Shown: positions 1 through 64,000 of the stretch, piece by piece
Layout: every line of letters begins with the position of its first letter
Position numbering within the stretch: the first letter of the stretch is position 1
Sequence record: GQ981382
Origin: Shigella phage SP18
Reading direction: 5' to 3' (one strand)
Length of the DNA: 64,000 nucleotides
Notes under the pieces: model-generated
The model's input: only the letters and a program-made list of their open reading frames with translations
Databases searched by the model: none
What the model was told of the DNA's origin: nothing
Position numbers and translations under genes: made by a program

Positions 1-200
1 GCACTAGCAACGAAGGTGCGACCAGCTTCTTCCCCATAACAAGAGCTGTTCAACCAGTCTTCAAGACGGACTTCGCCGTCATAATCATCAAGCTCAACAC
101 CAAAATCTTGAGCAGAAGCCATATCTTTTACTTTCTTATACAGTGCAGCCAGTTCAAGGGCGGCTTTTTCTAATTCAGCACGTTCAACAGCAGTAGTCAT
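1..200 (-). CDS. hypothetical small acidic protein, 5' part only (runs off the window start); contains an internal W-L-N-S-S-C motif resembling the C-terminal motif of the adjacent paralog array
   Basis: ATG at complement 198-200, 9 nt after the stop of the upstream gene (GGTGATAAA spacer); frame open to position 1; absent from ORF track because truncated. Confidence 0.4.
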   Translation of the reverse strand, partial: MTTAVERAELEKAALELAALYKKVKDMASAQDFGVELDDYDGEVRLEDWLNSSCYGEEAGRTFVAS

Positions 201-209
201 TTTATCACC

Positions 210-437
210 TTAGCAAGACATAGAGGAGTTAAACCAGAAACCTTTACCATCTGGGATACCGTAATCACCACGAATCCAGTCATACTCTTCGTATTCTGGA
301 CAACCCGCAGGAATATATCGTTGAAGACTGTCAGCATACACATGAAAGTATTCACCAGTTTTATCGGCCAGTTGTTCACCTTCACAGATTAGTGCACGGA
401 TTTGGTCTTCAATTTCTTTAACAGTTTTAGCAGTCAT
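210..437 (-). CDS. small protein, paralog A of tandem array; C-terminus G-F-W-F-N-S-S-M-S-C
   Basis: ORF track 75 aa; C-terminal motif shared with the next three genes; AAGGAAAT RBS context. Confidence 0.6.
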   Translation of the reverse strand: MTAKTVKEIEDQIRALICEGEQLADKTGEYFHVYADSLQRYIPAGCPEYEEYDWIRGDYGIPDGKGFWFNSSMSC

Positions 438-446
438 TTTATTTCC

Positions 447-644
447 TTAGCATTCATAAGAGGAGGACACCCAGGAGCCACCCGTAATTGTAATACAGCC
501 ATTGTAAATCGTGATATGACGGTCCAGATGGTTTTCACCTTCGATATAGATGTCGGCTTCTTCACGTTCTTCTTTACAAATCTGGATAACGTTTTCAATA
601 GCTGCCGCGGCAGTACGGATTGCACAATCTAATTCACGAGACAT
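447..644 (-). CDS. small protein, paralog B; C-terminus G-G-S-W-V-S-S-S-Y-E-C
   Basis: ORF track 65 aa; conserved C-terminal motif; 9-nt spacing to next gene. Confidence 0.6.
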   Translation of the reverse strand: MSRELDCAIRTAAAAIENVIQICKEEREEADIYIEGENHLDRHITIYNGCITITGGSWVSSSYEC

Positions 645-653
645 AATAATTCC

Positions 654-935
654 TTAACATTCAGAAGAGGAGGACACCCAACCACCTTTTTCCAGGTCAG
701 TTGTATAGTCATGAGTATTAACAATAGCCCATTCAGGATGACCATGTTCTTCCCAATGGGCAAGGTCTGCTTTCAGGGCGCCAGGAGAATAATAGTCACC
801 GCCCATACCGCGAGCAGGGTATATATTAAAATGAGTCTCATATTTGTCTGCAATTTCCTCGGCACGACGAATAGCTTTATGGATGTCATTTACTGCGTTA
901 GCCAGTTCTTTATTTTTACGGTAATCATTCATCAT
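654..935 (-). CDS. small protein, paralog C; C-terminus G-G-W-V-S-S-S-S-E-C
   Basis: ORF track 93 aa; EEIADKY helix motif plus conserved C-terminus. Confidence 0.6.
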   Translation of the reverse strand: MMNDYRKNKELANAVNDIHKAIRRAEEIADKYETHFNIYPARGMGGDYYSPGALKADLAHWEEHGHPEWAIVNTHDYTTDLEKGGWVSSSSEC

Positions 936-944
936 AACGTTTCC

Positions 945-1235
945 TTAGCACATTGCCGAAGAGGAGACCCAAGCACCAACTGTAACGACACCGTTTTCAA
1001 CTTCACCGCCGTTGTTTTCAATTTCATTTTTAAACCACTGGGAGCATTCATAACCGACAGGATAATATGTACGGCCCGAACCATAATCACCGGTACCAAA
1101 TTGGATACCATATTCATCTGCGATTTCTTCACAGTGTTTTTCAATTTCAGAGGTCTTATTTAGAAGAGAATAGATAGCTTTTTCTGCAGATTTCTCATCA
1201 TAATACTTGGGGATAGCAATTTCAATTTTATTCAT
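945..1235 (-). CDS. small protein, paralog D; C-terminus G-A-W-V-S-S-S-A-M-C
   Basis: ORF track 96 aa; EEIADEY motif plus conserved C-terminus; ATGA overlap with upstream gene. Confidence 0.6.
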   Translation of the reverse strand: MNKIEIAIPKYYDEKSAEKAIYSLLNKTSEIEKHCEEIADEYGIQFGTGDYGSGRTYYPVGYECSQWFKNEIENNGGEVENGVVTVGAWVSSSAMC

Positions 1236-1585
1236 GATTTACATTCCTTAATAAAGGTTTCAAGTTCATTGCGTTTTGTTTTGTCTAGGAACTTATTATA
1301 CTCAGCCATTGCTGAAGCATATCTCTTCCGACTAGGAGCATTCACGGCATTTGTGTGACAGATATCATACACAACAGGGATAAAATAAGACACAACAGCC
1401 GGAGCGATTATCATAAAGAAGCCCATCTCAATAGGCATCACTCCCTCGATTGCAGCCATAACCGTGGTCATTACCAGACCAACCAGGCCGCCAAGCATGG
1501 CGGTGACAATCCCTAATAATAAATTGGCACCAATATCATATTCAGCCAATTGATAAACATGTGATGCAAGACTAGGCCGTTCCAT
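1232..1585 (-). CDS. small membrane protein with two predicted transmembrane helices
   Basis: Internal ATG at complement 1583-1585 preceded by AAGGAGG; two hydrophobic stretches followed by a basic C-terminal tail. Confidence 0.55.
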   Translation of the reverse strand: MERPSLASHVYQLAEYDIGANLLLGIVTAMLGGLVGLVMTTVMAAIEGVMPIEMGFFMIIAPAVVSYFIPVVYDICHTNAVNAPSRKRYASAMAEYNKFLDKTKRNELETFIKECKS

Positions 1586-1931
1586 TACGAACCTCCTTAA
1601 TAAATTCTTCGGCGCATTTAATTTTGTGCTCTTCTTGTAGGGAAACACATTTTTGTTCCCACTCTTTAACTCGTCCACGATATCCTTTATTCATATGATT
1701 TTGATGCCACACATTTATCAATATCATACACAGGACCGTAATAAAAGGAGCTGCAATTACTAGCGTCCAGGCGACTCCAACACTAATGATATTCATATCC
1801 CCACAAAGCACCATCATTATAACCCCAACGATGCACATGGACAGAGCCCCAAATGGAGGCATAAGGTCTTTATCAATCTTGTCCGCGTACACAAATTTTT
1901 CTGGTTTACTTGGCAGATATAACGTTCGCAT
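1572..1931 (-). CDS. small membrane protein with two predicted transmembrane helices, similar architecture to the downstream gene
   Basis: ATG at complement 1929-1931 with AAAGGGG RBS; two hydrophobic segments; 14-nt overlap with next gene. Confidence 0.5.
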   Translation of the reverse strand: MRTLYLPSKPEKFVYADKIDKDLMPPFGALSMCIVGVIMMVLCGDMNIISVGVAWTLVIAAPFITVLCMILINVWHQNHMNKGYRGRVKEWEQKCVSLQEEHKIKCAEEFIKEVRNGTA

Positions 1932-2460
1932 TTTGAACCCCTTTAGCATATTCACGACATTCAGCAATAAAACGATTAAGCTTACGTTTCCGTTTACGAC
2001 TCTCTAATGTGTACTCAGCCGCCAAATCAAGAAGCTCATCTTTATCATAATTTTTAATATCAGTATAAGTTGGACGACGGTCAACCATTCCAAAGTGGTC
2101 ACCATTTTCTAACATCAAATAACATACCAAATGGTCATCATCATCCGCATTAATAAGTTGTTTATAATCGCTAGGGTCGTTTAAAGCATATACTGAATAA
2201 CTCAGCCCAGCGAATTCCACTCGTTGAATACCCAGATTTACGTCAATAATTTCCAGGGCATCTGTGAAAGAAAGGTCTTCAGCTAAAGCAAAAATAAAAG
2301 GCAATTTTGTAGTATCACCGCGGCTAGTTGTTCTTCTTAAGAAATCATTGGAATAACCCAAGTCACCGCGGATTCTATAAAGAACTGTGTTAGTTTCAGT
2401 GGCAAGACCACTACCGCCAAACCAGTCTACATTTGATAGAAGGTCAGTATATAAGCTCAT
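1906..2460 (-). CDS. hypothetical protein
   Basis: ATG at 2458-2460 with GGAGAGGAG RBS; 184 aa; preceded by GGGGGC-AAA-GCCCCC hairpin. Confidence 0.55.
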   Translation of the reverse strand: MSLYTDLLSNVDWFGGSGLATETNTVLYRIRGDLGYSNDFLRRTTSRGDTTKLPFIFALAEDLSFTDALEIIDVNLGIQRVEFAGLSYSVYALNDPSDYKQLINADDDDHLVCYLMLENGDHFGMVDRRPTYTDIKNYDKDELLDLAAEYTLESRKRKRKLNRFIAECREYAKGVQNANVISAK

Positions 2461-2478
2461 AATATTCTCCTCTCCCAA

Positions 2479-2503
2479 TTAGGGGGCAAAGCCCCCTTTT
2501 ATC
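2479..2503. terminator. intergenic hairpin GGGGGC-AAA-GCCCCC with T-run on plus side
   Basis: Perfect 6-bp GC stem between two minus-strand genes. Confidence 0.4.
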
Positions 2504-3097
2504 TTACTTAAGCGAATTGATATATTCTTCAATGTCAGCGGACGTGGTATCCACACCAACCTGTGGGCCTTTGAAGGTTTCAACACGCATCAGAGTGTCT
2601 TCAATATCAATCTTAGTCAATGCAGCGATTTCAACAACATCATCTGCGGTTGCAATACCCAGTGCAGACACCTTACGGGTTTCGCGGATGTATTCCAGTT
2701 TAACAGCTAGTTCCTGACGAGAGTCATCCAGCTCTTTAACTTTCAATTTAATTTCATTACGCATTTCAACATAATCATCTGCCTTCTTACGAAGTTGTTT
2801 AGCAGTGCGACGATACAGGAGACCCAGTTTAGCATGGACCTGGACATCTGCACCATCAGCAATCAGTTTTCGGATTTCACGCTCTTTTGAAGCGGCGAGC
2901 TGGTCTTTTTCATTCGCTAACTCGCGGATGCGTTTTTCTTCATTAACAGACTTAACGTGGGCAGTCTGGAGCTCAGTAATCTTATCAATCAGGGTAGAAG
3001 CAGCTTTAGTATATTGGTCTTCAATAGACAGGTTTTGCGCCATTGCAGTACCCAGTTTGGAGCGGATGAATTCAACAAGTTTCTTTAAAGTATTCAT
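2504..3097 (-). CDS. hypothetical coiled-coil protein
   Basis: 197-aa ORF, heptad-rich charged sequence; MotA-box type promoter upstream. Confidence 0.55.
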
Positions 3098-3133
3098 GGT
3101 ATTTCCTTCAGTTAGTTAATGTTTTATTATCCC

Positions 3134-3165
3134 GGGAACATACTATCATGTTCCCGTTAAAGCAC
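3134..3165 (-). promoter_or_regulatory. MotA-box-like promoter (GTGCTTTAA-N11-TAGTAT) with -10 inside inverted repeat GGGAACAT/ATGTTCCC, upstream of gene 2504-3097
   Basis: Box to -10 spacing 19 nt; 8-bp inverted repeat flanking the -10. Confidence 0.4.
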
Positions 3166-3169
3166 TAAT

Positions 3170-3475
3170 TTAGATTTTGTTTTCCTGCACACCATAATAA
3201 AGTTCATCAGACACAATATCCAGGATGCGGCGAACATATTCATCATGGTATTGACAGTCAAAATCAAATGTAACAGTAGTTTCCGCTTCACGAGTGAATT
3301 TAACTTGCACATTCAGGTGATTAACAACGTTAGTTAATTTATCAGTAAAGAACTCTTTTGCTACCGCCTGTTGGACTTGCACTTTGAACTTGGTGTTACG
3401 AATCATATTTTCAGCAGATGCGAAATTACCAGTTTTATCAAAGTCAACAAGCGCCATGTTGATGATGAATTTCAT
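3170..3475 (-). CDS. hypothetical protein
   Basis: 101-aa ORF; GGAGAATAAA-ATG RBS; early promoter repeat upstream. Confidence 0.55.
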   Translation of the reverse strand: MKFIINMALVDFDKTGNFASAENMIRNTKFKVQVQQAVAKEFFTDKLTNVVNHLNVQVKFTREAETTVTFDFDCQYHDEYVRRILDIVSDELYYGVQENKI

Positions 3476-3496
3476 TTTATTCTCCAGTGTTTTATT

Positions 3497-3545
3497 GTGT
3501 AACTCAGTATGGAATCATTATGCCTTAAAGCAGGGGGCTTGTATA
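3497..3545 (-). promoter_or_regulatory. sigma70-like early promoter repeat (-35 TATACA, 17 bp, -10 CATAAT, conserved leader GATTCCATACTGAGTTACAC); -35 lies in loop of the upstream terminator hairpin
   Basis: One of three near-identical 26-nt copies (3497, 4543, 41998). Confidence 0.5.
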
Positions 3546-3557
3546 CCCCCTTTTTGA
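3531..3557. terminator. hairpin GGGGG-CTTGTATA-CCCCC followed by TTTTT (plus side); overlaps early promoter -35
   Basis: GC stem plus T-run. Confidence 0.4.
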
Positions 3558-3558
3558 A

Positions 3559-4002
3559 TTAAATTTCAAATTCTTTGCGGAAGTTGGAAGCATAAGACTG
3601 AACTGATGCTTTGTTGAATCCAAACTCACGCACAATCATATCAATAACAGCCCTACGAGCGGCACCATTAGACATATTGACAGTTTTGAACATATCATAG
3701 CATAAATCTTTGTTGCTCATACCGGAGCGTTTAGGTGTCTTACGTTCAGTTTTTGGTTCAGTCTTAGGAGTAGGTTTAACTTCTGGTTTAACCTGTCCAT
3801 CATTCAGACCTTTAAAAATTTTACCTGCCAGAGTTGCCAGTTTAGCAGCTTCGCCACGAGTGATACCAAATACTGCCGGGTTAAATGAAATACCTTCAGC
3901 TGTCAGACGTTTAAAGAACATACGTGCGGCGGATTGTGCTTCAGCTTCAGAAGAGTTGTTTAATGCCAGTTTAACATACTTAACCAGTTTTGAAGTTTTC
4001 AT
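3559..4002 (-). CDS. hypothetical protein sharing a C-terminal domain (AARRAxID...VQSYASNFRK) with the upstream paralog
   Basis: Internal ATG at 4000-4002; C-terminal 45 aa alignable with gene 4086-4511. Confidence 0.55.
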   Translation of the reverse strand: MKTSKLVKYVKLALNNSSEAEAQSAARMFFKRLTAEGISFNPAVFGITRGEAAKLATLAGKIFKGLNDGQVKPEVKPTPKTEPKTERKTPKRSGMSNKDLCYDMFKTVNMSNGAARRAVIDMIVREFGFNKASVQSYASNFRKEFEI

Positions 4003-4037
4003 TTTATTATCCCGTTTGTTTATTTGGTAACTCAATA

Positions 4038-4073
4038 TGGGATAATTATACACTATCCCACCTGGAAGTAAAA
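4038..4073 (-). promoter_or_regulatory. early promoter variant with -10 TATAAT in loop of inverted repeat TGGGATA/TATCCCA; -35 TTTTAC
   Basis: Related to the TATCCCAT promoter family; upstream of gene 3559-4002. Confidence 0.45.
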
Positions 4074-4085
4074 CACTTTTCTCAA

Positions 4086-4511
4086 TTATTTTTGAGCTTT
4101 GCGGAAGTTGGATGCATATGACTGAACAACAGTCTTTTTGATATCATGGGTGGTAACCAGAACATCAATCAGAGCGCGACGAGCTGCATTATCATTCATA
4201 TCAATTTCTGAAAATGCCTGGAAGCAAATGTCACGAGCGTTACCAGATTTGGACTGGATTTTTTCTTCTTTAACTTCTTCAATTGGGAATTCAATCATTT
4301 CAGCTTGGATTAATTCAATGATAGATTCTTTTGACTGTTTGGTGTTTACCTTCAGTTCAGAATTAAGGGACTTGGCGATGGCAACAATCTGGGTTGAAGT
4401 CAGATGAATAAGTGCATCTTCACGAATGCAGATTTCACATACTTCGTCAGCAACCATTTTGTTGGTGATGCGGGTAACAGAGAATGCAGAGGTCAGGGTC
4501 AGGAAGTTCAT
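4086..4511 (-). CDS. hypothetical protein, paralog of 3559-4002
   Basis: ATG at 4509-4511 with GGAG RBS; C-terminal ...NAARRALIDVLV...VVQSYASNFRK. Confidence 0.55.
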   Translation of the reverse strand: MNFLTLTSAFSVTRITNKMVADEVCEICIREDALIHLTSTQIVAIAKSLNSELKVNTKQSKESIIELIQAEMIEFPIEEVKEEKIQSKSGNARDICFQAFSEIDMNDNAARRALIDVLVTTHDIKKTVVQSYASNFRKAQK

Positions 4512-4542
4512 TTTATTTCTCCAAAGTTTTGTTTGATTCAGT

Positions 4543-4591
4543 GTGTAACTCAGTATGGAATCATTATGCACCCGGTCAATTCGGATGTACA
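4543..4591 (-). promoter_or_regulatory. sigma70-like early promoter repeat (-35 TGTACA, 17 bp, -10 CATAAT, conserved leader)
   Basis: Immediately downstream of minus-strand terminator and upstream of gene 4086-4511. Confidence 0.5.
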
Positions 4592-4630
4592 CTACTTTTT
4601 GAAGAAAATTTCAAATTTATTCGGGGTATA

Positions 4631-4659
4631 AAAAAAGCCCCAACCTTTCGGAAGGGGCT
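4631..4659 (-). terminator. rho-independent terminator (AGCCCC-loop-GGGGCT then U7 on minus strand) downstream of tRNA region
   Basis: Stem 4636-4641/4654-4659, A-run 4631-4636 on plus. Confidence 0.6.
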
Positions 4660-4660
4660 A

Positions 4661-4860
4661 TACCTTGTCGGGGTTCCACCTGCAAGGCAAGTGTTTGTAC
4701 GAAACGCCGGGATTCGAACCCGGTTATTAAGCAGTTGACGCTACTCAATATTTTTAAAAGGCCATATCTCGACCATATCCGAACGTTCCGTCAAAAACGC
4801 TACTCGGCTTACGGCAAAGATATTTCCTCGAATCGATAATTCGGTGCGCCGTTTCAGCTG
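4661..4860 (-). ncRNA. candidate stable RNA with a perfect tRNA-like T-arm (CCGGG-TTCGAAT-CCCGG) that does not fold as a canonical tRNA
   Basis: No ORF over about 300 nt between tRNA cluster and terminator; T-arm at complement 4704-4720; possible acceptor-like pairing CGGAACG/CGTTTCG. Confidence 0.3.
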
Positions 4861-4960
4861 TGAGATAAGGGACTTTAAGAGGTCAACTCATGTACGCCTT
4901 AAAGTCGGGTCTTATTCAGGGAACTTCAGTCCGACGACTTACCGGTAGCGACCCGGTTTC

Positions 4961-5200
4961 TCATTCAATTGTAATAGCTAATTTGACTTTAACAACCTTA
5001 TAATTGGAATCAAGGTCATTGAATTCCATAAAATTTGTTGCTAATCTGCGAGTCGGGAAACTTAGATATTTATTATGCTCAGGTGGAGCAGTTAATGCAA
5101 ACCATGGGACTTGTTTATCATTTTCATCAAACTCATCAAAGCTATAAACCAGCTCGTTGCTGGTTATATCCATAACTGCATATGATTCACTAATAACCAT
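4961..5200 (-). CDS. hypothetical protein
   Basis: ORF track 79 aa immediately downstream of tRNA cluster. Confidence 0.45.
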   Translation of the reverse strand: MVISESYAVMDITSNELVYSFDEFDENDKQVPWFALTAPPEHNKYLSFPTRRLATNFMEFNDLDSNYKVVKVKLAITIE

Positions 5201-5215
5201 AATATCCTCAGTAAT

Positions 5216-5291
5216 TGGTCGAGACAGTAGGGATCGAACCTACGACCTAGGACTTAGAAGGTCCTTGCTCTTCCTTCTGAGCTATGCCTCG
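5216..5291 (-). tRNA. tRNA-Arg (anticodon UCU), CCA encoded
   Basis: Manual cloverleaf: acceptor CGAGGCA/TGTCTCG, D-stem GCTC/GAGC, anticodon stem AGGAC/GTCCT with loop CTTCTAA, T-arm GTAGG-TTCGATC-CCTAC. Confidence 0.8.
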
Positions 5292-5298
5292 TAATTTG

Positions 5299-5370
5299 CG
5301 GACACACATGGATTCGAACCATGGACCAATTGATTAACAGTCAACTGCTCTACCACTGAGCTATGCATCC
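5299..5370 (-). tRNA. tRNA-Asn (anticodon GUU), CCA not encoded
   Basis: Manual cloverleaf: D-arm GCTC-AGTGGTA-GAGC, anticodon loop CTGTTAA, T-arm CATGG-TTCGAAT-CCATG, acceptor with two G-U pairs. Confidence 0.75.
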
Positions 5371-5374
5371 AAAT

Positions 5375-5449
5375 TGGTGGCCCTTGCTGGTTTCGATCCA
5401 GCTACCTATCAGTTATGAGCTGACAGCTCTCCCATTGAGCTAAAGGGCC
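5375..5449 (-). tRNA. tRNA with CAU anticodon (Met or Ile2), CCA encoded
   Basis: Manual cloverleaf: acceptor GGCCCTT/AAGGGCC, D-arm GCTC-AATGGGA-GAGC, anticodon loop CTCATAA, T-arm GCTGG-ATCGAAA-CCAGC. Confidence 0.75.
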
Positions 5450-5542
5450 AATTCTATTATGAAAGGCTCTTTGAGGGAAGAACCTTTGGTAATAGAGGGT
5501 ACTTATTAATAATAACACATAACTCTTAAAGCATATTACTTG

Positions 5543-5944
5543 TTAACCTTCATCAACAATAGTATGTGTATTGGCATTGACAATCTGCCACCAGTCAAAA
5601 CGGTTGGAACCATAACAAGGCTTCTTCTCGTTTTCTTTAATGATAACGCGCAGTTCATCTTCAGTCGCAGCCTTTGCGATTAAGTCAGCATAACCGCCAC
5701 GAGGATAATAGCTATCACCCGCGAACAAAAGGAAATTTACCTTCCCAGAAGGGATATAGGCTTCCTTTGGATACTTGTTTCCTGCATGGTCTACCACTTC
5801 AATATAACGATAAGGAATATCAGTATTTTCAATCCATTGCCACGCCGCGGCAGGAGAATCAAAAGCATCTACACCTAAACGGTTATCTTCATCTTTAGAC
5901 GGGTTATTTTCATAATCCGCATATACATAATATTCAACGTTCAT
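5543..5944 (-). CDS. hypothetical protein
   Basis: ORF track 133 aa; TAATG overlap with upstream small ORF. Confidence 0.5.
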   Translation of the reverse strand: MNVEYYVYADYENNPSKDEDNRLGVDAFDSPAAAWQWIENTDIPYRYIEVVDHAGNKYPKEAYIPSGKVNFLLFAGDSYYPRGGYADLIAKAATEDELRVIIKENEKKPCYGSNRFDWWQIVNANTHTIVDEG

Positions 5945-6063
5945 TATTCACCTTTAGAGATTTTATCCATAACGAAAGAGATTGAACCAATTAAAAATGC
6001 AACTACTAAAGAGATTATATTCTCAGAAGTTGAAAGCATATTCAACATAAAGCCAGCAAACAT
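5944..6063 (-). CDS. small hydrophobic peptide (39 aa), possibly the 3' part of a gene split by a frameshift from the 21-aa ORF at 6065-6130
   Basis: ATG at 6061-6063 without RBS; upstream tiny ORF 6065-6130 has a strong GAGGAG RBS and ends in a T-run. Confidence 0.3.
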   Translation of the reverse strand: MFAGFMLNMLSTSENIISLVVAFLIGSISFVMDKISKGE

Positions 6064-6150
6064 GCTAAAACCAAAAAGCGGTAACAGCAACAAGGGCAGT
6101 AACATTTCTAATTAATTCGCAACGTTTCATTTTATTCTCCTCAGTAGTTG

Positions 6151-6187
6151 ATGGGATAATCATACTACAGTTATCCCATCACGTACA
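6151..6187 (-). promoter_or_regulatory. early promoter variant: -35 TGTACG, 17 bp, -10 TATGAT inside inverted repeat GATGGGATAA/TTATCCCATC
   Basis: Near-duplicate of element at 6484-6521. Confidence 0.45.
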
Positions 6188-6466
6188 CTAAATTTTTGTA
6201 TATTGTCCAGCTTTAACTTTTTTCAGTTCACGAGGGCTTACCGCGTAAGTGAATGGAGCATTCCAGGAAGAACTGACTTTGTAACCTTTAGTCAACATCA
6301 TTGCTGAAACTTTCTTGTTATCAGGACCGTTTTCGCCTTTAACAAGAAACAACTCAAATGCGCCACCATCAACCGGTTTGGCCTTAACCATCAGATATCC
6401 TTTCAGGTCTTCCAGCATATCCGGGTGACTAATTGATTCGTTAATAAATTCTTGATAAGTTTTCAT
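6188..6466 (-). CDS. internal protein (IP) family member with capsid-targeting N-terminus MKTYQEFINE
   Basis: N-terminal 10 aa matches the T4 IP capsid targeting sequence; promoter with TATAAT in hairpin loop upstream. Confidence 0.7.
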   Translation of the reverse strand: MKTYQEFINESISHPDMLEDLKGYLMVKAKPVDGGAFELFLVKGENGPDNKKVSAMMLTKGYKVSSSWNAPFTYAVSPRELKKVKAGQYTKI

Positions 6467-6483
6467 TAGTAGCTCCAGTAGTT

Positions 6484-6521
6484 GATGGGATAATTATACT
6501 GCAACTATCCCATCACGTACA
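6484..6521 (-). promoter_or_regulatory. early promoter variant: -35 TGTACG, 17 bp, -10 TATAAT inside inverted repeat GATGGGATA/TATCCCATC, upstream of IP gene 6188-6466
   Basis: -10 within hairpin loop; followed by GGAG RBS. Confidence 0.5.
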
Positions 6522-6529
6522 TTACATTT

Positions 6530-6812
6530 TTACATTTTTGAACCACGAATTACACCATAAGCGGCGAAGTCGTCAGAAATATCTTTAGGAGAGTTCTTAC
6601 CAGTTTCAATGAAGGCAATGCTTGACTTCTGACTAAAAGAGGTAATTTTGTTATAGTTGGAGTCAAGGAAGGTATAACCATTTTTACGCAGCTGGTCAAA
6701 GTCTTCAGCGTCGCCTTTACCTTTGAAGTCAACCCATTTGTAGGTGTTTTTCTTCTGAAGACCCAGAGGCCAGGTAATTGTTTTCTACCAAAAATTCATG
6801 AAAAGTTTGCAT
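6530..6812 (-). pseudogene. internal protein-like gene interrupted by an apparent +1 frameshift in a 5-nt homopolymer (plus-strand T run 6747-6751)
   Basis: ATG at 6810-6812 gives MQTFHEFLVENNYLASGSSEE then TGA; the remaining 66 codons are open in the adjacent frame and lack any start codon. Confidence 0.5.
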
Positions 6813-6820
6813 TTGAAATC

Positions 6821-7093
6821 CTATTTTAGATAAATTGCGTATTTTTTATAACCAGCCGTCTCATGACGGAGACCCTTGTCATTGGCAAAACGCTCAATGT
6901 TATTAATTTGGTTCTGGTCAAGTTCTGAAATGTCAAACGCGAAAAAGTTGCGTTTGTTACCAATTGTTATATGGTCAGTCAAGTCAATGCTATACAAGTG
7001 ATTGATATTGTCAATCATAGCTTTGACTGCTTTACTAATTTTTACTTCTTCGTTCAGTTGGGACTCGTTGAAAAATTCATTGAAAGTTTTCAT
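6821..7093 (-). CDS. internal protein (IP) family member, N-terminus MKTFNEFFNE
   Basis: ORF track 90 aa; CTS-like N-terminus. Confidence 0.65.
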   Translation of the reverse strand: MKTFNEFFNESQLNEEVKISKAVKAMIDNINHLYSIDLTDHITIGNKRNFFAFDISELDQNQINNIERFANDKGLRHETAGYKKYAIYLK

Positions 7094-7101
7094 AAGAAAC
7101 C

Positions 7102-7434
7102 TTATTTATAAAGTTTTGCCAGTTCTTTACGTCCACGAGCAGACATAATAAATTGTTCATCGCCAATTTTAAAATAAGCCATACCACCGTCAACAGCGAT
7201 ACCAATTTCTTTAGTACCTTCTTTGCCTTTCCACTTGCCACCAGATTTCAGGACAGCTTCAACTGCAGCTTTGGAATATTTGGACGTTTGAAAACGTTCA
7301 TTACCAATCTGAAAGAAAACACCATCTGCATTTTTGGTTAAACCAAATTTCAGAGAGCCTTCACTATCATCAATTGATTTGGTCTCATTGATGGCGGATT
7401 CGGCTAAAAACTCGTTGTAAGTTTTGACGCTCAT
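7102..7434 (-). CDS. internal protein (IP) family member, N-terminus MSVKTYNEFLAE
   Basis: Internal ATG 11 codons into the track ORF; CTS-like N-terminus with L-x-E cleavage context. Confidence 0.6.
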   Translation of the reverse strand: MSVKTYNEFLAESAINETKSIDDSEGSLKFGLTKNADGVFFQIGNERFQTSKYSKAAVEAVLKSGGKWKGKEGTKEIGIAVDGGMAYFKIGDEQFIMSARGRKELAKLYK

Positions 7435-7494
7435 TTTAACTCCGTTTGTTCGTTGGTGTAGGAACATATTACTGCACCTACACTCATTTGTACA

Positions 7495-8182
<688 letters not shown>

Positions 8183-8183
<1 letters not shown>

Positions 8184-8860
8184 TATATTACCTTATTAAT
8201 TTTATCAAAAAGTTCATCGAGTGTGCCATCGTTTTTAATAACAATGTCACTAGCTAGTGGTGGAAGTCCAGCTTCCGTAATGTGTGTATCAGTAGAATGA
8301 TTTGCTTCATCGCGTTCTACAAAGATTATTGTAGCACCCATCGCCCGAAGCGAATCAAGTTCGTTCTTTTGGCGAACATCTGGGACAACGTAATATTTAT
8401 ATCCAGAATAGAGGTTGTCAAGATAGTTGCATGCAAAAGTTTTAATCCAAAACATGCTGTCGAACTCTGTACAAACGATGTCAGTTCCAAGGGTCTGCAT
8501 GAAACGTCTAACTGTCCAGGGCTCAACATTATTTAGTGTGTGAAATTCAATAATTTTACGAACCATATCTGGATTCGGAAGGTCAAGATTGTATTGTTGT
8601 TTCAACCATTCAAGAGCATCAACCAGAAGAATATAAGCTTCGGTGTTGTTCATTATCAAGGTTTTTTCACGGTCATAACCTTGTCCATCAAAATTTTCCA
8701 GGGTCAAATTGTGTGGCAGGTCTTGACGAATCCACGCGTTATAAAGCGCTTCTTTAATCGGACCTGCAAGCTGCCACTTTGTTCCATTTTGACTAATAAC
8801 ATAATCAGCAGTCGTATCTTTACCACTGCGTTTTTTACCCACAATCGCAATTAATTTCAT
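8183..8860 (-). CDS. 1: deoxynucleoside monophosphate kinase (gene 1)
   Basis: P-loop GKKRSGKDT and strong similarity to recalled T4 gp1 along its length. Confidence 0.9.
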
Positions 8861-9456
8861 ACGTTTCTCATAGATGGATGCATTGACTTAGACCTGATTT
8901 CCTGTTGCATTGCTGCATTACTATCAATCTGTGGTCTACCTTCTATTATTATACCATCAATTTCTACAGCAAAAGACTTAAAGTTGAAAGTTGCTGTTGC
9001 GTTGATAGCGGGGTCAGAATCTTCTTTATATGAATACTGAATCTCTGACAGGTCGGACGGCCATGCTCCATAGTAATGGATTGACATGACAATTTTGTCC
9101 TTGTTGTTATCTAAGATATGAAGCGTAACCGCTTCAGGACGACCCTTTGGATGCCATGCTTTTGATTCGTGTGTGATGTAGTTGTTGAGCGAGAGCATCC
9201 ATTTATAGATATCAAGCCATGCTCTTAAGTCTTTGTCGCACAGAAAGTTAACAATCAACGGGTCGAATTCTATTGTACTACCAGGAAGACTGGAGCGATT
9301 TATACCTTGTGTTCCCCCAGGGACATCCGTCACAGGAATGTGAACTCCTGGAAGGGTAACGTCTTGAACGTTGAGTTTAAAGGTCTGTGTGAGGTTTGAA
9401 TCGCTTACCTCTAATATAAAGTTAGTCGTGTTAGTTTGATTATATAAACCTGACAT
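8857..9456 (-). CDS. 3: gp3 tail completion / sheath stabiliser protein (assigned by position and size)
   Basis: ATG at 9454-9456 with AAGGTG RBS; 199 aa between genes 1 and 2 as in T4; the longer track ORF is rejected. Confidence 0.55.
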   Translation of the reverse strand: MSGLYNQTNTTNFILEVSDSNLTQTFKLNVQDVTLPGVHIPVTDVPGGTQGINRSSLPGSTIEFDPLIVNFLCDKDLRAWLDIYKWMLSLNNYITHESKAWHPKGRPEAVTLHILDNNKDKIVMSIHYYGAWPSDLSEIQYSYKEDSDPAINATATFNFKSFAVEIDGIIIEGRPQIDSNAAMQQEIRSKSMHPSMRNV

Positions 9457-9467
9457 AGTGCACCTTG

Positions 9468-9506
9468 TTTGCTTTAAAACAATCAGTGTTATAATGGTTC
9501 TAGACC
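9468..9506 (+). promoter_or_regulatory. MotA-box middle promoter (TTTGCTTTA-N13-TATAAT) with conserved start region GGTTCTAGACC, oriented antisense to genes 2 and 4
   Basis: TGCTT to TATAAT spacing 20 nt; identical -10/+1 block to copies at 44487 and 50159. Confidence 0.55.
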
Positions 9507-9541
9507 TTTTGTCCTTACCAATAACACTGACCGATAATAGA

Positions 9542-10375
9542 TTATGAATTTCTCCAAACTTTTTGTGCAGAGAATTTTTTGCCTTTGCTGTAAAAAGCTT
9601 GCAACGGAAGCATAACAACGTTTGCCCAGTCACTGGGCTTGATTTCAGTGATAGTACCTTTTATATTGCCAGGTATATATGCTTTAATCATCTGGTCAGC
9701 CCCTTTAAATCCCTTCACCTTTGACCAATCAATTTTCAGATGAGTCTTGTTCGTAATCGTAGGAGTATTAGCATATTGCTTAAGAAGTTCCTCAAGGAAC
9801 TCTTGACGCGCCTTCGGCGGAATATAGTGCAAGTTCAAACCATACATCAAATTGTGCTTACCTAGCCCAAGATAAATGATTAACGGATATTTGTCCCAGT
9901 ACGGAAGAGTATCCTTATGCTTTGCATCATAGATATAAGCATAAATTTTACCCGGTTGAGGTTTAGCCGTTACGTGGCCACGAACTGATTTCTTAATTGT
10001 CTCAGCGAACCATCTGGCAGATTTGGTGTTGCTTGCTGCACCTTCGTTAGCAATCTTATCTCTTATGCTCTTTCTAAAGCTATTCACCATTATCAGCTGG
10101 CGTTCAGCCTTCGTAAGTTTACCAGCAGGTTTCTTTTTGAGTTTGGATACTTTATAAGCAGTCTGAATTCTCGAATTGTATCTTGACATGCTTTTGGTAA
10201 AGGTCGAATAGTTGATTCCTTTCTCTTCAGCAAACTTCTTCGAAGTCATTCCCTTTTCTTTTGCTGTATAAAATTCAACCCCTATCTCAACCCATTGTTG
10301 TTCGGATTTACTGGGTTTTGGACCTGGTTTATCTGCAGATTCATTGATAAATGTAAAAATACTCATCCTTTCCAT
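9542..10375 (-). CDS. 2: gp2 DNA end protector protein (assigned by position and size)
   Basis: 277 aa, basic; lies between 3 and 4 as in T4. Confidence 0.55.
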
Positions 10376-10812
10376 CCTAATTTTTTCAGTGAGTTTTCAG
10401 TGATTATCCTGAACGTTATACCCATCTTATCCGCGGTAGCTTGTGCAGCTTTCCATTTGTCAGAGTTAACGCTCCAGGTGTACATTTCGTTAATAAATCT
10501 CTTTTTACTCGCAGTGGTATTATTGGCCGGTTTGGTTGGGGGTCTTGTTTCTTTTAATGGCTTAACTTCGAAAAAGAACTGCTGTCCTGTATCGAACTTA
10601 ACCCAGAAATCCATATAATATCTGCGCTTTTTACCTTCAGCATTGCAGAAGTATGGAATAATCACAGTCTCAGAGCCCCATTGAACAACGTTCGGATGGT
10701 TGTCGAGCCATCTCATCAACCAAGCCTCCCAGCTTGACCGGTATTGTATTTTCTTCCAGTCGCCCTTATATTTTTCTATGTTGGTGGGCTTGAATTTCCC
10801 GGAGTATGCCAT
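10363..10812 (-). CDS. 4: gp4 head completion protein
   Basis: 149 aa with GGAGG RBS and TATAAATA late promoter on minus strand 24 nt upstream; divergent from gene 53 as in T4. Confidence 0.65.
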
Positions 10813-10840
10813 ATAGCCTCCTAATAAATATTGATATACT

Positions 10841-10852
10841 TATTTATAAATG
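10841..10852. promoter_or_regulatory. palindromic late-promoter element between divergent genes 4 and 53 (TATAAATA on minus strand; TATAAATG on plus)
   Basis: Sequence TATTTATAAATG; exact 8/8 T4 late consensus on minus strand 24 nt from gp4 ATG. Confidence 0.6.
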
Positions 10853-10860
10853 GAGGCTTT

Positions 10861-11463
10861 ATGCTTTTTTCATTTTTTAACCCTATTGATTATGATGCGA
10901 AAACAATCAGAAAAAACTCGGCATCATTGACGAAAGAAGATGTCTTAAGCATTCCAATGACTGACATCTTCAGAAACTACCGCGCTTATTTCGATAAGGT
11001 CGCTGCTAATTATACACCCAAAACCTATTACATTGCAGGAGCTCCGAGACCCGAAGAATTGGCATATCAGCTCTATGGTAACACACAACTCTATTGGGTT
11101 CTCCTGATGATTAATGACATCTATGACCCTTATTATGGTTGGCTTGGTTCTCAGGAATCATCCTATCAGGCATCTATTCAGAAATATTCGAATGTCGGTG
11201 GTAACCAGGTCCTTTATCATGTGAATGAAGATGGTGAGAAGTTCTGGAACCTTGTATCTTATCCTGATAATCCATACACCTGGTACGATAAAGGTGATAA
11301 GAACAAATTATACCCGCAGTATGAAGGTCCATTAGCTGCAGTGGATATCTATGAAGATGCTATCCGTAAAAATGAATACAAACGCGAAATAAAAATAATT
11401 GACCCGGAAGACATTGAGTCATTTATTTCCGCGCTTATCCGTGAAATGGAGAAGGCTTTATGA
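10861..11463 (+). CDS. 53: gp53 baseplate wedge subunit
   Basis: ATG at 10861 with GGAGG RBS; 200 aa; immediately precedes gene 5 with ATGA overlap. Confidence 0.7.
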   Translation: MLFSFFNPIDYDAKTIRKNSASLTKEDVLSIPMTDIFRNYRAYFDKVAANYTPKTYYIAGAPRPEELAYQLYGNTQLYWVLLMINDIYDPYYGWLGSQESSYQASIQKYSNVGGNQVLYHVNEDGEKFWNLVSYPDNPYTWYDKGDKNKLYPQYEGPLAAVDIYEDAIRKNEYKREIKIIDPEDIESFISALIREMEKAL

Positions 11464-13247
11464 TTAATATGTCAGATAATGTAAGTTGGTTCGTCGGGGT
11501 TGTCGAAGACCGAATGGACCCACTTCAGCAAGGTCGTGTGCGTGTTCGTGTATGGGGTATGCATCCATATGAGAAAGCACAAGGGCCTGTTAAAGGTATC
11601 AGAACCGAAGACCTTCCTTGGATGTCTGTATTGATGCCGACATCATCTGCATCAGTTTCTGGGATTCAAACTGCCATGACTGGTATGGTCCCAGGTACTC
11701 AAGTATATGGTCACTTTTTAGACAAGTGGAAGCTCAACGGTCTTGTTATTGGTACGTATGGTTCAGCCTCAAGACAAAAGGCAAATCCTAACGAAGGCTT
11801 CTCTGACCCTACAGGACAATACCCGCTTTATGTTGGTAATGATGCTGCAGCGCTTAACCGTGGCGGTGAAGTCGGTTATGATGCAACTTCGAACGTAATT
11901 CAGGATGCGAACCTTGACCTTGGTATTAACCCAGATGGTCTTGATTTGAGCCAGGTTAAGCCTGATGATAATCCTAATTTCACAATTGAAAATATGCTCC
12001 ACCGTGATGAAGGTCTTCGACTGAAGGTATATTGGGACACCGAAGGTTATCCTACTATAGGCATAGGACACTTAATTGCACCACAACCTATTAGAGATAT
12101 GAATCAGATAAACAAAATATTATCTAATCAAATAGGCCGTGAAGTTAAAGGTAACCCTGGTGCAATATCAATGGACGAGGCTTCTAAGTTATTCCAAGAA
12201 GACCTTAAAAAAGTCCAAAACGATATAGGTAGGCATAGTGTTGTGGGTCCGGTTTATAATAAAGAAAACCGTTCGAGACAAATGGCTCTTGAAAACATGG
12301 CTTTCCAAATGGGATTAGGTGGATTGGCTAAATTCCGTGGAATGCTTAGCGCAATGTTAGTAGGTGATTATAAAAAAGCATTTGAGGAAGCTCGTAATTC
12401 AGTATGGTTTAACCAAACTAAAGGACGTGCATCAAGGGTATCAATGATTATCCTTACCGGTAATATGGAATCATATGGTATTATGGCTCCTAAAGAAAGG
12501 TCATTTAAAGGGCGTTCATATAGGATGATTCAAACCTTTGCAGCCCCTGCAAATTCTGACCCAGCCGACCCATGGACTCCAGAAGATACACGGATTCTAT
12601 TTAAAGAGCCAGAATCAAGTTACAAGGGCGAATATCCTTACGTGCAGACAATGCAAACTGAAGGCGGTCATATTCAGGAATTCGATAACACCCCTGGACA
12701 AGAACGTTATCGACTGATTCACCCAACCGGTTCCTACGAGGAAGTTGCACCAGATGGTCGTAAGACTTCGAAGACAGTGGCCGATGGTTATTATATGACC
12801 CAGGGTGATTCGAGTACTTACGTTGGTGGTAATAATAAAGTCAACGTTGGCGGTGATGAAACCTATTATAATATGGCTAATGTTCGTCGTCAGACCGATG
12901 GAAACGAAAGCATTCATATTCGTGGGAATGAAACCAAAACTGTAGAAGGTAATGGAACTTTGCTTGTTAAAGGAAATGTTAAAATAGTTATTATGGGTAC
13001 TGCTGATATAACTGTTGAACAAGAAGCATATATTACGGTTGAAAAAGATACAACAGTTAATGTCAACCAGAATGCAGATATAAGTGTTAAACAAAAGGCC
13101 ACAATCAATGCTCAAAATATGGATGTAAATGTCGAACAAGATTTAAATTTTGCAGCGACGAACATTAATTTAAACGCATCAAATACTGTGCATATGGATG
13201 GTGGTTCATTAGCTAAAGTATCTGGTGGCAACGTACAGGTCGGTTAA
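11460..13247 (+). CDS. 5: gp5 baseplate hub subunit and tail lysozyme (cell-puncturing device)
   Basis: N-terminal NVSWFVGVVED...; internal T4-lysozyme-like domain (HRDEGLRLKVYWDTEGYPTIGIGH); C-terminal beta-helix repeats. Confidence 0.9.
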   Translation: MINMSDNVSWFVGVVEDRMDPLQQGRVRVRVWGMHPYEKAQGPVKGIRTEDLPWMSVLMPTSSASVSGIQTAMTGMVPGTQVYGHFLDKWKLNGLVIGTYGSASRQKANPNEGFSDPTGQYPLYVGNDAAALNRGGEVGYDATSNVIQDANLDLGINPDGLDLSQVKPDDNPNFTIENMLHRDEGLRLKVYWDTEGYPTIGIGHLIAPQPIRDMNQINKILSNQIGREVKGNPGAISMDEASKLFQEDLKKVQNDIGRHSVVGPVYNKENRSRQMALENMAFQMGLGGLAKFRGMLSAMLVGDYKKAFEEARNSVWFNQTKGRASRVSMIILTGNMESYGIMAPKERSFKGRSYRMIQTFAAPANSDPADPWTPEDTRILFKEPESSYKGEYPYVQTMQTEGGHIQEFDNTPGQERYRLIHPTGSYEEVAPDGRKTSKTVADGYYMTQGDSSTYVGGNNKVNVGGDETYYNMANVRRQTDGNESIHIRGNETKTVEGNGTLLVKGNVKIVIMGTADITVEQEAYITVEKDTTVNVNQNADISVKQKATINAQNMDVNVEQDLNFAATNINLNASNTVHMDGGSLAKVSGGNVQVG

Positions 13248-13248
13248 T

Positions 13249-15312
13249 ATGAATTACTACGATAAAGTTGATGAAGTGGTAGGGACTGTAACAAGTCCCT
13301 GTGATGACGCAGTAGGACCCGGTGAATATCGCCGGGTTAAATGGGAATTATATAACCCAACAGGTGCTTTTATTCAACCTGGGAATGGCGTTGAATGGGA
13401 TACCGAGATTATTCCACTAGCTACACATTTATACACACAAAATCCATTTGGTAATAAGTCCGAAACTTTTCCTGCACCTCCGCCGCCGGAAGATGGAACA
13501 AGTCAAGGTATCTGGTGTGCTAAACTCGGAATATTCTTTATTACGCAATTGGATTTAGAAAATTATGTAGAATCGATTGGTGCAACTCTTTTGTCCGGTA
13601 ATGATTGGTACGGTGCTGATTTATCAAAATCCGTATTGTATAAAACATCTATTGAATATGATATGTATCGCATCGAAAACTGTGGCGGTGTATGGACGTC
13701 ACAAGGCCCTAGAATGGACCCCAGGACGATGATTGCAGTTACGGCTGATTATCATATGTATGTCAACTTTAACGGCCTTGGTGACTCCCGCAGGGCTTAT
13801 TTGAAGTACTATGAGACAAAACCTTGTACTTATGTTGGACTGGTATTAAATCTAGATGTTGATATGAGTATCCCAGGAACTCCGATTCCGGGACCGGTAT
13901 CCATTGGGTCTTTACCGCCAGAAATAACCGGGCGAGCCAGGGCAATAAGCTGTGTTCCTTTTACAGCGGAATTCCCTTACAACGGATTGACCAATGCGAT
14001 TATGGCTTCATGGAATACATCTAGGAATTCATTCAAATTATATTGGGATATGCTCCCTGGATGGCCATCATCTGGTGGAACCGATTGGGAAAAATTCTTC
14101 GATTCTGGTTATAGTAAGCTATCGGTCGCAATGGAAGAGCTAGGCAACTCAGCTGTTGCTATGTGTCAATATGTTCAGCAAATGGCTTTTCTTGCATTTA
14201 AAGATGCCATATCACAGGTCTTGAATATTGTTGGCGGTGGGTGGGACTTACTTAAAAGCTTTTTACCCTCGATTACTATTATGGGCATGACTATTGACCT
14301 GGAAGACCTCTGCACTTCAGGTGATGGTGTACAGAAATTAAAAGAAGCATGGAAAAACTTTAATTTAGAAGAAACCATCCAATCGATTTATTCTGCCATT
14401 GGGTCGGCATACGATTATTCGGTTGAACGCGTCAAGATGTATTCGCGTGACCTTATTGATGCAATTACAGACTTGTATGACTGGGCCTGGTCTCAATTGC
14501 TTATGGCTGGTGTTGCATTATCAAAACTGTGTGTAGACCTCGCTCAAATATGGAGTATGCCTCCTATAGTTCCGAACCCAGTTTGGAGCGTTATTACTGC
14601 GGTCAAGGAAATGATGAAGCAAGTTAAACCACTGGACATGATAATGAGCGGTAACTTTCCAGGATTCACAGCATCAGATGTTTATCAAATGGTTATGGAA
14701 AAGGTAGACCAGAAAATAGACGAAGCTTATGCAATGATTGAGGCTCTTAAAACCAAGGCACTCAATCTGTGGAATGAGATTAAGCTCAAAAAGCAAGAAG
14801 TACAAAAACAAGCTATTGAATTTAAACAATATCTTTCAGGAATGTACGAAAAAGTTACAGACGAGCTAACTGCTCAGAAGGAAGCCGCATTATCACAAGC
14901 TGAAGCTGCACTTGAACTTTTAAAGAATAAATATAATCAGATTAAGAACTCTATTACCGAAAGTCAAACCTCTGTTTCTGATGTATTAGATATGGCTTTA
15001 GAAGAATTCAAAAAACTTCCTATTGTGGCTCAAATGGAAGAACTTCTCGGTATGCTCGGAGCTACTGTAGATGATATCATGGTTATATACGAGAACTCAG
15101 TAACTAAAGCAAAATCTTTATATCACGAATTTACTGATGGTTCCAGGTCAATGAAAGACTTGTGCAAATCAATGTATAACCAAATATCAACATTATCCTT
15201 AAGTAAGGTGGTACAATGGATTAATAAGATGCTGGGAATATTCGGTTTAACGATTGCATTTCCATCCCTTTCCATTTGCATACCTTGTTTAGAATCTCCT
15301 ACTAGGAATTAA
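13249..15312 (+). CDS. unrecognised 687-aa protein between genes 5 and 6; Pro-rich N-terminal half, long helical C-terminal half
   Basis: ATG at 13249 just after gp5 stop (TAATATG); continuous ORF ending 1 nt before gene 6; no T4 counterpart recalled at this position (T4 has small 5.1/5.3/5.4). Confidence 0.6.
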   Translation: MNYYDKVDEVVGTVTSPCDDAVGPGEYRRVKWELYNPTGAFIQPGNGVEWDTEIIPLATHLYTQNPFGNKSETFPAPPPPEDGTSQGIWCAKLGIFFITQLDLENYVESIGATLLSGNDWYGADLSKSVLYKTSIEYDMYRIENCGGVWTSQGPRMDPRTMIAVTADYHMYVNFNGLGDSRRAYLKYYETKPCTYVGLVLNLDVDMSIPGTPIPGPVSIGSLPPEITGRARAISCVPFTAEFPYNGLTNAIMASWNTSRNSFKLYWDMLPGWPSSGGTDWEKFFDSGYSKLSVAMEELGNSAVAMCQYVQQMAFLAFKDAISQVLNIVGGGWDLLKSFLPSITIMGMTIDLEDLCTSGDGVQKLKEAWKNFNLEETIQSIYSAIGSAYDYSVERVKMYSRDLIDAITDLYDWAWSQLLMAGVALSKLCVDLAQIWSMPPIVPNPVWSVITAVKEMMKQVKPLDMIMSGNFPGFTASDVYQMVMEKVDQKIDEAYAMIEALKTKALNLWNEIKLKKQEVQKQAIEFKQYLSGMYEKVTDELTAQKEAALSQAEAALELLKNKYNQIKNSITESQTSVSDVLDMALEEFKKLPIVAQMEELLGMLGATVDDIMVIYENSVTKAKSLYHEFTDGSRSMKDLCKSMYNQISTLSLSKVVQWINKMLGIFGLTIAFPSLSICIPCLESPTRN

Positions 15313-15313
15313 A

Positions 15314-17272
15314 ATGGCTACTCCTACGAATTACCAATTAACAAGAACCGTTAACGCAATCCCAAAAGTATTTGTGGGAGCTACGTTTGAAGAAATTAAA
15401 AAGAACATCATTGACTGGTTATCAAGCCAGGATGAATTTAAGGATTATGATTTCGTAGGTTCGCGAATGAATATCCTGATTGATATGCTTGCATACAATA
15501 CATTGTATATGCAACAGTTTGCTAACACGGCAGTTTACGAATCATTTATCGGAACTGCAAACCTAAGGTCTTCGGTTGTTCAAGCTGCACAGGATAATGG
15601 TTATCTTCCATCTTCGCGTTCGGCCGCAAAGACTTCGGTTATGCTGACATGTTCTCACGCTCTCCAACCATCGAATATTGAAATCCCGCGTGGGACTAAG
15701 TTCCTGGCTTATGCTCGTGATACATCAGCTGACCCTTATATGTTTGTCACAACGGATAATGTAATCGCGGTAAAAGACATTAACAACCAATATCTGCCGA
15801 TTGTATCCCTTGCACAAGGTCGTATTATTCGTACTGAACTTTTGTATGACCCGAAACAACCTATTCTTATTCGTGACCCGGATATTGACCGAAAAGAAGT
15901 TAAGCTTTTTGTGAACGGTATCGAGTGGACTGACTGGACAAACAAATCAATGGTTCATGCTGGCTCAACGTCCACCATTTTCTATATGCGTGAAACTGTT
16001 GATGGTAATACCGAATTCTTCTTCGGTGAAGGTGAATCGACCAAATCTGTTGCCGGTGGCGTATTGGAAGCCAACTATATTGGTGGATTGAAACCCGTAC
16101 AGGATTCGACAATTGTTATCGAATATCTTCGCACATCAGGGGCCGATGCAAATGGTGCAGTTGATTTCAGCTATGCAGACTCCTTGACTTATATCACTGT
16201 TGACAAGATTACAGAAAACTACAATAACGATAAAGATTACGTTGGAGCTGATGGCGGTGGTGACCCGGAAGATATTGAACGAATCCGTGAACTGGCTGTA
16301 GTTAAACGTGAAGCGCAGATGCGTGCTGTCACCGGGACCGATTATGATACATTCGTATCAGAAAGATTCGGCTCAATCGTACAAGCCGTACAGACGTTTA
16401 CAGACCCAAATAAACCTGGATATGCGTTTATATCAGTTAAACCTAAATCGGGCTTGTATCTCACCGCAGTGCAGCGTGAGGACATCAAAAACTACCTTAG
16501 TGAGTTCAACGTATCGACAATTACACCATCAGTTATTTCTCCTGATTATTTGTTCCTTAAACACAATATCAAAGTGTCTTATGCGCTGAATAAATTACAG
16601 GAATCTGAACAGTGGTTGCAAGCACAAATCATTAACCAGATTGACCGCTATTATATTGATGAAGTTGAATTGTTTAACCACAGTTTTGCTAAATCGAAAC
16701 TGCTCACTTATGTAGATAATACCGACCATAGTATTTTGGGTTCGTCTGCAACGGTGACAATGGTTCGCGAGGTCTTGAACTTCTTTAAGACTCCAGAATC
16801 CGGCATTAAATATTATAATCAATATACTAATAGGTCGGTGGAATCAAGCGAATTTGAATTCGTTCCAACAAACCAAAGCGATACCGTTACCTCATATAAC
16901 GTCCGTATTGTAGCGACTGACCGCAACTCATCTGGTGATGGTAAAATGGTCATTGGTCCGTTCCGTCCAGGTGATGTTCAGCTTAATGCGAATATTCAAC
17001 CTTACACAGGTAATGACTTTAATAAGATGGTTGCACCAGCTGACCAGACTCAATACTTTGTAATCGGTGAAATCGATTATTGGTCTGATTATATCTTCTG
17101 GGACATTGCCGCGATTGGTTTGACTTCGGACCGTTTTGAAGTGCAATCAATCGAACTGTATGCGGGTCCAGACCAGGACAACATCTACACAAAAGACGGT
17201 TCGCTTATCGTATTCGAAAATGACCTTCGTCCACAGTATACGACTATTAATTTAGAACCAATTACATTATAA
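15314..17272 (+). CDS. 6: gp6 baseplate wedge subunit
   Basis: N-terminus MATPTNYQLTRTVNAIP... aligns with recalled T4 gp6; 652 aa. Confidence 0.9.
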   Translation: MATPTNYQLTRTVNAIPKVFVGATFEEIKKNIIDWLSSQDEFKDYDFVGSRMNILIDMLAYNTLYMQQFANTAVYESFIGTANLRSSVVQAAQDNGYLPSSRSAAKTSVMLTCSHALQPSNIEIPRGTKFLAYARDTSADPYMFVTTDNVIAVKDINNQYLPIVSLAQGRIIRTELLYDPKQPILIRDPDIDRKEVKLFVNGIEWTDWTNKSMVHAGSTSTIFYMRETVDGNTEFFFGEGESTKSVAGGVLEANYIGGLKPVQDSTIVIEYLRTSGADANGAVDFSYADSLTYITVDKITENYNNDKDYVGADGGGDPEDIERIRELAVVKREAQMRAVTGTDYDTFVSERFGSIVQAVQTFTDPNKPGYAFISVKPKSGLYLTAVQREDIKNYLSEFNVSTITPSVISPDYLFLKHNIKVSYALNKLQESEQWLQAQIINQIDRYYIDEVELFNHSFAKSKLLTYVDNTDHSILGSSATVTMVREVLNFFKTPESGIKYYNQYTNRSVESSEFEFVPTNQSDTVTSYNVRIVATDRNSSGDGKMVIGPFRPGDVQLNANIQPYTGNDFNKMVAPADQTQYFVIGEIDYWSDYIFWDIAAIGLTSDRFEVQSIELYAGPDQDNIYTKDGSLIVFENDLRPQYTTINLEPITL

Positions 17273-17300
17273 GCCTCTTCGGAGGCTTTAAGGAATCTTA

Positions 17301-20300
17301 ATGACTGTTAAAGCCCCTTCTGTTACTAGCTTGCGGATTGATAAACTATCTGCTAACCAGGTTAGTATTAAATGGGATGATGTAGGCTCCAACTTTTACT
17401 ATTTTGTGGAGATTGCCCAAATCACAGAAAATGGAGTACGCATCCCAACTAGAGATTTAATTTGGCGCGACCTTGGTTATACCGCAGACAATGAATGGTT
17501 CGAGCAGGAATATATTCGTCCGTTGACAAGTTATCAGATGCGTGTGTCTGTTGCGGCAATGGGCTTCGAACGGTCTGATTGGGAATATACCGAGGAATTT
17601 GAAACCTTTGCAACGAACGCATATACTTTTGAACATATGCGCGAATTTAGTTTGGCCAATAAATTCATTGAAGAAAAATTCACCAATAAAAATCAGAGCT
17701 ATATCAACTTTAACAATGATATTATTATGGCTTCATTGATGTCCGAAGACTTTACATGGACTTCTGCTTATTCTCATTTGTCTTCAATTTCGAACTATGT
17801 TTTGCAAGAAGACCAATATCATGAAATCCAGGGACCGATTCAAGCAGTTTGTGTTGACCAAAACCGTACGATGCTTGCTGAACTTGGTGGCGTGCTTTAT
17901 CTGTTCGAACGCTTTCAGCCGATGGTTAAAGTCTCCAATGACAAAGGTCAGAACTGGTATTATATAAGACTCTTTAATGAGCGTATCGGTAACCCTGTGT
18001 CAAGGACTGTATATTATCAGACTGATACCACAACTTACGTTCTGGGCTATGACCGCATATTCTATGGTCGCCAATCAAGCGATATAAGATGGTCTGCGGA
18101 TGATGTTCGATTCAGTTCTGAAGACATTACATTTGCTAAAGTCGGTTCAGATATTAACCTTGGATTTGATATTGAAATCTTCGGGAACTATGCAAGACTT
18201 CCGGCCTATATTTCACAAATAGCTGAAGCTATCACGGTTTCGGATGAATTCATTTATGTTGCGGCGCGCGGTCGTGTATATAAAGCAAAAACCTCTGATG
18301 CACCGATTGATACAACTCCAGGGTCTCCGACCTTCGGTGAAAAACTATTTGAAACTGGTTACAGTACAATTACGACAAACCCTAAAGCAGTTTGTTATAA
18401 AATGGATTCAGTTCAAGGTCATACGTTTGCATTAATTACGGGTGAAGTTAAAGAAGAAAGACAAGACCCAACTAAACCTGAAAACGTTGTTGACTCTCTG
18501 GATAAAGGCGTTTATAAATTAGACCCCGATACTGATACATGGACGAGAGTTTTTGGCAATACAGAAGAAGAACGTCGTCGAATCGAACATGGTTATGCGA
18601 GCATGTCAACTGATGGCATCGAAGTGTTCTTTAGCTCCAGTAACTTCAAATATTCGGTTGAGCCTGATACTGAACTACCTCTTAAATATCCTGATGAAGT
18701 TAATGAAGCAGTCAAATACGTTTACGATGAGCAATGGATACATGATAAGCATTACCTGATGATGAGCTTCAGAGCTGGCGAAGATTCTGGCTTCGAAGAG
18801 TTCAAACCAGGCCGTATGACTTACTATGCAGAGCCGTTCTTTAACTGGTCAAGACGTGACGATACTCGTTGTTGGATTACGACTTCAGACCGAGCAATGG
18901 TTGTCTATAACGATATTCTTTATCAGTACATCATCGATACATTTGGTGGAACTTCCCCGGAACGTATCGTGCATGAATATTGGAACAAAGGTCGAGTAAC
19001 GATTACTGCACCTAACATCGAATTCAACGGCTTTAAAAAATATGCGTCCGGGATTATGCTTCATAAAAATACCGGGGAATTAATTGGCTATTTTGAATTT
19101 GACTATCGCGTGCGTGATGAAGTGCGTATCATCTGGAAGCCAAAAGAAATTATGCTTATGGCTGAACTACAAAATCAGGAACATGATATTCCGTGGACTC
19201 CGGAAAATGAGAATAAGGAAAAAGACCCGGACTTGCAACCACTGTTAACGAAGATGATTCCAGATAGTTATCTTTTACAGGATAGTAAATTTGAAAAATT
19301 CTGTGAATACTATTTGCAGTTCATCAGTGATGGTTCCGGTACATATTATAACAACCTGTTGAATCTTATTCGTAATCAATATCCGCGCGAGGAAGATGCA
19401 TGGGAATATCTCTGGAGCGAAATGTACAAACGCAACATTTACCTCTCCAAGGAAAAACGTGACGAAGCTGTTCGATTCTTCCAGGCCCGACAGTCTGATT
19501 TTTGGGCAACAAAAGGTACAGAAGCGTCTTATAAATTCCTGTTCAAATTACTGTATAATGAAGATGTTGAAATTGACATCGAATCCAAGAACGGAACCGA
19601 GTATGATATCGTAGTTGAATCTGATAATATCAGTGAAGACATTGTAGGCCAAACCATTTATACCGCAACTGGGCGCAGTAATGTGACTTATATGGAGCGC
19701 GATTATAAAGATGGTAAATTAAGATGGCGTATTACTATTCATAACCTCCTGGGACGTTTTATTGTTGGACAAGAAATTAAATCAGAAAGAACCTCATTCG
19801 AGGGGATGATTGTACAAGGTGTTCGTGGTAAAGAGTTGTTGAGTAACAACATCGATTATATTAACCGTAATCGCTCTTATTACGTAATGACAATTAAGTC
19901 AAACCTTCCGACCTCCCGTTATCGTAATGACGTTTTGAGATTCGTTCACCCGGTTGGATTTGGATTCATCGGTATCACGTTGCTGACAATGTTTGTTAAC
20001 GTTGGTTTGACTCTTAAACATACCGAGACAATCATTAATAAATTAAGTAACTATAGATGGTCTTCTGGTATTCCATCAGAATGGAATGACCGAGTTGCGG
20101 TGATTGGTGTTGATGGCACTATTGAGAAAAACCCTATCACAGGTGAAGCAATATATAACATCGCTCCTAATGCTGGCCAGCCTTTCCCGTTACCAGCCGA
20201 TTATGACGCCGAGAACGATTTCTCTATGTTCTATGGATTGTTACCGTCACAACGTCGTGGAAAATATAGTCCACTGTTTGACCAGTCAGCTGTTACATTC

Positions 20301-20396
20301 TCGAACTGGAGAGCATTAGTTGACCAACGTCTTAAAGATGATATTGGTAATCCAAGAGACCCGGTTAATCCTACACAGGTAAATGTAAATGAATAA
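17301..20396 (+). CDS. 7: gp7 baseplate wedge initiator
   Basis: 1031 aa (T4 gp7 1032 aa), in conserved position. Confidence 0.85.
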   Translation: MTVKAPSVTSLRIDKLSANQVSIKWDDVGSNFYYFVEIAQITENGVRIPTRDLIWRDLGYTADNEWFEQEYIRPLTSYQMRVSVAAMGFERSDWEYTEEFETFATNAYTFEHMREFSLANKFIEEKFTNKNQSYINFNNDIIMASLMSEDFTWTSAYSHLSSISNYVLQEDQYHEIQGPIQAVCVDQNRTMLAELGGVLYLFERFQPMVKVSNDKGQNWYYIRLFNERIGNPVSRTVYYQTDTTTYVLGYDRIFYGRQSSDIRWSADDVRFSSEDITFAKVGSDINLGFDIEIFGNYARLPAYISQIAEAITVSDEFIYVAARGRVYKAKTSDAPIDTTPGSPTFGEKLFETGYSTITTNPKAVCYKMDSVQGHTFALITGEVKEERQDPTKPENVVDSLDKGVYKLDPDTDTWTRVFGNTEEERRRIEHGYASMSTDGIEVFFSSSNFKYSVEPDTELPLKYPDEVNEAVKYVYDEQWIHDKHYLMMSFRAGEDSGFEEFKPGRMTYYAEPFFNWSRRDDTRCWITTSDRAMVVYNDILYQYIIDTFGGTSPERIVHEYWNKGRVTITAPNIEFNGFKKYASGIMLHKNTGELIGYFEFDYRVRDEVRIIWKPKEIMLMAELQNQEHDIPWTPENENKEKDPDLQPLLTKMIPDSYLLQDSKFEKFCEYYLQFISDGSGTYYNNLLNLIRNQYPREEDAWEYLWSEMYKRNIYLSKEKRDEAVRFFQARQSDFWATKGTEASYKFLFKLLYNEDVEIDIESKNGTEYDIVVESDNISEDIVGQTIYTATGRSNVTYMERDYKDGKLRWRITIHNLLGRFIVGQEIKSERTSFEGMIVQGVRGKELLSNNIDYINRNRSYYVMTIKSNLPTSRYRNDVLRFVHPVGFGFIGITLLTMFVNVGLTLKHTETIINKLSNYRWSSGIPSEWNDRVAVIGVDGTIEKNPITGEAIYNIAPNAGQPFPLPADYDAENDFSMFYGLLPSQRRGKYSPLFDQSAVTFSNWRALVDQRLKDDIGNPRDPVNPTQVNVNE

Positions 20397-21393
20397 CTCT
20401 ACCGTAGTTTACCGTTCGATTGTTACATCAAAATTCAGAACGGAAAAAATGTATAACTTCTACAGCGTCATCGGAGATGGCGCCAATGAAAATACAATGT
20501 ATGTCACGTTCGGTCGTGCAGAACCATGGGCTGCAAACGAGAACGACCCGGGCTTTGCTCCACCTTATCCGGTTGATGATGCCCAAGGTGTTGAAGATGT
20601 TTGGACTAATATGATGGGTGCAGTCAAGGTGTATAAATCCATGCTTGACTGCGTGGTTCCTCGTAAGGATTGGGGTGATGTTCGTTATCCTAACCCGCTG
20701 AACTTTCAGATTGGCGAAATCGTCGTAAGTAATACCGCACCATATAACCGAACTGATGTTGGTAAAGGTTGGATGGTTTATCGTTGTGTGGATGTTCCTG
20801 AATCTGGGACCTGTTCGATTTATTCCATCACTAATAAGCAAGAATGTCTTAAGCTTGGTGGTAAATGGACTTCAGACTATGCTTCCAGCCGAGCACCATC
20901 AGGGACTGGTGATACTGAAGGACGTGTTGATATGGGTGATGGTTATCTCTGGGAATATCTCTATGAGATTCCACCTGACGTATCCATTAACCGTTGTACA
21001 AACGAATATATCGTTGTCCCATGGCCAGAAGAAATTGCAGAAGACCCTGAACGTTGGGGATACAAAGATAACCTGACATGGCAGCAAGATGATTATGGTT
21101 TAATCTATCGTATCAAGGGAAATACAATTCGATTCAAGGCTTTCATGGATTCGATTTATTTCCCTCAGTTCAGTCTTCCAGGTAACAAAGGTTTTAGACA
21201 AATTTCAATTGTCGCTAACCCTCTGGAAATTAAAGCTGCTCCTAATGACCCGAATATCAAAGCAACAAAAGAATATTACGATGCTATTGATTTGAGTCGA
21301 CATTCTGGTGAAATGATTTACATGGAAAACAGACCACCTGTTTATCGTGCGATGGACCAAACCGAAGAAGTAAATATTATTTTTGAATTCTAA
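20389..21393 (+). CDS. 8: gp8 baseplate wedge subunit
   Basis: 334 aa as in T4; terminator hairpin follows. Confidence 0.85.
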   Translation: MNNSTVVYRSIVTSKFRTEKMYNFYSVIGDGANENTMYVTFGRAEPWAANENDPGFAPPYPVDDAQGVEDVWTNMMGAVKVYKSMLDCVVPRKDWGDVRYPNPLNFQIGEIVVSNTAPYNRTDVGKGWMVYRCVDVPESGTCSIYSITNKQECLKLGGKWTSDYASSRAPSGTGDTEGRVDMGDGYLWEYLYEIPPDVSINRCTNEYIVVPWPEEIAEDPERWGYKDNLTWQQDDYGLIYRIKGNTIRFKAFMDSIYFPQFSLPGNKGFRQISIVANPLEIKAAPNDPNIKATKEYYDAIDLSRHSGEMIYMENRPPVYRAMDQTEEVNIIFEF

Positions 21394-21396
21394 CTA

Positions 21397-21420
21397 GGGA
21401 CCTTCGGGTCCCTTTTTATT
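21397..21420 (+). terminator. rho-independent terminator GGGACC-TTCG-GGTCCC-T5 after gene 8
   Basis: UUCG tetraloop hairpin plus T-run. Confidence 0.75.
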
Positions 21421-21421
21421 T

Positions 21422-21429
21422 TATAAATA
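21422..21429 (+). promoter_or_regulatory. late promoter TATAAATA upstream of gene 9
   Basis: Exact consensus 27 nt before ATG. Confidence 0.65.
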
Positions 21430-21456
21430 TAGCTATATCAATAATGAGGCTTACCT

Positions 21457-22326
21457 ATGATTAATCAAACCCCAAAACTTTTAATAGATGTCGGCGAAAT
21501 TGGTAACGCCAGCACCGGCGATATCTTATATGATGGTGGTCGTAAAATTAACGAAGATTTTAATAACGTCTATAATACCTTCGGTGACCAACGTCTTTAT
21601 TCAATCGATAACGGCCAGAACTCTCAGGTCTTGCATGCTACAGGTTATTATCAAAAAGCAACAAACATAATCGAATGGAACACTCCTGTTGCGCTTGGTT
21701 CTCTCCGCGATGTCGATACCTCCAAGGGTGTTGTTACTGCCAGGATTGCCCGCGGTAAAATGGGTGAAGGTATTATCTTCATTAACTCTAACGGGACTTT
21801 ATCACCAACTCAATCTCTGGAAATCGAACTTCAAGGCACAGATACTTTCGTTTCGGCTCCGACCAACAAAATTCGCTTCACAAGCCCTTATACAAAGATT
21901 ACTCTTTGGTGTATCGATGACGCAAACGGCGTTGGCACCTGGGATTATTCAATCGAAAATATGTTTGGTGTAAAACATATTCCTTTGGACCGAACTTATA
22001 ATATCGGTCTGAACGCAAGAGATATTCCGATTGCATTGCGCGGTGATTTCAAAACAATGAAACTTTTGTTAACCGCTATATCTACTGATGAAACTAAATA
22101 CAAAGCATCAGAGGTCATGCTCTTTGTAGACACTCAAGCTAACCAAGTGTATAGCACAGAATACGGTGTATTGCGTCGTGGTCACGTGGATGACGATGAT
22201 GAGTTATATACCATTAACTTTAAAATAGGCGCTGACAACTTCGTTACGGCGACCGTAAGCGCACCAGTCTCCATGAAGCTCGCCATTAAGGTAGCCGAGA
22301 CACAAACCATTGGGGTAGCAATCTAA
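21457..22326 (+). CDS. 9: gp9 baseplate wedge subunit / long tail fibre socket
   Basis: 289 aa; TATAAATA late promoter at 21422-21429. Confidence 0.85.
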   Translation: MINQTPKLLIDVGEIGNASTGDILYDGGRKINEDFNNVYNTFGDQRLYSIDNGQNSQVLHATGYYQKATNIIEWNTPVALGSLRDVDTSKGVVTARIARGKMGEGIIFINSNGTLSPTQSLEIELQGTDTFVSAPTNKIRFTSPYTKITLWCIDDANGVGTWDYSIENMFGVKHIPLDRTYNIGLNARDIPIALRGDFKTMKLLLTAISTDETKYKASEVMLFVDTQANQVYSTEYGVLRRGHVDDDDELYTINFKIGADNFVTATVSAPVSMKLAIKVAETQTIGVAI

Positions 22327-24136
22327 TGAAACAAAATTTAAAAATAGGCGTGATGGTCGATGATGGTACCGGCGATTATCTTCGTCTCGGCGGCCAAAAA
22401 TTAATAATAACTTTGATGACCTTTACTACCAGCTCGGTGATGGAGAAAATCCTCATGCTGCTGGTGCATGGAAAACATGGTCAGTAGCCGACGGTACAAC
22501 TCTGGAAGCCGTTATGGGTCGTAGCTATGCAGTGAATACCTCAAATGGTATGATTACTGTTAAGCTTCCTAAAGGAACTCCGTCTGAATATAATTACGTT
22601 ATTCGTTTGCGTGATGTGTTTGCAACTTGGCAAGTCTCCCCGGTGACGATTGTTCCGGCTGTTGGCGACACAATGAAAGGTTCTCCTGACCCTGTTGTTA
22701 TCCGTCGTAACCTGGCAGATATCGAACTGGTTTATTGCTCTCCTGGCCGTTGGGAATATATTGACAACAAACAGATTGACAAGATTTCGAATAACGACGT
22801 GGCAACTGTTGAGACCCAGCAATTCATCGCAACAGAAGGTCAAACGGACTTCCTGGATGTGTTTAATGGTCGTCCTTATAACATTGCAAGTCTCGAAGTT
22901 AAACATCGTGGTAACGACCTGTTTTATGGCAAAGATGATATTTTCGACCCGGTGAATGCTGAATTCGGTTCGCCTGGTGCAGCGCCTGGTGAAATTGTAA
23001 CCCTTGACGGTCGCAATATTCGTTTACGTATGCCTTGTGCAGCTGGTGACACGGTTATTGTCAGAACATTCAACGATGGTATTGCTCAGTATCGTAGTTC
23101 TTATAACCGTCGAGATGTTCAAATCCGTGATTCGAAATTTACTCTTGAAACCCCGGTCGAAGGCTCTTTGGTTGTAGCTGATTTATCTACTAAACACACA
23201 TTTATGGTTACTGAACTTGCGGTATCTCCTAGCAGTCCAATTAACCCGAATGCATGTGAAGTTTATATCAACAGCATATTACAGCACGAAGCAGGAACTG
23301 CAAACTATCCAGCTTATACATGCGAAGGTGCTAATGGTGACACTGCAGAAGAGTGTACAGATAATGGTGGTCAATGGGCTAAATCAAAAGAAGACTATAT
23401 AACAACCTTTGATGAAGACAACCGTATTGAATCTTTTGAGTTTGCTCGCACATTTGAAGATGGTGATATTCTGTCTATCGTTTGGTATAATAACGATATT
23501 GGCACCACAATGACTCTTGATGAAATTACAGATGAAACAAATAACATCTATGTTTCCCAGGGTCCAGAAGTTTCAATCACCGGTGATATAAGAATTACGG
23601 ATTACGATAATCCATTTGCTCCTAACCTGGAACCGGTTGACCCGAGCGAAATTAAACCATCTGCTGTTTCGATTCTCTTTAATATGTTCCATCCAATTGG
23701 CACAATTTACGAGAATACGACTAACCCAAATAACCCTGCGACATATATGGGTATGGGAACATGGAAGCGACTTGAAGAGCGTGTTTTGATTGGTTGGTCT
23801 GCTGACCCAGCCTCAAACTTCCATACAAACAATAACGACCTGGATTCTTCTGGTGTTCCGCAGGCAACCGCAGGGGGTACTGGTGGTAATGTACAAATTC
23901 ACATTAAACCAACCAATATTCCTAAAATTCAGACCGATGAAAAAGTATTGGTAGCTGATGCAACTGGCCCAATTATTGTTGGTGGTTGCCTGATTGACCC
24001 GGATGCACAAGGTCCTGCTTATACAAACTATCGCGAAGATTATGCGACTATTAATGAAGCTCTTGACCCACTGGCACAGCCAATAGATACGCTTCCTCCA
24101 TATTTGATTGTTTACCGTTGGGTAAGGATTGCATAA
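22326..24136 (+). CDS. 10: gp10 baseplate wedge subunit, reading frame interrupted by an apparent 1-nt deletion in an A5 run (22396-22400)
   Basis: ATG at 22326 (TAATG with gp9) gives MKQNLKIGVMVDDGTGDYLRLGGQ in frame A; from the A-run the T4-like sequence KINNNFDDLYYQLGDG... continues in the -1 frame to 24136; joined length 603 aa versus T4 602. Confidence 0.75.
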
Positions 24137-24801
24137 TGACTACGTTGACAAATAAAAAGGCGAGTGTAATATCTCGCCATGCTGGTTACCTCCAGTTTGA
24201 TTATACCACTACCGATTCCACTGCTGTAGCGGGTAACCGCTATATCGGTGGTCCATCTGCTAACCAGACAAATGACGGTGTATTCTATCCGACAGTCCAG
24301 AGCGCAATTGATGATATTGCATTTCGTGCAGAACTTCCTGTCGGGTCGATAATTACTCGTCATGAGAATACTGCTCCTGGATTTATTAGTCAGTCAGATA
24401 AGATTAAGTTCACCGGGTCTATTTCTGGCGAAAACCTTGGCGAAACGGTTCTTATTAAAGTATTCGGTTTCCCGGTAGAAGTTATTGTCGGTGACTCGAG
24501 CGTGCTGGTTGCATCGAAAGTCAATGACGTTCTTTTGACTGCAATTTCACAGGGAATGATTATTTCTGCGACTGCTATCGATGCACTGGACCAGTCTATA
24601 TTAAATATTACATATAACGACTATCAGAATCACATCTTTGCTCCCATGACTCAATATGGTTGTGTTATGGAACAAACTATTGTTCAACAACCACGTGCCG
24701 GGTATGGGCAATGGGAATATCTTGGTTTACAAGATGTAACATTGCAAGGCGGTTCGGTTAATGGTCCAACATCTCTTTACTACTATAAGCGAGTCTACTA
24801 A
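24136..24801 (+). CDS. 11: gp11 baseplate wedge subunit (short tail fibre attachment)
   Basis: TAATG overlap start; about 221 aa; similarity to recalled T4 gp11. Confidence 0.85.
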   Translation: MTTLTNKKASVISRHAGYLQFDYTTTDSTAVAGNRYIGGPSANQTNDGVFYPTVQSAIDDIAFRAELPVGSIITRHENTAPGFISQSDKIKFTGSISGENLGETVLIKVFGFPVEVIVGDSSVLVASKVNDVLLTAISQGMIISATAIDALDQSILNITYNDYQNHIFAPMTQYGCVMEQTIVQQPRAGYGQWEYLGLQDVTLQGGSVNGPTSLYYYKRVY

Positions 24802-26333
24802 TGACAACGACTAACACGCTAAAACATATTAGCGATAAATCCGAATATAAAACATTTGACCCGGTGGGAACTTCATTTCCTCCGTCGGTAACAAATGTTC
24901 AGGAAGCATTGGGAGCTTTGGCTCCTATTGCTATTGATGGATTTATCCCAGAATCTACGGTTGCAGTACCAGGTATTATTCGCCTGGCGACCGAACAAGA
25001 AGTTATTGATGGCATAGGCAATAACACTGCGGTAACCCCCGAAACTCTTAAAGCTCGTTTGAATATTCCAACTCAGGCCACAGAGACTGTTGTCGGAATT
25101 ACCCGTTACGCAACCGATGTAGAAGCTATTGATGGCACAGTAACCGATGCAGCTATTGTCCCATCAAGTCTTAAAGCTTCTATTGATAATACATTTAATA
25201 CCCGCACTTCTACAGAAGACCGTAATGGTGTAATTAAGATTTCGACTCAAGCCGCTGCTCTGGCAGGAACAGATGATACAACGGCAATGACTCCTTTGAA
25301 GGTTTCATTGGCCATCGGTGCAGCAACTGCAGCTCTTCCAACTTATAGCACAGCAACAACCACTGTACAGGGGATTGTTAAAATTGCAACCCCAGCCGAG
25401 GTTCAAGCCGGTGCAATGAATAACGGTGTGGCAGTTTCTCCACTTGGACTTATTTCATTGACTGCAAATGCCTCTCGCAGAGGGTTGGTCCAATTGGCTT
25501 CCAGTGCTGAAGCAATTACAGGTACGGATGCAACAAAAGCAATTACCCCACAAGCTCTTCAGGCAAAAACTGGTAATACCGGACGACTTGGTATTGTCAA
25601 ACTGACAACTACCGTTGGTTCAGGGGATGGTAACACTGCTCTTGCATATAATGCAAACGTAATTTCAACCACTGGTGGTACAATTACTGGAACTCTTAAC
25701 GTCAACGGAACTTTACGTAGAAATGGCCAGGACGTTGTAACCCGCAATGAAATTAAAGATGATGTTCCAATCGGAACTATTATTATGTGGGGTGGACAGA
25801 CAGGAAATATTCCTTCTGGTTGGGAAATTTGTGACGGTGGTAATGTCGGTGATGCTGGTTTCCGAAATGTCGTTGGTAGTAAATGGGGCGCAACTGGTAA
25901 TAAGCCAGATTTTCGTGGATTATTCCCTCGCGGTTCCAATAGCTCTAACGATGGCGCTATGAAGGAATGGGAAACAAACATTAATATAAGAAACGCCAAG
26001 GGAAATGATTCCAAACAAAAACCTAAATTGGGTCAAGGTGTTGGTTCATATGGCCATGGTACAGTGCAGGCACAACAACTCCGTTTCCACAAGCACGCAG
26101 GTGGGTTTGGTGAATTTTCTGATGACGGCTCTTTTGGTAATAGCATACGTTCTAATTTTGTAGGGACTAGCAAAAAAATAGACTGGGATAACCGCTCATA
26201 TTATACCAACGAGGGATATGAAATAGATGGTAATAATCGCACCCCTAAAAGTACATTAAACAGCGAAGGTCTGATAGGTAATGAAAGCCGCCCATGGTCC
26301 ATGTCCATTCTTTTTATTATTAAGGTCAGATAA
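24801..26333 (+). CDS. 12: gp12 short tail fibre
   Basis: 510 aa; Thr/Ala/Gly-rich repeats; conserved position. Confidence 0.85.
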   Translation: MTTTNTLKHISDKSEYKTFDPVGTSFPPSVTNVQEALGALAPIAIDGFIPESTVAVPGIIRLATEQEVIDGIGNNTAVTPETLKARLNIPTQATETVVGITRYATDVEAIDGTVTDAAIVPSSLKASIDNTFNTRTSTEDRNGVIKISTQAAALAGTDDTTAMTPLKVSLAIGAATAALPTYSTATTTVQGIVKIATPAEVQAGAMNNGVAVSPLGLISLTANASRRGLVQLASSAEAITGTDATKAITPQALQAKTGNTGRLGIVKLTTTVGSGDGNTALAYNANVISTTGGTITGTLNVNGTLRRNGQDVVTRNEIKDDVPIGTIIMWGGQTGNIPSGWEICDGGNVGDAGFRNVVGSKWGATGNKPDFRGLFPRGSNSSNDGAMKEWETNINIRNAKGNDSKQKPKLGQGVGSYGHGTVQAQQLRFHKHAGGFGEFSDDGSFGNSIRSNFVGTSKKIDWDNRSYYTNEGYEIDGNNRTPKSTLNSEGLIGNESRPWSMSILFIIKVR

Positions 26334-26342
26334 GGAATAAAA

Positions 26343-27920
26343 ATGATTAACAAATTAGAATTAGCGAATCTTCCGTTTGTCGATGGTGTACCAGAAGCTG
26401 ACCAGAAACGAATTGAATGGATTCGCAATGGTGATTGCTTAACTGCAGCCACTACCAAATATGGGCACGATGGTGCCCTTAACGCCGCAGCTTTTGGCGT
26501 ACAGACCAACGTTGAAACTCTGGAAAAGAATGACACAACCACTAAGGACAAAGTAAACGAAATTGTCGATAGTGTTAACCAGATTAAAGAAGCTCTGGAT
26601 ATTTCCACTGATGCAAGCGTTATCCAACAGATTGAAACCAACCGTCTTAATATTGTAAGTCTCCAGACGGGTTTAGCCGAAACTGATATTGCTTTACTTG
26701 ATACCAGCACAAATCTCGGTGAATTACAGGAAGATGTTGGTTATTATAACCCACTGGAAGATGGACCATATTTGACCGTTCGTGCTAATATTAACCGTAT
26801 TAAGCATGAAATGGGCCATTATGCAAACCAAGATATCAATGGTGACCCATTGCCTGAAGGCGAAACTAATGATGCCACCGGGATGAAACGTATTATCATC
26901 GATAACAGTACAGCAATTGCAACTACGCAACGTCGTCTTACTATTCTCGAGGAAAATTACAATGATTCTGATGTAGGTGGGCTCACGATTAAATTAAATG
27001 AGATACGCGAAGAATTAGGTCCGCGTACAGAAGGTATTGGTAAATCTCCTGTTTATACTCGTTTAACTGCAGTCGAAGCTAAAGCCGGAACTAATGAAAC
27101 TGATATAGGGAATATCAAAACCGCAATTGGTTTTGGCCAAGGTCAAAGTATCGCAAACCGTGTCGGGACTCTGGAAACCAAGGCAACAAATTTAGAAAAT
27201 ACCACTTCTGGTATGAATACAAGATTGTCGAAAGTTGAAACAGATATTGGTACTGATGCCGAACCGACTTCCATTAATGGTCGTCTAAAAACGTTGCGTG
27301 ATGACATGACAGGTGTTCGTGTTGTTATCGGGGAAAATACAAGCAGTGGTTTACAGGGACAAGTTGTTGCCCTTAACGTTGCAGTAGGTATTAGTGATAG
27401 CCCGGCACCGACTTCCTTAATTCCTCGTATGCGTGAAGTCGAAACTTCTAGTCGTGCGAACGCTGCAGCTATTCAGGATATTCAGGCTGAAATCGGTAAC
27501 AATCAGTCAGGCATCAAAGGTTCTATCCTGACTATTAAATCACAAATCGATGGGACCAACCCAAACGGTTCGACTGTTGCTGAAAAAGGTATTCTCCCGA
27601 CTGTTGAAGGTCTGGTCAATGAAATGCTGACTAAGCTCAGTGATGCACCATCTGATACGAAGATTTACGGTCGCCAAGACGGTGCTTGGGCCGAAATCGT
27701 TGGTGGTGATATTCCTGCTCTAGTATCACGTGTGGATGGTATCGAATCGCGCACCAGTGGAGCCGAGATACTGATAACTGAACTTGAAGGTAAAGTATCA
27801 GCCTTAGAAACAGAGCTCGCCAAAAGGCCTCCTGTCGCTCCTACGACTGACGGACTTCCTTATGTGCTCGTTGATAATGCATGGGTTCCTTTGTCGACAT
27901 TCGTGACTGTTGGACCATAA
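26343..27920 (+). CDS. wac: fibritin (wac), neck whiskers
   Basis: 525 aa; coiled-coil repeats with C-terminal foldon-like ...DGLPYVLVDNAWVPLSTFV. Confidence 0.85.
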   Translation: MINKLELANLPFVDGVPEADQKRIEWIRNGDCLTAATTKYGHDGALNAAAFGVQTNVETLEKNDTTTKDKVNEIVDSVNQIKEALDISTDASVIQQIETNRLNIVSLQTGLAETDIALLDTSTNLGELQEDVGYYNPLEDGPYLTVRANINRIKHEMGHYANQDINGDPLPEGETNDATGMKRIIIDNSTAIATTQRRLTILEENYNDSDVGGLTIKLNEIREELGPRTEGIGKSPVYTRLTAVEAKAGTNETDIGNIKTAIGFGQGQSIANRVGTLETKATNLENTTSGMNTRLSKVETDIGTDAEPTSINGRLKTLRDDMTGVRVVIGENTSSGLQGQVVALNVAVGISDSPAPTSLIPRMREVETSSRANAAAIQDIQAEIGNNQSGIKGSILTIKSQIDGTNPNGSTVAEKGILPTVEGLVNEMLTKLSDAPSDTKIYGRQDGAWAEIVGGDIPALVSRVDGIESRTSGAEILITELEGKVSALETELAKRPPVAPTTDGLPYVLVDNAWVPLSTFVTVGP

Positions 27921-27925
27921 CAAAA

Positions 27926-27943
27926 GGGCTTCGGCCCTTTTTT
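27926..27943 (+). terminator. rho-independent terminator GGGC-TTCG-GCCC-T6 after wac
   Basis: UUCG tetraloop hairpin plus T-run. Confidence 0.7.
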
Positions 27944-27945
27944 CG

Positions 27946-27953
27946 TATAAATA
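27946..27953 (+). promoter_or_regulatory. late promoter TATAAATA upstream of gene 13
   Basis: Exact consensus, follows wac terminator. Confidence 0.65.
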
Positions 27954-27971
27954 CAGTAAAGAGGAAAACAT

Positions 27972-28910
27972 ATGGCAACTGAATCATACAACCCGAAACA
28001 ATTAAAAGATGCAATCCTTCGTCGTCTTGGTGCTCCAATCACGAATATCGAAGTTACGACCGAACAGGTTTATGATTGTATCCAGCGCGCATTAGAATTA
28101 TATGGCGAATATCATTATAATGGCTATAACAAAGGTTATCAGGCTTTTTATATCGGTCATGATGAAGTTTCACAACAGAAATTCCGTGATGGTGTTTTCG
28201 ATTTAAAAGGTCGTAATATTTTTGCAGTAACGCAGATTATTCGTACTAACGTCGGTTCATTAACTTCGATGGATGGTCAAGCAACATATCCATGGTTCAC
28301 AGATTTCGTTCTGGGGCTGGCTGGTATTAATGGTGGAATGGGTAGTTCGTGTAATAGTTTTGGTCCAAATGCTTTTGGGGCAGACCTTGGTTATTTTACA
28401 CAGCTTATGCAATATCGTTCGATGATGCAAGACCTGATGGTTCCACTTCCAGATTACTGGTATAATGACGATACGGAACAACTTAAAATTATGGGCAACT
28501 TCCGTCAGGGAGATGTTATTGTAATTGAAGTTTACACCAAATCCTTTAATGGTGTTGATGCAATGGCCAGCAATACTGCGGGTTACGGTTATGCTTCTGG
28601 TGATTGTTCAAATCCATGGAATGCTGGTGCACAGTGGGATAACCCTGCACGCAGAATAAGCGGTATGAGAGCCGGTGAGGACTTCGGACTTCAAGATGGC
28701 GCATACAACAACCGTTGGGTGAAAGACTATGCCACGGCACTCGTTAAGGAAGTTAACGGCAACGTATTGGCTAAACACCAGGGAATGATGATGCCAGGTG
28801 GTGTCACAGTTGATGGTGTCCGTTTAATCGAAGAAGCTCGCATGGAAAAAGAACGTCTTCGCGAAGAACTTGACCTGCTGGATGCACCGGCTGGAATACT
28901 AATTGGGTGA
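27972..28910 (+). CDS. 13: gp13 neck protein
   Basis: 312 aa; late promoter TATAAATA at 27946-27953. Confidence 0.85.
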
Positions 28911-29549
28911 TTAATGACTACATACTATAGACTTTATGTATCAACATTTGAAACATCTAATGGGATAATGGTATATGGCGGTAAACGCCATTCACATTAT
29001 GAAGATTCTAAAGCGGATAGTTATTTCGGTTCTGGTACTATTGTCAAGCGAGCTAAACAAAAATACGGAAGGAAATGTTTAGTCGACATTACATGGTCTA
29101 AACCTTTTGAATCGCCTGCTCTATTAAAAGAAGCCGAAGCCTTACTAGTCAGTGAGCTTTTAGAAAGTTTCGATAATTGTGCAAATTTACATCCAACAGG
29201 GGGAGGTGGACCAGAAGGTTATAGTTGTCCAGAAGATTCCCCTGCCTTTGGTAAAAAGAGAACAGCAGAATCAAGAAAACGAATGTCAGACGCAGCAAAA
29301 CAAAGGGAATGGTCAGAAGAAGGATTAAAACGTCGTAAAGAATCAACAGCTCGAATGTGGATTGATTTTAAGGACAGACATCCAGATTTTTCTGATGATA
29401 AAAATCCGGCCGCGCGTAAAATTATTACCGGCGACCTAGAATTTTGTACCGGAAGAAAATGTGCAGAATATTATTCGATAACACCGGCGACGGTCATTTA
29501 CAGATGTAAAAGTACAGCCGAAAAATGGAAATTATGGAATTATGCGTAA
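28911..29549 (+). mobile_element. free-standing GIY-YIG-type homing-endonuclease cassette inserted between genes 13 and 14
   Basis: Genes 13 and 14 are adjacent in T4; inserted ORF has homing-endonuclease hallmarks. Confidence 0.5.
28914..29549 (+). CDS. putative GIY-YIG-type homing endonuclease (seg-like) with NUMOD3-like motifs and I-TevI-like C-terminal DNA-binding tail
   Basis: Inserted between genes 13 and 14 (adjacent in T4); degenerate GIY/YIG segment YRLYV...IMVYGG; C-terminus ...[16 protein letters not shown] resembles I-TevI end. Confidence 0.6.
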
Positions 29550-30330
29550 TTCTTATGATGCAAGCTTATTCGCTCGGCTCGAAGATGGAACCGGGTATGA
29601 CAATACAAACTCGTCAGAGATACTCAACCAATATGTAAACTTTATGCATCATGAAAATACCCAGACTTTAGCAGATGCTATTGTTGCTGAAAGTATTCAG
29701 ATGCGCGGAATGTCTCTCTATTATATCCCAAGACAATTCGTTAAACCAGATTTGTTATTCGGTGAAGACCTCCAGAGTAAATTTGATAAAGCATGGAAAT
29801 TTGCTGGTTATCTGGATACGTTCGATGCTTATCAGGGTGATGGTTCTATCTTTAGTAAATGGGGTATGTCTGTGAACGATGAAATCACAATATCGATTAA
29901 CCCTAATCTGTTTAAACACCAATGCAATGGAACTGAACCTATTGCCGGGGATTTGATTTATTTCCCTCTTGATAACAGCCTGTTCGAGATAACCTGGGTG
30001 CAACCTTATGACCCGTTCTATCAGGTAGGTCAAAACGCCATTCGTAAAATAACTGCGAGCAAATACATTTACTCCGGGGAAGAGCTTAAACCTGAATTAC
30101 AACGAAATGAAGGTATTAATATTTCAGAATTCAGTGAGCTCGATTTGCAACCAATCCACAATATCGATGGCCTTACAGATATCAGCGATATCCCTTATGC
30201 AGAATCCGATGAGATTAACGCAGAAGCGGCTGAATATGTTAAACCATATTTTGTGCAGAACGGTCGTGGACTTGAGTCTCCTCCTAAGGCAAAACAGGAT
30301 AGCTTTGACGATAGTTTCTTTGACGAATAA
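29542..30330 (+). CDS. 14: gp14 neck protein
   Basis: Strong similarity to recalled T4 gp14 (...ILNQYVNF...[24 protein letters not shown]...). Confidence 0.9.
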
Positions 30331-30373
30331 ATACATTTATTAATGCGCCCGAACTGGGCGCCTGGAGGTTACT

Positions 30374-31245
30374 TTGTTTGGGCATTTTTATAATTCGTCT
30401 CTGCGTCGCTATATCGTTTTAATGGGCGATTTATTTTCCCATGTACAAGTGGCCAGAACCAGAGAAGACACTGGACTTAAATATATTAAGGTCCCTATTT
30501 CTTATGCGTCAAAAGAAAAATTCATGATGCAGCTTGGAAAATGGACCGCTATTCAGAATACACCGACTCCTGACATGTCGCCACAAGAACGTGCTGCTCA
30601 GAAGGCTAAAATCGAGACCGTATTGCCCCGTATGAACCTACATATGGTTGACTTGATGTATAACGGACAATATAAAACGGCTCTCCAGAATCACACACAG
30701 GCGCGATTTGCTAATAACGACCCTCGCAAGCAGATATCTCAATATTCTCCTGTGCCGGTCAAAATGATTTTCGAGCTTGGAATATATACAAGGCATCAAG
30801 ATGATATGTTCCAGATTATCGAACAAATCATGCCTTACTTCCAGCCACACTTTAATACAACCATCACCGAACTTTATACGAATGAAATTACGTTCGAACG
30901 TGATATAAGAATTGTATTGCAGTCCATAGCAATGGATGAGCAAATTGAAGGTGATGCAATGACTCGTCGTAGACTCGAATGGTCCATTATGTTCGAAGTT
31001 AACGGTTGGTTATATCCACCGGTCAAGGAAGTAGCCGGGGAAATCCGTACTATCTATCTTGACTTCTTTGCAAATTCCAGAGAGCTTGCACCGGAAGGTA
31101 ATTTCGAATCTGTTGACTCGGAAGCCGTTCCACGAGACGTCGACCAAGAAGACTGGCAAGGCGAATCTGTTCAAACCTATTCGCAGGATATTCCTGTACC
31201 GGTTGACCCAGCACCTCCAGCTCCAAGAAAAAATAGGGTACCATT

Positions 31246-31249
<4 letters not shown>
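30374..31249 (+). CDS. 15: gp15 tail sheath stabiliser and completion protein
   Basis: [13 protein letters not shown]... matches recalled T4 gp15. Confidence 0.9.
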
Positions 31250-33556
<2,307 letters not shown>

Positions 33557-33585
33557 AAGTAAAGCAAACTATTAGAGGACTCAAA

Positions 33586-35565
33586 ATGGCTTTATTATCC
33601 CCGGGCATTGAGCTCAAAGAAACAACGGTCCAAAGCACTGTTGTTCGTAACGCGACGGGTCGTGCGGCGCTGGTTGGTAAATTCCAGTGGGGCCCAGCTT
33701 TCCAGGTAACTCAGATTACAAACGAAGTAGAACTTGTTGATTTGTTTGGTGGCCCGAACAATATCACGGCTGACTACTTTATGAGTGGAATGAACTTCCT
33801 TCAATATGGTAATGACCTGCGTACTGTTCGTGTAGTTAACCGCGACCACGCTAAAAACGCATCCCCGGTAGCAGGGAACATTGAAAGTACAATCGCTACT
33901 GCTGGTTCTAACTATGCAGTCGGTGACGCTATCCAGGTTAAATACAACCAGACTGTTGTTGAAACTTCTGGCCGTATCACCAAGGTTGACGTTGACGGGA
34001 AAATCCTCGCGGTCTTCATTCCGTCTGACAAAATTATTTCCTTTGCAAAATCTGTAAACCAGTATCCCGCTTTAGGCTCGGCTTGGACTGCTGAAATCCT
34101 GACCACTTCTTCAGGTGTGTCTGGCACGATTACCCTCGGGAAAATTGTTACCGATTCTGGTATCCTGTTGACCGAAGCAGAAAATAGTGAAGAAGCTATT
34201 ACCTCTCTGGAATTCCAGGCTTCCCTGCAGAAATATGCAATGCCGGGTGTTGTTGCTCTTTATCCTGGTGAAATCGGTTCGACTCTCGAAGTTGAAATCG
34301 TTTCCAAAGCTGCTTATGATGCTGGCTCTTCAAAGATGCTTGACATCTATCCGAATGGCGGTTCCCGTGCTTCTGTAGCTCGTGCAGTGTTTAACTATGG
34401 CCCACAGTCTGACGACCAGTATGCAATCATCGTTCGCCGTGATGGTGATATCGTTGAAAACGTCGTTCTGTCAACTAAAGAAGGCGATAAAGACGTTTAC
34501 GGCAACAACATTTATCTGGATGACTACTTTGCAAAAGGTACTTCCAATTACATCTATGCAACTTCTCTGAACTGGCCAAAAGGTTTTGCAGGCATCATCA
34601 ATCTGATGGGCGGTATTTCTGCAAACGACCAGGTGACCGCTGGTGATTTGATGCAAGGTTGGGACCTGTTTGCTGACCGTGAAGCACTGCATATTAACCT
34701 GCTTATTGCTGGTGCTTGTGCTGGTGAAGGTGATGCGACTGCTTCCACTGTTCAGAAGCACGTAGTTTCTATCGCTGACGAACGTCAGGATTGCTTGGCA
34801 TTTATCTCTCCACCGAAAGGTCTGTTGGTTAACGTTCCCCTGACCCGCGCAGTGGATAACCTGATTGACTGGCGTACAGGTAGTGGTGCATTTGATACTG
34901 ATAACATGAATATCAGCACGACTTATGCAGCGATTGATGGCAACTATAAATATCAGTATGATAAATATAACGACGTTAACCGTTGGGTTCCTCTGGCAGC
35001 TGATATGGCTGGTCTGTGTGCTCGTACTGATGATGTTTCTCAGCCTTGGATGTCTCCGGCCGGCTATAACCGTGGTCAGATTCTGAACGTTCTGAAATTG
35101 GCAATCGAACCACGTCAGACTCAACGTGACCGCATGTATCAGGAAGCTATCAACCCGGTTGTTGGTTTCGCAGGTGGCGATGGTTTTGTTCTGTACGGTG
35201 ATAAGACTGCAACTAAAGTTCCATCTCCGATGGACCATATCAACGTTCGCCGTCTTACGAATATGCTGAAGAAAAATATCGGTGACGCATCCAAATATAA
35301 ACTGTTTGAGCTTAACGATAACTTCACTCGTGCATCATTCCGTATGGAAACTTCTCAATACTTGGATGGTATTCGTGCGCTCGGTGGCATTTATGAAGGT
35401 CGTGTAGTTTGTGATACTACTAACAACACCCCAGCGGTCATAGACCGCAATGAGTTCGTTGCTAGCATTTATTATAAGCCTGCGCGCAGCATCAACTATA
35501 TACAGCTTAATTTCGTAGCCACTAGCACTGGTGCTGATTTTGATGAGTTGATTGGGCCACAATAA
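33586..35565 (+). CDS. 18: gp18 tail sheath protein
   Basis: 659 aa as in T4; late promoter TATAAATA at 33549-33556. Confidence 0.9.
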   Translation: MALLSPGIELKETTVQSTVVRNATGRAALVGKFQWGPAFQVTQITNEVELVDLFGGPNNITADYFMSGMNFLQYGNDLRTVRVVNRDHAKNASPVAGNIESTIATAGSNYAVGDAIQVKYNQTVVETSGRITKVDVDGKILAVFIPSDKIISFAKSVNQYPALGSAWTAEILTTSSGVSGTITLGKIVTDSGILLTEAENSEEAITSLEFQASLQKYAMPGVVALYPGEIGSTLEVEIVSKAAYDAGSSKMLDIYPNGGSRASVARAVFNYGPQSDDQYAIIVRRDGDIVENVVLSTKEGDKDVYGNNIYLDDYFAKGTSNYIYATSLNWPKGFAGIINLMGGISANDQVTAGDLMQGWDLFADREALHINLLIAGACAGEGDATASTVQKHVVSIADERQDCLAFISPPKGLLVNVPLTRAVDNLIDWRTGSGAFDTDNMNISTTYAAIDGNYKYQYDKYNDVNRWVPLAADMAGLCARTDDVSQPWMSPAGYNRGQILNVLKLAIEPRQTQRDRMYQEAINPVVGFAGGDGFVLYGDKTATKVPSPMDHINVRRLTNMLKKNIGDASKYKLFELNDNFTRASFRMETSQYLDGIRALGGIYEGRVVCDTTNNTPAVIDRNEFVASIYYKPARSINYIQLNFVATSTGADFDELIGPQ

Positions 35566-35601
35566 TTATCATCGCTTAGAAAGAATTAATTAGCAGCAAA
35601 A

Positions 35602-35652
35602 CCGTAGAACCATTATACAGTGCTATAAATAAAAGCATAATCGGTTCTACGG
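35602..35652 (-). promoter_or_regulatory. MotA-box middle promoter (ATGCTTTTA-N12-TATAAT-GGTTCTACGG) on minus strand between genes 18 and 19; -10 lies between 10-bp inverted repeats CCGTAGAACC/GGTTCTACGG
   Basis: Fourth copy of the conserved promoter block; inverted repeat at 35602-35611 and 35643-35652. Confidence 0.5.
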
Positions 35653-35710
35653 GCTCCTGTGGTTGATTCTGGGAAGCCATTATCTTGAGATGATGAATCA
35701 TATTACCTAG

Positions 35711-35718
35711 TATAAATA
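35711..35718 (+). promoter_or_regulatory. late promoter TATAAATA upstream of gene 19 (second copy at 35624-35631)
   Basis: Exact consensus motifs in the 205-nt gp18-gp19 spacer. Confidence 0.55.
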
Positions 35719-35770
35719 CATGCATCAGGGACGCGTTCGCGCGACCTGTGTCTATAAAGAGGATTCCTTA

Positions 35771-36262
35771 ATGGAACTTACCGATATCACCAGAGCCTTC
35801 GAGTCAGGGGACTTTGCTCGCCCTAACTTGTTCGAAGTCGAAATCCCATTCCTGGGTAAAAACTTTGCTTTCCATTGTAAAGCAGCCCCGATGCCAGCTG
35901 GCATTGTAGAAAAAGTTCCGGTCGGTTACATGAACCGTAAAATCAACGTAGCGGGTGACCGTACATTTGATGACTGGACTATTACGATTTATAACGACGA
36001 TGCTCATAAAGTTCGTCAAGCAATTGTTGATTGGCAAAATCTGTGTCACGGTATGACTAACGAAATCACCGGTGCAGCTCCTGCTGATTATAAGAAAACT
36101 GCTACTGTCCGCCAGTTCCATCGTGACGGCAAGACCATTACGAAAGAAGTTGTTATTACCGGCATGTGGCCAACCAACGTTGGGGAAGTCCAGATGGATT
36201 GGGACAGTAATAATGAGATTGAGACGTTTGAAACGACGTTCGCAATTGACTGGTGGGAATAA
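35771..36262 (+). CDS. 19: gp19 tail tube protein
   Basis: ATG at 35771 with AAGAGG RBS; ...TRAFESGDFARPNLFEVEI... matches recalled T4 gp19; 163 aa. Confidence 0.9.
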   Translation: MELTDITRAFESGDFARPNLFEVEIPFLGKNFAFHCKAAPMPAGIVEKVPVGYMNRKINVAGDRTFDDWTITIYNDDAHKVRQAIVDWQNLCHGMTNEITGAAPADYKKTATVRQFHRDGKTITKEVVITGMWPTNVGEVQMDWDSNNEIETFETTFAIDWWE

Positions 36263-36263
36263 G

Positions 36264-36271
36264 TATAAATA
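36264..36271 (+). promoter_or_regulatory. late promoter TATAAATA upstream of gene 20
   Basis: Exact consensus immediately after gp19 stop. Confidence 0.65.
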
Positions 36272-36319
36272 AAGTTATTATGAGGCTTCGGCCTCATTTC
36301 CCAAACTTCGGAGACTCTA

Positions 36320-37894
36320 ATGGCAGGTTTTAACACAATACTAAATTTTCTTAAGCCTTGGGCTAAAGAAGATGAACAAGAATATAAGCAACAAGAAAAA
36401 AATAATTTAGAGTCAATGACCGGGCCGAAGTTTGATGATGGGGCTCGCGAAATTGAGTCACAAGAACAAAACGTCCCGTATAATGCATTGATGCAACAGA
36501 TGTTCGGGAGCAATGAACCTGAAGTAAAAAATACCAGGGAATTAATTGACACTTACCGCAACCTACTAAATAATTATGAAGTTGATAACGCGGTGCAAGA
36601 AATTGTGTCTGATGCTATCGTTTTTGAAGACGGTAAAGATGTTGTAGCTCTTAACCTTGATGCTACCGAATTTAGTCAGAAAATTAAAGACCGAATCCTT
36701 GAAGAATTCGCGGAAGTTAATAACCTCCTTAATTTCGAGCGTAAAGGTTCTGACCATTTTAAACGTTGGTACGTGGATTCTCGAATTTTCTTCCACAAAA
36801 TTATCAACCCATCAAAACTTAAAGATGGTGTCCAAGAACTTCGTCGTCTTGACCCAAGACAAATCCAGTTCATCCGTGAAATCGTTACACGCATGGAAAA
36901 TGGTACAAAAATTGTCGACGGTTACAGAGAATATTTTGTATACGATACGGGCCATGAAAGTTATTGTGCCGATGGTCGTATATATGAAGCAGGTACTAAA
37001 ATAAAAATTCCTCGTGCGGCAATTGTATATGCGCATTCTGGATTACTCGATTGTTGTGGCAAGAATATCATCGGATACTTGCAACGAGCAATTAAACCTG
37101 CAAACCAATTAAAACTATTAGAAGATGCTTTAGTCATTTATCGTATAACTCGTGCTCCAGACCGCCGAGTCTTTTATATCGATACCGGGAATATGCCGTC
37201 TCGTAAAGCAGCAGCACACATGCAACATATTATGAACACGATGAAAAACCGTGTCGTATATGATGCAACCACGGGTAAAATCAAAAACCAACAGCACAAC
37301 ATGTCAATGACAGAAGATTATTGGTTGCAACGTCGTGATGGTAAAGCAGTCACTGAAGTTGATACACTCCCGGGTGCGCAAGGCATGTCGGATATGGACG
37401 ATATTCGCTGGTTTAAGAACAACCTATATCAGGCTCTCCGAATTCCATTATCTCGTATTCCTAACGACCAGAACAGCGGCGTTATGTTTGATGCGGGTGC
37501 GACAATTACTCGCGATGAATTGAATTTCTCTAAATGGATTCGACAGCTACAGAATAAATTTGAAGAAGTTTTCCTCGACCCGCTTAAAACCAACCTTATC
37601 CTGAAAAAAATTATTTCAGAAGAGGAATGGGAAAAGGAACTAAATAATATTAAAGTTACGTTCAACCGTGATAGCTATTTCACCGAAATGAAAGATGCAG
37701 AAATCATGGAACGCAGAATCAATATGCTAACGATGGCTGAACCGTTTATCGGTAAATATATTTCGCATCAAACGGCTATGAAGGATTTCCTCCAGATGTC
37801 TGATGAAGAAATTAATCAAGAAGCTAAGCAAATTGAATTGGAGTCCAAAGAGGCTCGTTTCCAAAACCCTGAAGAAGAAGAAGAGGATTTCTAA
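36320..37894 (+). CDS. 20: gp20 portal vertex protein
   Basis: 524 aa; high similarity to recalled T4 gp20. Confidence 0.9.
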
Positions 37895-38145
37895 TGGATG
37901 ATTTATTTGAAGCCATTAAATCAAACGACCTCGTAGCCGTTCGCAAATATTTTGCTGAAAACATTGGCCCAGTATGCGGTAGTTTGATTGAAGAACGTAA
38001 GATTGAAATTGCACGTTCCATCATGATTGAAGGCGAAGAGCCTAAAGAAGAAGATGAAGACGACGGTAAAGCAGAAAAGAAAGACAAAAAAGAATCTGAT
38101 GACGCTGACGAAGGCGACGACGATGAAGATGAGGACGATGAATAA
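37894..38145 (+). CDS. 67: gp67 prohead core protein
   Basis: 83 aa, acidic C-terminus, conserved position after portal. Confidence 0.75.
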
Positions 38146-38573
38146 TGTTTATTATCCCTGATGATTACGAATTAACTCTTGAAAACATTGAAAGTGTTTC
38201 CGAAGAAGCTCAGGGACAATTTGATTCATTATCTGAAGCCTTAGAAAAAGACGATATAAATATTATTGTAGAAAACATGTTTGCAGCCGGTGAATACGAA
38301 AAAGCAACGGTTATCGGCGCTCTGAATGAAGGTGTTCAGCTTAACGAATTTATCGTTAAACATGTATCGTCTCGCGGTGAGTTAACCCGCACAAAAGACC
38401 GAGCTACTCGTAAGCGTAATGCTTTCCAAACAACTGGTCTTTCTAAAGCTAAACGTCGTCAAATTGCCCGTCTGGCTACTAAAACGAAAAGAGCAAACCC
38501 ATCTACGCAAATCAGAGCAGAGCGCAAGCGCAAAAAAGCTCGAGCTAAGCGTAAAGCATTCGGACTTGATTAA
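38145..38573 (+). CDS. 68: gp68 prohead core protein
   Basis: 142 aa in conserved position. Confidence 0.75.
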
Positions 38574-39211
38574 TGGAACAGAAACCAGAGTTACTAATCG
38601 AACACTGGGGTCAACCGGGCGAAATTAAAGATGGTGTACCGATGTTGGAATCTCATGATGGTTCCAGCAGCGGTTTAAAGCCAGGACTTTATATTGAAGG
38701 TATTTTCCTACAAGCTGAAGTTGTTAACCGTAATAAACGACTTTATCCTAAACATATTTTGGAAAAAGCCGTTGCGGACTATATCGCCGAACAGGTTGAA
38801 ACCAAGCAGTCTCTTGGAGAATTAAACCATCCACCTCGTGCAAACGTTGACCCTATGCAGGCGGCAATTATTATCGAGGACATGTGGTGGAAAGGGAATG
38901 ATGTATATGGCCGCGCGCGTATTATCGAAGGCGACCATGGCCCAGGTGATAAACTTGCTGCGAATATAAGAGCAGGTTGGATTCCTGGTGTATCTAGTCG
39001 TGGACTTGGTTCCTTGACTAAATCAGCAAAAGGTTATAGCATCGTTAATGAAGGTTTTAAATTGACGGTTGGAGTAGATGCAGTATGGGGGCCAAGTGCT
39101 CCGGACGCTTGGGTCAAACCAAAGCAGATTACAGAATCACAAACGGCAGTTGCCGATACCAGTGCCGATGACGCCTTTATGGCTCTCGCAGAGGCTTTAA
39201 AGACGTTATAA
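38573..39211 (+). CDS. 21: gp21 prohead core scaffold protein and protease
   Basis: 212 aa as in T4. Confidence 0.85.
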   Translation: MEQKPELLIEHWGQPGEIKDGVPMLESHDGSSSGLKPGLYIEGIFLQAEVVNRNKRLYPKHILEKAVADYIAEQVETKQSLGELNHPPRANVDPMQAAIIIEDMWWKGNDVYGRARIIEGDHGPGDKLAANIRAGWIPGVSSRGLGSLTKSAKGYSIVNEGFKLTVGVDAVWGPSAPDAWVKPKQITESQTAVADTSADDAFMALAEALKTL

Positions 39212-39214
39212 ATA
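39207..39214 (+). promoter_or_regulatory. late promoter TATAAATA upstream of gene 22
   Basis: Exact consensus 30 nt before ATG. Confidence 0.65.
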
Positions 39215-39243
39215 AATGTATATCTTAACAACAGGACTACAAA

Positions 39244-40062
39244 ATGCTTAAAGAACAACTCATTTCTGAAGCTCAGAATATCGATGCTTCCGTTGCTCTT
39301 GATAGTATTTTCGAATCAGTTAATTTGTCCCCGGAAGCGAAAGCTACCTTCGGCACTGTATTCGAAGCTACCGTCAAGCAACACGCCATCAAACTGGCAG
39401 AATCTCACATTCACGCCATCGCTGAAAAAGCTGAAGAAGAAGTCGAAAAGAATAAAGAAGAAGCCGACGAAAAAGCAGAGAAAAAACTGAAAGAATCTGC
39501 AGCTAAATTCCTGGACCACGTTGCTAAAGAATGGCTCGCTGAAAATAAACTGGCTGTCGACCGCGGCATTAAAGCTGACCTGTTCGAATCCATGTTCACC
39601 GGCATGAAAGAACTGTTCGTTGAGCACAACGTTGTTGTTCCAGAAGAATCTGTCGATGTTGTTGCAGAAATGCAGGAAGAACTGGCTGAACAGAAAGAAG
39701 AAACCGCTAATCTGTTCGAAGAAGTTGCTAAGCGTGATGCTTATATCAATTATGTCCAACGTGAAGTTGCGTTGACTGAAGCGACTAAAGACCTGACTGA
39801 ATCCCAAAAAGAAAAAGTTGGTTCTCTGGTAGAAGGCATGGAATACTCTGATGCATTCGGTACCAAAATTGGCGCTATCGTTGAAATGGTTAAAGGTCAG
39901 GTAGAACCCACCAACAAACCAATCACCGAAGCCGCTATAAATAAAAATGTAGACGATGCTGCGGCACTGAATTACATTTCAGAAGCAGTTGAAGAAAAAG
40001 GCGCCAAGCCTACCCTGTCCTTCGCGGACTTGTCTGCTCTCGCAGCATCACGAATTTCTTAA
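39244..40062 (+). CDS. 22: gp22 prohead core scaffold protein
   Basis: 272 aa, highly charged helical; late promoter at 39207-39214. Confidence 0.85.
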   Translation: MLKEQLISEAQNIDASVALDSIFESVNLSPEAKATFGTVFEATVKQHAIKLAESHIHAIAEKAEEEVEKNKEEADEKAEKKLKESAAKFLDHVAKEWLAENKLAVDRGIKADLFESMFTGMKELFVEHNVVVPEESVDVVAEMQEELAEQKEETANLFEEVAKRDAYINYVQREVALTEATKDLTESQKEKVGSLVEGMEYSDAFGTKIGAIVEMVKGQVEPTNKPITEAAINKNVDDAAALNYISEAVEEKGAKPTLSFADLSALAASRIS

Positions 40063-40083
40063 TTTAATAAGGTTATACAACAC

Positions 40084-41643
40084 ATGAAAAAGAATGCATT
40101 AGTTCAAAAATGGTCCGCTCTGTTGGAAAACGAAGCTCTTCCGGAAATCGTTGGTGCTTCTAAACAAGCTATCATCGCTAAAATCTTTGAAAACCAGGAA
40201 CAAGATATTCTGACCGCTCCTGAATACCGTGACGAAAAAATCTCCGAAGCATTTGGTTCTTTCCTGACCGAAGCTGAAATCGGTGGTGACCATGGTTATG
40301 ATGCTACCAATATCGCTGCTGGCCAGACCTCTGGTGCAGTAACTCAGATTGGGCCGGCAGTTATGGGTATGGTTCGTCGTGCTATCCCGCATCTGATTGC
40401 GTTTGATATTTGTGGCGTACAGCCTCTGAACAACCCGACTGGCCAGGTATTTGCACTGCGTGCAGTATACGGTAAAGACCCTGTCGCTGCTGGTGCTAAA
40501 GAAGCTTTCCATCCGATGTATGCTCCGAACGCTATGTTCTCTGGTCAGGGCGCTGCTCAGACTTTTGAAGCACTGGCTGCAAGCAAAGTTCTGGAAGTTG
40601 GTAAAATTTATTCTCACTTCTTCGAAGCAACCGGTTCTGCACACTTCCAGGCCGTTGAAGCTGTAACCGTTGATGCCGCTGCTACTGATGCTGCTAAACT
40701 GGATGCCGCCGTAACCGCTCTGTTGGAAGCTGGTAAGCTGGCTGAACTGGCTGAAGGTATGGCTACCTCCATCGCCGAACTGCAAGAAGGTTTTAACGGT
40801 TCCCAGGATAACCCGTGGAACGAAATGGGCTTCCGTATCGACAAACAAGTTATCGAAGCTAAATCTCGTCAGCTGAAAGCAAGCTACTCCATCGAACTGG
40901 CACAGGACCTCCGCGCTGTTCACGGTATGGATGCTGATGCCGAATTGAGTGGTATTCTGGCTACCGAAATTATGCTAGAAATCAACCGCGAAGTTATCGA
41001 TTGGATTAACTACTCCGCACAGGTTGGTAAATCTGGTATGACCAACACCGTTGGCGCTAAAGCTGGTGTGTTTGACTTCCAGGACCCGATTGATATCCGT
41101 GGTGCTCGTTGGGCTGGTGAAAGCTTCAAAGCTTTACTGTTCCAGATTGATAAAGAAGCCGCTGAAATCGCTCGTCAGACCGGTCGTGGTGCAGGTAACT
41201 TCATCATCGCTTCCCGTAACGTAGTTAACGTGCTGGCTGCTGTTGATACTTCTGTTAGTTATGCTGCTCAGGGTCTGGGTAAAGGTTTCAACGTTGACAC
41301 CACTAAAGCTGTGTTCGCCGGTGTTCTGGGTGGCAAATACCGTGTCTATATCGACCAGTATGCTCGTGCAGACTATTTCACCATCGGTTACAAAGGCGCT
41401 AACGAAATGGATGCTGGTATCTACTACGCACCATATGTTGCACTGACCCCGCTGCGTGGCTCTGACCCGAAAAACTTCCAGCCGGTTATGGGCTTCAAAA
41501 CCCGTTACGGTATCGGTATCAACCCGTTTGCTGACCCTGCTGCTCAGGCTCCGACCAAGCGCATTCAGAACGGCATGCCGGACATCGTTAACAGCCTTGG
41601 CTTGAACGGTTACTTCCGCCGCGTATATGTTAAAGGAATTTAA
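40084..41643 (+). CDS. 23: gp23 major capsid protein
   Basis: 519 aa; near-identical to recalled T4 gp23 over long stretches. Confidence 0.95.
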   Translation: MKKNALVQKWSALLENEALPEIVGASKQAIIAKIFENQEQDILTAPEYRDEKISEAFGSFLTEAEIGGDHGYDATNIAAGQTSGAVTQIGPAVMGMVRRAIPHLIAFDICGVQPLNNPTGQVFALRAVYGKDPVAAGAKEAFHPMYAPNAMFSGQGAAQTFEALAASKVLEVGKIYSHFFEATGSAHFQAVEAVTVDAAATDAAKLDAAVTALLEAGKLAELAEGMATSIAELQEGFNGSQDNPWNEMGFRIDKQVIEAKSRQLKASYSIELAQDLRAVHGMDADAELSGILATEIMLEINREVIDWINYSAQVGKSGMTNTVGAKAGVFDFQDPIDIRGARWAGESFKALLFQIDKEAAEIARQTGRGAGNFIIASRNVVNVLAAVDTSVSYAAQGLGKGFNVDTTKAVFAGVLGGKYRVYIDQYARADYFTIGYKGANEMDAGIYYAPYVALTPLRGSDPKNFQPVMGFKTRYGIGINPFADPAAQAPTKRIQNGMPDIVNSLGLNGYFRRVYVKGI

Positions 41644-41666
41644 TCCTAGATTAAGTTAAATAAAAA

Positions 41667-41695
41667 GGGACCCTTGAGGTCCCTTTCTTGTTTTC
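41667..41695. terminator. hairpin terminator GGGACC-CTTGA-GGTCCC between gene 23 and the minus-strand gene 41694-41975
   Basis: 6-bp GC-rich stem, T-rich 3' flank. Confidence 0.65.
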
Positions 41696-41975
41696 ATACC
41701 ATACCATTTAAATGAACTTCTACTCGGCGCTTGATAAGGTCTCTGAAGTTAACATTGTTTTCTTGAAGTTTCAACCAGTTACCATTTTTATCTTTAGTGT
41801 GAGTAGAATAATTACCATTCCACCAGAAATCAGTGTCATATGCTAAGTTTTCATATTTTTTAACTAGTTTGTTCAGAGCATTACCATTAACACCATTTGG
41901 GTATTTGTTAACCAAGGCAATAACTTCAATTTCCAGATTTTTAAAGGTGTTCAGAAGGAAAGTTGCTTTGTTCAT
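41694..41975 (-). CDS. hypothetical protein between genes 23 and 24
   Basis: 93-aa ORF with GGAG RBS and early promoter repeat upstream. Confidence 0.55.
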   Translation of the reverse strand: MNKATFLLNTFKNLEIEVIALVNKYPNGVNGNALNKLVKKYENLAYDTDFWWNGNYSTHTKDKNGNWLKLQENNVNFRDLIKRRVEVHLNGMV

Positions 41976-41997
41976 TTTTAAACTCCAGGTTTTGTTT

Positions 41998-42045
41998 GTT
42001 AACTCAGTATGGAATCATTATGTCTTATCTTAATCTGGTTGTAAA
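41998..42045 (-). promoter_or_regulatory. sigma70-like early promoter repeat (-35 TTTACA, 17 bp, -10 CATAAT, conserved leader)
   Basis: Upstream of gene 41694-41975. Confidence 0.5.
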
Positions 42046-42052
42046 CAACTTT

Positions 42053-42060
42053 TATAAATA
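42053..42060 (+). promoter_or_regulatory. late promoter TATAAATA upstream of gene 24
   Basis: Exact consensus 26 nt before ATG. Confidence 0.65.
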
Positions 42061-42085
42061 AAGTATATCACAAAAGGAAATAGCA

Positions 42086-43366
42086 ATGGCTAAAATTAAC
42101 GAACTCTTAAAAGAGTCGACCACGACCACAAGTTCTTCGATTGGTCGACCGAATCTAGTAGCTTTAACCAGAGCTACGACTAAACTGATTTACACCGATT
42201 TAGTAGCACAACAGCGCACATCCCAGCCACTGGCGGCATTATACGGTCTTAAATACCTGACTCAGCAAGATGAATTATCTTTCCAGACTGGTGCAACCTA
42301 TTCCGGTGCAGTATCAGTAAAAGACCGTGCGACCATTCCGGTTTTTGTTGCTGGCGCAGTTTATGCTAAAGACGATTTGTTCCAGTTTGAAAATGTAGTT
42401 TATAAAGCGCTGGTAGCAACTCCATTTGCTGGAGCAACGGGCGATGAGTATGACCAGCTTCAAGAAGCGATGGTTAAATTGACCATCCGTATTATGTCCG
42501 AAGCTGCAATCACCGAACGTTTTGAAGGACCACAGGAAGTCGAAATTGCCGAAGCTAAATTTTTGGTTAACAAATGGAATGCTCCGGTTAAATCTCGTAA
42601 GCTGAAAAGCACTGTTACAGTGGAACTGGCCCAGGACCTGGAAGCAAACGGTTTTGACGCTCCAAACTTCCTGGAAGACCTGTTAGCTACCGAAATGGCT
42701 GATGAAATTAACAAAGATATCCTGCAATCCCTGGTAACAGTTTCCAAGCGTTATAAAGTTGCTGGGCTATGTGATGATGGCCTGATTGACCTGTCTTATA
42801 CTAACTCTCCGGAAGCTTCACGCAAGTTGTACGAAATCATGTGTGAGATGGTCTCCCATATTCAGCGGGCAACTTCTTACACCGCAACATACGTTGTTGC
42901 TTCTACGCGTGTAGCTGCAGTTTTGGCTGGTTCCGGTTGGTTGAAGCATCGTCCACAAGATGAGAAATATCTCTCCGATAATGCGTATGGTTTCTTGGAT
43001 AATGGTCTACCGCTTTATTGCGATACGAACACTCCATTTGATTATGTGACTGTTGGTGTTAAAGAAGATTTCGGTGGGAAAGAGATGGTGGGTTCACTGT
43101 TTTATGCACCTTATACCGAAGGTCTTGACCTGGAAGACCCTGAACATGTTGGTTCGTTCAAAGTTGTCGTTGACCCAGAAAGTTTGCAGCCGTCTATTGC
43201 ATTAATGGTTCGTTATGCGTTAGCAGCTAACCCTTATACAGTGACTGCTGATGATAAACAAGCTCGTATTATTGATGCAACAAATATGGATTTGATGGCA
43301 GGACGTTCAGATATGTCTGTACTGCTTGGTGTGAAACTTCCTAAAGTTCTGACTGAAATAAATTAA
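42086..43366 (+). CDS. 24: gp24 head vertex protein
   Basis: 426 aa; late promoter at 42053-42060. Confidence 0.9.
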   Translation: MAKINELLKESTTTTSSSIGRPNLVALTRATTKLIYTDLVAQQRTSQPLAALYGLKYLTQQDELSFQTGATYSGAVSVKDRATIPVFVAGAVYAKDDLFQFENVVYKALVATPFAGATGDEYDQLQEAMVKLTIRIMSEAAITERFEGPQEVEIAEAKFLVNKWNAPVKSRKLKSTVTVELAQDLEANGFDAPNFLEDLLATEMADEINKDILQSLVTVSKRYKVAGLCDDGLIDLSYTNSPEASRKLYEIMCEMVSHIQRATSYTATYVVASTRVAAVLAGSGWLKHRPQDEKYLSDNAYGFLDNGLPLYCDTNTPFDYVTVGVKEDFGGKEMVGSLFYAPYTEGLDLEDPEHVGSFKVVVDPESLQPSIALMVRYALAANPYTVTADDKQARIIDATNMDLMAGRSDMSVLLGVKLPKVLTEIN

Positions 43367-43369
43367 AAA

Positions 43370-43394
43370 GGGACCTTCGGGTCCCTTTATTTTT
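43370..43394. terminator. bidirectional terminator GGGACC-TTCG-GGTCCC between gene 24 (+) and rnlB (-)
   Basis: Hairpin flanked by A-run upstream and T-run downstream. Confidence 0.7.
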
Positions 43395-44400
43395 ATTCAC
43401 TAACTAATGCAATCCAAACATGTCTTAATGTTTCTCTTACATTTGCGATGAGTTGCTTTTTAACTTCAACAGGATTTTCCGTCAGAGACAATTCAAGACC
43501 TTCGCGCCCCGCTTCTTCCAGAATATCTTGGACTGTTAACCCCATTACCTTTCCAAAATCCTTCGGTGTTACTTCCCCAATTTTACTGATAACATTGTTG
43601 ATACGGTTAACAGTCACATAATCAGTGAAATTCCACAGTAAATCCATATCATTTTGGCTCAGAACCACTGCAGCCTTAATAGGCTTATCAGACTTTTTCT
43701 TTTCACTGAATTTAGAGTTCTTACATTTAATCGCCACACGCTCGCCGTTAGGTAACCAGGCAGGAACATCAGGTTTTAATACAAATCCTTCAGCAGTGAA
43801 TACTTTACCTTCCACCTTTGCATCAAAATCAGTGGTATTTGCTGTAGTCAATCCTGCGTTATCCACTGTAAAATTGTAATCAGGGACCACAGAATCCAGG
43901 TCATTAGGTAGCTTAATTAATTCTTCAAAACTACCTGTAGCCAGGCGCGGGGCAACTTTAAACTTATGAATAATACAAAAGGCTTCCATAAGTGTGTCAG
44001 TCAGGACGGATTCAGAGCCATCTTCCTTAGTAACGCGGATATCAAACACATAGAAATCTTTATCGCCGTAATTCACATTCTTCTGAATACCTGTACCAGC
44101 AAACTCACCATAAATCTGATATGCCTGGTAATTAATATCCTGCAAAAGTTTCTGCACAGATTTAATAGAATCTACGTAGTTCTTTAATACAATTTCATAA
44201 CCATAGAAATCTTCTGCAGGTAGGATAGGTCCAGTGCGTTTCGCGCATGTCACATTGTCTTGTTCAATAATTAATGAAAAATTGGTACCATGAATTTTCT
44301 CGCGGGCTACCCATTCACCGCTGGTGAAGCCTTGTAGGCGAATTTTTTCAATGAATTTGTTGTTATAGTGATTTTCAAGGCTGTTATATTTCTTAAACAT
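43393..44400 (-). CDS. rnlB: RNA ligase 2 (RnlB)
   Basis: [13 protein letters not shown]...[16 protein letters not shown]... matches recalled T4 Rnl2 including KxHG motif. Confidence 0.9.
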
Positions 44401-44486
44401 ATTCTCTCACTTTTGATGTTATAAATATCATTATAAATTAGACCCACTATACTTTCTTTCTCTGAAAGGAATTAATAGTTGCAAAG

Positions 44487-44525
44487 GGTCTAGAACCATT
44501 ATACCGCATTTTTATTTGAAGCAAA
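44487..44525 (-). promoter_or_regulatory. MotA-box middle promoter (TTTGCTTCA-N13-TATAAT-GGTTCTAGACC) upstream of rnlB
   Basis: Canonical box/-10 spacing; conserved start block. Confidence 0.6.
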
Positions 44526-44530
44526 AAGGG

Positions 44531-44794
44531 TCAGAATTTTACATACAGCATTGGCTTGGATTCTTGCCAATCATAATTCCAGGTAAAAGATGTAAATTTT
44601 TCTGCTCGCAGAAATTCAGATATCTTTGTGCGGTTTCCTTCTTCATACTCTTTTTCAGAAACTGCCATATTAACAGCATCTTTGCCATTTTCAGCGGCGG
44701 CAATAGCCACTTTGCGAAATATAGAAATAAAGTCATTTGCAACTTTATCTTGTGACTCTTTGGCTATTTGGCGTAGTTCTTCTGCGAATGTCAT
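44531..44794 (-). CDS. hypothetical protein
   Basis: ORF track 87 aa between rnlB and hoc. Confidence 0.5.
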   Translation of the reverse strand: MTFAEELRQIAKESQDKVANDFISIFRKVAIAAAENGKDAVNMAVSEKEYEEGNRTKISEFLRAEKFTSFTWNYDWQESKPMLYVKF

Positions 44795-44994
44795 TTCTTC
44801 ACCTTTTTGTTATTCAAACGTTTACGATAAACAATCTTTTCTTTCGCTTTAAATTTAGCTTTAGCTTGCTCTACATCAACCCAGGCCTTTGCCATCTCTT
44901 TAGCAGTCCCGCCTAATACCTTGGCGATTTCAATAAATGTCATACCAGATTCATGCAGAAAATGTACTTTAACCTTATCCATAATGATTCTCAT
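44791..44994 (-). CDS. hypothetical small basic protein with possible helix-turn-helix
   Basis: ORF track 67 aa; ATGA overlap with downstream gene. Confidence 0.45.
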   Translation of the reverse strand: MRIIMDKVKVHFLHESGMTFIEIAKVLGGTAKEMAKAWVDVEQAKAKFKAKEKIVYRKRLNNKKVKK

Positions 44995-45088
44995 GTTGAG
45001 TTAGTGAAGCTATCTTAACATGGAATTTTTAACTTGTAAACAGGGTTTTTATGCCAGGCAACGCTTGCCCAGTACCATAAAAAATAAA

Positions 45089-45110
45089 GGGACCTTCGGG
45101 TCCCTTTTTA
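45089..45110 (-). terminator. terminator GGGACC-TTCG-GGTCCC downstream of hoc (minus strand)
   Basis: Hairpin with flanking A/T runs. Confidence 0.65.
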
Positions 45111-45111
45111 A

Positions 45112-45960
45112 TTAATAAACGTAATCGTATATAATACCAGCTTCTAAAGCGGTGCGATGAATAATTCGACCATTACGAGATTCTTGTACATCAACCTCTG
45201 GATAGTCGGTAATCATTTTTTGAAGGGTATATCGGTGCAAATAATATGGGCTATCTGGAGCATCAGTTTTCCAGTCTTGTCCAGCAAGAGTCATTTTCTG
45301 AATTTCGTCCATAACCCACCAACCACACCAGATATAAGCTGAATTACGAACTGGCAGCGGATGAACGTAAGGTAATTCGCCATCTGGAACTGGTGCGACT
45401 TTAGCCGTGACTGTTACATTACCAGTTTTTGTGACAGTCACCGGGTCATAATCAGTCGCCGAAACCACAACAGAAACTTCAATAACCTGTGAACCTTCAG
45501 CGCTTGTATCGATTACCAGAGTATCCGTGGTGCCAACTACAGGAGAACCGTCTTTCTTCCAAGAATAGGCAAAAGTAGCATCACCAGGTGCGCCAACTAC
45601 ATCCGCTTTAAAAGAAGCCGGAGTACCTTCCTGAACATTAATTGATTCTGGGGTTAATGTCACAGAAACATCAGACATAGTTTTATTCTGGATAGTTAAA
45701 GTCGTCTCAGCTTCAGCTGTTTCTGGTTCGCCGTCCGCTGGTGTAGTTGTTGCAACAACTTTAATAGTCTTGCTACCTGCTGGACCAACAGCAACATAAT
45801 CCATTGCAGCAGTCACAGAAGATTGAGGAACACCATCAACGGTCCAGACAAATGATTCGGTACCTTCAGCTGCAGCACCGGAACCGGTTGCAGTGAAATT
45901 GGTTGTTGCTCCAATAACGGCCGTAGCCGCCAAAGGAGCAATATCTACGGTATAAGCCAT
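45112..45960 (-). CDS. hoc: Hoc outer capsid protein, apparently with two Ig-like domains (T4 Hoc is longer)
   Basis: C-terminal ...PYVHPLPVRNSAYIWCGWWVMDEIQKMT...YYLHRYTLQKM... matches recalled T4 Hoc capsid-binding region. Confidence 0.85.
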   Translation of the reverse strand: MAYTVDIAPLAATAVIGATTNFTATGSGAAAEGTESFVWTVDGVPQSSVTAAMDYVAVGPAGSKTIKVVATTTPADGEPETAEAETTLTIQNKTMSDVSVTLTPESINVQEGTPASFKADVVGAPGDATFAYSWKKDGSPVVGTTDTLVIDTSAEGSQVIEVSVVVSATDYDPVTVTKTGNVTVTAKVAPVPDGELPYVHPLPVRNSAYIWCGWWVMDEIQKMTLAGQDWKTDAPDSPYYLHRYTLQKMITDYPEVDVQESRNGRIIHRTALEAGIIYDYVY

Positions 45961-45969
45961 AATAAACCC

Positions 45970-46635
45970 TTATTTTAAAGTGACAAAAGATGAGTTACGA
46001 GTTTCTCGTACTAGAACAGACCCATTACGATTGATGTAATAAATCAAACTGAATAGAGTTTGGTGCGCGGTGGGATGTGGGAAAGCAGTTGGACGTTCTT
46101 TCCAATCTGGAGTCTCGGCAATCCACTGATAAATCCACCATGGAACAGTACAGAATCCAGGGTTCTTACCAATAAGCATTAAATTCGGGCTAAAGTTTTT
46201 TGGCAAATCAAATACAGGTTTTTCAGATTCGATAACCTTAGCAACAGCAGCTTCGAACTTTTCTTCGACAAAAGGAACGTCCTCTTCGACCAAAACAACT
46301 GGTTCTTCGATTTCAACAACTTCAACCTTTGCTTCGGTTGGAGCATCAAATAAGAGCTTAGCTTCTTCTTTAGCTGACTCATCGCCATCAAATTTAGCAC
46401 CTGACAATTCGTCATCGGCATCGATAAGGTCAGTGATGCTCAGTCCCTCATTATCATCAGGCATGGGCATGTCAGCAAATGCTTTAAGCCCTGCTTCCAG
46501 GTCAGCCAACATATTATCAAAGGTTTTTGTTTTCTTAACATCAACACCAAGTGATGCTGCATATTCGGCTAATTTTTCTTTGGCTTCTTTTTTCTCGAGG
46601 ACACGAATTTCCTCAATGTAGTTCTTGTCAATCAT
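45970..46635 (-). CDS. inh: Inh-like protein (inhibitor of prohead protease), assigned mainly by position
   Basis: 221 aa, acidic, directly downstream of hoc as in T4. Confidence 0.55.
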   Translation of the reverse strand: MIDKNYIEEIRVLEKKEAKEKLAEYAASLGVDVKKTKTFDNMLADLEAGLKAFADMPMPDDNEGLSITDLIDADDELSGAKFDGDESAKEEAKLLFDAPTEAKVEVVEIEEPVVLVEEDVPFVEEKFEAAVAKVIESEKPVFDLPKNFSPNLMLIGKNPGFCTVPWWIYQWIAETPDWKERPTAFPHPTAHQTLFSLIYYINRNGSVLVRETRNSSFVTLK

Positions 46636-46653
46636 GATGAACCTCGGTTAGTG

Positions 46654-46661
46654 TATAAATA
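46654..46661 (+). promoter_or_regulatory. late promoter TATAAATA upstream of uvsW
   Basis: Exact consensus 29 nt before ATG. Confidence 0.6.
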
Positions 46662-46689
46662 TAGATATATTTATTACCTTGGAATCATC

Positions 46690-48189
46690 ATGGATATTAA
46701 AATCAACTTTCTAAATTTTAGTCACGTGCATGTTGAATGTGAAGATGGAATCTTCTACGAACTCCGTGATTACTTCAGCTTCGAAGCTGAAAACTATCGC
46801 TTCAATCCAAAGTTCAAGCAGGGAGTTTGGGACGGACGAATCCGCCTCCTGGATTACAATCGTAAATTACCATACGGTTTGGTTAATCAAATTAAAAAGT
46901 TCGCTGACCAGTTTGGTTATTCATTCTGGATTGACCCGCAAATCACCGAGAAAGAAGAAATCTCTCGCGAAGAATTCGACAAATGGGTTGAGTCAAAAGA
47001 AATCTATTCAGGCAATACCAAGATAACGCCTCATTGGTATCAATCTGACGCCGTATATGACGGTCTGGTCAACAGAAGAAAGATTCTGAACTTACCTACG
47101 TCTGCAGGTAAAAGCCTCATCCAGGCGCTTCTGGCGCGATATTATCTCGAGAACTATGAAGGCAAGGTGCTTATCCTTGTTCCTACAACCGCGCTTGTTG
47201 ACCAGATGATTAATGACTTTGTTGATTATCGGCTTTTCCCTCGTGAAGCTTGTCTGGGTATTCGTTCCGGGACTAAACGCGATTCTGATGCGATGATTTA
47301 TGTATCGACTTATCAGACGGCTGTAAAACAACCTAAAGAATGGTTTGGCCAGTTTGGCCAGTTTATGAATGACGAATGCCACATGGCTACAGGTAAATCG
47401 ATTTCGACGGTTATCGAAGGCCTTACGAATTGCATGTTTAAATTTGGTCTGTCAGGTTCACTCCGTGATGGCAAAGCCAACCTTATGCAATATATGGGTC
47501 TGTTTGGTGATATCTTTAAACCAGTATCAACATCCAAATTGATGGAAGATGGCCAGGTTACTGACCTTAAAATAAATAGTATTTTCCTTCGTTACCCTGA
47601 TGAATTCACTGTTAAAATGAAAGGTAAAACTTATCAGGATGAAATTAAGGTAATTACAAAAGCTACACGCCGAAATAAATGGGTAACAAATCTTGCTCTC
47701 AAGCTTGCTAAAAAAGATGAAAACGTCTTTTTGATGTTTAAGAATATCGAGCACGGTAAATCGATGTTTGAAATGCTTAAGGAAGCTGGTCATGAGAAAG
47801 TGTATTATGTTTCCGGGGAAGTTGATACCGAAACCCGTAATGCTCTGAAGGTCATGGCAGAGAATGGAAAGGGAATTATTGTTGTAGCTTCATACGGTGT
47901 ATTCTCAACGGGGATTTCCGTTAAAAACCTCCATCATATTATTTTCGCTCACCCGGTCAAGTCAAAGGTAATTGTACTCCAGACAATTGGTCGTGTGCTT
48001 CGAAAACATGAATCCAAATCACAAGCAAACGTTTTTGATATCGTTGATGATATGGGTGTTAAACCTAAATCAGCAAATGCTAAAAAGAAATATGTTCATC
48101 TTAACTTTGCCCTAAAACATGGCCTTGAACGTATACAACGATATGCTGATGAACGTTTTAACTATGTAATTAAACAGGTGGAAATTTGA
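46690..48189 (+). CDS. uvsW: UvsW helicase
   Basis: ATG at 46690; MDIKINFLNFSHV... and helicase motifs (LPTSAGKS, MNDECH) match recalled T4 UvsW; late promoter at 46654-46661. Confidence 0.9.
   Translation: MDIKINFLNFSHVHVECEDGIFYELRDYFSFEAENYRFNPKFKQGVWDGRIRLLDYNRKLPYGLVNQIKKFADQFGYSFWIDPQITEKEEISREEFDKWVESKEIYSGNTKITPHWYQSDAVYDGLVNRRKILNLPTSAGKSLIQALLARYYLENYEGKVLILVPTTALVDQMINDFVDYRLFPREACLGIRSGTKRDSDAMIYVSTYQTAVKQPKEWFGQFGQFMNDECHMATGKSISTVIEGLTNCMFKFGLSGSLRDGKANLMQYMGLFGDIFKPVSTSKLMEDGQVTDLKINSIFLRYPDEFTVKMKGKTYQDEIKVITKATRRNKWVTNLALKLAKKDENVFLMFKNIEHGKSMFEMLKEAGHEKVYYVSGEVDTETRNALKVMAENGKGIIVVASYGVFSTGISVKNLHHIIFAHPVKSKVIVLQTIGRVLRKHESKSQANVFDIVDDMGVKPKSANAKKKYVHLNFALKHGLERIQRYADERFNYVIKQVEI
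48168..48185 (+). repeat. 18-bp direct repeat AATTAAACAGGTGGAAAT, copy 1 (3' end of uvsW)
   Basis: Exact second copy at 48860-48877 at the 3' end of the HNH endonuclease gene. Confidence 0.9.
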
Positions 48190-48877
48190 ATTATCAAAAA
48201 ATATATGATGATTTAATTGGGAGTCGAAAGGCTTCCAAACCGATTGGATACACGGAATCTCACCATATCATTCCAGAATGTATGGGTGGACCTGATACAC
48301 AAGAAAACAGAGTCAACCTTACTCCGGAAGAACATTTCGTTGCGCATAAATTATTGGCCAAAATTCATCCTAATCATTACGGTCTTATAAAGGCCGTCAT
48401 TGCTATGGGTATGAGCTCTCGAACACATCAACGACAATTCAATAAATCGTATGGATGGGAGCGTAGACAAATGTCAGTTCTTCAAACTGGTGAAGGCAAT
48501 CCTTTTTATGGTAAACACCATACTGAAGAACATAAAGAATATATGAGCCAATTATTAAAGGGTCGCAAAATAACTTGGGCTGATAAAATATCCGCGACAA
48601 AGAAAGCGAATCCGTATAAATACTCTCAAGCACAATGTCAAGCTATATCTGAAAGAAATAAAGGTGAAGGTAATTGGATGTATGGTAAATCACATACACC
48701 AGAAGCATCAAAGAAAATTTCAGATAAAGCAAAAGAACGTTATAAGGACCCATCCAAAAATCCTGCCGCTAAGAAAGTGGTTTTAAACGGGATTGAATAT
48801 GGTTCGATGAAGCAAGCTTCTGTAGCAACGGGGCTTTCTTTATATAAAATCAGAAATTTAATTAAACAGGTGGAAAT
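48186..48877 (+). mobile_element. free-standing HNH homing-endonuclease cassette inserted between uvsW and uvsW.1
   Basis: HNH ORF bounded by 18-bp direct repeats; uvsW and uvsW.1 are adjacent in T4. Confidence 0.6.
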
Positions 48878-48881
48878 ATAA
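48186..48881 (+). CDS. HNH homing endonuclease (mob-like) with NUMOD3-like repeats
   Basis: TTG start overlapping uvsW stop; ESHHIIP...N...EH HNH core; inserted between uvsW and uvsW.1. Confidence 0.7.
   Translation: MNYQKIYDDLIGSRKASKPIGYTESHHIIPECMGGPDTQENRVNLTPEEHFVAHKLLAKIHPNHYGLIKAVIAMGMSSRTHQRQFNKSYGWERRQMSVLQTGEGNPFYGKHHTEEHKEYMSQLLKGRKITWADKISATKKANPYKYSQAQCQAISERNKGEGNWMYGKSHTPEASKKISDKAKERYKDPSKNPAAKKVVLNGIEYGSMKQASVATGLSLYKIRNLIKQVEI
48860..48877 (+). repeat. 18-bp direct repeat AATTAAACAGGTGGAAAT, copy 2
   Basis: Exact match to 48168-48185; both encode the terminal IKQVEI. Confidence 0.9.
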
Positions 48882-49108
48882 TGAAATCCTTCGAAGAAAT
48901 TATGTACGAAGCATCAATTGAAGGCTTTATGGCTAAGATTGGCTCCTGTCAGACCATGGACGGTCTGAAGGAGTTGGAAGGCTATTATAAGAAACGCAGC
49001 AAAGAAGCTGAACTGAAAGATTCCGATGATATCAGTGTTCGTGACGCTCTTGCCGGTAAACGCGCCGAGCTTGAGGATATGGACGACGACGAAGACGAAG
49101 ATTTCTAA
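48881..49108 (+). CDS. uvsW.1: UvsW.1 small acidic protein
   Basis: 75 aa with acidic tail DDDEDEDF, TAATG start, in conserved position. Confidence 0.7.
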   Translation: MKSFEEIMYEASIEGFMAKIGSCQTMDGLKELEGYYKKRSKEAELKDSDDISVRDALAGKRAELEDMDDDEDEDF

Positions 49109-49115
49109 ATAAAAA

Positions 49116-49150
49116 GGCCCCAACCAAAAGGAAGGGGCAAAACCAAAAAA
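49116..49150 (-). terminator. rho-independent terminator for minus-strand uvsY operon (GCCCC-loop-GGGGC then U-run on minus)
   Basis: Stem 49117-49121/49134-49138, A-rich plus-strand flank 49139-49150. Confidence 0.6.
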
Positions 49151-49166
49151 TGGTTAACAACACTAG

Positions 49167-49334
49167 CTAAATTAAAAGTTGGGTCTCGTTCAGTTGCTCT
49201 TCTGTATTTTCCGTAACTGGCAAACTCTGAACATAATTATAACAGGCGCCCGGATGCACCGGACCTTGGTCTGTATCCACAACCAATGCAGAATCGATTG
49301 GAGTTTTACAGACAACACAAATCTTATCTGACAT
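49167..49334 (-). CDS. small Cys-containing protein (55 aa), position of T4 uvsY.-2
   Basis: Manual translation MSDKICVVCKTPIDS...; below the 60-aa track cutoff; followed by minus-strand terminator. Confidence 0.4.
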   Translation of the reverse strand: MSDKICVVCKTPIDSALVVDTDQGPVHPGACYNYVQSLPVTENTEEQLNETQLLI

Positions 49335-49362
49335 GATTGTCTCCTCAGTTAAACTTACATAT

Positions 49363-49473
49363 CTATTTAGTGCTCTTCATAATAGCAGCACGAGCTTTCA
49401 TCTCATTAACAATTTCAGTTATTCGGTTTGCAGAGATAACCATCTCGTCAAGAATCTTACTAATATTTTTCAT
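49363..49473 (-). CDS. tiny ORF (36 aa) immediately downstream of uvsY.-1
   Basis: ATG 1 nt after uvsY.-1 stop with AAGGAA 5 nt upstream. Confidence 0.3.
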   Translation of the reverse strand: MKNISKILDEMVISANRITEIVNEMKARAAIMKSTK

Positions 49474-49707
49474 TTAATTTTCCTTAAAGTATCTCATACC
49501 GGTATCTATCCCCATATTGTGAGAATAGAACGCATCATCGATGTATCCTGCAAATTTACCTTTAACATAGATAACATCTTCACCACAAGGGTGGTCAGCG
49601 CAGATACGAATATCCGCACGATTCAATTTCCATTCCTTCATCATATACTTAATTTCTTCTTCGAACTCTTCGTCTTGGTTAAACGCATCGTCGATAGAAT
49701 ATCGCAT
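49474..49707 (-). CDS. UvsY.-1-like protein
   Basis: 77 aa directly downstream of uvsY, translationally coupled. Confidence 0.6.
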   Translation of the reverse strand: MRYSIDDAFNQDEEFEEEIKYMMKEWKLNRADIRICADHPCGEDVIYVKGKFAGYIDDAFYSHNMGIDTGMRYFKEN

Positions 49708-50141
49708 TACTTGCCTGCCTCGAATTGTCTTATTTCTAACATATGTTTAAGTGCGAAACTTCGTGACTTAACACCATCTAATGCAGCGCTACAGAAGTCC
49801 TGGAGTAGTGCCCAATACTGAATTGAAGTATCAATCTTCAGTATGTTTGAATCTGCGGCCATGACTGTTTTCAATTCTGACTTCTCGTATACATCCATGC
49901 ATACTTCTTCCCCTGGGTCACCCCTTCCTGTATAATGGTCTAGCCGTTTTTTCAGTGCAGTTTTCTTCTGAATCTCAAGACGCATTATTTCTTTCTTGCA
50001 GTTGGTATACAATCTCAACCATTTGCTATGCAACAAAACGTTGTTTTGTGTTTCATATTGAAGTTGCGTACCATCAATTTTTAAATCTGCATCCAACTCA
50101 TCCTGAAAGACTTCTAACTTATATTCAATCTCTGTTTTCAT
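49707..50141 (-). CDS. uvsY: UvsY recombination mediator
   Basis: ATG at 50139-50141; ...LQYETQNNVLLHSKWL...YWALLQDFCSAALDGVKSRSFALKHMLEIRQFEAGK matches recalled T4 UvsY; MotA-type promoter upstream. Confidence 0.9.
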   Translation of the reverse strand: MKTEIEYKLEVFQDELDADLKIDGTQLQYETQNNVLLHSKWLRLYTNCKKEIMRLEIQKKTALKKRLDHYTGRGDPGEEVCMDVYEKSELKTVMAADSNILKIDTSIQYWALLQDFCSAALDGVKSRSFALKHMLEIRQFEAGK

Positions 50142-50158
50142 AATGTATCCAATGTAAG

Positions 50159-50196
50159 GGTCTAGAACCATTATACAGCCATAAAATTAAAGCATT
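50159..50196 (-). promoter_or_regulatory. MotA-box middle promoter (AATGCTTTA-N12-TATAAT-GGTTCTAGACC) upstream of uvsY
   Basis: T4 uvsY is a classical MotA-dependent middle gene; motif 18 nt upstream of ATG. Confidence 0.65.
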
Positions 50197-50584
50197 AACC
50201 GTTTTGACTTAACTGAATCCTGATTTGTTCGAGGGTGTCAGGGTCATCAACAATGCTAAACTGAACCGTTACGATAATGGAGTTATCATCATACATAGGG
50301 ACAACTGCAACCCGTAGATTGCTTATCCGTGGTTCGAAGTTCCGCACAGCGGAGACGATGTTGCGTTTAATGGTATCTGTGATTAATGGAGTGATATTCT
50401 CAAAAAGCTGATTACTTATATCACATCCAAATTCAGGCATAAAAGGCCTTGACCCTTTTCTTGTGGTGATTATTCCCAGAAGGCTGTTCTTAACAGACCT
50501 TGCGCCGGTTACTTTAGCAACGTCTTTATCCCAACTCATTGACAAGTCAGGAGACACATCGCTATACATTTTGTTTATATTCAT
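50195..50584 (-). CDS. 25: gp25 baseplate wedge subunit
   Basis: MNINKMYSDVSPDLSMSWDKDV... matches recalled T4 gp25. Confidence 0.9.
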   Translation of the reverse strand: MNINKMYSDVSPDLSMSWDKDVAKVTGARSVKNSLLGIITTRKGSRPFMPEFGCDISNQLFENITPLITDTIKRNIVSAVRNFEPRISNLRVAVVPMYDDNSIIVTVQFSIVDDPDTLEQIRIQLSQNG

Positions 50585-51208
50585 TTACATAAACTTAAAG
50601 AATTCTTTAAGCCCCTTAATTACATGGACAGAATGCGCTCCACACTCGCAAGAGATAGGAATAGCCATTTGGACCTGTGGCTTGAGAAGTTCTTCCGTTA
50701 GTGCATTTATATCATCGAGGGTAATTGCATTGTACAGGTCCTCGATTTCGGCTTCATTTAAGTCATCAACAACGATGCGCTCACCGCCTTCCGTGATAAT
50801 ATATTCGATACAACAAGCAATCATTTTTCCTTTATCGCCATCTTCAAACAGCCCAGGATAACGGAATTTAATTTTAAACGCCCCGAAATCACGAATAACT
50901 TCAGACTCATCCACGATGCTTGCGCGACTTATAGTCACAGGAATATCTTGTTCCTTTCCGCACTCACATATCCATGTATGCTCGACGTTAACAGCTCCGA
51001 GACTATTTGCCCAGAGATTAATAAGAAGCAGTTCAGCTTCCTGTTTGTTTAACCCTTTAGCATCAGTGCATTTATTAAGCAGTTCAATTATTGCAGGTTC
51101 CATACGCTTTTCTAATTTTGCTTGAAGCAAATCTTTGTATTCGCGCAAGGTAAAAGCCCTACAATTTATAGTTTTATTTTTAATTTGGACAATAAATTCA
51201 TAAGTCAT
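50585..51208 (-). CDS. 26: gp26 baseplate hub subunit
   Basis: ATG at 51206-51208 with AAGGAG RBS; 207 aa; minus-strand TATAAATA 16 nt upstream. Confidence 0.75.
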   Translation of the reverse strand: MTYEFIVQIKNKTINCRAFTLREYKDLLQAKLEKRMEPAIIELLNKCTDAKGLNKQEAELLLINLWANSLGAVNVEHTWICECGKEQDIPVTISRASIVDESEVIRDFGAFKIKFRYPGLFEDGDKGKMIACCIEYIITEGGERIVVDDLNEAEIEDLYNAITLDDINALTEELLKPQVQMAIPISCECGAHSVHVIKGLKEFFKFM

Positions 51209-51225
51209 AATTTGCTCCTTTACTG

Positions 51226-51237
51226 TATTTATAAATA
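51226..51237. promoter_or_regulatory. palindromic bidirectional late promoter between divergent genes 26 and 51
   Basis: TATTTATAAATA contains TATAAATA on both strands. Confidence 0.65.
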
Positions 51238-51261
51238 TCAATAAAGATAAAAGGGGATTCT

Positions 51262-52014
51262 ATGGCCAATATCGTAAGATGCGAAATGCCAGACGGAGTT
51301 CATCGTTTCAAACCGTTTACAGTCGCTGATTACCGTGATTTACTGCTTGTGCGAAACGACATGAACAACAAACCCGTCGAAGAACAAAAACAATTATTAG
51401 ACGAACTGTTGGAAGATTATTTTGGAGAGTATCCGAAAGCATGGAGGCCATACATATTCTTGAAGGTATTCACTTCCTCTATCGGTAAGACAAAAGTCCC
51501 GGTAGCGTTCGAATGTCAAAAATGTAAAAAGACAAAGCAGACTTTGTTTAATATGAGTCAAGGGCCATTGATAAATCCAACAATGGAAACTGCGGGGATA
51601 AAAATACAATTTAAGTTCCCCGAAGTGGAATATAAAGATAAGTCGGAGCTTGTTCTAAACACCATCCAGACTGTCGAAGACTCAGAACAAAAGTACAATT
51701 GGGAAGACCTTCCTGAAGAAACGAAGATGCAGGTTATTGATGCAATTGATATAGAGAGTCTCGAAGAGCTCCTTAAGAAAATGCATTCAGTTTATATTCC
51801 ATTTACATATGGTTGCTGCGAAAAACACAAAACCGAATATACAGACTTGATTGATGTCTTTAAGCTTATCCTTAACCCGGATGAAGTCTTTGTATTTTAT
51901 CAAATTAACCACTTGCTGGTAAAGAACCAATATACGCTCGATAGCATCATGCACATGATTCCCATCGAACGAGGTATTGCTTTATCGTTAGTTGAGAAGG
52001 ACTTGAAGAAATGA
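51262..52014 (+). CDS. 51: gp51 baseplate hub assembly catalyst
   Basis: 250 aa, divergent from gene 26 with shared palindromic late promoter. Confidence 0.75.
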
Positions 52015-53180
52015 CAGCTAAATCTATGCAGCGTGAAGGCTTTCCTAATATCAGCATACGCCTTTACGAAGATTATGATGCCTGGCTCGAACACCGTTTT
52101 GTAGAACTGGCTGCAACATTTACAACCATGACCATGCGCGATTCTCTTTACGGAAGAAACGAAGGCCTGTTGCAATTCTACGACACAAAGAACTTGCATA
52201 CAAAAATGAACGGTGAACAAATTATACAAGTCTCCGTTAAGAATGCCAACTCAGACCGAACCCAATCCAGGATATACGGAAGTAAGCACTTTGCTGTTTC
52301 CGTGGATTCAAAGGGTGATAACATAATTACAATTCAGCTGGCACCGATTCATGAAATTGAAGACCTGAAATTTAGTCGTATGTTTTATCCGAGTGTGCAA
52401 GAAACATTGGTCGAAATGACCGGGGTAATTTATCAGGATAGACCTTTGCTTGCTCCTCCGATAAACGGTATAAACGTTTATGCTCCTAATGTTCCGTGGT
52501 GTGATTCGATGAGCCAGTATATGGAATTCATCAGGGAAGTTGGTCTTGCAGTTGAATCTGATAAATTTGTATTTGTATGGCAAGATATTGACGGCATAAG
52601 TATCCAGGATTATGAATGGTTAATCGCGCAAGAGCCGATTAATTTCGTGGTGGGGGAACCCCGATTGGTTGGTCAGTTTGTACAAAACCTCGAGACCCCT
52701 TTGGCCTTCGATTTCGAATGGTTAACAAAGGCGAACCAACATACAAGAAAACCATACGAAAACGCAACCGTGTATGCGCATTCATTCCTTGATAAGAACG
52801 CAACCAGAATAACTTTTGGGGAAGGACAAAACAGCATTCTGGTATCTCGTTCTGGCGGCTATTCGGATTATACATATCGAAATGGTTTCGAGGAAGCACA
52901 ACGATTAATAACCATGTCACAATATGACGGTTACGCGCATTGCAAAACATACGGGAACTTTGAATTAACTCCGGGCGATAAGATAAATTTCTATGACCCG
53001 AAGAACCAATTCAAATATGATTTTTACGTAGACGAAGTTATTCATGAAGTGAGTAACAATACATCAATTACAAACCTCTATATGTTTACCAATGGTAAGC
53101 CTATCGAAGTTGAAGAACCACCGAAGGTTAAAAATGAACTTAAAACTGATTCTGCCGACGAAGAAAATACAGCTGGGTGA
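52011..53180 (+). CDS. 27: gp27 baseplate hub subunit
   Basis: 389 aa (T4 391). Confidence 0.85.
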
Positions 53181-53652
53181 TAAAGAGATTCACGTTCCCA
53201 AGCTTGGACTCAAGCATCACAATCTGATTAAAAACGAACCTAATCCTTATGTTGCATTAAGAAAGATTATGCAATCGATATTCCCTAATCTTACAGCAGC
53301 CGAATCCGACTTTGTATCTTTACATCTTCTGGAATTCAATGGTAAGCTAAAAGACAAACGCGAGATTAATGGATTTACATATAAGCTGGATGATGTTTAT
53401 ATCTGTCAGCGCCTTGAATTCTCTTATCAAGGAAAGACATTTAAATTCCGCTCCAATAAACCGTATGAAGAATTCGGACCAGTTGACAATCTCCTGGAGA
53501 CCCTTTATCTCGGGGAAGATGTTCCAGACTTTCTGGATATGCCTGCTTTTGTTGCTAAGTGGGCAGACGATATCACAAGCACATTAGCAATCCCGGGCCC
53601 GAATGGTCCTGTTAAGGGGTTACTGAAAATAATGGAACTCCTAAATGAATAA
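53134..53652 (+). CDS. 28: gp28 baseplate hub distal subunit
   Basis: ATG at 53134 with GAAGG RBS, overlapping gp27 3' end; 172 aa. Confidence 0.7.
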
Positions 53653-55390
53653 GAACTCCGAACAAACGAGCTTCAGACGCGGTGGACCTAATAAAAAGCT
53701 TATCGAAGAATTAGCACCACAAAGGAGGGCGGAAGCCCTCTCTGCTGAACAGAATGATGAATTATCGAATCTGAATACAACTCTTACAAATACTCAGGCT
53801 GCAACCGAACTTGTATCGGAAGCTATTGAGGATAAGGGTAATCAGATTATAGAGAATATCCAAACCAATAATGGAGTCCTCCAGGATATCAGTGCTGGGG
53901 TCGAACTGACGGCCGAAGCCACCGAGAAGACTCAACAAGGGATTAAAAACCTCACGGATATTCTCTCGGATAAGCTCGACAAACTCAGCGCAATGATAAG
54001 TGGTAAACTAGGCGTCACGTCTCCTGTGGCTGGTTCTGAAAGCCTTAAACCTGTGGAGGATGCACTACCAGAGCCTGAAGAGAATAAGCCCACGGCGAGC
54101 GTTCCAACGCTCATACCGCCTGAAGAACAAAAGCCCGACGCTGACTTCATTCCGGAACCAGAACAGCCAAAAACCGATGCAGAAGGCAAAGAGACTAATA
54201 CCTGGTCACTTGGTGATAAGCTTGATACCCTTTCGAAGATAACCGAAAAAGGATTTAAGGCATCGATTTCTGTAGCCGACCGAATCTCCGGAATGTTGTT
54301 CAAATATACAATTACAGCTGCAGCCGAAGCAGCCAAGCTTATTGGTGGATTATTGTTGTTGGTATTCGGTATCGATGCAATACGAGTTTACTTCCAATAT
54401 TTCATGAAGCAATTCGAAAAAGGATGGGCCGAATTTAATGATAAGTTCAAAGAATGGGGCCCACTGCTTGAAGGACTAATGACTTGGGCTAAGAACGCGC
54501 AAGCGATGTTTAGTGAAAAGAATTGGTTGGGATTAGCTGAAGCTATTATCCGTGGGATGGTCAACTTAACGAAGAACATGGCTCAACTTCTTATGCTTGG
54601 TATTTCGAAACTGATTTCAGCTATCTTAAGCAAAATCCCTGGGATGGGCGATTTAGCAGATAATGTGGAAGCCTCAGCTTTGATGTCTTATCAGCAAAAT
54701 ACAGGGGCAACTCTGGATGATGAAGACCAAACCAAGATAGCAAAATATCATGACAAACGTTCGGCTGAAGCAATGGAAGCTACAGAGAAGATGAATAAGA
54801 AGTATAAGGATAAACCTGAACTAATTAATCAAGCCGAAAAATATGGTAACCTTACCAAGGAACAAGCCGACCAGCTTCGCGCGGGTGGTATTGACACAAG
54901 CTTCAGAGACCTTCCGGAAGAAGAACGTCTGGACTATTTCAAGAAGCGTGACAAAGCACAGGCTGATATTATTCGTTTGACCCAAACTGCTGACAACCTA
55001 ATGAAGCCAGACGCAACCGATAAAAAGAATGCGATGGAAATGAGAGCTAACATTGAAAAACAATTAGCTGACCCATCTATGGCAAAAGGTGGAGCTCCGA
55101 AAGACCTGAATATGCGCGCCCTGTTGGAAAAACTTGATAAGTCTCTCGAGAAGTTCAAAGACGAACCGAAAGTTAAACCGCCGGATGTTAAGACTTCTCC
55201 GGATGCACAACAAGCTGCGAAGGTTGACGAAGGCATGAAGGCCAAAGAAAATAAATACAAGGATGCACCAGCTCAGGCACAAATTAACACAGTCAATAAT
55301 ATTCAGAAGACTTCCAGGACGCAATACAATATGCCTCCTCAAAGTTCAACCCCTGCCCCTGGCATGAGACAGGCCACGAGAATTAACTAA
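53645..55390 (+). CDS. 29: gp29 baseplate hub subunit / tail length determinator
   Basis: 581 aa (T4 590), conserved position. Confidence 0.8.
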   Translation: MNKNSEQTSFRRGGPNKKLIEELAPQRRAEALSAEQNDELSNLNTTLTNTQAATELVSEAIEDKGNQIIENIQTNNGVLQDISAGVELTAEATEKTQQGIKNLTDILSDKLDKLSAMISGKLGVTSPVAGSESLKPVEDALPEPEENKPTASVPTLIPPEEQKPDADFIPEPEQPKTDAEGKETNTWSLGDKLDTLSKITEKGFKASISVADRISGMLFKYTITAAAEAAKLIGGLLLLVFGIDAIRVYFQYFMKQFEKGWAEFNDKFKEWGPLLEGLMTWAKNAQAMFSEKNWLGLAEAIIRGMVNLTKNMAQLLMLGISKLISAILSKIPGMGDLADNVEASALMSYQQNTGATLDDEDQTKIAKYHDKRSAEAMEATEKMNKKYKDKPELINQAEKYGNLTKEQADQLRAGGIDTSFRDLPEEERLDYFKKRDKAQADIIRLTQTADNLMKPDATDKKNAMEMRANIEKQLADPSMAKGGAPKDLNMRALLEKLDKSLEKFKDEPKVKPPDVKTSPDAQQAAKVDEGMKAKENKYKDAPAQAQINTVNNIQKTSRTQYNMPPQSSTPAPGMRQATRIN

Positions 55391-55398
55391 GGAATAAC

Positions 55399-56487
55399 AT
55401 GAAAGTAAAAGAACTCGATATTGCGGGTTTATTTAACGGAGGTTCTAAGACCTCCGCTGGGCAGTCAAAAGCTGCCCAGACTCAAGCTACTATTGTGGCG
55501 CAATATCCAGCAGAACGAGCTTCCGGTAATGATTCTTCAGATGATATGCGAGTTAATGACCTTTATAAAAATGGTCTGTTATTCACGGCATACAATTTCA
55601 GTTCAAGAACATCTCCGGAATTACGCTCAGACAGGTCAAGCCAATTGACTTCATTAAAGAAAGTTTCCAATGGCGCTTCATTTAACCCGGTTAAAAGTTT
55701 AACATCTTTTGCTAAATCGAAATTAACCGGCGCTGGCTCAACAGGTAAAAGTTTTGATTCAAACGCTGTTGCAAATATCCTGTTGCCTCGTTCGAAGTCT
55801 GATGTAGAATCCGTATCGCACCGATTCAACGATGTTGGTGAATCTCTTATTACGAAAGGGGGCGGCTCAGCTACAGGTATTCTTAGTAACATCGCATCGA
55901 CTGCAGTTTTCGGCGCACTCGAATCAGTTACAAATGGTGTAATGGCCGACCATGGTGAACAGATTTACACAACCGCGCGAAGCATGTATGCTGGTCCTGA
56001 TAACAGGACAAAAGTTTACACATGGGAAATGACTCCACGTTCGGCCCAGGACTTAATCCAGATAGTGAAGATATACGAGATTTTTAACTATTATTCCTAT
56101 GGAGAAACCGGCAAAAGTTCGTTTGCTTCCGAGCTGAAAGAAAAAATCGATACATGGTATAAATCCACCTTCAAAAAAGAAGCAATCGATAACTTTGACG
56201 GCAAGTTGCTCGGTGAAGAGATAACAAGCTTCCTAACGAACGTTCTGGTGGTCTCTAACCCTACTATCTGGTATATCCGCAACTTCGGCGATACAAGCTC
56301 GTACGATGGTCGTGGGGAGCTATTTGGGCCGTGTCAGATTCAGAGCATACGATTTGACAAATCACCGGATGGTCATTTCGGTGGATTAGCTATTGCTCCT
56401 AACCTACCATCGACTTTTGTGCTTGAAATCACTTTCCGTGAAATCATTACGCTTAACCGTGGCTCGTTATATGCGGAGGGTTTCTAA
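55399..56487 (+). CDS. 48: gp48 baseplate tail tube cap
   Basis: 362 aa (T4 364). Confidence 0.8.
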   Translation: MKVKELDIAGLFNGGSKTSAGQSKAAQTQATIVAQYPAERASGNDSSDDMRVNDLYKNGLLFTAYNFSSRTSPELRSDRSSQLTSLKKVSNGASFNPVKSLTSFAKSKLTGAGSTGKSFDSNAVANILLPRSKSDVESVSHRFNDVGESLITKGGGSATGILSNIASTAVFGALESVTNGVMADHGEQIYTTARSMYAGPDNRTKVYTWEMTPRSAQDLIQIVKIYEIFNYYSYGETGKSSFASELKEKIDTWYKSTFKKEAIDNFDGKLLGEEITSFLTNVLVVSNPTIWYIRNFGDTSSYDGRGELFGPCQIQSIRFDKSPDGHFGGLAIAPNLPSTFVLEITFREIITLNRGSLYAEGF

Positions 56488-57431
56488 TGTTTACTTTACA
56501 AGAATTCCAAACGCAGGCGATTAATATCGACTTACAAAGGAATAACCTTTTTAGTGTGGTCTTCGCGACCGCACCTTCCTCTAAATCTCAGAATCTTCTG
56601 GACCAGTTTGGTGGCGCATTATTCAGCAACCTTCCTGTTAACTCAGATTGGTTCGGATTAACACAAGGTGACTTAACTCAAGGGATAACAACTCTTGTTA
56701 CTGCCGGAACACAAAAGCTTATTCGCAAATCAGGGATAAGCAAATATCTTATTGGGGCAATGAGTAACCGTGTTGTGCAATCATTATTAGGGGAATTTGA
56801 GGTTGGTACTTACCTGCTTGATTTCTTTAATATGGCTTATCCAACGGCTGGTCTATTAGTTCACTCTGTTAAGCTTCCGGATAACACATTGAACTACGAA
56901 ATGGACCTTAACCATAATGCGCCAAATATCAAGATAACAGGGAGAGAATATTCTCCGTTGGTATTGAGCTTTAGAATGGATTCAGAGGCGGGGAACTTCA
57001 GAGCATTTAACGATTGGGTTAACTCTGTACAGGACCCAGTTACCCAGCTAAGGGCTTTGCCTGAAGACGTTGAAGCTGATATTCAGGTTAACCTTCATTC
57101 GCGTAATGGGTTACCACATACGGTTGTTATGTTAACCGGTTGTGTTCCTGTAAGTGTATCAGCGCCTGAATTGAGCTATGAAGGGGATAATCAGATAGCT
57201 ACATTTGATGTAACTTTTGCTTATCGCGTTATGTCAACTGGTGCGGTGGGAAGAGCTGCAGCATTGGAATGGTTGGAAGATAAGGTTATTAAAGGTGTAT
57301 CTGGTATTAGTTCAGATAACAACTTGAACGCAGAAGTTGCCAAATTGAGTCGCTTGTCTGGTGCTCAATCTGGATTAACAAGTCTATACAATACGTTTAC
57401 TGGTTCTGGCGGAAGTCAACGTATATTATAA
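56487..57431 (+). CDS. 54: gp54 baseplate tail tube initiator
   Basis: 314 aa (T4 320); terminator follows. Confidence 0.8.
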   Translation: MFTLQEFQTQAINIDLQRNNLFSVVFATAPSSKSQNLLDQFGGALFSNLPVNSDWFGLTQGDLTQGITTLVTAGTQKLIRKSGISKYLIGAMSNRVVQSLLGEFEVGTYLLDFFNMAYPTAGLLVHSVKLPDNTLNYEMDLNHNAPNIKITGREYSPLVLSFRMDSEAGNFRAFNDWVNSVQDPVTQLRALPEDVEADIQVNLHSRNGLPHTVVMLTGCVPVSVSAPELSYEGDNQIATFDVTFAYRVMSTGAVGRAAALEWLEDKVIKGVSGISSDNNLNAEVAKLSRLSGAQSGLTSLYNTFTGSGGSQRIL

Positions 57432-57438
57432 AAAGAAA

Positions 57439-57459
57439 GGGACCGAAGGTCCCTTTTTA
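57439..57459. terminator. bidirectional terminator GGGACC-GAA-GGTCCC-T5 between gene 54 (+) and minus-strand gene
   Basis: Hairpin plus T-run; A-run upstream. Confidence 0.7.
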
Positions 57460-57746
57460 TTTGCGGAATGAAATGAAACCTGCTGCAGTCATTACAACTT
57501 CTTTCTTAGCAAAGACTGTAATTGCAATTGGTGCTTCAGATTCAAGTTGCCCAGTTACTACACCATTAAAAATATTTTCTGTTTGTTCAGAATTTACAAA
57601 GTTTTCAACAGGGCGAAGGTCAAACTTCTTATCTTCGCCAAACACGCGCCGCAGTTCATTACCCACCGCGCTGTCAAACTCTTCTGAAGCCGGGATAACA
57701 TTCTCAACTACCAGTTCCTGGCCATTAAAGCGAAAAGATGATTTCA
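57457..57746 (-). CDS. hypothetical protein downstream of alt
   Basis: Internal ATG at 57744-57746 with GAGGAAAA RBS; 96 aa. Confidence 0.5.
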
Positions 57747-57811
57747 TTTTGTTTTCCTCATGTGCAATTGATATGAACATTGTATCGCACTTCCTTGTGC
57801 TTGTAAACCCC

Positions 57812-59872
57812 CTACGAAAGGAATTTAGGAGGAATAGCTTCCAAATTAATACAACTAGCAAGAATACCAAGACCTTGATTGACTTTCTTCGTTACCCCAG
57901 AGGATGCAAACGATGCAAAGTCAACAGATTCTACTGGCTCTTCTGTTTCCTCGCCCTGATAAACGACAAGCTCACCAGTTTCCATCAACACATCACCATC
58001 ATAGATAACTGCATTTTCATCCAGTTGGTCAGTGGTCTGGATATCAGCTTCCAGCATTTTGACGTTCGCGTTTCCTTTATACGAAGCATCCGTAATTTTG
58101 GTAATCTTAACTACAGTTCCACGTGGAAGAATAACTTCCTGCTCGGATGGGTTGCCTGACAATTCCCCAGGAACAATTACGTTAATTAAGTCTGCCCCAG
58201 AAATTTTCCAACCGACATGAATCATTGCGTTGTCCGGGTTTGCACCTGGGATATTTGGTAAAACAATTTCGTCATCAGCCTGGAAAGATGTCCCGTCGCG
58301 ATAGTCCTGATGAACTGCGGCCATAGCAACGTTCGCCACCCAGCCACCAAAGATAATTGGTTTAAATGATGTTGATACATAGTTCCTAAAATAGAATAAT
58401 TTCGACTGTTTAATTTTATTAAATGTAGGAACGTTTAAATATTGACCACGCCAAAGAGTTGTATTAGGTGGCAACTTATGTCCAATTTCAAAGGCCGAAT
58501 CCAATTCCTTAATTGTTTCGACAACTCTGTCTAGATTTAGGAATTCGGTGTCTTCTTCATAATAATTACCCATCAAATAATTATTAATATCGACATAGTT
58601 GGCTCCACAATAATCTGCAATTGCTTCACGCTGGCCATAATGGAAACGGTTGTCAGTATACCCTGCTGTGAAATTAAGAGTATTTTCTGATGCTTCTTCT
58701 GCAAAGTCTTTAACTGCAACACGAATGGCGCTTGTGTATTCTTCTTCCCAGAGCGTGGCTGCATAAGTGGCTGCATCCAGGTTAGGAGGAGCATCATTCA
58801 TTTTTCTTTCGATAAATGCGGCTTTGCGAAGGTTAAGAATCTCTGCACATGATTCGGCAAAAATCTGCATCTGCTTCATACTACCAACTGGAGCACGTTT
58901 AAGTTCGCGATGCATACGGTTAAAAATTGGGTCAGAGTCTTCAACACGAATTTCTTCTTTCCAAACACCATTTGCACGCATAGCCGTATCTGCTGCGCGC
59001 ATACGAGCCATAGTATTCGTTTCGGAAGGTCGAACAAAAATTTCCAGTTCTTCGTAATCATCGATAAGTTCTGCCGTAGCCGGTCGACTAAACTTAGCAG
59101 CTTCTGCATCAATTTCGTCCCAACCTTCTGGCACGGAATCACTTGGAGCGTACTGGGCTTGTGCAATAGCTCGGCGACTGATTTTAGTTTTCTGGGCAAC
59201 AGCAGCATCGGTCTTTTTGTTTGCTGCATCAATCAGAACTTCGGCTGCGATTTCTTGTTTGGAGACTTGTGCGCCTGTATCTTTATTAGTGAATACATCG
59301 CCGACTTTAGTTTCAACTTTTTGATATTTCTCAGGGACCGGTGGCATACCATCAACCGAAAGCAGGTCAACACCCTTTTTGTACATAATTACATAAGCGT
59401 TCTTTTTACCGAGGCCGGAAGCATTCGGAAGAACATGATAACGCCCGCTGGTTTTCATTTGAATCAGTCGATTCATAATACGAATAACAGCTTGGTCTTG
59501 CCCTTTCATCTTTTTGGATGGGAAACGGAACAAGACTACATCAGGTTTGCCTAGTTTAATGCTTTCCCAGACTGTAACAAAAATCAGGTTAATCGCATCA
59601 AGAGGTTTTTCACCTAGACCACCCTTCAGAGGAACAGCATGGCCATGTGAAGTCCCGGATAACAGGAATACCTCGGCAATTGCATCGCCACGTTTATATT
59701 GTTTAACTGTTTCTTTGCCCGTGAATTGCATCAAACGGGCCATAAGAGAATTGGTCCCAGGAACACCGAATTGCCAAACCTGCGGGACCTTGTATTTTGG
59801 ATTCATATTAATGACAGGATAACCGAAGGCTTCGATATATTTGTCAAAGAGTTCATTTAATTGTTCAGACAT
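57812..59872 (-). CDS. alt: Alt-like ADP-ribosyltransferase (virion-packaged), copy 1
   Basis: 686 aa (T4 Alt 682); S-T-S and E-x-E motifs near C-terminus (YVSTSF, SEQEVILPRG). Confidence 0.8.
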   Translation of the reverse strand: MSEQLNELFDKYIEAFGYPVINMNPKYKVPQVWQFGVPGTNSLMARLMQFTGKETVKQYKRGDAIAEVFLLSGTSHGHAVPLKGGLGEKPLDAINLIFVTVWESIKLGKPDVVLFRFPSKKMKGQDQAVIRIMNRLIQMKTSGRYHVLPNASGLGKKNAYVIMYKKGVDLLSVDGMPPVPEKYQKVETKVGDVFTNKDTGAQVSKQEIAAEVLIDAANKKTDAAVAQKTKISRRAIAQAQYAPSDSVPEGWDEIDAEAAKFSRPATAELIDDYEELEIFVRPSETNTMARMRAADTAMRANGVWKEEIRVEDSDPIFNRMHRELKRAPVGSMKQMQIFAESCAEILNLRKAAFIERKMNDAPPNLDAATYAATLWEEEYTSAIRVAVKDFAEEASENTLNFTAGYTDNRFHYGQREAIADYCGANYVDINNYLMGNYYEEDTEFLNLDRVVETIKELDSAFEIGHKLPPNTTLWRGQYLNVPTFNKIKQSKLFYFRNYVSTSFKPIIFGGWVANVAMAAVHQDYRDGTSFQADDEIVLPNIPGANPDNAMIHVGWKISGADLINVIVPGELSGNPSEQEVILPRGTVVKITKITDASYKGNANVKMLEADIQTTDQLDENAVIYDGDVLMETGELVVYQGEETEEPVESVDFASFASSGVTKKVNQGLGILASCINLEAIPPKFLS

Positions 59873-59881
59873 TTTTAACCC

Positions 59882-61756
59882 TTAATTGAGAAGGTGTACA
59901 AGTTTTTCCATAGACAAATCATAAGAGATTCTGTCATATTTTTTCAAAAGCGAATTTGATTCGTCTATCTGGTCATTTTCTAAGATAGAGCATTCAACGA
60001 GAATGTATTTACCCATCGAACCCATCATGCCAGCTGTAGCACCATAGACTTTATCAATCTTAAGCATTGTTCCACGTGGAAGAATAACTTCGGTTTCAAC
60101 GGACCAGTTTGCCAGGTCACCAGGAATAACTACCTTGATATTTTCTGCACCTTTGATAATCATACCAATCTTGATTGTAGGTTTCGCCGAACCAGTTGCA
60201 CTTTTAATAGTTGCATCGATTGCCCCATCATCGATATCACTCGATAATGCATTTGGGTCAAGGTTCGCAGCGGTGTGGCCCATACGACCGAAAATATTTG
60301 GCGCCAGAGATGTACTCGCAAACATAGGAAGATACATCGTTTTATTTTTTATGGAATTAATTGCCATATCGGTTGGCATGACTTGAGCACGGTAGATGAT
60401 AGTTCCTTTTGGAAGCTTAACACCGTTTTCAAATACTTTATCCATATCGGAAATCATTTTGATTTCGCTTTCTTTTGCGTCAGCTTTCCCTAGCAGGAAA
60501 TTATTGATTGCAGTATATTTTCCGCGAGTATACGCCTTAATTGCTTCGGCCTGGTCTTCAGTTATTTCAGGGTTGTCGGAGATATGAAATAATGGTTGGA
60601 TGGCCTTGGTGTAAATTTCATCTGCGATAATACGAATAGCTTCTTTAGTCTTATCTTCGCGCGCCCAGGTCCCCACAATGGAGTCGTCAAGCAACATATC
60701 AGCAACTCTACGCAATGTATCAACAGGATTCTTTGAGGCCCGCAGGACGTTCGAAAACTCACTTATTTTGTGTTCCATGTCAACTTCTTTAAGAGCATTA
60801 AACACATCCATGGCTACACGAGTTTTTGTCTTATCTTCACCAACACCACCTTGTGCAACTAAATCAAAATAGTCTGCATACTCATCACCCGCACGGTCGA
60901 TTACTTTTATTGAAGCTTTAGCTATCTGACTTTCTCTGGCATCATCTGCTGAATGCACTGCGCTACTGGTCGAGAGTTTTGTATAAATCTCTTTGTGCTC
61001 TGGTGAGAATTTAGCAAGGCCAGTTGGTTCGTTCCCCGAATACAATGCGTTAATAGCTGCGCGTTTAGAAAACTTGGTTTTAACAACAACTGCCTGGTCT
61101 GTACGTTTTTCTTCAACCTTTGCAATAGAGGCCGCAATAGCTTCATTCTTGGTAACAGTTTCGCCGGTGGCTTTGTCTACATAAACATCACCGACTTTCG
61201 ATTCCACTTTTGTGTACAATTCGGTATTGATGCCAGGAATTCCGGCGATAGATTCAATTGGTTTGGATTTACGATAAATCAATACGTAAGTATGTTTACC
61301 CGTGTACTGATACATATCATCCAGAACTTTGAACTGACCGCCGGCACGGGCCATAATAAGCCGAGCAAGAACACGCTGAATAGTTCGTTCTTGTCCCTTC
61401 ATTTTGCGGGTCGGGAAGCGGAACATAATTGCATCCATTTTCATCAGTTTTACTTGTTCGTAAACTACATCAAAAATGGATTTAATTGCTCCAATCGGGT
61501 TATCACCAAGACCACCTTTAAGAATAGCTGGAGTACCGTTTGAATTTAATGACATCAAAATAACGTGTGCATACTTATCGCCAGTTTTGACCTGTTTAAT
61601 AGCATCGCCTTCGGATGCGTAAGACACCATACGAGCAATAAGATTATCATTCCCCGGGACCTGGATATTCCAAATCTGTGGAACTTTTGACTTTGAAAGG
61701 TTAATGGCCGGGATATTAGATTCCCCTTCAAAAACCTCTGACAATAATTCGGTCAT
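59882..61756 (-). CDS. Alt-like ADP-ribosyltransferase, copy 2 (tandem paralog)
   Basis: 624 aa; N- and C-termini alignable with copy 1 (FASTSL, VETEVILPRG). Confidence 0.75.
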   Translation of the reverse strand: MTELLSEVFEGESNIPAINLSKSKVPQIWNIQVPGNDNLIARMVSYASEGDAIKQVKTGDKYAHVILMSLNSNGTPAILKGGLGDNPIGAIKSIFDVVYEQVKLMKMDAIMFRFPTRKMKGQERTIQRVLARLIMARAGGQFKVLDDMYQYTGKHTYVLIYRKSKPIESIAGIPGINTELYTKVESKVGDVYVDKATGETVTKNEAIAASIAKVEEKRTDQAVVVKTKFSKRAAINALYSGNEPTGLAKFSPEHKEIYTKLSTSSAVHSADDARESQIAKASIKVIDRAGDEYADYFDLVAQGGVGEDKTKTRVAMDVFNALKEVDMEHKISEFSNVLRASKNPVDTLRRVADMLLDDSIVGTWAREDKTKEAIRIIADEIYTKAIQPLFHISDNPEITEDQAEAIKAYTRGKYTAINNFLLGKADAKESEIKMISDMDKVFENGVKLPKGTIIYRAQVMPTDMAINSIKNKTMYLPMFASTSLAPNIFGRMGHTAANLDPNALSSDIDDGAIDATIKSATGSAKPTIKIGMIIKGAENIKVVIPGDLANWSVETEVILPRGTMLKIDKVYGATAGMMGSMGKYILVECSILENDQIDESNSLLKKYDRISYDLSMEKLVHLLN

Positions 61757-61796
61757 ATTGTTTTCCTTATAAAATATGATGTATTTATACGAAAAA

Positions 61797-61820
61797 GGGC
61801 CGAAGCCCTTTTGTTATTTT
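61797..61820 (-). terminator. terminator GGGC-CGAA-GCCC downstream of DNA ligase (minus strand)
   Basis: Hairpin with A-run on plus upstream side (U-run on minus). Confidence 0.6.
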
Positions 61821-63355
61821 AATCCAGTCTTTGACCAGTCGCCAAATACATCTTCGAATGTGTCTGCATGGTCTTTATCGAAACGGAACCCTTTGATAAT
61901 CGGCAGGAACAATGCAACCGTATTATCTTTACGAGTCTCGGAAGTCACCCAACCATTACATTCACAGTCAGCAATCATTCCAACCAATTCACCTTTACGA
62001 GCTTTAACCATCAAGGCTTCACGGTCCAGTTCGTGACGTTCATCAATCGGAATAGAAACCCATTTTTTGGTTTTCTTATCTTTCACTTGAGTTGTGTCTT
62101 TAAAACCAGACCCACAGTTATTTGTAATCTTGCCACAAGAAGAACGAAGCACAACACCGCCAATTTTATCTGGGTCTTTATCGTGCTCGTAATATCCAAT
62201 GATTTCCATTGCAATGTCAATTACTTCTTTGAACTTATACAAGTTCTTTGAGCGCTTGTTTTCCCAAATCGATGCCATATTCTTAAGGATAATACCTTCA
62301 AGACCTTCATCAACATATTTCTTATAGATAACTTTCGCTTCATCGAGATTGTTAACAACATGGTTTTCAATCAGAATCATGCGGTCGAAACCATGCAGCA
62401 CCACATTATCTGCAATCATCTTTTCCAGAACAGCAAAACGCACATCGTATTTCAACGGATTGAGAATCTTAACATCAGAATAGACTTCAATCAGCGGAAC
62501 ATAATCCCAAACCTGGAATTTCATGCAAGAAGCTTCTGCTGCAGAAATAGTTCCTTTCAATGATTTGTTTGCCAGACCATTTGAAAAGGTTCTTGATTCC
62601 GCGAATTCTGTGAATTCTTTTGCCTTACTAAGCTCAGGCATATCGTCAAAAAGGAAGCTCAAACCATCATTCTGGGGAGCTATTTTCTGTTCATGATATA
62701 CTAACTCGCCGTCAATCAAAACGCCCTCAGGATGTCTCTCACGCGCTTCACGGGTAGCTTCAATCAATTCCTTTTTAAGGAGGTCAAGCTTGAGGTATTC
62801 GTTGCCAGCTCGGGATAACAATCGAACATCATCCAACTCATCGCCACGAACTTCTGCAAAACACCGAGCGCCGTCGGCTTTCAATTGCGCAAAGGCCGGG
62901 AACTTAATGTTCTTGGCAATACCGGCTTCATCATAGGAAGAAGCGAGCATCTGCGGTTGTTCAGGAATTAAACCTTTCCAAACCTTATTTGCAATTGATA
63001 CGGATGCCCCGCATTCCAGGTCACGCATCATAACACGCCGCAGGACTTCAACATCTGCTTTTTTACCATCAGCAATATAGCCAGATAATTCCTCGATTGC
63101 AGCATTACCTGTTAATTTACGAGAGGCTAATGTGAATTCAATAAAGTCAAGCATATCATCGATATTCAGCATACCAAAGCTTTGAGTCGTTGTCCCAGGT
63201 TTTGGCCATTTCTTAATATAGAACTGGATGCCTTTGGAATATGTCAAACGATACACACGTTTGAGGGTTTCATTGTCAGAATACGATTCCAGAATAGCTT
63301 GTTTCTCTTTAGTAGAATCGGTTGCAGCAATTTCATTTAAAATATCTAAAATCAT
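61814..63355 (-). CDS. 30: DNA ligase (gp30)
   Basis: ATG at 63353-63355 with AAGAGGTGA RBS; MILDILNEIA...KADGARCFAEVRGDELDDVRLLSRAGNEY... matches recalled T4 ligase incl. adenylation lysine motif. Confidence 0.9.
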   Translation of the reverse strand: MILDILNEIAATDSTKEKQAILESYSDNETLKRVYRLTYSKGIQFYIKKWPKPGTTTQSFGMLNIDDMLDFIEFTLASRKLTGNAAIEELSGYIADGKKADVEVLRRVMMRDLECGASVSIANKVWKGLIPEQPQMLASSYDEAGIAKNIKFPAFAQLKADGARCFAEVRGDELDDVRLLSRAGNEYLKLDLLKKELIEATREARERHPEGVLIDGELVYHEQKIAPQNDGLSFLFDDMPELSKAKEFTEFAESRTFSNGLANKSLKGTISAAEASCMKFQVWDYVPLIEVYSDVKILNPLKYDVRFAVLEKMIADNVVLHGFDRMILIENHVVNNLDEAKVIYKKYVDEGLEGIILKNMASIWENKRSKNLYKFKEVIDIAMEIIGYYEHDKDPDKIGGVVLRSSCGKITNNCGSGFKDTTQVKDKKTKKWVSIPIDERHELDREALMVKARKGELVGMIADCECNGWVTSETRKDNTVALFLPIIKGFRFDKDHADTFEDVFGDWSKTGLK

Positions 63356-63364
63356 AATCACCTC

Positions 63365-63646
63365 TTAGTCGTTGGCTCTATTATATGCCACATCTTCCAA
63401 AAGCAAATCCAGACGCTTATGATAAGAGAACACAAATCTCATTCGCCCATCTGGTTTAAACTTAGACATAAAGTGAACATAGATAAACCCTTGCTCAACA
63501 CATTCACGCCAAACCGGATGGTCTTTGGCTGGGTTAATATCAAACGAGTAATCATGATTCACATGACGAATAAACTGATTAACATGACCATAATCCATGG
63601 TAGTAGTAGGACCATAATCAGAAATAGTATGAACGACAAACATCAA
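63365..63646 (-). CDS. hypothetical protein
   Basis: ORF track 93 aa upstream of ligase. Confidence 0.45.
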   Translation of the reverse strand: MMFVVHTISDYGPTTTMDYGHVNQFIRHVNHDYSFDINPAKDHPVWRECVEQGFIYVHFMSKFKPDGRMRFVFSYHKRLDLLLEDVAYNRAND

Positions 63647-63960
63647 TTACCCCCTTGGCCGCCGGTCGGTTGATTGTACCAATATTCAATGCCAGTACCT
63701 ACGCATGGGCCATATTGATATGGATATGCTGGATTATAACCAGGAGTCCATGGTTGACCTGGCTGCCAGCCTTGTTGCATTTGTTGTTGAAGACGGCGAG
63801 TTTCACGAAACAGTTCGTCCAGTTTACGGAGTTCATCAGGGGTGAATTCTGGTTTGACCGGTTCATCTTTGTGTTTCAGTTTAAGCTGTCCAGCAACATC
63901 GTCCCAATTAAAAACTTTGGAAGCTGTTTTAGGAATAGCATCACGTTCGCCACGGGCCAT
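63643..63960 (-). CDS. hypothetical Gln/Pro-rich protein; reading frame stays open upstream to window end, so true start uncertain
   Basis: ORF track 105 aa; same frame open through 64000. Confidence 0.4.
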   Translation of the reverse strand: MARGERDAIPKTASKVFNWDDVAGQLKLKHKDEPVKPEFTPDELRKLDELFRETRRLQQQMQQGWQPGQPWTPGYNPAYPYQYGPCVGTGIEYWYNQPTGGQGGN

Positions 63961-64000
63961 CCAATAAACCGGGACTTCAAGGATTTCACTCGCATGGTCG

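What the first reader, a model, noticed from the sequence alone, without database searches (positions are those of the whole stretch)
4661..5449. tRNA cluster (Arg-UCU, Asn-GUU, CAU-anticodon tRNA) plus an ORF-free 300-nt region carrying an isolated tRNA-like T-arm
Three clean cloverleaves lie at 5216-5449 on the minus strand. Downstream, 4661-4960 has no ORF but contains a perfect T-arm (CCGGG-TTCGAAT-CCCGG) with a possible acceptor-like pairing (CGGAACG/CGTTTCG) about 90 nt apart, followed by a strong minus-strand terminator. This may be a stable non-tRNA species, as reported for the T4 tRNA region (small stable RNA species), or a degenerate long-arm tRNA.
Basis: partly seen in the sequence, partly recalled or inferred. 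Interest (0 to 1): 0.45.

Follow-up and report, generated by a model that had tools for sequence, protein, structure and literature searches.

The report
T4 stable RNAs rnaD and rnaC
The ORF-free stretch after the three tRNA genes is this T4-like phage's copy of two small stable RNAs, species 2 (rnaD) and species 1 (rnaC), which have been known in phage T4 since the 1970s and whose function is still unknown, so the finding is real but already known.

Summary
Three minus-strand tRNAs lie at 5216-5449, and a perfect T-arm at 4723-4707 is followed by an intrinsic terminator at 4659-4630.

The window is a T4-like (Straboviridae) phage. The ORF-free stretch aligns end to end with T4 rnaD (species 2; window 4964-4843) and rnaC (species 1; window 4836-4698). 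rnaC differs from T4 at 2 of 139 bases. rnaD keeps both ends but carries a different central hairpin.

Its alternative, a degenerate long-arm tRNA, and its proposed acceptor pairing CGGAACG/CGTTTCG are not supported by covariation.

In 22 distinct homologues rnaC folds as a four-way junction:
- a 5'-terminal acceptor stem;
- a long arm I;
- a 10-bp arm II;
- a T-arm;
- two invariant, mutually complementary 6-nt loops (UUGACG/CGUCAA), with one compensatory change in one lineage.

rnaD is a small hairpin plus a long hairpin whose apical part comes in four unalignable sequence types.

The two RNAs occur independently of each other in related phages. Neither has an Rfam family, and most GenBank records leave them unannotated or call them hypothetical proteins. 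Function remains unknown. A processed tRNA mimic is my best guess for rnaC.

The parts
5375..5449 (-). tRNA with anticodon CAT, first gene of the cluster. Probably tRNA-Ile2 (AUA, lysidine) rather than Met.
   Evidence: ARAGORN; Rfam tRNA 61.4 bits. It shares the acceptor GGCCC.../...GGGCC and the loop CTCATAA with the annotated T4 tRNA-Ile, and with E. coli ileX as I recalled it from memory.
5298..5370 (-). tRNA-Asn (GTT)
   Evidence: ARAGORN; Rfam 71.8 bits.
5216..5291 (-). tRNA-Arg (TCT)
   Evidence: ARAGORN; Rfam 66 bits.
4961..5200 (-). 79-aa ORF inserted between tRNA-Arg and rnaD. Its TGA stop codon overlaps the first bases of rnaD. Absent in T4.
   Evidence: ORF list; full-length match to phrog_33509, function unknown, E = 5e-57. 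In T4, tRNA-Arg abuts rnaD. The same ORF precedes rnaD in L022.
4843..4964 (-). rnaD (T4 species 2 RNA) homologue; ends set by homology to the T4 annotation. P1 hairpin 4957-4941 (ACCGG-GUCGCUA-CCGGU). P2 4938-4932 with 4851-4844. P3a 4925-4922 with 4859-4856. Variable hairpin 4918-4861.
   Evidence: Alignment to T4 rnaD: the first 39 nt are identical, the last 23 differ at one base, and the centre is replaced. Covariation on 23 distinct sequences: 96.9% of cells paired, 5 pairs with changes on both sides, slid controls 31-50%.
4861..4918 (-). Hypervariable apical hairpin of rnaD, 'type C' in this phage. The hairpin architecture is kept but the sequence cannot be aligned with T4's.
   Evidence: Four sequence types among 23 distinct rnaD sequences, each folding to a hairpin of similar size. 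The basal pairs covary: 49-101 GC10/AU8, 50-100 UA20/GC3, 51-99 AU20/UA3.
4698..4836 (-). rnaC (T4 species 1 RNA) homologue, 139 nt, differing from T4 at 2 bases. A four-way junction: acceptor 4835-4829 with 4706-4700; arm I 4828-4759; linker 4758-4751; arm II 4750-4725; T-arm 4723-4707.
   Evidence: Alignment. The covariance model built from 22 homologues scores 178 bits at 4691-4840. MFE -50.2 kcal/mol, z = -4.55, with the same fold. RNAalifold gives the same junction independently. 94.5% of cells paired, 18 pairs with changes on both sides, 0 of 500 shuffles as good. The first 58 nt are identical to the published T4 RNAC Northern-probe template (PMC9697503).
4789..4794 (-). Apical loop of arm I, UUGACG. 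Proposed kissing partner of 4740-4735.
   Evidence: Perfectly complementary to the arm II loop CGUCAA. Five pairs are invariant. The sixth is C-G in 20 sequences and U-A in 2 (the Tegunavirus lineage, UUGAUG/CAUCAA).
4735..4740 (-). Apical loop of arm II, CGUCAA. Proposed kissing partner of 4794-4789.
   Evidence: The arm II stem has 8 of 10 pairs with compensatory changes, while the loop is invariant except for the matched change above.
4707..4723 (-).
   Evidence: Stem pair 122-134 is G-C in 12 sequences, U-A in 9 and A-U in 1; pair 121-135 is C-G in 20 and U-A in 2. The loop is not universally a T-loop: it is UGCAUCC or UGCAUGC in Winklervirus-like homologues.
4660..4697 (-). Conserved 3' trailer between rnaC and the terminator. 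It starts with the CAAAC that continues the conserved UACAA tail. Its fold is unresolved.
   Evidence: Conserved in T4 and relatives. It is kept directly after rnaD in phages that lack rnaC. Two competing weak hairpins are predicted.
4630..4659 (-). Intrinsic terminator of the tRNA/stable-RNA operon.
   Evidence: Fold of -16 kcal/mol, z = -3.5, followed by U7. In T4, transcription of the tRNA cluster terminates after the species I gene (PMC2330249).

Best explanation
Window 4964-4698 (minus strand) encodes the homologues of bacteriophage T4's two small stable RNAs: rnaD (species 2, 4964-4843) followed by rnaC (species 1, 4836-4698). They form the distal end of the phage tRNA operon.

Shown here:
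- Both RNAs are homologous to the T4 genes over their full length.
- rnaC folds as a tRNA-shaped four-way junction. A 7-bp acceptor stem, formed by the RNA's own 5' end and the strand next to the T-arm, abuts a 5-bp T-stem with no intervening base on the 3' strand, giving 12 bp as in tRNA. The D and anticodon arms are replaced by a 70-nt bent arm I and a 10-bp arm II. The 6-nt loops of these two arms are mutually complementary.
- rnaD is a 5-bp hairpin plus a long hairpin with a conserved base and a swappable apical part.

Inferred from the structure, from the flanking tRNAs in other genera and from the T4 literature:
- The RNAs are transcribed through from the promoter(s) of the tRNA cluster as part of one precursor, which stops at the terminator 4659-4630.
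- Host tRNA-processing nucleases cut them out. RNase P would cut at the 5' side of the rnaC acceptor. Endo- and exonucleases would trim back to the rnaD P2 helix and to the rnaC UACAA tail.
- They accumulate because they are compactly folded.

Guess at function (about 0.25 confidence): rnaC is a tRNA mimic. The tRNA machinery handles it, but it cannot decode. It would engage a conserved host or phage tRNA-binding factor. The variable rnaD hairpin would be a host-specific interaction surface.
For: Identity:
- The window is 99.8% identical to Escherichia phage 212, and 762 T4-like records match the stretch.
- The T4 record annotates rnaD at 71053-71171 and rnaC at 70908-71046, directly after tRNA-Arg.
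- The window aligns to both. rnaC has 2 differences in 139 nt. The 5' and 3' parts of rnaD are near-identical.
- A published T4 RNAC probe sequence is identical to 4836-4779.

rnaC structure:
- Searches agree on the fold.
- Acceptor pair 8-141 is A-U in 10 sequences and G-C in 12.
- Arm II has 8 of 10 pairs with compensatory changes.
- The T-stem has 2 covarying pairs.
- The kissing loops are complementary in all 22 sequences, with one matched double change.

rnaD structure.

tRNA-like handling:
- In Karamvirus, Winklervirus and Moonvirus relatives, rnaC sits in an unannotated gap of about 150 nt. It follows the CCA end of tRNA-Trp and comes a few bases before tRNA-Gly.
- In Providencia phage PSTCR6, rnaD sits between tRNA-Arg and tRNA-Ile.

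Literature:
- RNAC and RNAD are late-accumulating RNAs seen by Northern blot, with unknown function (PMC9697503; PMC3014915).
- A single SNP shared by all three lines of a T4-like phage evolved on host ECOR34 lies in rnaD (PMC12685909).
Against: - No expression data exist for this particular phage. The ends are transferred from the T4 annotation and could be off by 1-2 nt.
- The acceptor stem has tandem U.U mismatches in 20 of 22 sequences, so only 73% of its cells pair.
- No CCA is encoded after rnaC. The conserved tail is UACAA.
- The T-loop is non-canonical in Winklervirus-like homologues. This weakens a strict tRNA-mimic reading.
- The kissing-loop covariation rests on one lineage, which is one evolutionary event.
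- rnaC is precisely absent from otherwise similar phages, so it is dispensable in at least some settings.
- The high identity to T4 could partly reflect frequent recombination in this region, which is prone to homing-endonuclease activity, rather than selection alone.
- Nothing here demonstrates any function.
Confidence: 0.9

Rival explanations
1. The stretch is a degenerate class-II (long variable arm) tRNA or tRNA pseudogene. CGGAACG/CGTTTCG would be its acceptor stem, and the 5' part would be leader sequence.
For: For T-even-type sequences a cloverleaf can be drawn: acceptor 4790-4784/4706-4700, a D-like UCGG-AUAUGG-UCGA, an anticodon-like GAUAU/AUAUU stem around CUUUUAA, arm II as the variable arm, and the T-arm. 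Rfam gives a weak tRNA-Sec hit at 4699-4791 (16.6 bits, E = 2.6). A few GenBank records carry tRNA-OTHER or tRNA-Lys features under this match. An evolutionary origin from a tRNA gene remains plausible.
Against: ARAGORN and RF00005 do not call it. The acceptor shows no compensatory change and gives A.C in 10 of 22 sequences. The D-like and anticodon-like helices have zero covariation, with 500 of 500 shuffles as good, and the anticodon-like stem breaks in roughly half of the homologues. CGGAACG instead covaries within a local hairpin, where pair 46-53 is U.G in 12 sequences, U-A in 8 and A-U in 2. The annotated T4 RNA starts 46 nt upstream of that heptamer.
Confidence: 0.05
2. The two RNAs have no trans-acting function. 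They are cis-acting processing, stability and termination modules of the tRNA operon. Alternatively they are selfish tRNA-like cassettes that persist because they are cut out cleanly and are harmless.
For: In T-even-type phages they lie at the 3' end of the operon, next to the terminator. rnaC is precisely absent in related phages with the same tRNA set (L023, L025-L028). rnaC and rnaD occur independently and in different positions, like shuffling cassettes. No antisense target above chance was found in the window. No function has been found in about 50 years (PMC3014915).
Against: In Karamvirus, Winklervirus and Moonvirus, rnaC is internal to the cluster, between tRNAs and far from any terminator. 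Loops, internal loops and the 3' tail are invariant across genera that infect Escherichia, Yersinia, Serratia, Enterobacter, Cronobacter, Erwinia and Salmonella, while the stems covary. That pattern fits a specific partner better than neutral persistence. The RNAs accumulate as abundant stable species in T4 (PMC9697503). A convergent adaptive SNP falls in rnaD (PMC12685909).
Confidence: 0.25
3. The stretch encodes small proteins, as annotated ('hypothetical protein') in most GenBank records of T4-like phages.
For: Mechanical ORFs of 34-84 aa overlap the region on both strands. Many records annotate one to three hypothetical proteins here.
Against: Substitutions are compensatory in RNA helices. 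The ORFs sit on different strands and frames in different records, and none is conserved. For example, the AUG at the rnaD 5' end is absent in most homologues. In T4 the products are annotated as stable RNAs and were detected by Northern blot (PMC9697503).
Confidence: 0.02
4. rnaC is a tmRNA-like or aminoacylatable tRNA-like RNA that enters the ribosome.
For: It has an acceptor/T-arm minihelix enclosing a large insert, which is formally the tmRNA layout.
Against: ARAGORN finds no tmRNA. There is no G3.U70; position 3-70 is A-U or G-C. No CCA is encoded, and the conserved tail is UACAA. There is no conserved tag ORF. It has no match to any Rfam family, including tmRNA and the tRNA clan, above noise.
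Confidence: 0.03

Closest known systems
Bacteriophage T4 rnaC (species 1 / RNA C) and rnaD (species 2 / RNA D), annotated in NC_000866 at 70908-71046 and 71053-71171
   Same: Same genes by homology, in the same order and orientation: tRNA cluster, then rnaD, rnaC, trailer and terminator. rnaC has 2 differences in 139 nt. rnaD has the same 5' 39 nt and the same 3' end.
   Different: A 79-aa ORF separates tRNA-Arg from rnaD here, whereas the two abut in T4. The apical rnaD hairpin is a different sequence type. The upstream tRNA set is CAU/Asn/Arg instead of T4's eight, and the tRNA-Arg is a different sequence.
Canonical tRNA (Rfam RF00005)
   Same: 7-bp acceptor stem contiguous with a 5-bp T-stem; 7-nt loop UUCGAAU; location inside tRNA clusters, flanked by tRNAs in several genera; four-way junction topology.
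   Different: No D-arm and no anticodon arm. The two other arms are 70 nt and 26 nt and appear locked by a loop-loop interaction. There are tandem U.U mismatches in the acceptor. No CCA is encoded. It is not detected by tRNA models.
tmRNA tRNA-like domain, and bacterial Y-RNA-like YrlA (tRNA-like module); resemblance recalled from memory
   Same: RNAs in which an acceptor/T-arm module encloses or adjoins a large non-tRNA domain, and which are processed by tRNA enzymes.
   Different: No sequence or covariance-model similarity. No G3.U70 or tag ORF (tmRNA). No Ro-binding helix, and E. coli, as I recall it, has no Rsr (YrlA).
Large phage-associated structured ncRNAs found near tRNA genes (ROOL, GOLLD); resemblance recalled from memory
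   Same: Phage-borne, adjacent to tRNA genes, highly structured, function unknown. As I recall, loop-loop contacts are important in their higher-order assembly.
   Different: rnaC is only 139 nt, has no Rfam match to those families, and has an explicit tRNA-like minihelix.

Membership tests
T4 rnaC (species 1 RNA) | Full-length sequence homology to the T4 rnaC gene | tested here: met
   137 of 139 positions identical to NC_000866 70908-71046. 178-bit hit of the family covariance model at 4691-4840.
T4 rnaC (species 1 RNA) | Position: same strand as and downstream of the tRNA genes and rnaD, followed by the operon terminator | tested here: met
   Order on the minus strand is tRNA-CAU, Asn, Arg, (ORF), rnaD, rnaC, trailer, terminator.
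T4 rnaC (species 1 RNA) | Accumulates as a stable RNA of about 140 nt in infected cells | not testable with these tools
   Shown for T4 by Northern blot (PMC9697503). No data exist for this phage.
T4 rnaD (species 2 RNA) | Sequence homology to the T4 rnaD gene | tested here: met
   The 5' 39 nt are identical and the 3' 23 nt differ at one base. The central ~58 nt are replaced by an unalignable hairpin of similar size. The shared helices P1, P2, P3a and P3b are conserved.
Canonical tRNA | Cloverleaf with D-arm and a 5-bp/7-nt anticodon arm; detected by tRNA models (RF00005 at 29 bits or more; ARAGORN) | tested here: not met
   No call by ARAGORN or RF00005 in 4620-4965. The candidate D-like and anticodon-like helices lack covariation and break in many homologues.
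Canonical tRNA | Acceptor stem contiguous with a T-arm | tested here: met
   A 7-bp acceptor (with 2 U.U mismatches) is contiguous with a 5-bp T-stem. Both have covarying pairs.
Canonical tRNA | 3'-terminal NCCA (encoded or added) and aminoacylation | tested here: inconclusive
   Not encoded; a conserved UACAA follows the acceptor. Post-transcriptional addition cannot be tested here.
tmRNA | G3.U70 in the acceptor, a resume codon and tag ORF, pseudoknots; detected by ARAGORN or Rfam | tested here: not met
   No tmRNA call. Pair 3-70 is A-U or G-C.
Any Rfam 15 family | Match at the gathering threshold | tested here: not met
   Only the three tRNAs pass in the whole window. In 4500-5300 nothing relevant has E < 0.5. 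rnaC and rnaD therefore have no Rfam family.

The most novel reading that the evidence does not exclude
rnaC is not a passive by-product. It is a tRNA-shaped RNA whose two non-tRNA arms are joined by a conserved 6-bp loop-loop (kissing) interaction, either within one molecule or between molecules. It would act as a mimic or decoy for a conserved tRNA-binding factor of Enterobacterales or of the phage. rnaD would be a separate module whose exchangeable apical hairpin tunes the phage to particular hosts, for example by countering a strain-specific defence. The convergent rnaD SNP seen in experimental evolution on ECOR34 hints at this.
Probability: 0.15. Interest if true: 0.7.

Novelty: already known. 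Interest (0 to 1): 0.3.

Why it matters
As a scan result this is a rediscovery. Species 1 and species 2 RNAs of T4 were, as I recall, sequenced in the 1970s, and they are annotated in the T4 reference genome.

It still has practical value:
- About 800 T4-like phage records carry the locus. In the roughly 150 rows listed, only T4, RB27, RB55 and ATK47 name it. The other listed records leave it blank, call hypothetical proteins across it, or occasionally call a spurious tRNA.
- No Rfam family exists for either RNA.
- The function of these abundant RNAs is one of the oldest open questions in T4 biology.

The comparative model built here gives concrete, cheap experiments: the correct acceptor stem, a candidate kissing loop, a hypervariable rnaD hairpin, natural rnaC-minus relatives, and rnaC embedded between tRNAs in other genera.

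Tried and rejected
1. It has no compensatory change and gives A.C in 10 of 22 sequences. Rejected in favour of the 5'-terminal acceptor.

2. Class-II tRNA cloverleaf for the 3' two-thirds of rnaC. Zero covariation. Rejected as the conserved fold.

3. Alternative register for the rnaD middle helix (CUGAUGU/ACAGCAG). It works only for T4-type flanks, with 7-9 mismatches in the others and no covariation. Rejected in favour of UGUU/AGCA.

4. Pairing between the rnaD P1 loop (CGCUAC) and the two GUAGCG motifs of rnaC. All of these positions are invariant, and the two RNAs occur without each other. Not pursued.

5. A PrrC/tRNA-Lys decoy idea, based on CUUUUAA in the rnaC linker. The heptamer is not conserved outside T-even-type sequences. 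Dropped.

6. A peptide from the AUG at the rnaD 5' end. The AUG is absent in most homologues. Dropped.

7. Antisense targets. The longest exact complementarity of rnaC or rnaD to either strand of the window was 11-13 nt, no better than shuffled queries.

8. Bacterial origin. No exact match to the rnaC or rnaD core patterns in 185,579 species genomes.

9. More distant homologues. Relaxed patterns in IMG/VR returned the same lineages, and blastn from the most divergent member found nothing outside Tevenvirinae-type phages.

10. Exact late promoter (TATAAATA) upstream of rnaD. None within 4600-6200 on the minus strand.

11. Literature. No paper in the held library assigns a function. Miller et al. 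2003 could not be opened in the held library, and no 1970s sequencing paper turned up in the searches, so I cannot say whether the kissing loop or the acceptor model was proposed before.
Full report
**1. The observation**

The minus strand of 5216-5449 carries three tRNAs: Arg-TCT 5216-5291, Asn-GTT 5298-5370 and CAT 5375-5449. ARAGORN and Rfam RF00005 (61-72 bits) agree.

Downstream, 4723-4707 reads CCGGG-TTCGAAT-CCCGG. The 11-mer GGTTCGAATCC occurs exactly twice in 64 kb, here and in tRNA-Asn.

The heptamers CGGAACG (4790-4784) and CGTTTCG (4706-4700) are present.

A terminator follows. 4659-4630 folds at -16 kcal/mol (z = -3.5) and ends in U7. The simple scan missed it because the stem has interior mismatches.

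No tRNA or tmRNA is called in 4620-4965. The best Rfam match there is tRNA-Sec at 16.6 bits, E = 2.6. Only mechanical ORFs of 34-84 aa overlap the stretch.

**2. What it is**

The stretch matches 762 phage records, almost all T4-like phages of Escherichia, Shigella, Yersinia and Enterobacter. The best match is Escherichia phage 212 at 99.8%.

The T4 reference record annotates two misc_RNAs directly after tRNA-Arg: rnaD ('small, stable RNA; species 2') and rnaC ('species 1'). The window aligns to both from end to end.

- **rnaC** = window 4836-4698, with 2 differences in 139 nt.
- **rnaD** = window 4964-4843. The first 39 nt are identical, the last 23 differ at one base, and the central ~58 nt are replaced by unrelated sequence.

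The template that Wolfram-Schauerte et al. used for a T4 RNAC Northern probe is identical to 4836-4779 (PMC9697503).

The T-arm is the 3' end of rnaC.

**3. Structure of rnaC**

I collected 22 distinct homologues from GenBank phages, IMG/VR and metagenomes (alignment A4).

Three independent approaches give the same four-way junction: the MFE of the window sequence alone (-50.2 kcal/mol, z = -4.55), RNAalifold on the alignment, and my manual model.

The junction has these parts:
- **Acceptor:** 4835-4829 with 4706-4700.
- **Arm I:** 4828-759 in the 48xx series, that is 4828-4759. It is a long helix interrupted by an AA/GG internal loop, a U.Y (U.C or U.U) mismatch, a conserved internal loop and an AGU bulge. 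It ends in the loop UUGACG.
- **Linker:** 8 nt, A/U-rich.
- **Arm II:** 4750-4725, a 10-bp stem with the loop CGUCAA.
- **One A**, then the **T-arm** at 4723-4707.

On the alignment, 94.5% of cells pair. Eighteen pairs show changes on both sides, and 0 of 500 shuffles do as well. Slid controls pair at 35-42%.

Key pairs:
- Acceptor 8-141 is A-U in 10 sequences and G-C in 12.
- Acceptor 9-140 and 10-139 are U.U in 20 sequences, and U-A and C-G in the Yersinia-phage lineage.
- T-stem 122-134 is G-C in 12, U-A in 9 and A-U in 1.
- Arm II has 8 of 10 pairs with compensatory changes.

The two apical loops are perfectly complementary, UUGACG with CGUCAA. They are invariant in 20 sequences. In the Tegunavirus lineage they change together, to UUGAUG and CAUCAA. 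This suggests a 6-bp kissing interaction.

Two cautions apply. The support is one evolutionary event plus a chance complementarity of 1 in 4096. The data also cannot say whether the contact forms within one molecule or between molecules.

After the acceptor, U4699, C4697, A4696 and A4695 are invariant in all 22 sequences (the tail UACAA). No CCA is encoded.

**4. What the covariation rejects**

That heptamer instead forms the 3' half of the local hairpin AGCGUUU-UUGACG-GAACGUU. The closing pair of that hairpin is U.G in 12 sequences, U-A in 8 and A-U in 2.

For T-even sequences, a class-II-like cloverleaf can be drawn on the 3' two-thirds of rnaC. This explains the weak tRNA-Sec hit. It also explains the occasional 'tRNA-OTHER' or 'tRNA-Lys' features in GenBank.

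Its D-like and anticodon-like helices show no covariation, with 500 of 500 shuffles as good, and the anticodon-like stem breaks in about half of the homologues. A tRNA ancestry remains possible. A tRNA fold does not.

**5. Structure of rnaD**

From 23 distinct sequences (alignment A5) the model has four helices and a variable apical hairpin.

- **P1:** ACCGG-GUCGCUA-CCGGU. Its closing pair is A-U in 16 sequences, G-C in 5 and G.U in 2.
- **P2:** GUCGUCG with CGGCG(C)AC, essentially invariant (22-23 of 23 sequences at every pair).
- **P3a:** UGUU/AGCA. Its first pair is U-A in 14 sequences, A-U in 7 and mismatched in 2.
- **P3b:** UGR-NUAAG with CUUAN'-bulge-UCA. Three of its pairs covary.
- **Apical hairpin:** variable; window 4918-4861.

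Overall 96.9% of cells pair, 5 pairs show changes on both sides, and slid controls pair at 31-50%. An alternative register fails.

The apical part comes in four sequence types. All are hairpins of similar size. They combine with either flank variant, so the pattern is mosaic. The window carries 'type C' and T4 carries 'type A'.

The 3' end is ...GCGCACC followed by A in T4, but by G or other bases elsewhere. A CCA end is therefore not conserved.

**6. Distribution and modularity**

- In Karamvirus, Winklervirus and Moonvirus relatives, rnaC occurs without rnaD. It sits in an unannotated gap of about 150 nt between tRNA-Trp and tRNA-Gly. The preceding tRNA ends in CCA a few bases upstream, and the next tRNA begins just after UACAAA.
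- In the Tegunavirus Yersinia phage fHe-Yen9-01, rnaC also occurs without rnaD. There it follows an ORF and is followed by a tRNA-like sequence ending in CCA.
- In Providencia phage PSTCR6, rnaD alone sits between tRNA-Arg and tRNA-Ile.
- In L023 and L025-L028, which are T4-like contigs, rnaD, the trailer and the terminator are kept. L023 and L027 have the same CAU/Asn/Arg tRNA set as the window. The 146-nt rnaC cassette is precisely missing: the sequence reads ...GCGCAC(C/A)GAA|CACTTGCC....
- Neither core pattern occurs in 185,579 bacterial and archaeal species genomes.

The two RNAs are therefore independent, phage-specific cassettes that behave like tRNA genes within tRNA clusters. rnaC is not essential in every phage.

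**7. How it most likely works**

*Shown:* identity, fold and genomic behaviour.

*Inferred for biogenesis:*
- In T4 a middle promoter upstream of the cluster drives a precursor of about 1.75 kb. [quoted passage not shown]
- The window has the same layout and the same terminator. It also has a candidate MotA-type promoter at 5533-5509. I identified that promoter from a consensus I recalled from memory, and it is not tested.
- The rnaC acceptor and T-stem are contiguous on the 3' strand, giving a 12-bp minihelix. As I recall, a minihelix of this kind is the minimal RNase P substrate.
- rnaC also sits between tRNAs in other genera. Together these points make excision by the host tRNA-processing enzymes the natural explanation for its discrete ends and its stability.

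*Function:* still unknown. PMC3014915 (2010), PMC9697503 (2022) and PMC12685909 (2025) all say so.

My best guess, at about 0.25 confidence, is that rnaC is a tRNA mimic that engages a conserved tRNA-binding factor. Its loops, internal loops and tail are invariant across phages of seven host genera while its stems covary.

rnaD's exchangeable hairpin may be a host-specific interaction surface. The only experimental hint is that the single SNP shared by all three lines of a T4-like phage evolved on ECOR34 lies in rnaD (PMC12685909). I could not map that SNP onto the model because the paper gives no accession.

The main rival, at about 0.25, is that both RNAs are harmless cassettes that are processed cleanly and have no trans function.

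**8. Comparison and novelty**

The locus belongs to the T4 rnaC and rnaD families. It fails the tests for tRNA, tmRNA and every Rfam family.

As a finding it is already known. Three things may be new, although I could not check them against the 1970s-80s literature, which is not in the held library:
- the covariation-supported acceptor;
- the candidate kissing loop;
- the typing of the rnaD hairpin.

The practical point is annotation. Of about 800 records with the locus, only T4, RB27, RB55 and ATK47 name it among the ~150 rows listed. No Rfam family exists.

**9. Dead ends**

- No antisense target above chance in the window.
- No exact late promoter nearby.
- No second copy in the window.
- No more distant homologues from relaxed patterns or from blastn with the most divergent member.

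Noticed in passing
window 4961-5200 (-): A 79-aa ORF (phrog_33509, function unknown) sits between tRNA-Arg and rnaD, where T4 has only 2 nt. Its TGA stop lies inside the AUGAGAAACC that begins T4 rnaD. The same ORF precedes rnaD in L022. In this phage the rnaD 5' end therefore cannot be made by trimming a tRNA 3' trailer.
   Followed up: partly
window 5375-5449 (-): ARAGORN labels the CAT-anticodon tRNA as Met. It shares its acceptor (GGCCC/GGGCC) and anticodon loop with the annotated T4 tRNA-Ile, and with E. coli ileX as I recalled it from memory. It lacks initiator features. It is probably a lysidine-dependent tRNA-Ile2 that reads AUA.
   Followed up: partly
L023 7295-7450, and L025-L028 (IMG/VR T4-like contigs): These related phages lack the 146-nt rnaC cassette precisely; L023 and L027 have the same CAU/Asn/Arg tRNA set as the window. 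The junction reads GCGCAC(C/A)GAA|CACTTGCC. They keep rnaD, the trailer and the terminator. They are natural rnaC-minus relatives and could serve for functional comparison.
   Followed up: yes
window 3559-4002 and 4086-4511 (-): Two adjacent ORFs just downstream of the terminator are paralogues. They share a C-terminal domain ending ...VQSYASNFRK, and each matches the other's family (phrog_9997 and phrog_18416, plus phrog_17275; all of unknown function). T4 has e.8 at this position.
   Followed up: partly
window 5509-5533 (-): TGCTTTA, a 12-nt spacer and TATTAT lie about 60 nt upstream of the first tRNA. This looks like a MotA-dependent T4 middle promoter, judged against a consensus I recalled from memory. 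It fits the report that a middle promoter just upstream of the cluster drives the whole T4 tRNA operon (PMC2330249).
   Followed up: no
window 4660-4697 (-): The trailer between rnaC and the terminator (CAAACACUUGCCUUGCAGGUGGAACCCCGACAAGGUAU) is conserved in T4 and relatives, and is retained in rnaC-less phages. Two mutually exclusive small hairpins are possible. I found no covariation to choose between them.
   Followed up: partly
GenBank records under hits H1-H150: Most T4-like phage records listed annotate one to three 'hypothetical proteins' across rnaC/rnaD, or nothing. A few carry tRNA-OTHER or tRNA-Lys features under the match. In the rows listed, only T4, RB27, RB55 and ATK47 name the RNAs. 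The Karamvirus and Winklervirus records leave a blank gap of about 150 nt between tRNA-Trp and tRNA-Gly, where rnaC lies.
   Followed up: yes
window 5216-5291 versus L001 3174-3248: The window's tRNA-Arg(TCT) is a different sequence from T4's tRNA-Arg(TCT), although both precede rnaD. L025, L026 and the Providencia phage carry the T4-type tRNA-Arg. The tRNA region is strongly mosaic, which fits SegB-type homing activity. [quoted passage not shown]
   Followed up: no

What the first reader, a model, noticed from the sequence alone, without database searches (positions are those of the whole stretch)
5944..6812. Three apparent homopolymer-associated frame breaks in 64 kb
Besides gp10 (A5 at 22396-22400) and the IP-like gene (T5 at 6747-6751), the tiny ORF 6065-6130 (strong RBS, ends in a T/A run) and the start-less-looking 39-aa ORF 5944-6063 would fuse into one about 61-aa two-helix membrane protein with a single-base change near 6064-6077. 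Three such events all at A/T runs points to sequencing/assembly indels rather than biology, which matters for trusting other short ORF calls here.
Basis: seen in the sequence. Interest (0 to 1): 0.35.

Follow-up and report, generated by a model that had tools for sequence, protein, structure and literature searches.

The report
Two sequencing miscalls, one real deletion
The three broken genes in this T4-like phage sequence (Shigella phage SP18) are two single-base homopolymer errors, most likely from 454 pyrosequencing, plus one 17-base deletion in a dispensable gene; this is a data-quality issue, not new biology.

Summary
The window is Shigella phage SP18, a Gaprivervirus (T4-like) whose genome was determined by pyrosequencing.

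1. Trna.4: the run at 6073-6077 is A5; relatives have A4. Removing one A gives a 61-aa protein identical to one seen on 52 other contigs.
2. gp10, an essential baseplate protein: the run at 22396-22400 is A5. Every relative whose run could be read has A6, and every relative has an intact 603-aa gene.
3. The real lesion is a 17-bp deletion between two 7-bp direct repeats (GCCAGGT), leaving one copy at 6769-6775.

The two homopolymer changes are most likely 454 miscalls. This is near-certain for gp10, because SP18 is a viable phage. The 17-bp deletion is not a 454-type error. It is most likely a recent, real slipped-mispairing deletion in a gene that relatives gain and lose.

All three alleles are unique to this record, and none shows secondary decay. 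This is ordinary and of low interest, but short ORF calls next to A/T runs in this record deserve caution.

The parts
6073..6077 (.). A5 run (T5 on the coding, minus strand) inside Trna.4. It has one base more than the A4 of relatives and is the site of the +1 frame break.
   Evidence: An allele-specific 45-mer with A5 matches 0 phage records; the same 45-mer with A4 matches 19.
6065..6130 (-). N-terminal fragment of Trna.4 (21 aa, MKRCELIRNVTALVAVTAFWF*), with a GAGGAG ribosome-binding site upstream.
5944..6063 (-). C-terminal fragment of Trna.4 (39 aa), annotated in GenBank as SP18 gp152 'predicted membrane protein'. The frame stays open up to an ATG at 6105 (53 aa).
   Evidence: ADO19493.1. 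PHROG 1692 matches profile positions 18-61 of 61. The repaired 61-aa protein is identical to one seen on 52 contigs.
6769..6775 (.). The single surviving copy of the 7-bp direct repeat GCCAGGT (ACCTGGC on the coding strand). This is the junction of a 17-bp deletion (one repeat copy plus a 10-bp spacer) at codon 15-16 of the IP-like gene.
   Evidence: The junction 45-mer is absent from 50,697 phage records. Shorter junction patterns are absent from the viral and metagenome contig collections.
6729..6812 (-). N-terminal fragment of the IP-like gene (27 aa). The first 15 aa, MQTFHEFLVENNYLA, are native (a capsid-targeting-type leader); 12 out-of-frame residues follow.
6530..6768 (-). Remainder of the IP-like gene, out of frame with its start and otherwise undamaged. 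Restoring the 17 bp gives a 99-aa protein 100% identical to that of phage 212 and others (28 contigs).
   Evidence: PHROG 2667 'internal head protein', E=2e-21, for the intact homologue.
6747..6751 (.). It is unchanged in relatives and is not the lesion.
   Evidence: AAAAA in all four aligned sequences.
22396..22400 (+). A5 run at gp10 codons 24-25, one base shorter than the A6 of relatives. This is the site of the -1 frame break.
   Evidence: The 45-mer with A5 matches 0 records; with A6 it matches 9.
22326..22487 (+). gp10 N-terminal fragment ORF (53 aa; native for 25 aa), annotated as hypothetical protein SP18gp170.
22514..24136 (+). The 540-aa ORF annotated as SP18 gp10. It lacks the first 63 residues, which correspond to positions 1-75 of the 175-position T4_gp9_10_N Pfam domain. 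The true frame is open from 22364.
   Evidence: The repaired 603-aa protein matches the gp10 of contig L024 at 603 of 604 aligned positions, stop included.
4630..4636 (.). Intergenic A7 run, against A6 in VR7, VR25, phage 212 and L051. A window-unique homopolymer difference; cannot tell error from polymorphism.
21413..21417 (.). T5 run after the gp8/gp9 terminator hairpin, against T6 in 12 of 14 relatives. Two metagenome contigs also have T5, so this can be a natural polymorphism.
57443..57458 (.). gp54/alt.-3 terminator hairpin with two window-unique single-base shortfalls: C2 against C3 (57443-57444) and T5 against T6 (57454-57458). All 13 relatives have the longer runs.

Best explanation
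The window is the deposited genome of Shigella phage SP18. It holds three lesions of two different kinds.

(a) Two single-base homopolymer-length changes:
- Trna.4, A4 to A5 at 6073-6077.
- gp10, A6 to A5 at 22396-22400.
These are consensus miscalls of 454 pyrosequencing, which reads a homopolymer as one light pulse and mis-estimates its length. The real phage carries intact 61-aa Trna.4 and 603-aa gp10 genes.

(b) The internal-protein-like gene lost 17 bp, made up of one copy of a 7-bp direct repeat (ACCTGGC) plus the 10-bp spacer. This is the signature of slipped mispairing between short direct repeats during replication. It is most likely a real, very recent mutation in the sequenced stock. 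It inactivates a dispensable, frequently gained-and-lost head internal protein gene.

Shown here: the positions and nature of the lesions, their uniqueness to this record, the identity of the record, and the sequencing platform.
Inferred: that (a) are errors and (b) is real.
For: Identity of the record:
- Exact protein look-ups return SP18 accessions for the broken gene pieces.
- The platform was pyrosequencing (PMC3694061).

gp10:
- A6 was read in 11 of the 14 relatives and contigs examined; none shows A5.
- All 10 contigs that carry an identical gp9 have an intact 603-aa gp10.
- The contig 99.67% identical to the window (L024) has A6.
- In the gp10 cluster, 13 of the 15 listed members are 603 aa; the exceptions are SP18 itself (540 aa) and P896 (594 aa).
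- The 540-aa ORF lacks 75 of the 175 positions of the N-terminal Pfam domain.
- gp10 is essential in T4 (established knowledge), and SP18 lyses S. sonnei.

Trna.4:
- The A4 allele is in 19 phage records and the A5 allele in none.
- Of the 15 cluster members listed (39 in the cluster), 14 are 61 aa and one is 65 aa.
- Removing one A gives a protein identical to one on 52 contigs.

IP-like gene:
- The alignment shows ACCTGGC-N10-ACCTGGC in VR7, UPEC01 and phage 212, and a single copy in the window.
- Both repeat copies are present in all three intact relatives.
- The gene is absent altogether from one related contig (L020), and the neighbouring 92-aa gene is absent from VR25. The locus therefore tolerates gene loss.
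- A second, in-frame deletion between short direct repeats (15 bp between TCTGG copies) occurs in gp54 of this genome. Phage P896 has an independent 18-bp deletion at the same spot. Such deletions are therefore natural in this lineage.

Overall:
- The rest of the window has no other in-gene frame break. This fits a polished consensus with a few residual homopolymer errors.
Against: - No reads are available, so none of the three calls can be verified directly.
- A4 to A5 is a short run for a 454 consensus overcall. Trna.4 is non-essential, so that change could be a real slippage mutation, which T4-type polymerases also make at A/T runs.
- The 17-bp deletion shows no secondary decay: the downstream sequence is 100% identical at protein level to phage 212. 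It is found in no other record. An artefact of library amplification or consensus building therefore cannot be excluded.
- Four of the six window-unique single-base homopolymer differences are intergenic, although about 90% of runs are coding. This suggests that some of these differences are natural polymorphisms rather than errors. One of them (21413-21417) is indeed shared with two metagenome contigs.
Confidence: 0.55

Rival explanations
1. Only gp10 is a sequencing error. The Trna.4 +1 frameshift and the IP-like 17-bp deletion are both real, recent loss-of-function mutations in two dispensable accessory genes of the hyperplastic tRNA/IP region.
For: - Both genes lie in a region with presence/absence polymorphism among relatives.
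- Replication slippage at A/T runs is the classic frameshift mechanism in T4-type phages (established knowledge).
- A 4-base run is relatively short for a 454 consensus error.
- An in-frame ATG at 6105 leaves a 53-aa hydrophobic product.
Against: - Trna.4 length is tightly conserved: 14 of the 15 listed cluster members (39 in the cluster) are 61 aa, and no truncated allele occurs on the many contigs examined.
- The A5 allele is in no other record.
- The platform is prone to exactly this change.
- There is no ribosome-binding site in front of the 53-aa or 39-aa ORFs.
Confidence: 0.22
2. All three lesions are artefacts of sequencing or assembly. On this view the 17-bp deletion arose in library amplification or consensus building.
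For: - All three alleles are unique to this one record.
- None shows secondary decay.
- The record also has further unique single-base shortfalls at a hairpin (57443-57458) against 13 of 13 relatives. This hints at local consensus problems.
Against: - A 17-bp loss is not a pyrosequencing flow error.
- A 7-bp repeat is far too short to collapse in an overlap or k-mer assembly.
- Template switching in emulsion PCR would affect individual reads, not the consensus.
- The repeat-plus-spacer structure is the expected product of in vivo slipped mispairing. Comparable in-frame deletions occur naturally in gp54 of this phage and of P896.
Confidence: 0.15
3. All three lesions are real. The gp10 frameshift would then be tolerated through -1 ribosomal slippage on CAA-AAA-U or through re-initiation at ATG 22514.
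For: - A Lys-tRNA slip on A-AAA would restore the native frame (read directly from the sequence).
- A stable RNA structure is predicted downstream (z = -3.46).
Against: - There is no X XXY YYZ heptamer.
- The structure starts 26 nt after the run, too far to stimulate slippage.
- Every relative encodes gp10 in one frame with A6, so no recoding signal could have been selected.
- The re-initiation product lacks 63 residues of the conserved N-terminal domain.
- gp10 is needed in stoichiometric amounts for every baseplate (established knowledge).
Confidence: 0.03

Closest known systems
454/Roche pyrosequencing homopolymer-length miscalls in early phage genome records
   Same: - Single-base gain or loss inside an A run.
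- The record was produced by pyrosequencing.
- The alleles are unique to the record.
- An essential gene is split into two annotated ORFs.
   Different: - No read data are available to show low-quality flows.
- One of the runs is only 4 bases long in relatives.
Spontaneous deletions between short direct repeats (slipped mispairing), as described for T4 rII and for E. coli lacI
   Same: - Exactly one repeat copy plus the intervening spacer is lost.
- Both copies are present in the intact relatives.
- The repeat is 7 bp and the deletion is short (17 bp).
   Different: - It is seen in a single deposited sequence only.
- Its frequency in the phage stock is unknown.
T4 Trna.4 (Y07D; PHROG 1692, Pfam PF26870)
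   Same: - The repaired product is 61 aa and matches the profile.
- It has two hydrophobic segments.
- It sits in the same position, next to Trna.3.
   Different: As deposited, it is split into 21-aa and 39-aa pieces. Its function is unknown in any phage.
T4-type internal head proteins (IPs) of the hyperplastic 57B-tRNA region
   Same: - It matches PHROG 2667 'internal head protein'.
- Its leader MQTFHEFLVE resembles the leaders of the neighbouring IP genes.
- It lies in the IP gene array, separated by promoter/stem-loop cassettes.
   Different: - It is a pseudogene here: only the leader plus 5 native residues remain in frame.
- Packaging and cleavage were not tested.

Membership tests
Pyrosequencing homopolymer miscall (artefact class) | The change is a gain or loss of one base within a homopolymer run. 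| tested here: met
   Trna.4 A4 to A5 and gp10 A6 to A5. Not met for the IP-like gene, which has a 17-bp deletion.
Pyrosequencing homopolymer miscall (artefact class) | The record was produced on a flow-based platform. | tested here: met
   The record is identified as SP18. [quoted passage not shown] The primary paper is not held.
Pyrosequencing homopolymer miscall (artefact class) | Reads disagree or are of low quality at the run, and independent resequencing gives the other length. | not testable with these tools
   No reads or second assembly of SP18 are available. The SP18 contig is not retrievable.
Direct-repeat (slipped-mispairing) deletion | The ancestral sequence has two copies of a short direct repeat, and the derived sequence keeps one copy and loses the spacer. 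| tested here: met
   ACCTGGC-N10-ACCTGGC in VR7, UPEC01 and phage 212; a single ACCTGGC in the window.
T4 gp10 baseplate wedge protein | Four Pfam domains (T4_gp9_10_N, T4_gp9_10_C, Gp10_D3, Gp10_C), with the gene between genes 9 and 11. | tested here: met
   All four domains are found, but the N-terminal domain of the 540-aa ORF matches only profile positions 76-174 of 175. Synteny is shown.
T4 Trna.4 / Y07D family | A protein of about 61 aa that matches the family profile over its full length. | tested here: met
   Met only after repair. VR7 Trna.4 matches PHROG 1692 over positions 1-61 of 61 (E=5e-33). The window's 53-aa ORF matches only positions 18-61. PF26870 is listed for the 61-aa products.
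T4-type internal head protein | Profile match, plus an N-terminal leader like those of the neighbouring internal protein genes, ending in Glu. | tested here: met
   PHROG 2667, E=2e-21, for the intact homologue. The leaders MQTFHEFLVE, MKTYQEFINE and MKTFNEFFNE are repeated across the array. That these leaders are capsid-targeting sequences cleaved by gp21 is established knowledge, not tested here.
T4-type internal head protein | The protein is packaged in the head and cleaved by the prohead protease. | not testable with these tools
   Needs virion proteomics.
Programmed -1 ribosomal frameshift site (considered for gp10) | A slippery heptamer X XXY YYZ, a stimulatory structure 5-9 nt downstream, and conservation of the two-frame arrangement in relatives. 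| tested here: not met
   The sequence is C CAA AAA U, with no tandem-slip heptamer. The predicted structure starts 26 nt downstream. All relatives encode gp10 in one frame.

The most novel reading that the evidence does not exclude
The A5 run in gp10 is real in SP18, and full-length gp10 is made by -1 slippage of Lys-tRNA on CAA-AAA-U. That would be a newly arisen, unselected recoding event rescuing an essential baseplate gene.
Probability: 0.02. Interest if true: 0.55.

Novelty: not a real feature. Interest (0 to 1): 0.08.

Why it matters
The value is in curation. RefSeq and UniProt carry a 540-aa 'gp10', a 53-aa 'hypothetical protein SP18gp170' and a 39-aa 'predicted membrane protein' for SP18. 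These are fragments of ordinary genes.

Anyone using this record for pan-genome counts, ORFan lists or small-protein discovery would miscount. The corrected reading restores gp10 and Trna.4. It also leaves one likely genuine pseudogene, an internal-protein-like gene, in a region already known to turn over quickly. None of this opens a new biological question.

Tried and rejected
1. I looked for the window's own alleles elsewhere and found none.
- Allele-specific 45-mers against 50,697 phage records gave no match.
- Junction patterns gave no match in the viral contigs or the metagenome contigs.
- A two-allele Trna.4 pattern in both collections returned only the T4-length allele.

2. I tried to retrieve the SP18 contig or an independent assembly through exact protein look-up of gp8 and of the 540-aa gp10. 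Neither is on record for contig retrieval.

3. I tried to read the primary SP18 paper (PMID 20437154). It is not held, so the platform is cited from a review.

4. I used the coding/non-coding split of the window-unique homopolymer differences (2 coding, 4 intergenic) to separate error from polymorphism. I rejected this as decisive. Three of the four intergenic sites sit at terminator hairpins, one is demonstrably polymorphic, and another pair is unique against 13 of 13 relatives. Both readings therefore remain open.

5. I considered programmed frameshifting or re-initiation for gp10 and rejected it.

6. The search for related loci in the viral contigs returned only 4 loci, too few for a census.

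7. One Pfam call failed because I gave a wrong coordinate, and I repeated it correctly.

Full report
**What the window is.**
The 2.1 kb around the finding matches T4-like coliphages of the genus Gaprivervirus (VR7, VR25, VR20, phage 212, UPEC01) at 94-97% identity. The gp7-gp12 region matches at about 95%. Exact protein look-ups then identified the record itself as Shigella phage SP18, 170,605 bp. The following are all GenBank/RefSeq proteins of SP18:
- the 540-aa ORF 22514-24136 (ADO19511.1, 'baseplate wedge subunit and tail pin');
- the 53-aa ORF 22326-22487 (ADO19510.1, 'hypothetical protein SP18gp170');
- the 39-aa ORF 5944-6063 (ADO19493.1, 'predicted membrane protein');
- the neighbouring 92-aa, 90-aa and 133-aa proteins.

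The frame breaks are therefore in the deposited record. A review states that the SP18 genome was obtained by pyrosequencing (PMC3694061). The primary paper is not held.

**Gene map of the region (minus strand).**
Annotated relatives give this order:
- Trna.3 (5543-5944);
- Trna.4 (5944-6130, broken);
- a 92-aa protein (6188-6466);
- an internal-protein-like gene equivalent to VR7 gp154 (6530-6812, broken);
- ip9 (6821-7093);
- a further protein with a similar leader (7102-7467);
- 57B (7495-7950).

Three tRNA genes lie at 5216-5449.

**Lesion 1, Trna.4.**
- The alignment with VR7 and phage 212 shows one extra T on the coding strand, GCTTTTTGG against GCTTTTGG. On the + strand this is A5 at 6073-6077 against A4.
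The 39-aa ORF does begin with ATG, and the frame is open up to an ATG at 6105 (53 aa). Neither has a Shine-Dalgarno sequence.
- Removing one A gives a 61-aa protein, 60 of 61 identical to VR7 Trna.4, with two hydrophobic stretches.
Of the 15 listed members of its 39-member cluster, 14 are 61 aa and one is 65 aa.
- PHROG 1692 matches VR7 Trna.4 over positions 1-61 of 61, but only positions 18-61 of the window's 53-aa ORF.
- A 45-mer in which every 28-base word spans the run finds no phage record with A5 and 19 with A4.

**Lesion 2, the IP-like gene.**
The alignment shows this run is identical in phage 212, VR7 and UPEC01.
- Relatives read AATT-ACCTGGC-(A/G)GAAGCAAAA-ACCTGGC-C. The window reads AATT-ACCTGGC-C. 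That is a 17-bp deletion of one 7-bp repeat copy plus the 10-bp spacer. The surviving copy lies at 6769-6775.
- A 17-bp loss shifts the frame exactly as one extra base would. T5 is the only run of five or more in the roughly 60-nt overlap of the two frames.
- Re-inserting the 17 bp gives a 99-aa protein 100% identical to that of phage 212. The same protein is seen on 28 contigs.
- The intact protein matches PHROG 2667, 'internal head protein' (E=2e-21).
- The junction sequence is absent from the phage records, the viral contigs and the metagenome contigs.
- The gene is dispensable in nature. One related contig (L020) lacks it entirely, VR25 lacks the neighbouring 92-aa gene, and other contigs carry extra genes here.

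**Lesion 3, gp10.**
- The gene starts at 22326, overlapping the gp9 stop. The reading frame runs MKQNLKIGVMVDDGTGDYLRLGGQK and then goes out of frame to a stop at 22485-22487.
- The native frame (INNNFDDLYYQLGDG...) is open from 22364.
- Four relatives have A6 where the window has A5. Of 14 relatives and contigs examined, the 11 whose run could be read all have A6.
- All ten contigs with an identical gp9 carry a 603-aa gp10.
- Contig L024, which is 99.67% identical to the window over 6.9 kb, differs by only two indels. Both are one-base shortfalls in the window's homopolymers.
- The repaired gp10 is 603 aa and matches the L024 gp10 at 603 of 604 aligned positions, stop included.
- The annotated 540-aa ORF lacks positions 1-75 of the 175-position T4_gp9_10_N domain.
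- Allele-specific 45-mers: A5 in 0 records, A6 in 9.

**Is that all?**
- A BLAST-based indel census against VR7, VR25 and phage 212 used about 48 kb covered by all three. It found 17 window-unique indels.
- A tblastn scan for adjacent hits in different frames found no in-gene frame break other than these three. The remaining frame changes fall upstream of start codons or in intergenic DNA.
- Window-unique single-base changes are all in homopolymers, apart from one compensated pair in a diverged patch. They are 4630-4636 (A7 against A6), 6073-6077, 21413-21417 (T5 against T6), 22396-22400, 57443-57444 (C2 against C3) and 57454-57458 (T5 against T6).
- The window has 889 runs of four or more and 261 of five or more, about 90% of them coding.
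- The 21413 variant is shared by two metagenome contigs, so it can be natural.
- The pair at 57443-57458 is unique against 13 of 13 relatives.
- These intergenic sites therefore do not separate error from polymorphism.

**Interpretation.**
- For gp10 the error reading is strong, for three reasons. The gene is essential in T4 (established knowledge). SP18 was isolated and propagated as a lytic phage. And the platform's characteristic error is exactly this change.
- Recoding is not supported. There is no tandem-slip heptamer. The only predicted structure starts 26 nt downstream. Relatives use a single frame.
- For Trna.4 the same error is the likelier reading, given tight length conservation and allele uniqueness. 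A real slippage mutation in a non-essential gene cannot be excluded.
- For the IP-like gene the lesion is of a different kind. It is not a flow error, and a 7-bp repeat cannot collapse in assembly. It has the textbook structure of slipped mispairing between direct repeats.
- The same genome carries an in-frame 15-bp deletion between TCTGG repeats at the end of gp54. Phage P896 has an independent 18-bp deletion there. Such events therefore occur naturally in these phages.
- I judge the 17-bp deletion real and recent, since there is no secondary decay, at about 70%.

**Verdict.**
The 'sequencing error' interpretation holds for the two homopolymer sites and not for the third. Nothing here is new biology. 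The useful output is a correction list for the SP18 record, plus a caution about small ORFs next to A/T runs in it.

Noticed in passing
window 6142-6204 and 6476-6538: Two copies of a 63-nt cassette (86% alike) bracket the 92-aa gene. Each holds a 16-18 nt stem-loop (GATGGGATAA...TTATCCCATC). They look like the promoter/stem-loop (PeSL) cassettes reported to mediate gene shuffling in T4-type hyperplastic regions (PMC2839356, PMC4122927).
   Followed up: partly
window 13225-15312 (+): A 695-aa ORF with no Pfam family sits between gp5 and gp6. VR7, VR25 and phage 212 carry gp5.1 and the PAAR protein gp5.4 in that position. The same protein (99% identity) is in Bp7, WG01 and CJ20, and more distant versions occur in 214 phage records, many of them Klebsiella, Enterobacter or Cronobacter phages. 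What caps the gp5 spike in these phages was not examined.
   Followed up: partly
window about 57404 (end of gp54, 56487-57431): An in-frame 15-bp deletion between TCTGG direct repeats, unique to the window. Phage P896 (L047) has an independent 18-bp deletion at the same place. This looks like a small deletion hotspot in the C-terminus of an essential baseplate protein.
   Followed up: partly
window 57438-57458 and 21396-21417: Two near-identical terminator hairpins (GGGACC...GGTCCC followed by a T run). In both, the window's T run is one base shorter than in most or all relatives. At 57443 a C is also missing against 13 of 13 relatives.
   Followed up: partly
window 5726-5944 (Trna.3 and the Trna.3/Trna.4 junction): The window's Trna.3 (133 aa) groups with Dhakavirus proteins (JS10, WG01) and sits in a cluster that also holds Tequatrovirus proteins. 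Positions 5726-5911 do not align to VR7, VR25 or phage 212. A mosaic junction therefore lies right at the Trna.4 stop codon.
   Followed up: no
L004 (VR7), equivalent to window 21851 and 21864, in gene 9: VR7 alone has a -1/+1 pair of single-base indels 13 nt apart in gp9 (TTT to TT and AA to AAA). This is a compensated frameshift of about 4 codons, which may itself be a sequencing artefact in the VR7 record.
   Followed up: no
window 59872-61763: A segment of about 1.9 kb between alt and gene 30 is absent from VR7 and VR25 but present in phage 212. There a 624-aa hypothetical protein is annotated between DNA ligase and Alt.
   Followed up: no
window 5216-5449: The window has three tRNA genes (Arg-TCT, Asn-GTT, Met-CAT). 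VR7 is annotated with only tRNA-Met, and VR25 with Arg and Met, at the same place.
   Followed up: no
window 22427-22480 (inside gp10): The predicted RNA structure is more stable than all 200 shuffles (-22.1 kcal/mol, z = -3.46). It is in coding sequence, its significance is unknown, and it is too far from the A run to act as a frameshift stimulator.
   Followed up: no

Follow-up and report, generated by a model that had tools for sequence, protein, structure and literature searches.

The "hyperplastic" internal-protein (IP) locus of T-even phages was reportedly described by Repoila et al. in 1994 (EMBO J 13:4181), work that is cited in PMC2839356 and PMC12373910. T4 Ip1 (IPI*), Ip2 and Ip3 are injected inhibitors of GmrSD type IV restriction enzymes (PMC12373910; Bair et al. 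2007). Among IPs nothing but the capsid-targeting sequence (CTS) is conserved, the T4 CTS alone is sufficient to package foreign proteins, and IPI* blocks GmrS/GmrD (PMC3012670); each of the three T4 proteins acts against a GmrSD enzyme of its own, and the Ip loci have been called a hotspot (PMC12373910). More than 30 IP variants are known and PeSL-like elements occur at the two IP loci (PMC2839356), this class of element being described by Arbiol et al. 2010 (PMC2839356) and Comeau et al. 2014 (PMC4122927).

The window analysed here, meaning the whole 64-kb stretch of DNA, contains an array of small genes at 6188-7434. We interpret this, with a probability of about 0.82, as the ipI-type hyperplastic IP locus of a VR7-like Gaprivervirus (Tevenvirinae) in which one member has recently been inactivated. 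The locus is well known and ordinary rather than new, since near-identical arrays are already deposited, and the proposal in the initial annotation that a diversified array could be an anti-defence locus is already published (PMC12373910; PMC3012670). Little is added in this respect: variable arrays of CTS-tagged injected proteins have been recognised in T-even phages since 1994, and all three T4 IPs have by now been shown to counter restriction. What the array does offer is two further candidate inhibitors of GmrSD-type or other defences (IP-A and IP-D), and a testable lead in the Whirly-like structure predicted for the conserved IP-D.

Identity and position of the array

All four adjacent minus-strand ORFs that the ORF list of the window places at 6188-7434 are real; three are intact and the fourth is broken (Table 1), as had been noticed from the sequence at the outset. 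Synteny comparison places the array between 57B (Acb1) and trna.4, which is precisely the position of ipI in T4, and the surrounding gene order is that of T4 (gene 1-57A-57B-[IPs]-trna.4-trna.3-tRNAs). Of the two canonical IP loci, 57B-trna.4 and e-denV, the array thus occupies the former. The window also encodes gp20, gp21, gp22 and gp23, so that the cognate prohead protease (gp21) and the scaffolding core (gp22) are found in the same genome as the array. Two array genes match PHROG families annotated as 'internal head protein' (phrog_7673 and phrog_2667, the latter with an intact IP-B homologue at 2e-21), and homologues of Ip9 and IP-B are annotated as ip9 or internal head protein in VR7-type genomes, where ip9, ip6 and ip5 annotations are all present. 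Taken with the genomic context of IP-D homologues described below, these observations bear out the original identification of T4-type IP genes. A Pfam scan of the four array proteins returned no family above threshold, IPI_T4 and IpIII included; matches to CspB_prodomain and AHD were weak, fell far under their cut-offs and were discarded.

Table 1. Coordinates of the array genes, intergenic elements and associated genes in the window; a slash in a protein sequence marks the predicted cut
Feature	Position	Strand	Details
trna.4	5944..6130	-	61-aa membrane protein in relatives; downstream boundary of locus; broken by one extra base in A-run 6073-6077 (+ strand)
Second PeSL-like copy, upstream of trna.4	6131..6187	-	D2, I5; dG -19.5, z -3.5
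IP-A	6188..6466	-	Intact, 92 aa, MKTYQEFINE/SISHP...; CTS-bearing; homologue of VR7ORF153c
PeSL-like early promoter and stem-loop upstream of IP-A	6467..6529	-	ATGTAC...TATAAT within 10-bp stem GATGGGATA/TATCCCATC; dG -19.5, z -2.8
IP-B pseudogene	6530..6812	-	MQTFHEFLVE, 99 aa when intact; homologue of VR7ORF154c / RB69 ORF125c
Junction of 17-bp deletion in IP-B	6769..6775	-	One ACCTGGC copy left (+ strand GCCAGGT); from alignments to intact relatives
IP-C = Ip9	6821..7093	-	Intact internal head protein gene, 90 aa, MKTFNEFFNE SQLNE/...; phrog_7673 'internal head protein', 1.7e-56
Match to T4 late-promoter consensus	7103..7110	-	TATAAATA; overlaps last IP-D codons; 9 nt before Ip9 ATG
IP-D	7102..7434	-	Intact, 110 aa, MSVKTYNEFLAE/SAINE...; CTS-bearing; first slot after 57B
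T4-early-type promoter and stem-loop (PeSL-like) upstream of IP-D	7435..7495	-	GTGTAC-N18-TAATAT; stem GTGTAGG/CCTACAC; dG -14.8, z -2.5
Gene 57B, Acb1 anti-CBASS phosphodiesterase	7495..7950	-	Pfam PF23474 Acb1, 1.3e-59; synteny with T4 57B; upstream boundary of locus
gp21 prohead serine protease	38573..39211	+	Pfam Peptidase_S77, 6.6e-102; enzyme expected to remove CTS
gp22 scaffold	39244-40062		T4_CASP, 3.8e-91

The intact members differ in how widely they are found. Ip9 is identical or near-identical in seven related phages, and its homologues carry the name ip9 in VR7, VR20 and VR26. IP-A is an ORFan restricted to Gapriverviruses, where it forms a single 90% cluster among 5.8 billion proteins. 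Public records call it 'hypothetical', and its family (phrog_15565, 1.4e-46) has no assigned function. A PDB sequence search with IP-A gave nothing credible, and an exhaustive HMMER search returned, outside its own cluster, two long repetitive proteins only, which matched over a 25-residue stretch repeated 5-10 times and were judged non-homologous because such matches are repeat-inflated.

Conserved N-termini

The four genes are cassette-like and have a single common feature, an N-terminal CTS of roughly 10 residues. Their N-termini (MKTYQEFINE, MQTFHEFLVE, MKTFNEFFNE and MS-VKTYNEFLAE) resemble the MKTYQEFIAE of T4 IPII/IPIII, and the motif [KQR]T[YFW]xEF[ILVFM]xE occurs exactly four times in a six-frame translation of the window, each time at the N-terminus of an array gene, against a chance expectation of 0.005 (mean of 200 shuffles). 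The T4-type N-termini reported in the initial annotation are therefore present on all four genes and nowhere else in the window. Its second assertion, of an L/I-x-E context for prohead-protease cleavage, holds strictly for three genes, with predicted gp21 sites at I-N-E (IP-A), L-V-E (IP-B) and L-A-E (IP-D). In Ip9 the first candidate site, residues 8-10, is F-N-E and thus lacks L/I at P3; a canonical L-N-E follows at residues 13-15, and the cut site is uncertain. The mature proteins would be small and mostly basic, with pI values of 9.5 (IP-A), 9.1, 6.8 (Ip9, which is about neutral) and 9.3, compared with 9.0-9.7 for the T4 IPs. The departure at P3 and the near-neutral pI of Ip9 count against the IP reading. 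At the nucleotide level, the CTS codons are 63-77% identical among the genes, while the next 150 nt are at random level (24-33%). There are synonymous differences at the conserved Tyr, Phe and Glu of the CTS, which indicates that the constraint acts on the protein.

IP-D is labelled 'hypothetical' in every public record (VR7ORF156c), but its relatives are informative. Every member of its family begins with MKTYxEF..E, including homologues in distant genera whose bodies are 51-71% identical. One homologue adjoins a true IPI_T4 gene in Edwardsiella phage PEi20, another lies in the lysozyme e/denV/IpIII locus of Salmonella phage STP4-a, and none is found outside the two canonical IP loci. We consider membership of the IP class well supported for IP-A (VR7ORF153c) and IP-D.

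Intergenic elements

Three intergenic elements match the description of IP-associated PeSL-like cassettes, with promoters and terminators predicted from the sequence, and all three align with the T4 elements upstream of ipI and trna.4. The element upstream of IP-D is laid out like the one that precedes ipI in T4. Upstream of IP-A the stem-loop (inverted repeat I4) is followed by GGAG and ATG. A direct repeat of 63 nt, D2, has copies at 6467-6529 and 6142-6204 that are 86% identical, and these two promoter/stem-loop copies bracket IP-A as a cassette. The pattern GTGTAC-N18-TAnnAT occurs twice against 0.08 expected. A generic sigma-70 and terminator scan, which was not designed for T4 early promoters, did not call the proposed promoters and gave nothing above chance; it was given no weight in either direction. 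The late-promoter consensus is matched 21 times across the window, where 4.8 are expected. The single match inside the array also encodes the codons Tyr-Lys-stop of IP-D. A transcript from this site is predicted to start 3-4 nt before the Ip9 ATG and would lack a Shine-Dalgarno sequence, which makes its role as a putative Ip9 late promoter uncertain.

Inactivation of IP-B

From its ATG at 6812, IP-B reaches a stop after 27 codons, and the resulting 27-aa stub ends at 6729. The remainder (6766-6530) is in another frame, where 78 aa are intact and identical to phage 212, and has no start codon of its own. Hence the gene is broken, as the initial annotation stated, but not by the +1 frameshift that it placed in a T5/A5 run at 6747-6751. 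In intact homologues the minus strand reads ...AATT-ACCTGGC-GGAAGCAAAA-ACCTGGC-C..., that is, two 7-bp direct repeats 10 bp apart, and the lesion is a 17-bp deletion between them, approximately 20 nt upstream of the run. All seven full-length matches to the junction among phage records are split into two pieces spanning 73 nt (56+17), the deleted junction is absent from 50,697 phage genomes, and IMG/VR contains no exact match to it. Our reading is that IP-B is recently inactivated by a slippage deletion between the 7-bp direct repeats.

Two other accounts of this lesion need to be considered. A homopolymer frameshift, whether a mutation or a programmed or transcriptional slippage that still yields full-length protein, draws on the fact that a run does exist at 6747-6751 and that the downstream part lies in the adjacent frame; yet this A5 stretch, flanks included, does not differ from its counterparts in the intact genes of phage 212, VR7 and CJ20, the frame is already lost at the deletion upstream, and the SGSSEEK that is encoded between the two sites is simply an out-of-frame reading of PLGLQKK. 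As far as the alignments go, this account is refuted, and we give it practically no weight. Rescue of IP-B by programmed frameshifting or reinitiation was likewise rejected, because the lesion carries no slippery signal and the downstream frame offers no start codon. A more serious contention is that the lesion is an assembly or sequencing artefact and that the phage in reality possesses an undamaged 99-aa IP-B and four functional IP genes. No more than 700 bp away, trna.4 carries another change that breaks the frame: the window has 51 nt, while 39/39 matching phage records have 50. This +1 frameshift is separate from the IP-B lesion and private to the window genome, and a 1-nt difference in homopolymer length is a classic signature of sequencing error. 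Moreover, the protein downstream of the deletion is still identical to phage 212, so that the lesion must be of very recent date if it is real at all. Against an artefact, loss of 17 bp exactly between 7-bp direct repeats is what replication slippage or microhomology deletion characteristically leaves behind and is untypical of base-calling error, while a 7-bp repeat is too short for an assembler to collapse. Nor does any structural gene have a frame-breaking indel in the 19.5 kb aligned to CJ20, which shows that errors are not a general problem of the assembly. We regard an artefact as distinctly unlikely. With slippage deletion as the preferred reading, IP-B provides a clean example of microhomology deletion in what would be a dispensable anti-defence gene.

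Proposed function and its alternatives

By analogy with T4, expression of the array proteins would start from T4-early-type promoters that lie within stem-loops, with a late promoter as a possible further source. The CTS would then guide the proteins to the prohead and into its gp22 scaffolding core, where the gp21 protease would cut behind the (L/I)-x-E with which the CTS ends. The trimmed proteins would stay with the DNA and be injected into the next host, in which each most likely neutralises a specific modification-dependent (GmrSD-type) nuclease. On this reading the array itself evolves by recombination between conserved promoter/stem-loop/CTS linkers, which explains why relatives have different gene sets. 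Genes for the DNA modification of this phage, which bears on its exposure to GmrSD-type enzymes, lie outside the window. For these particular proteins, we infer packaging, cleavage and injection from the T4 system as a whole, and the anti-restriction role from T4 Ip1-3. Comparison of the four bodies with T4 IPI, IPII and IPIII and with Pfam IPI_T4 and IpIII, and of IP-A and IP-D with the PDB, revealed no homology to an IP with a known target, and a literature search found no virion proteomics paper for VR7, nor one on virion content or injection for these four proteins.

It could be argued that the shared N-termini are kept mainly as recombination linkers and that IP-A, IP-D or both are early cytoplasmic accessory proteins that are not packaged. 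Both are 'hypothetical' in all records and preceded by early-type promoters, and a part for these elements in driving shuffling has been proposed in print (PMC2839356). However, N-terminal conservation is seen at the amino-acid level, with codons differing synonymously; distant IP-D homologues all keep the CTS motif and are confined to canonical IP loci; and packaging requires nothing beyond the T4 CTS in the case of foreign proteins (PMC3012670). This makes a linker role very improbable as the main explanation. A different objection accepts packaging but holds that the proteins are chiefly DNA-associated head components, concerned with charge neutralisation, condensation or ejection, with IP-D binding nucleic acid, and are not defence inhibitors. 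We think this unlikely. Specific GmrSD targets are now known for all three T4 IPs (PMC12373910), and in phages that are otherwise nearly identical the distal slots change quickly, as would be expected of an arms race more than of a structural role; the IP-D model on which the objection would draw is also only moderately confident.

That model deserves comment, as among the array members only IP-D is constant across every Gaprivervirus examined. The body of IP-D is an internal duplication, and the predicted structure is a Whirly/PUR-like fold of no more than moderate confidence (75.7 for the best of five models, 52-65 for the others). This fold, of two beta4-alpha repeats, is the one of Whirly, PUR-alpha, MRP1-MRP2 and SsgA, with a sequence identity of 4-13% to IP-D, and it is also found in proteins that do not bind nucleic acid (SsgA, ErpC). 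PDB searches with the IP-D sequence and with an IP-D profile gave nothing credible, and a BFVD fold search recovered only its own family at E <= 0.001. On the strength of the model, it is conceivable, though decidedly doubtful, that IP-D is an injected, ssDNA- or ssRNA-binding Whirly/PUR-like protein that acts on nucleic acid and not by binding a GmrSD nuclease. If so, it would represent a functionally new class of T4-type internal protein, which could shield the entering DNA end, or sequester a nucleic-acid signal or guide.

Comparison with related systems

Our preferred reading, that these are packaged inhibitors of restriction, takes T4 Ip1 (IPI*), Ip2 and Ip3 as its closest functional counterparts. 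The array proteins resemble these in targeting signal, in type of locus and in being small and mostly basic when mature, and a relationship of one IP to one nuclease variant would be expected here also; they differ in that the bodies of IP-A, IP-B, Ip9 and IP-D have no sequence similarity to those of Ip1-3. The bodies are not homologous to IPI, IPII or IPIII, identities of 18-22% being found in the CTS only. T4 has a single gene at this position, ipI, with a longer propeptide of 19 residues, whereas the window phage has four.

With the PeSL cassettes of T4-type phages, the intergenic elements share an intergenic promoter with an overlapping stem-loop, Shine-Dalgarno sequence and start codon, and their repetition on both sides of a dispensable gene, here IP-A. 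Elements associated with IP genes correspond to the RB49 PeSLs by analogy and not by homology (PMC2839356), and they differ from them in being built on T4 early promoters (G/ATGTAC-N17/18-TAnnAT in this case) and in having AT-richer stems.

The nearest relatives are the VR7-type arrays of phage 212 (PQ765507), CJ20 (MT533174), VR7 (NC_014792) and UPEC01 (MW233709), which contain the same four genes in the same order and are 94-98% identical to the window across the locus at the DNA level. In all of them, unlike in the window, both IP-B (99 aa) and trna.4 are intact, and VR7 and UPEC01 have a fifth, Ip6-like gene. A comparison of this kind had been suggested along with the initial annotation, and across eight Gapriverviruses it reveals that the proximal slots (IP-D and Ip9) are constant while the contents of the distal slots vary. 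The same features characterise T4 ipI and the hyperplastic loci of T-even phages generally: a position between 57B and trna.4, flanks composed of early promoters and stem-loops, small and mutually unrelated genes with only the CTS in common, and a gene content that differs between close relatives.

Gene order of the locus

The cluster of small genes between 57B and trna.4 is a known ipI-type hyperplastic internal-protein (IP) locus, near-identical arrays of which are already in GenBank; what is new here is minor, namely the placing of IP-A and IP-D in the IP class, a private 17-bp deletion allele of IP-B that corrects an earlier homopolymer reading, and a fold lead for IP-D from a predicted model. 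Every gene between 5.5 and 10.8 kb lies on the minus strand. The window is that of a VR7-like Gaprivervirus, and the locus is 94-98% identical to those of phages 212, P479, P896, CJ20, UPEC01 and VR7, with an identical locus absent from all records compared. Directly upstream of the array, 57B encodes Acb1, an anti-CBASS cyclic-nucleotide phosphodiesterase, and so the array adjoins another anti-defence gene.

Features of the internal-protein locus, listed 5' to 3' along the minus strand
Feature	Coordinates	Strand	Remarks
gene 1 (dNMP kinase)	8860-8183	-	
57A	8183-7950	-	
57B	7950-7495	-	Pfam Acb1 anti-CBASS (PF23474), 1.3e-59
IP array (four small ORFs)	7434-6188	-	
IP-D	7102-7434	-	110 aa; N-terminus MSVKTYNEFLAE
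IP-C (Ip9)	6821-7093	-	90 aa; N-terminus MKTFNEFFNE
IP-B	6530-6812	-	disrupted; N-terminus MQTFHEFLVE
IP-A	6188-6466	-	92 aa; N-terminus MKTYQEFINE
trna.4	6130-5944	-	61-aa membrane protein in relatives
trna.3	5944-5543	-	
tRNA-Met(CAT), -Asn(GTT), -Arg(TCT)	5449-5216	-	downstream of trna.3

At the place matching this tRNA cluster, VR7 and VR26 annotate tRNA-Met alone. Similarity to phages 212, VR7 and CJ20 ends exactly at the trna.4/trna.3 boundary, in what looks like a mosaic recombination junction; trna.3 begins MNVEYYVY... in the window but MYKV... in those three phages, and its start resembles that of IME08, NC-G and AnYang-type phages (~92%).

Assignment to the internal-protein class

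The four ORFs with N-termini resembling the T4-type capsid-targeting sequence (CTS) are present as the initial annotation described them. A regular expression for the motif, run on the 64 kb translated in all six frames, matches these four N-termini only, against 0.005 matches in shuffles; in T4, IPII and IPIII begin MKTYQEFIAE and IPI begins MKTFKEF.... DNA identity among the four CTS regions is 63-77% and in the next 150 nt 24-33%, the random level. The synonymous codons for the conserved Tyr, Phe and Glu differ from gene to gene, so the constraint acts on the peptide. The L/I-x-E cleavage context, also claimed for these N-termini, stands only in part, since residues 8-10 of Ip9 are F-N-E and its first canonical context is L-N-E at residues 13-15. 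The machinery that acts on the CTS is encoded in the window: the gp21 protease (Peptidase_S77, 6.6e-102), the gp22 scaffold, gp23 and gp20.

Two of the proteins belong to named families, Ip9 to phrog_7673 (1.7e-56) and intact IP-B to phrog_2667 (2e-21), both 'internal head protein'; VR7-type records annotate ip9, ip6 and ip5, and label VR7ORF154c 'internal head protein'. A poor structure model of IP-B gave no match in a structure search. IP-A (phrog_15565) and IP-D (phrog_3966) are of 'unknown function' and 'hypothetical' in all public records checked. IP-A is an ORFan, with one 90% cluster among 5.8 billion proteins; further candidates from an exhaustive HMMER search were only repeat-inflated noise. 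The IP-D family comprises 12 clusters, all starting MKTYxEF..E. Its homologue in Edwardsiella phage PEi20 lies within DNMK-57A-Acb1-IPI_T4-[IP-D]-trna.4, and that in Salmonella phage STP4-a between lysozyme e and denV, close to IpIII; because these two places are the canonical IP loci, the genomic context argues strongly for a true IP family.

In Escherichia phage EAWsc9 (PQ341120; 2043-2342 and 2632-2964) an IP-B homologue is labelled 'homing endonuclease' and an IP-D homologue 'profilin', which look like annotation errors given their CTS N-termini and family matches. Elsewhere, the neighbouring minus-strand ORFs at 3559-4053 and 4086-4592, both of unknown function, are tandem paralogues, each matching its own PHROG strongly (phrog_18416, phrog_9997) and the other's at ~1e-16.

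The lesion in IP-B

One gene of the array is indeed broken: from its ATG, IP-B reaches a stop after 27 codons and the rest lies in another frame. The +1 frameshift proposed for the T5/A5 run at 6747-6751 is contradicted by alignment to the intact 99-aa genes of phages 212 and VR7, and to CJ20, in all of which the run is unchanged. What is missing is 17 bp, ~20 nt upstream of the run. Intact genes read AATT-ACCTGGC-GGAAGCAAAA-ACCTGGC-C, and a single ACCTGGC is left in the window (plus strand, 6769-6775). The lesion is a typical deletion between direct repeats of 7 bp: one copy is lost together with the spacer of 10 bp (codons for ..LAEAK..), which puts the remainder out of frame. The junction is private to this genome: a 56-nt probe matches all seven covering phage records in two pieces spanning 73 nt, and an exact 33-mer across the junction found no match in IMG/VR.

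Beyond the deletion, the 78 residues still encoded by 6766-6530 match phage 212 without a difference, so the event is either recent or not real. Sequencing error is an unlikely source of a 17-bp deletion, and a generally poor assembly is argued against by the 19.5 kb aligned to CJ20, where only IP-B and trna.4 carry frame-breaking genic indels. Within the same 700 bp a second gene, trna.4, is disrupted: compared with phages 212, VR7 and CJ20, its run at 6073-6077 has one more A, which truncates the gene after 21 codons. The shorter run occurs in 39/39 matching phage records, making the extra base private; it may reflect either a sequencing error or a genuine pseudogene. Single-base homopolymer differences from CJ20 also occur at 21413 and 22396, directly after GC-rich stems (GGGTCCC-T5/6, GGCGGCC-A5/6), in what appear to be intergenic terminator tails.

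Regulatory elements and array variation

Intergenic elements of 55-63 nt precede IP-D, IP-A and trna.4. Each has a T4-early-type layout (-35 G/ATGTAC, a 17-18-nt spacer and a -10 of TAATAT, TATAAT or TATGAT; the PST/T4 consensus is TTTACW-N17-TAYWAT, PMC4122927), with a stem-loop overlapping the predicted promoter, then a Shine-Dalgarno sequence and ATG. Predicted folding energies are -14.8 to -19.5 kcal/mol, the pair flanking IP-A shares 86% identity across 63 nt, and T4 sequences upstream of ipI and trna.4 align with all three. Arbiol et al. (PMC2839356) credit Repoila et al. (1994) with finding PeSL-like (promoter-early stem-loop) elements at both variable IP loci, count more than 30 IP variants and suggest that such elements may drive IP shuffling. 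In a comparison of eight relatives the array content varies, which fits shuffling: IP-D and Ip9 are present throughout, and the distal positions are taken by IP-B or Ip5, by IP-A, by an Ip6-like gene of 77/84 aa or by one of 73 aa.

The T4 late-promoter consensus TATAAATA occurs at 7103-7110 (minus strand), 9 nt before the Ip9 ATG and overlapping the Tyr-Lys-stop codons of IP-D, a position that makes its function doubtful. Across the whole window the motif is over-represented, with 21 occurrences where 4.8 would be expected, and most of them precede late structural genes.

Proposed function and comparison with T4

By direct analogy with T4, where these steps are established (PMC3012670), the CTS would target the IPs to the scaffolding core, gp21 would then trim them, and the products would stay with the DNA and be injected. 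Their likely role is to inhibit particular modification-dependent nucleases, given that in T4 each of Ip1, Ip2 and Ip3 blocks a single GmrSD variant and gives no cross-protection (PMC12373910); this functional claim is the weakest link of our reading, and none of the four bodies resembles T4 IPI, IPII or IPIII. The predicted mature proteins are of 8-11 kDa with pI values, from IP-A to IP-D, of 9.5, 9.1, 6.8 and 9.3, compared with 9.0-9.7 for the T4 IPs, and the T4 order 1-57A-57B-ipI-trna.4-trna.3-tRNAs is the gene order in the window.

What the first reader, a model, noticed from the sequence alone, without database searches (positions are those of the whole stretch)
9468..9506. MotA-box middle promoter oriented antisense to late genes 2 and 4
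The element TTTGCTTTA-N13-TATAAT-GGTTCTAGACC sits on the plus strand in the gene 3 / gene 2 spacer, pointing toward higher coordinates, where the next 1.3 kb encodes gp2 and gp4 on the opposite strand. It shares an identical 17-nt -10/start block with the rnlB and uvsY promoters. It would generate either antisense RNA across genes 2 and 4 or a long leader reading into 53-5-6.
Basis: partly seen in the sequence, partly recalled or inferred. Interest (0 to 1): 0.6.

Follow-up and report, generated by a model that had tools for sequence, protein, structure and literature searches.

The report
Conserved antisense MotA-type middle promoter
A short intergenic sequence in a T4-like phage is almost certainly a real, evolutionarily conserved 'middle' promoter that fires backwards into two late genes; it makes no protein, it is a close sibling of the promoter that serves as replication origin oriF in T4, and it is missing from the curated list of mapped T4 promoters.

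Summary
The 17-mer TATAATGGTTCTAGACC recurs exactly upstream of rnlB and uvsY (chance about 0.1). The window is a VR20-like Gaprivervirus whose closest relative encodes MotA and AsiA.

In a 12-sequence alignment of this spacer from 8 lineages (seven named Tevenvirinae genera incl. T4, plus PspYZU05), the only invariant columns are GCT of the MotA box and TATAATGG, at fixed spacing and orientation. That is a promoter signature, not an RNA-structure signature.

The core after the -10 co-varies within genomes with the uvsY (oriF) promoter (3 of 720 permutations). It belongs to a subclass of 8 MotA promoters in VR20. Four sit correctly upstream of middle genes. Four are orphans pointing antisense: srd/modA, 3/2, 18/19 and the oriG homolog in gene 34.

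No conserved ORF, terminator or Rfam family lies downstream. A leader reaching 53-5-6 is unlikely.

The T4 ortholog (predicted start 76000, +) is absent from Hinton's table of about 58 mapped middle promoters. The RB69 ortholog was only computationally predicted, in a 2006 supplement.

Best reading: an active MotA-dependent promoter making a non-coding antisense RNA, most likely acting in cis like oriG. There is no transcript evidence yet.

The parts
9468..9476 (+). MotA box TTTGCTTTA; GCTT lies at -31 to -28 relative to the predicted start
   Evidence: G-C-T is invariant in the 12-sequence, 8-lineage alignment.
9477..9489 (+). 13-nt spacer between the MotA box and the -10. The last three bases (TGT) form an extended -10 'TGn'.
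   Evidence: Spacing of 12-13 nt is kept in all lineages.
9490..9495 (+). -10 hexamer TATAAT
   Evidence: Invariant, together with the following GG, in all 12 aligned sequences.
9496..9506 (+). Discriminator plus start-region core GGTTCTAGACC. The predicted start is A9502, 7 nt after the -10, by analogy with the mapped T4 PuvsY start at 115371.
   Evidence: T4 PuvsY start falls on the equivalent A. The core is shared exactly with the rnlB and uvsY copies and co-varies with PuvsY within genomes.
9502..10860 (+). Predicted non-coding transcript, antisense to gene 2 and (if it is not terminated) gene 4. Its real 3' end is unknown.
   Evidence: No ORF is conserved among the window, JS10 and T4. 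No Rfam family matches. The only terminator-like site (9624-9638) is not above chance and is not seen in T4. The RNA is C-over-G rich.
9480..9533 (-). Overlapping feature on the other strand: a strong hairpin in the gene 2-to-3 intercistronic late mRNA. It pairs the complement of the -10 region with the ACCAATAACACTGA block.
   Evidence: -23.9 kcal/mol, z = -3.63, 0 of 200 shuffles fold as well. T4 has a different hairpin that lies outside the promoter, so the hairpin does not explain promoter conservation.
44487..44525 (-). Sister copy upstream of rnlB: TTTGCTTCA-N13-TATAATGGTTCTAGACC, in sense orientation
   Evidence: It sits in a ~130-nt spacer that T4 lacks.
50159..50196 (-). Sister copy upstream of uvsY: AATGCTTTA-N12-TATAATGGTTCTAGACC, the ortholog of T4 PuvsY/oriF
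35601..35640 (-). A further family member in the window: TTATGCTTTT-N13-TATAATGGTTCTACGG in the gene 18/19 spacer, predicted start A35605, firing antisense into the 3' end of gene 18
   Evidence: Present in VR20 (99380, -) but absent from the T4 18/19 spacer.

Best explanation
The element is a genuine MotA/AsiA-dependent (sigma-appropriation) middle promoter. At middle times, sigma70-RNA polymerase remodelled by AsiA is recruited by MotA bound to TTTGCTTTA. It opens the DNA at TGT-TATAAT-GG and starts at about A9502 on the + strand, running head-on into gene 2. The RNA is non-coding. The promoter belongs to a multi-copy subclass with a shared, near-optimal core (TATAAT-GGTTCT-A+1-G+2). That subclass includes the uvsY/oriF promoter, the rnlB promoter and the oriG homolog in gene 34. 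I commit to the view that its selected role is exerted in cis and not through a protein or a long mRNA. Most likely the transcript forms an R-loop or primer-type structure or otherwise opens the DNA, as the antisense promoter P34i does at oriG. Antisense interference with genes 2/4 is the close second.

Shown: motif, geometry, copy number, conservation, paralogy with PuvsY, and absence of a conserved ORF.

Inferred: activity in infection (about 0.75), the start site, MotA dependence, and the cis-acting or origin-like role (about 0.3 on its own).

The confidence given (0.5) is for 'active MotA-type promoter making a non-coding antisense RNA with a cis-acting role'.
For: The motif and spacing fit the T4 consensus. 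The closest relative, VR20, encodes motA and asiA. In a 12-sequence alignment from 8 lineages (seven named genera: Gapriver-, Dhaka-, Winkler-, Mosig-, Karam-, Tequatro- and the ZZ1 group, plus PspYZU05) with 44% mean column identity, the only invariant columns are GCT of the MotA box and TATAATGG (sequences). The element is absent from the sampled lineages outside Tevenvirinae: Krisch-, Slopek-, Nanhu- and Bragavirus. Only the first of these belongs to a group (RB49-like) reported to lack MotA. Two of the three exact copies sit in the correct orientation upstream of rnlB and uvsY, whose T4 counterparts are mapped middle promoters. GCT(T/A)-N14-16-TATAATG(G/A) occurs 11 times in VR20 against 0.57 in shuffles, and 8 of those carry the GGTTCT/GGTC core. 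The core co-varies with PuvsY within genomes: 10.8/14 within versus 8.4/14 across, and 3 of 720 permutations reach the observed sum. T4 oriF and oriG each consist of a MotA promoter plus a downstream unwinding element, R-loop formation there does not depend on specific sequences, and the oriG primer RNA runs antisense to late gene 34. Downstream +1..+50 GC is 0.32, comparable to T4 PuvsY at 0.30. No ORF, terminator or Rfam family is conserved downstream. The RB69 ortholog was independently predicted as a middle promoter, Pm:79256 (+).
Against: No transcript 5' end or MotA dependence could be checked. The T4 dRNA-seq start-site table is not held. The T4 ortholog (predicted start 76000, +) is not among about 58 experimentally identified T4 middle promoters, even though it matches the consensus, so it may have been tested and found silent or simply ignored. 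[quoted passage not shown] The shared core is not origin-exclusive: 4 of the 8 VR20 members are ordinary sense promoters. The downstream region is only modestly AT-rich, roughly the 10th-20th percentile of 50-nt windows. The element is missing in Jiaodavirus (KPV15 group, genes 2 and 3 overlap) and in Erwinia phage Cronus, so it is dispensable in some Tevenvirinae.
Confidence: 0.5

Rival explanations
1. The promoter is active, but its role lies in RNA or in transcriptional interference. The middle-time antisense RNA pairs with or collides with transcription of genes 4-2-3. This would suppress leaky or premature expression, or insulate gene 3 from gene 2 read-through. It would be a defined source of the 'anti-late RNA' described for T4 in the 1970s (recalled from my own knowledge, not verified here).
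For: Three orphans share one architecture. Each sits just after the stop codon of the upstream gene of a co-directional pair and points back into it: 3/2, srd/modA in T4, VR20 and RB69, and 18/19. The transcript is fully complementary to the 3' part of gene 2. No ORF is present.
Against: Middle promoters are shut off as late transcription begins, so overlap in time with late mRNA is limited. The srd/modA sibling faces early and middle genes, not late genes. No conserved RNA structure or terminator defines a stable antisense RNA.
Confidence: 0.25
2. The sequence is a promoter-like cassette spread and homogenised by recombination or short-patch gene conversion from PuvsY. It would be a selfish or neutral repeat with little or no function at this site.
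For: Copies co-vary within genomes. The 17-nt identity is sharply bounded. A lineage-specific extra copy was gained upstream of rnlB, in a spacer T4 lacks, and another in the 18/19 spacer. Phage 31 has an annotated repeat family with copies at the gene 2/3 spacer and at the uvsY position that share a 47-nt identical block. The spacer is a hot spot for homing-endonuclease insertions.
Against: Position, orientation and both promoter boxes persist across 8 lineages while the rest of the spacer is unalignable. This points to purifying selection at this site and not to repeated re-seeding.
Confidence: 0.12
3. Conservation reflects the minus strand: an intercistronic hairpin or signal in the late gene 2-to-3 mRNA (stability, processing, gene 3 translation). 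On this view the plus-strand promoter resemblance is incidental.
For: The minus-strand spacer RNA folds strongly in the window, with z = -3.63. Every lineage has some hairpin in the spacer. The window stem includes the complement of the -10.
Against: The hairpins differ in sequence, position and architecture. In T4 the hairpin lies entirely outside the MotA box-to-start segment. The invariant columns are exactly GCT and TATAATGG at promoter spacing, with no covarying pairs. The same block is shared with PuvsY and PrnlB, which have no such hairpin.
Confidence: 0.06
4. The promoter drives a long leader that reads through 1.36 kb of antisense sequence to give middle-mode expression of baseplate genes 53-5-6.
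For: The orientation is right. No strong intrinsic terminator was found between 9502 and 10860.
Against: The RNA would be 1359 nt of untranslated sequence, with C>G in 66% of windows and several C-rich/G-poor stretches, and so probably a good Rho substrate (inference). Genes 53-5-6 are late structural genes. The sibling orphans (srd/modA, 18/19, 34i) have no comparable downstream target.
Confidence: 0.04

Closest known systems
T4 P34i / oriG (ori34)
   Same: A MotA-box middle promoter that points antisense to a late structural gene and has no protein product of its own. It has a related core (T4 TATAATGGTCCCAGAG, VR20 TATAATGGTCCCAGAGC), and the VR20 homolog is retained.
   Different: P34i lies inside the gene 34 coding sequence, whereas this element is intergenic. 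Origin activity (plasmid replication, 2D gels, R-loop) is demonstrated for oriG. Nothing of that kind is known for the 3/2 site.
T4 PuvsY / oriF (ori uvsY)
   Same: Paralogous promoter module with MotA box, 12-13 nt spacing, TGn-TATAAT and a shared post -10 core. The core is identical over 17 nt in this phage, T4 shares TCTAAGTCC, and the match is near-identical in Karam- and Mosigvirus. The core co-varies within genomes.
   Different: PuvsY also serves as the mRNA promoter for uvsY, which starts 18 nt downstream of the block here. The 3/2 copy has no gene in sense orientation for 1.36 kb.
RB69 predicted middle promoters Pm:79256 (+) and Pm:12081 (+) (Nolan et al. 2006, PMC1524935, Additional File 4)
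   Same: They are orthologous sites. Pm:79256 lies in the RB69 gene 3/2 spacer (79251-79352) and Pm:12081 lies in the srd/modA spacer, both on the strand antisense to the flanking genes.
   Different: These are HMM predictions listed only in a supplement. The paper's text never uses the word 'antisense' and reports no experimental mapping.
Experimentally mapped T4 middle promoters (Hinton 2010, PMC2988021, Table 1)
   Same: Same promoter class. The sister promoters PrnlB and PuvsY, and the nearby P1 and P57A, are in the table.
   Different: No entry lies near 76,000 or near 11,897 on the plus strand. The T4 orthologs of both conserved orphans are therefore unlisted.
Repeated promoter cassettes of T4-type phages: 31repeatA/44RRrepeatA annotations, and PeSL 'promoter-early stem-loop' cassettes (the latter recalled from my own knowledge, Arbiol et al. 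2010, not checked here)
   Same: Short regulatory repeats present in several copies per genome. In phage 31 one copy is in the gene 2/3 spacer and another is at the uvsY position. Proteus phage Pm5461 shows the same pairing with a different AT-rich cassette.
   Different: Those repeats lack a GCTT MotA box. In Pm5461 the cassette points toward gene 3, not away from it.

Membership tests
T4-type MotA/AsiA-dependent middle promoter | sigma70-type -10 element (TAnnnT, consensus TATAAT) | tested here: met
   TATAAT at 9490-9495, preceded by TGT, an extended -10. Invariant in 12 sequences from 8 lineages.
T4-type MotA/AsiA-dependent middle promoter | MotA box (a/t)(a/t)(a/t)TGCTTtA centred near -30, 11-13 nt upstream of the -10 | tested here: met
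   TTTGCTTTA at 9468-9476 with a 13-nt spacer. Consensus as quoted in PMC1524935. GCT is invariant across lineages.
T4-type MotA/AsiA-dependent middle promoter | No sigma70 -35 hexamer at the canonical distance | tested here: met
   The sigma70 -35/-10 scan of 9300-11600 does not list this site. The bases 17 nt upstream of the -10 (GTTTGC) match TTGACA at 1 of 6 positions (read).
T4-type MotA/AsiA-dependent middle promoter | The phage encodes MotA and AsiA | tested here: inconclusive
   The window does not cover that part of the genome. The closest relative, VR20 (97.3% identity over the locus), has both motA and asiA annotated.
T4-type MotA/AsiA-dependent middle promoter | MotA/AsiA-dependent initiation shown in vivo or in vitro | not testable with these tools
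   The T4 dRNA-seq start-site table (GSE255091) is not held as text. Stranded RNA-seq of wild type versus motA-amber exists (PMC6024815) but cannot be reanalysed here.
T4 R-loop replication origin (oriF/oriG type) | MotA-dependent middle promoter as the core of the minimal origin | tested here: met
   Met at the sequence level only (see rows above). The definition of the minimal origin is taken from PMC3016281.
T4 R-loop replication origin (oriF/oriG type) | [quoted passage not shown] | tested here: inconclusive
   +1..+50 GC is 0.32, against a window mean of 0.41 (sd 0.07). About 8% of 50-nt windows are at or below 0.30 and about 20% at or below 0.34. T4 PuvsY is 0.30, the T4 3/2 site 0.34 and T4 P34i 0.40. 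No superhelical-destabilisation calculation was possible.
T4 R-loop replication origin (oriF/oriG type) | Persistent R-loop, autonomous plasmid replication during infection, or a nascent-DNA peak at the site | not testable with these tools
   The annotated T4 oriE (79355) lies 3.4 kb downstream of the T4 ortholog. Reviews report no middle promoter near oriE. The array papers are not held.
Described non-coding RNA family (Rfam 15) | Covariance-model match on either strand | tested here: not met
   No match with E-value up to 1 in 9000-11200.

The most novel reading that the evidence does not exclude
The gene 3/2 element and its srd/modA sibling are unrecognised oriF-type R-loop origins, conserved across Tevenvirinae. 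In T4 they sit at about 76.0 kb and 11.9 kb. Both fire toward the annotated oriE (79.4 kb) and oriA (16.8 kb), which lie 3-5 kb downstream. R-loop origins first replicate unidirectionally, in the direction of transcription. These promoters could therefore be the MotA-dependent initiators behind replication activity historically assigned, at low resolution, to oriE and oriA.
Probability: 0.13. Interest if true: 0.8.

Novelty: new member of a known kind. Interest (0 to 1): 0.5.

Why it matters
T4 is the reference system for phage transcription and replication. Its middle-promoter list and origin map are treated as essentially complete. This work shows a consensus-quality MotA promoter that is conserved in position and orientation across eight lineages (seven named genera plus PspYZU05), that makes no protein, and that is a close paralog of the oriF promoter. 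It is missing from the curated T4 list, as is a second orphan in the srd/modA spacer.

If these promoters are active, they give a molecular source for antisense transcription of late genes. They would also contradict the statement that no middle-mode promoter lies near oriE. The mechanism of oriE and oriA could then be tested with data that already exist (dRNA-seq GSE255091 and motA-amber RNA-seq).

For annotation of T4-like genomes, the work also defines a recognisable promoter subclass: TGn-TATAAT-GGTTCT-A-G.

Tried and rejected
1. 'The shared core marks replication origins only.' Rejected. A genome-wide census in VR20 found 8 members, and 4 of them are ordinary sense promoters for nrdC.6, rnlB, uvsY and cd.3.

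2. 'The exact 17-mer identity proves recent duplication or strong concerted evolution.' Weakened. GGTTCTAG-CC is close to the ancestral PuvsY consensus; for example, KPV15 PuvsY has TATAATGGTTCTAGTCC. What remains is a statistical within-genome excess.

3. A defined small RNA ending at the hairpin 9624-9638. Rejected. Terminator-like sites are not above the shuffle expectation, and T4 has no equivalent.

4. A small protein encoded on the plus strand. Rejected. No ORF is conserved in position or sequence among the window, JS10 and T4.

5. A known RNA family. No Rfam match.

6. The exact 17-mer as a mobile element found elsewhere. A scan of IMG/VR found it three times per genome only in VR20, VR25 and VR26, plus four unrelated chance hits.

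7. A promoter for the homing endonuclease that relatives carry in this spacer. Rejected. That gene is on the opposite strand and lies between the gene 2 stop and the element.

8. Literature searches for direct transcript evidence, for 'anti-late' RNA and for the T4 sequence strings found nothing usable. Miller 2003, Brister and Nossal 2007, Brister 2008 and Vaiskunaite 1999 are not held.

9. The gene 18/19 orphan as a conserved feature. It is absent from T4.

Full report
**Observation.** The window is a T4 relative of the genus Gaprivervirus, 97.3% identical to phage VR20 over the locus. The motif reads exactly as described. TTTGCTTTA lies at 9468-9476. A 13-nt spacer follows, ending in TGT. 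TATAAT lies at 9490-9495 and GGTTCTAGACC at 9496-9506, all on the + strand. The motif sits in the 85-nt spacer between gene 3 (8857-9456, -) and gene 2 (9542-10375, -). Gene 4 (10363-10812, -) and gene 53 (from 10861, +) lie beyond. The 17-mer TATAATGGTTCTAGACC occurs exactly three times. The other two copies are on the minus strand upstream of rnlB (44487-44503) and uvsY (50159-50175), each behind a MotA box at 12-13 nt. Shuffles give 0.11 matches even with three mismatches allowed. The identity is sharply bounded: the flanks are only 27-47% identical. In the whole 170-kb VR20 genome the 11-mer GGTTCTAGACC occurs three times, always in this context. In IMG/VR the exact 17-mer is found three times per genome only in VR20, VR25 and VR26.

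**Is it a promoter?** The geometry fits the published consensus (a/t)(a/t)(a/t)TGCTTtA-N11-13-TAtaaT. There is no -35 hexamer. VR20 encodes motA and asiA.

The decisive evidence is comparative. I collected the gene 2/gene 3 spacer from many T4-like phages. A MotA box, a 12-13 nt spacer and TATAATGG are present at the same place and in the same antisense orientation in eight lineages:
- Gaprivervirus
- Dhakavirus (JS10, IME281)
- Winklervirus (CHI14)
- Mosigvirus (RB69, mar005P1)
- Karamvirus (myPSH1140)
- Tequatrovirus (T4: ATAATGCTTTA-N12-TATAATGGGTCTAAGTCC, TATAAT at 75988-75993)
- the Acinetobacter ZZ1 group
- PspYZU05, where the MotA box is weaker

In a 12-sequence alignment with 44% mean column identity, the only invariant columns are G-C-T of the MotA box and T-A-T-A-A-T-G-G. 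Lineages outside Tevenvirinae (Krisch-, Slopek-, Nanhu- and Bragavirus) have no such element. Of these, the RB49-like Krischvirus group is reported to lack MotA. The element is also absent where genes 2 and 3 overlap (KPV15 group) and where an HNH endonuclease occupies the spacer (Cronus). It is therefore conserved but not universal.

**A rival source of conservation.** The minus-strand spacer RNA of the window folds into a strong hairpin (-23.9 kcal/mol, z = -3.63). It pairs the complement of the -10 region with the ACCAATAACACTGA block. Other lineages also have hairpins, but their sequence and placement differ. In T4 the hairpin (CTTCCATTC...GAATGGAAG) lies wholly outside the MotA box-to-start segment. 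The hairpin is therefore a separate feature of the late gene 2-to-3 mRNA, and it cannot account for invariant GCT and TATAATGG at promoter spacing.

**Family relations.** The core after the -10 is shared with the uvsY promoter in a lineage-specific way.

| Lineage | 3/2 element | PuvsY |
|---|---|---|
| Gaprivervirus | GGTTCTAGACC | GGTTCTAGACC |
| T4 | GGGTCTAAGTCC | GAATCTAAGTCC |
| Karamvirus | GGTTTTGAGTTC | GGTTTTGAGTTC |
| Mosigvirus | GGTTTTAGGTC | GGTTTTAGGTC |

Over six genomes, the within-genome identity of the 14 nt after TATAAT averages 10.8, against 8.4 across genomes. Only 3 of 720 partner permutations reach the observed sum. In Aeromonas phage 31, the record's own annotation marks copies of one repeat family (31repeatA). 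One copy is in the gene 2/3 spacer and another sits between gene 25 and the uvsY-position ORF. The two share a 47-nt identical block.

T4-type genomes hold three copies of TATAATGNNTCTAAGTCC. These are PuvsY, the 3/2 site, and a site in the srd/modA spacer (TATAAT from 11885, +) that points back into modA. VR20 and RB69 have the srd/modA counterpart.

A census of VR20 found 11 sites of the form GCT(T/A)-N14-16-TATAATG(G/A), against 0.57 in shuffles. Eight of them carry the GGTTCT/GGTC core.
- Four lie in sense orientation upstream of middle genes: nrdC.6, rnlB, uvsY and cd.3.
- Four are orphans pointing antisense: srd/modA, 3/2, the gene 18/19 spacer (window 35601-35640, -; absent in T4), and the homolog of P34i/oriG inside gene 34.

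The core is thus a mark of a promoter subclass, not of origins as such. It reads like an optimised core promoter: extended -10, consensus -10, GG discriminator, A at +1 and G at +2. That reading rests on general knowledge of sigma70 promoters and was not tested here.

**What the transcript could do.** By analogy with the mapped T4 PuvsY start (115371, the A seven nt after TATAAT), the start here is A9502. Downstream there is no ORF conserved among the window, JS10 and T4. No Rfam family matches. Terminator-like sites are not above chance, and none is shared with T4. Reaching gene 53 would need 1359 nt of untranslated RNA. That RNA has C>G in 66% of 80-nt windows, with several C-rich/G-poor stretches. 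I infer Rho termination well before gene 53, so the 'long leader' option is unlikely.

The one experimentally understood antisense orphan of this class is P34i. Together with a downstream unwinding element, it constitutes origin oriG, and its primer RNA runs antisense to gene 34. PuvsY does the same at oriF, and R-loop formation there does not depend on specific sequences. The +1..+50 segment here has GC 0.32, like T4 PuvsY at 0.30, but that is only moderately below the local mean.

I therefore rank a cis-acting, R-loop or origin-like role first among functions, and antisense or collision effects on genes 2/4 a close second. Both are inferences.

**Relation to the literature.** Hinton's 2010 table of nearly 60 identified T4 middle promoters lists P57A (74877), P1 (75393), PrnlB, P24.3, Phoc, PuvsY and P34i. 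It has nothing near 76,000 or 11,897. [quoted passage not shown] The T4 record annotates oriE at 79355 and oriA at 16763. These lie 3.4 and 4.9 kb downstream, in the firing direction, of the two conserved plus-strand orphans.

Nolan et al. (2006) listed HMM-predicted RB69 middle promoters in a supplement. Pm:79256 (+) falls in the RB69 gene 3/2 spacer and Pm:12081 (+) in the srd/modA spacer, but the paper does not discuss them. A 2024-26 preprint reports 150 T4 start sites, 22 of them antisense, from dRNA-seq. Its table is not held.

**Verdict.** The promoter interpretation is well supported computationally but lacks transcript evidence. The site is an orthologous, conserved, non-coding antisense member of the MotA middle-promoter class and a paralog of the oriF promoter. 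It is a new (unlisted) member of a known kind. Its function is open, and it can be tested with existing data.

Noticed in passing
window 35601-35640 (-): A second antisense orphan of the same promoter subclass lies in the gene 18/19 spacer: TTATGCTTTT-N13-TATAATGGTTCTACGG, predicted start A35605, firing into the 3' end of gene 18. It is present in VR20 (99380, -) and absent from the T4 18/19 spacer, which has a GGCCTG...CAGGCC hairpin instead.
   Followed up: partly
T4 AF158101 11885-11902 (+); VR20 11024 (+); RB69 12081-12122 (+); outside the window: There is a conserved orphan MotA promoter in the srd/modA spacer, just after the modA stop and pointing back into modA. T4 reads AATGCTTTA-N12-TATAATGAATCTAAGTCCTTCCA, which is identical to T4 PuvsY over about 21 nt. 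It is not in Hinton's table of mapped T4 middle promoters. It lies 4.9 kb from the annotated oriA, on the side it fires toward.
   Followed up: partly
L001 (VR7) 2040-2696; also VR25, DK-13, PSD2001, RZ, P479, fPSFA, P8; L017; L020 (Erwinia phage Cronus): The gene 2/gene 3 spacer is a recurrent insertion site for homing endonuclease genes. VR7 and VR25 carry a MobB-like gene and Cronus carries an HNH gene. In VR7 the insert sits between the gene 2 stop and the promoter element, on the minus strand, and leaves the element intact.
   Followed up: partly
window 44380-44620 (-): The rnlB copy of the promoter sits in a ~130-nt spacer between 24.2 and rnlB. T4 lacks this spacer (T4 24.2 and rnlB are 9 nt apart) and uses a different mapped PrnlB inside 24.2. 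The cassette was therefore gained at a new site in this lineage. A CTTTC-AGA-GAAAG hairpin follows it.
   Followed up: partly
window 9480-9533 (-): A strong hairpin forms in the intercistronic gene 2-to-3 late mRNA (-23.9 kcal/mol, z = -3.63) and overlaps the plus-strand -10. Winklervirus relatives instead have a CAGGGC-TTCG-GCCCTG tetraloop hairpin next to the gene 3 ribosome-binding site. T4, Mosigvirus and Karamvirus have a CTTCC...GGAAG hairpin downstream of the promoter.
   Followed up: partly
window 9530-9541 (+); JS10, T4 and RB69 equivalents: A short block, GATAATAGA (GAATAGAATTA in Mosigvirus and T4), lies immediately next to the gene 2 stop codon. It is conserved across several genera although the rest of the spacer is not. 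The T4 srd/modA orphan is followed by a similar ATAGATTA before the modA stop. This is unexplained.
   Followed up: no
post -10 cores: Many cores read as a direct repeat of GGTYY separated by 2-3 nt. Examples are GGTCC-TA-GGTC, GGGTC-CAT-GGGTC, GGGTT-TAC-GGGTT and GGTTT-TA-GGTCT. The first GG falls at -6/-5 and the second at +2/+3. No explanation was found.
   Followed up: no
L083 289-359 and L089 11541-11608 (Aeromonas phage 31); L082 and L060 (Proteus phage Pm5461): In two distant genera, the gene 2/3 spacer and the region upstream of the uvsY position carry copies of one lineage-specific repeat. In phage 31 it is 31repeatA, a 47-nt identical block with TATAAT in the loop of an inverted repeat. 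In Pm5461 it is a ~55-nt AT-rich cassette that flanks a terminator-like hairpin and points toward gene 3. The pairing of these two loci therefore outlives the MotA-type sequence itself.
   Followed up: partly
window 9624-9638 (+): A terminator-like hairpin, GCCCAGTCACTGGGC followed by TTGATTT, lies about 125 nt downstream of the predicted start, inside gene 2 (antisense). It is not above the shuffle expectation, and no equivalent appears in the T4 fold.
   Followed up: partly
window 51918-51934 (-) and 49931-49945 (+): These are weak matches to the 17-mer (3 mismatches, or 2 deletions) with no MotA box at the right distance. They are judged to be chance.
   Followed up: yes
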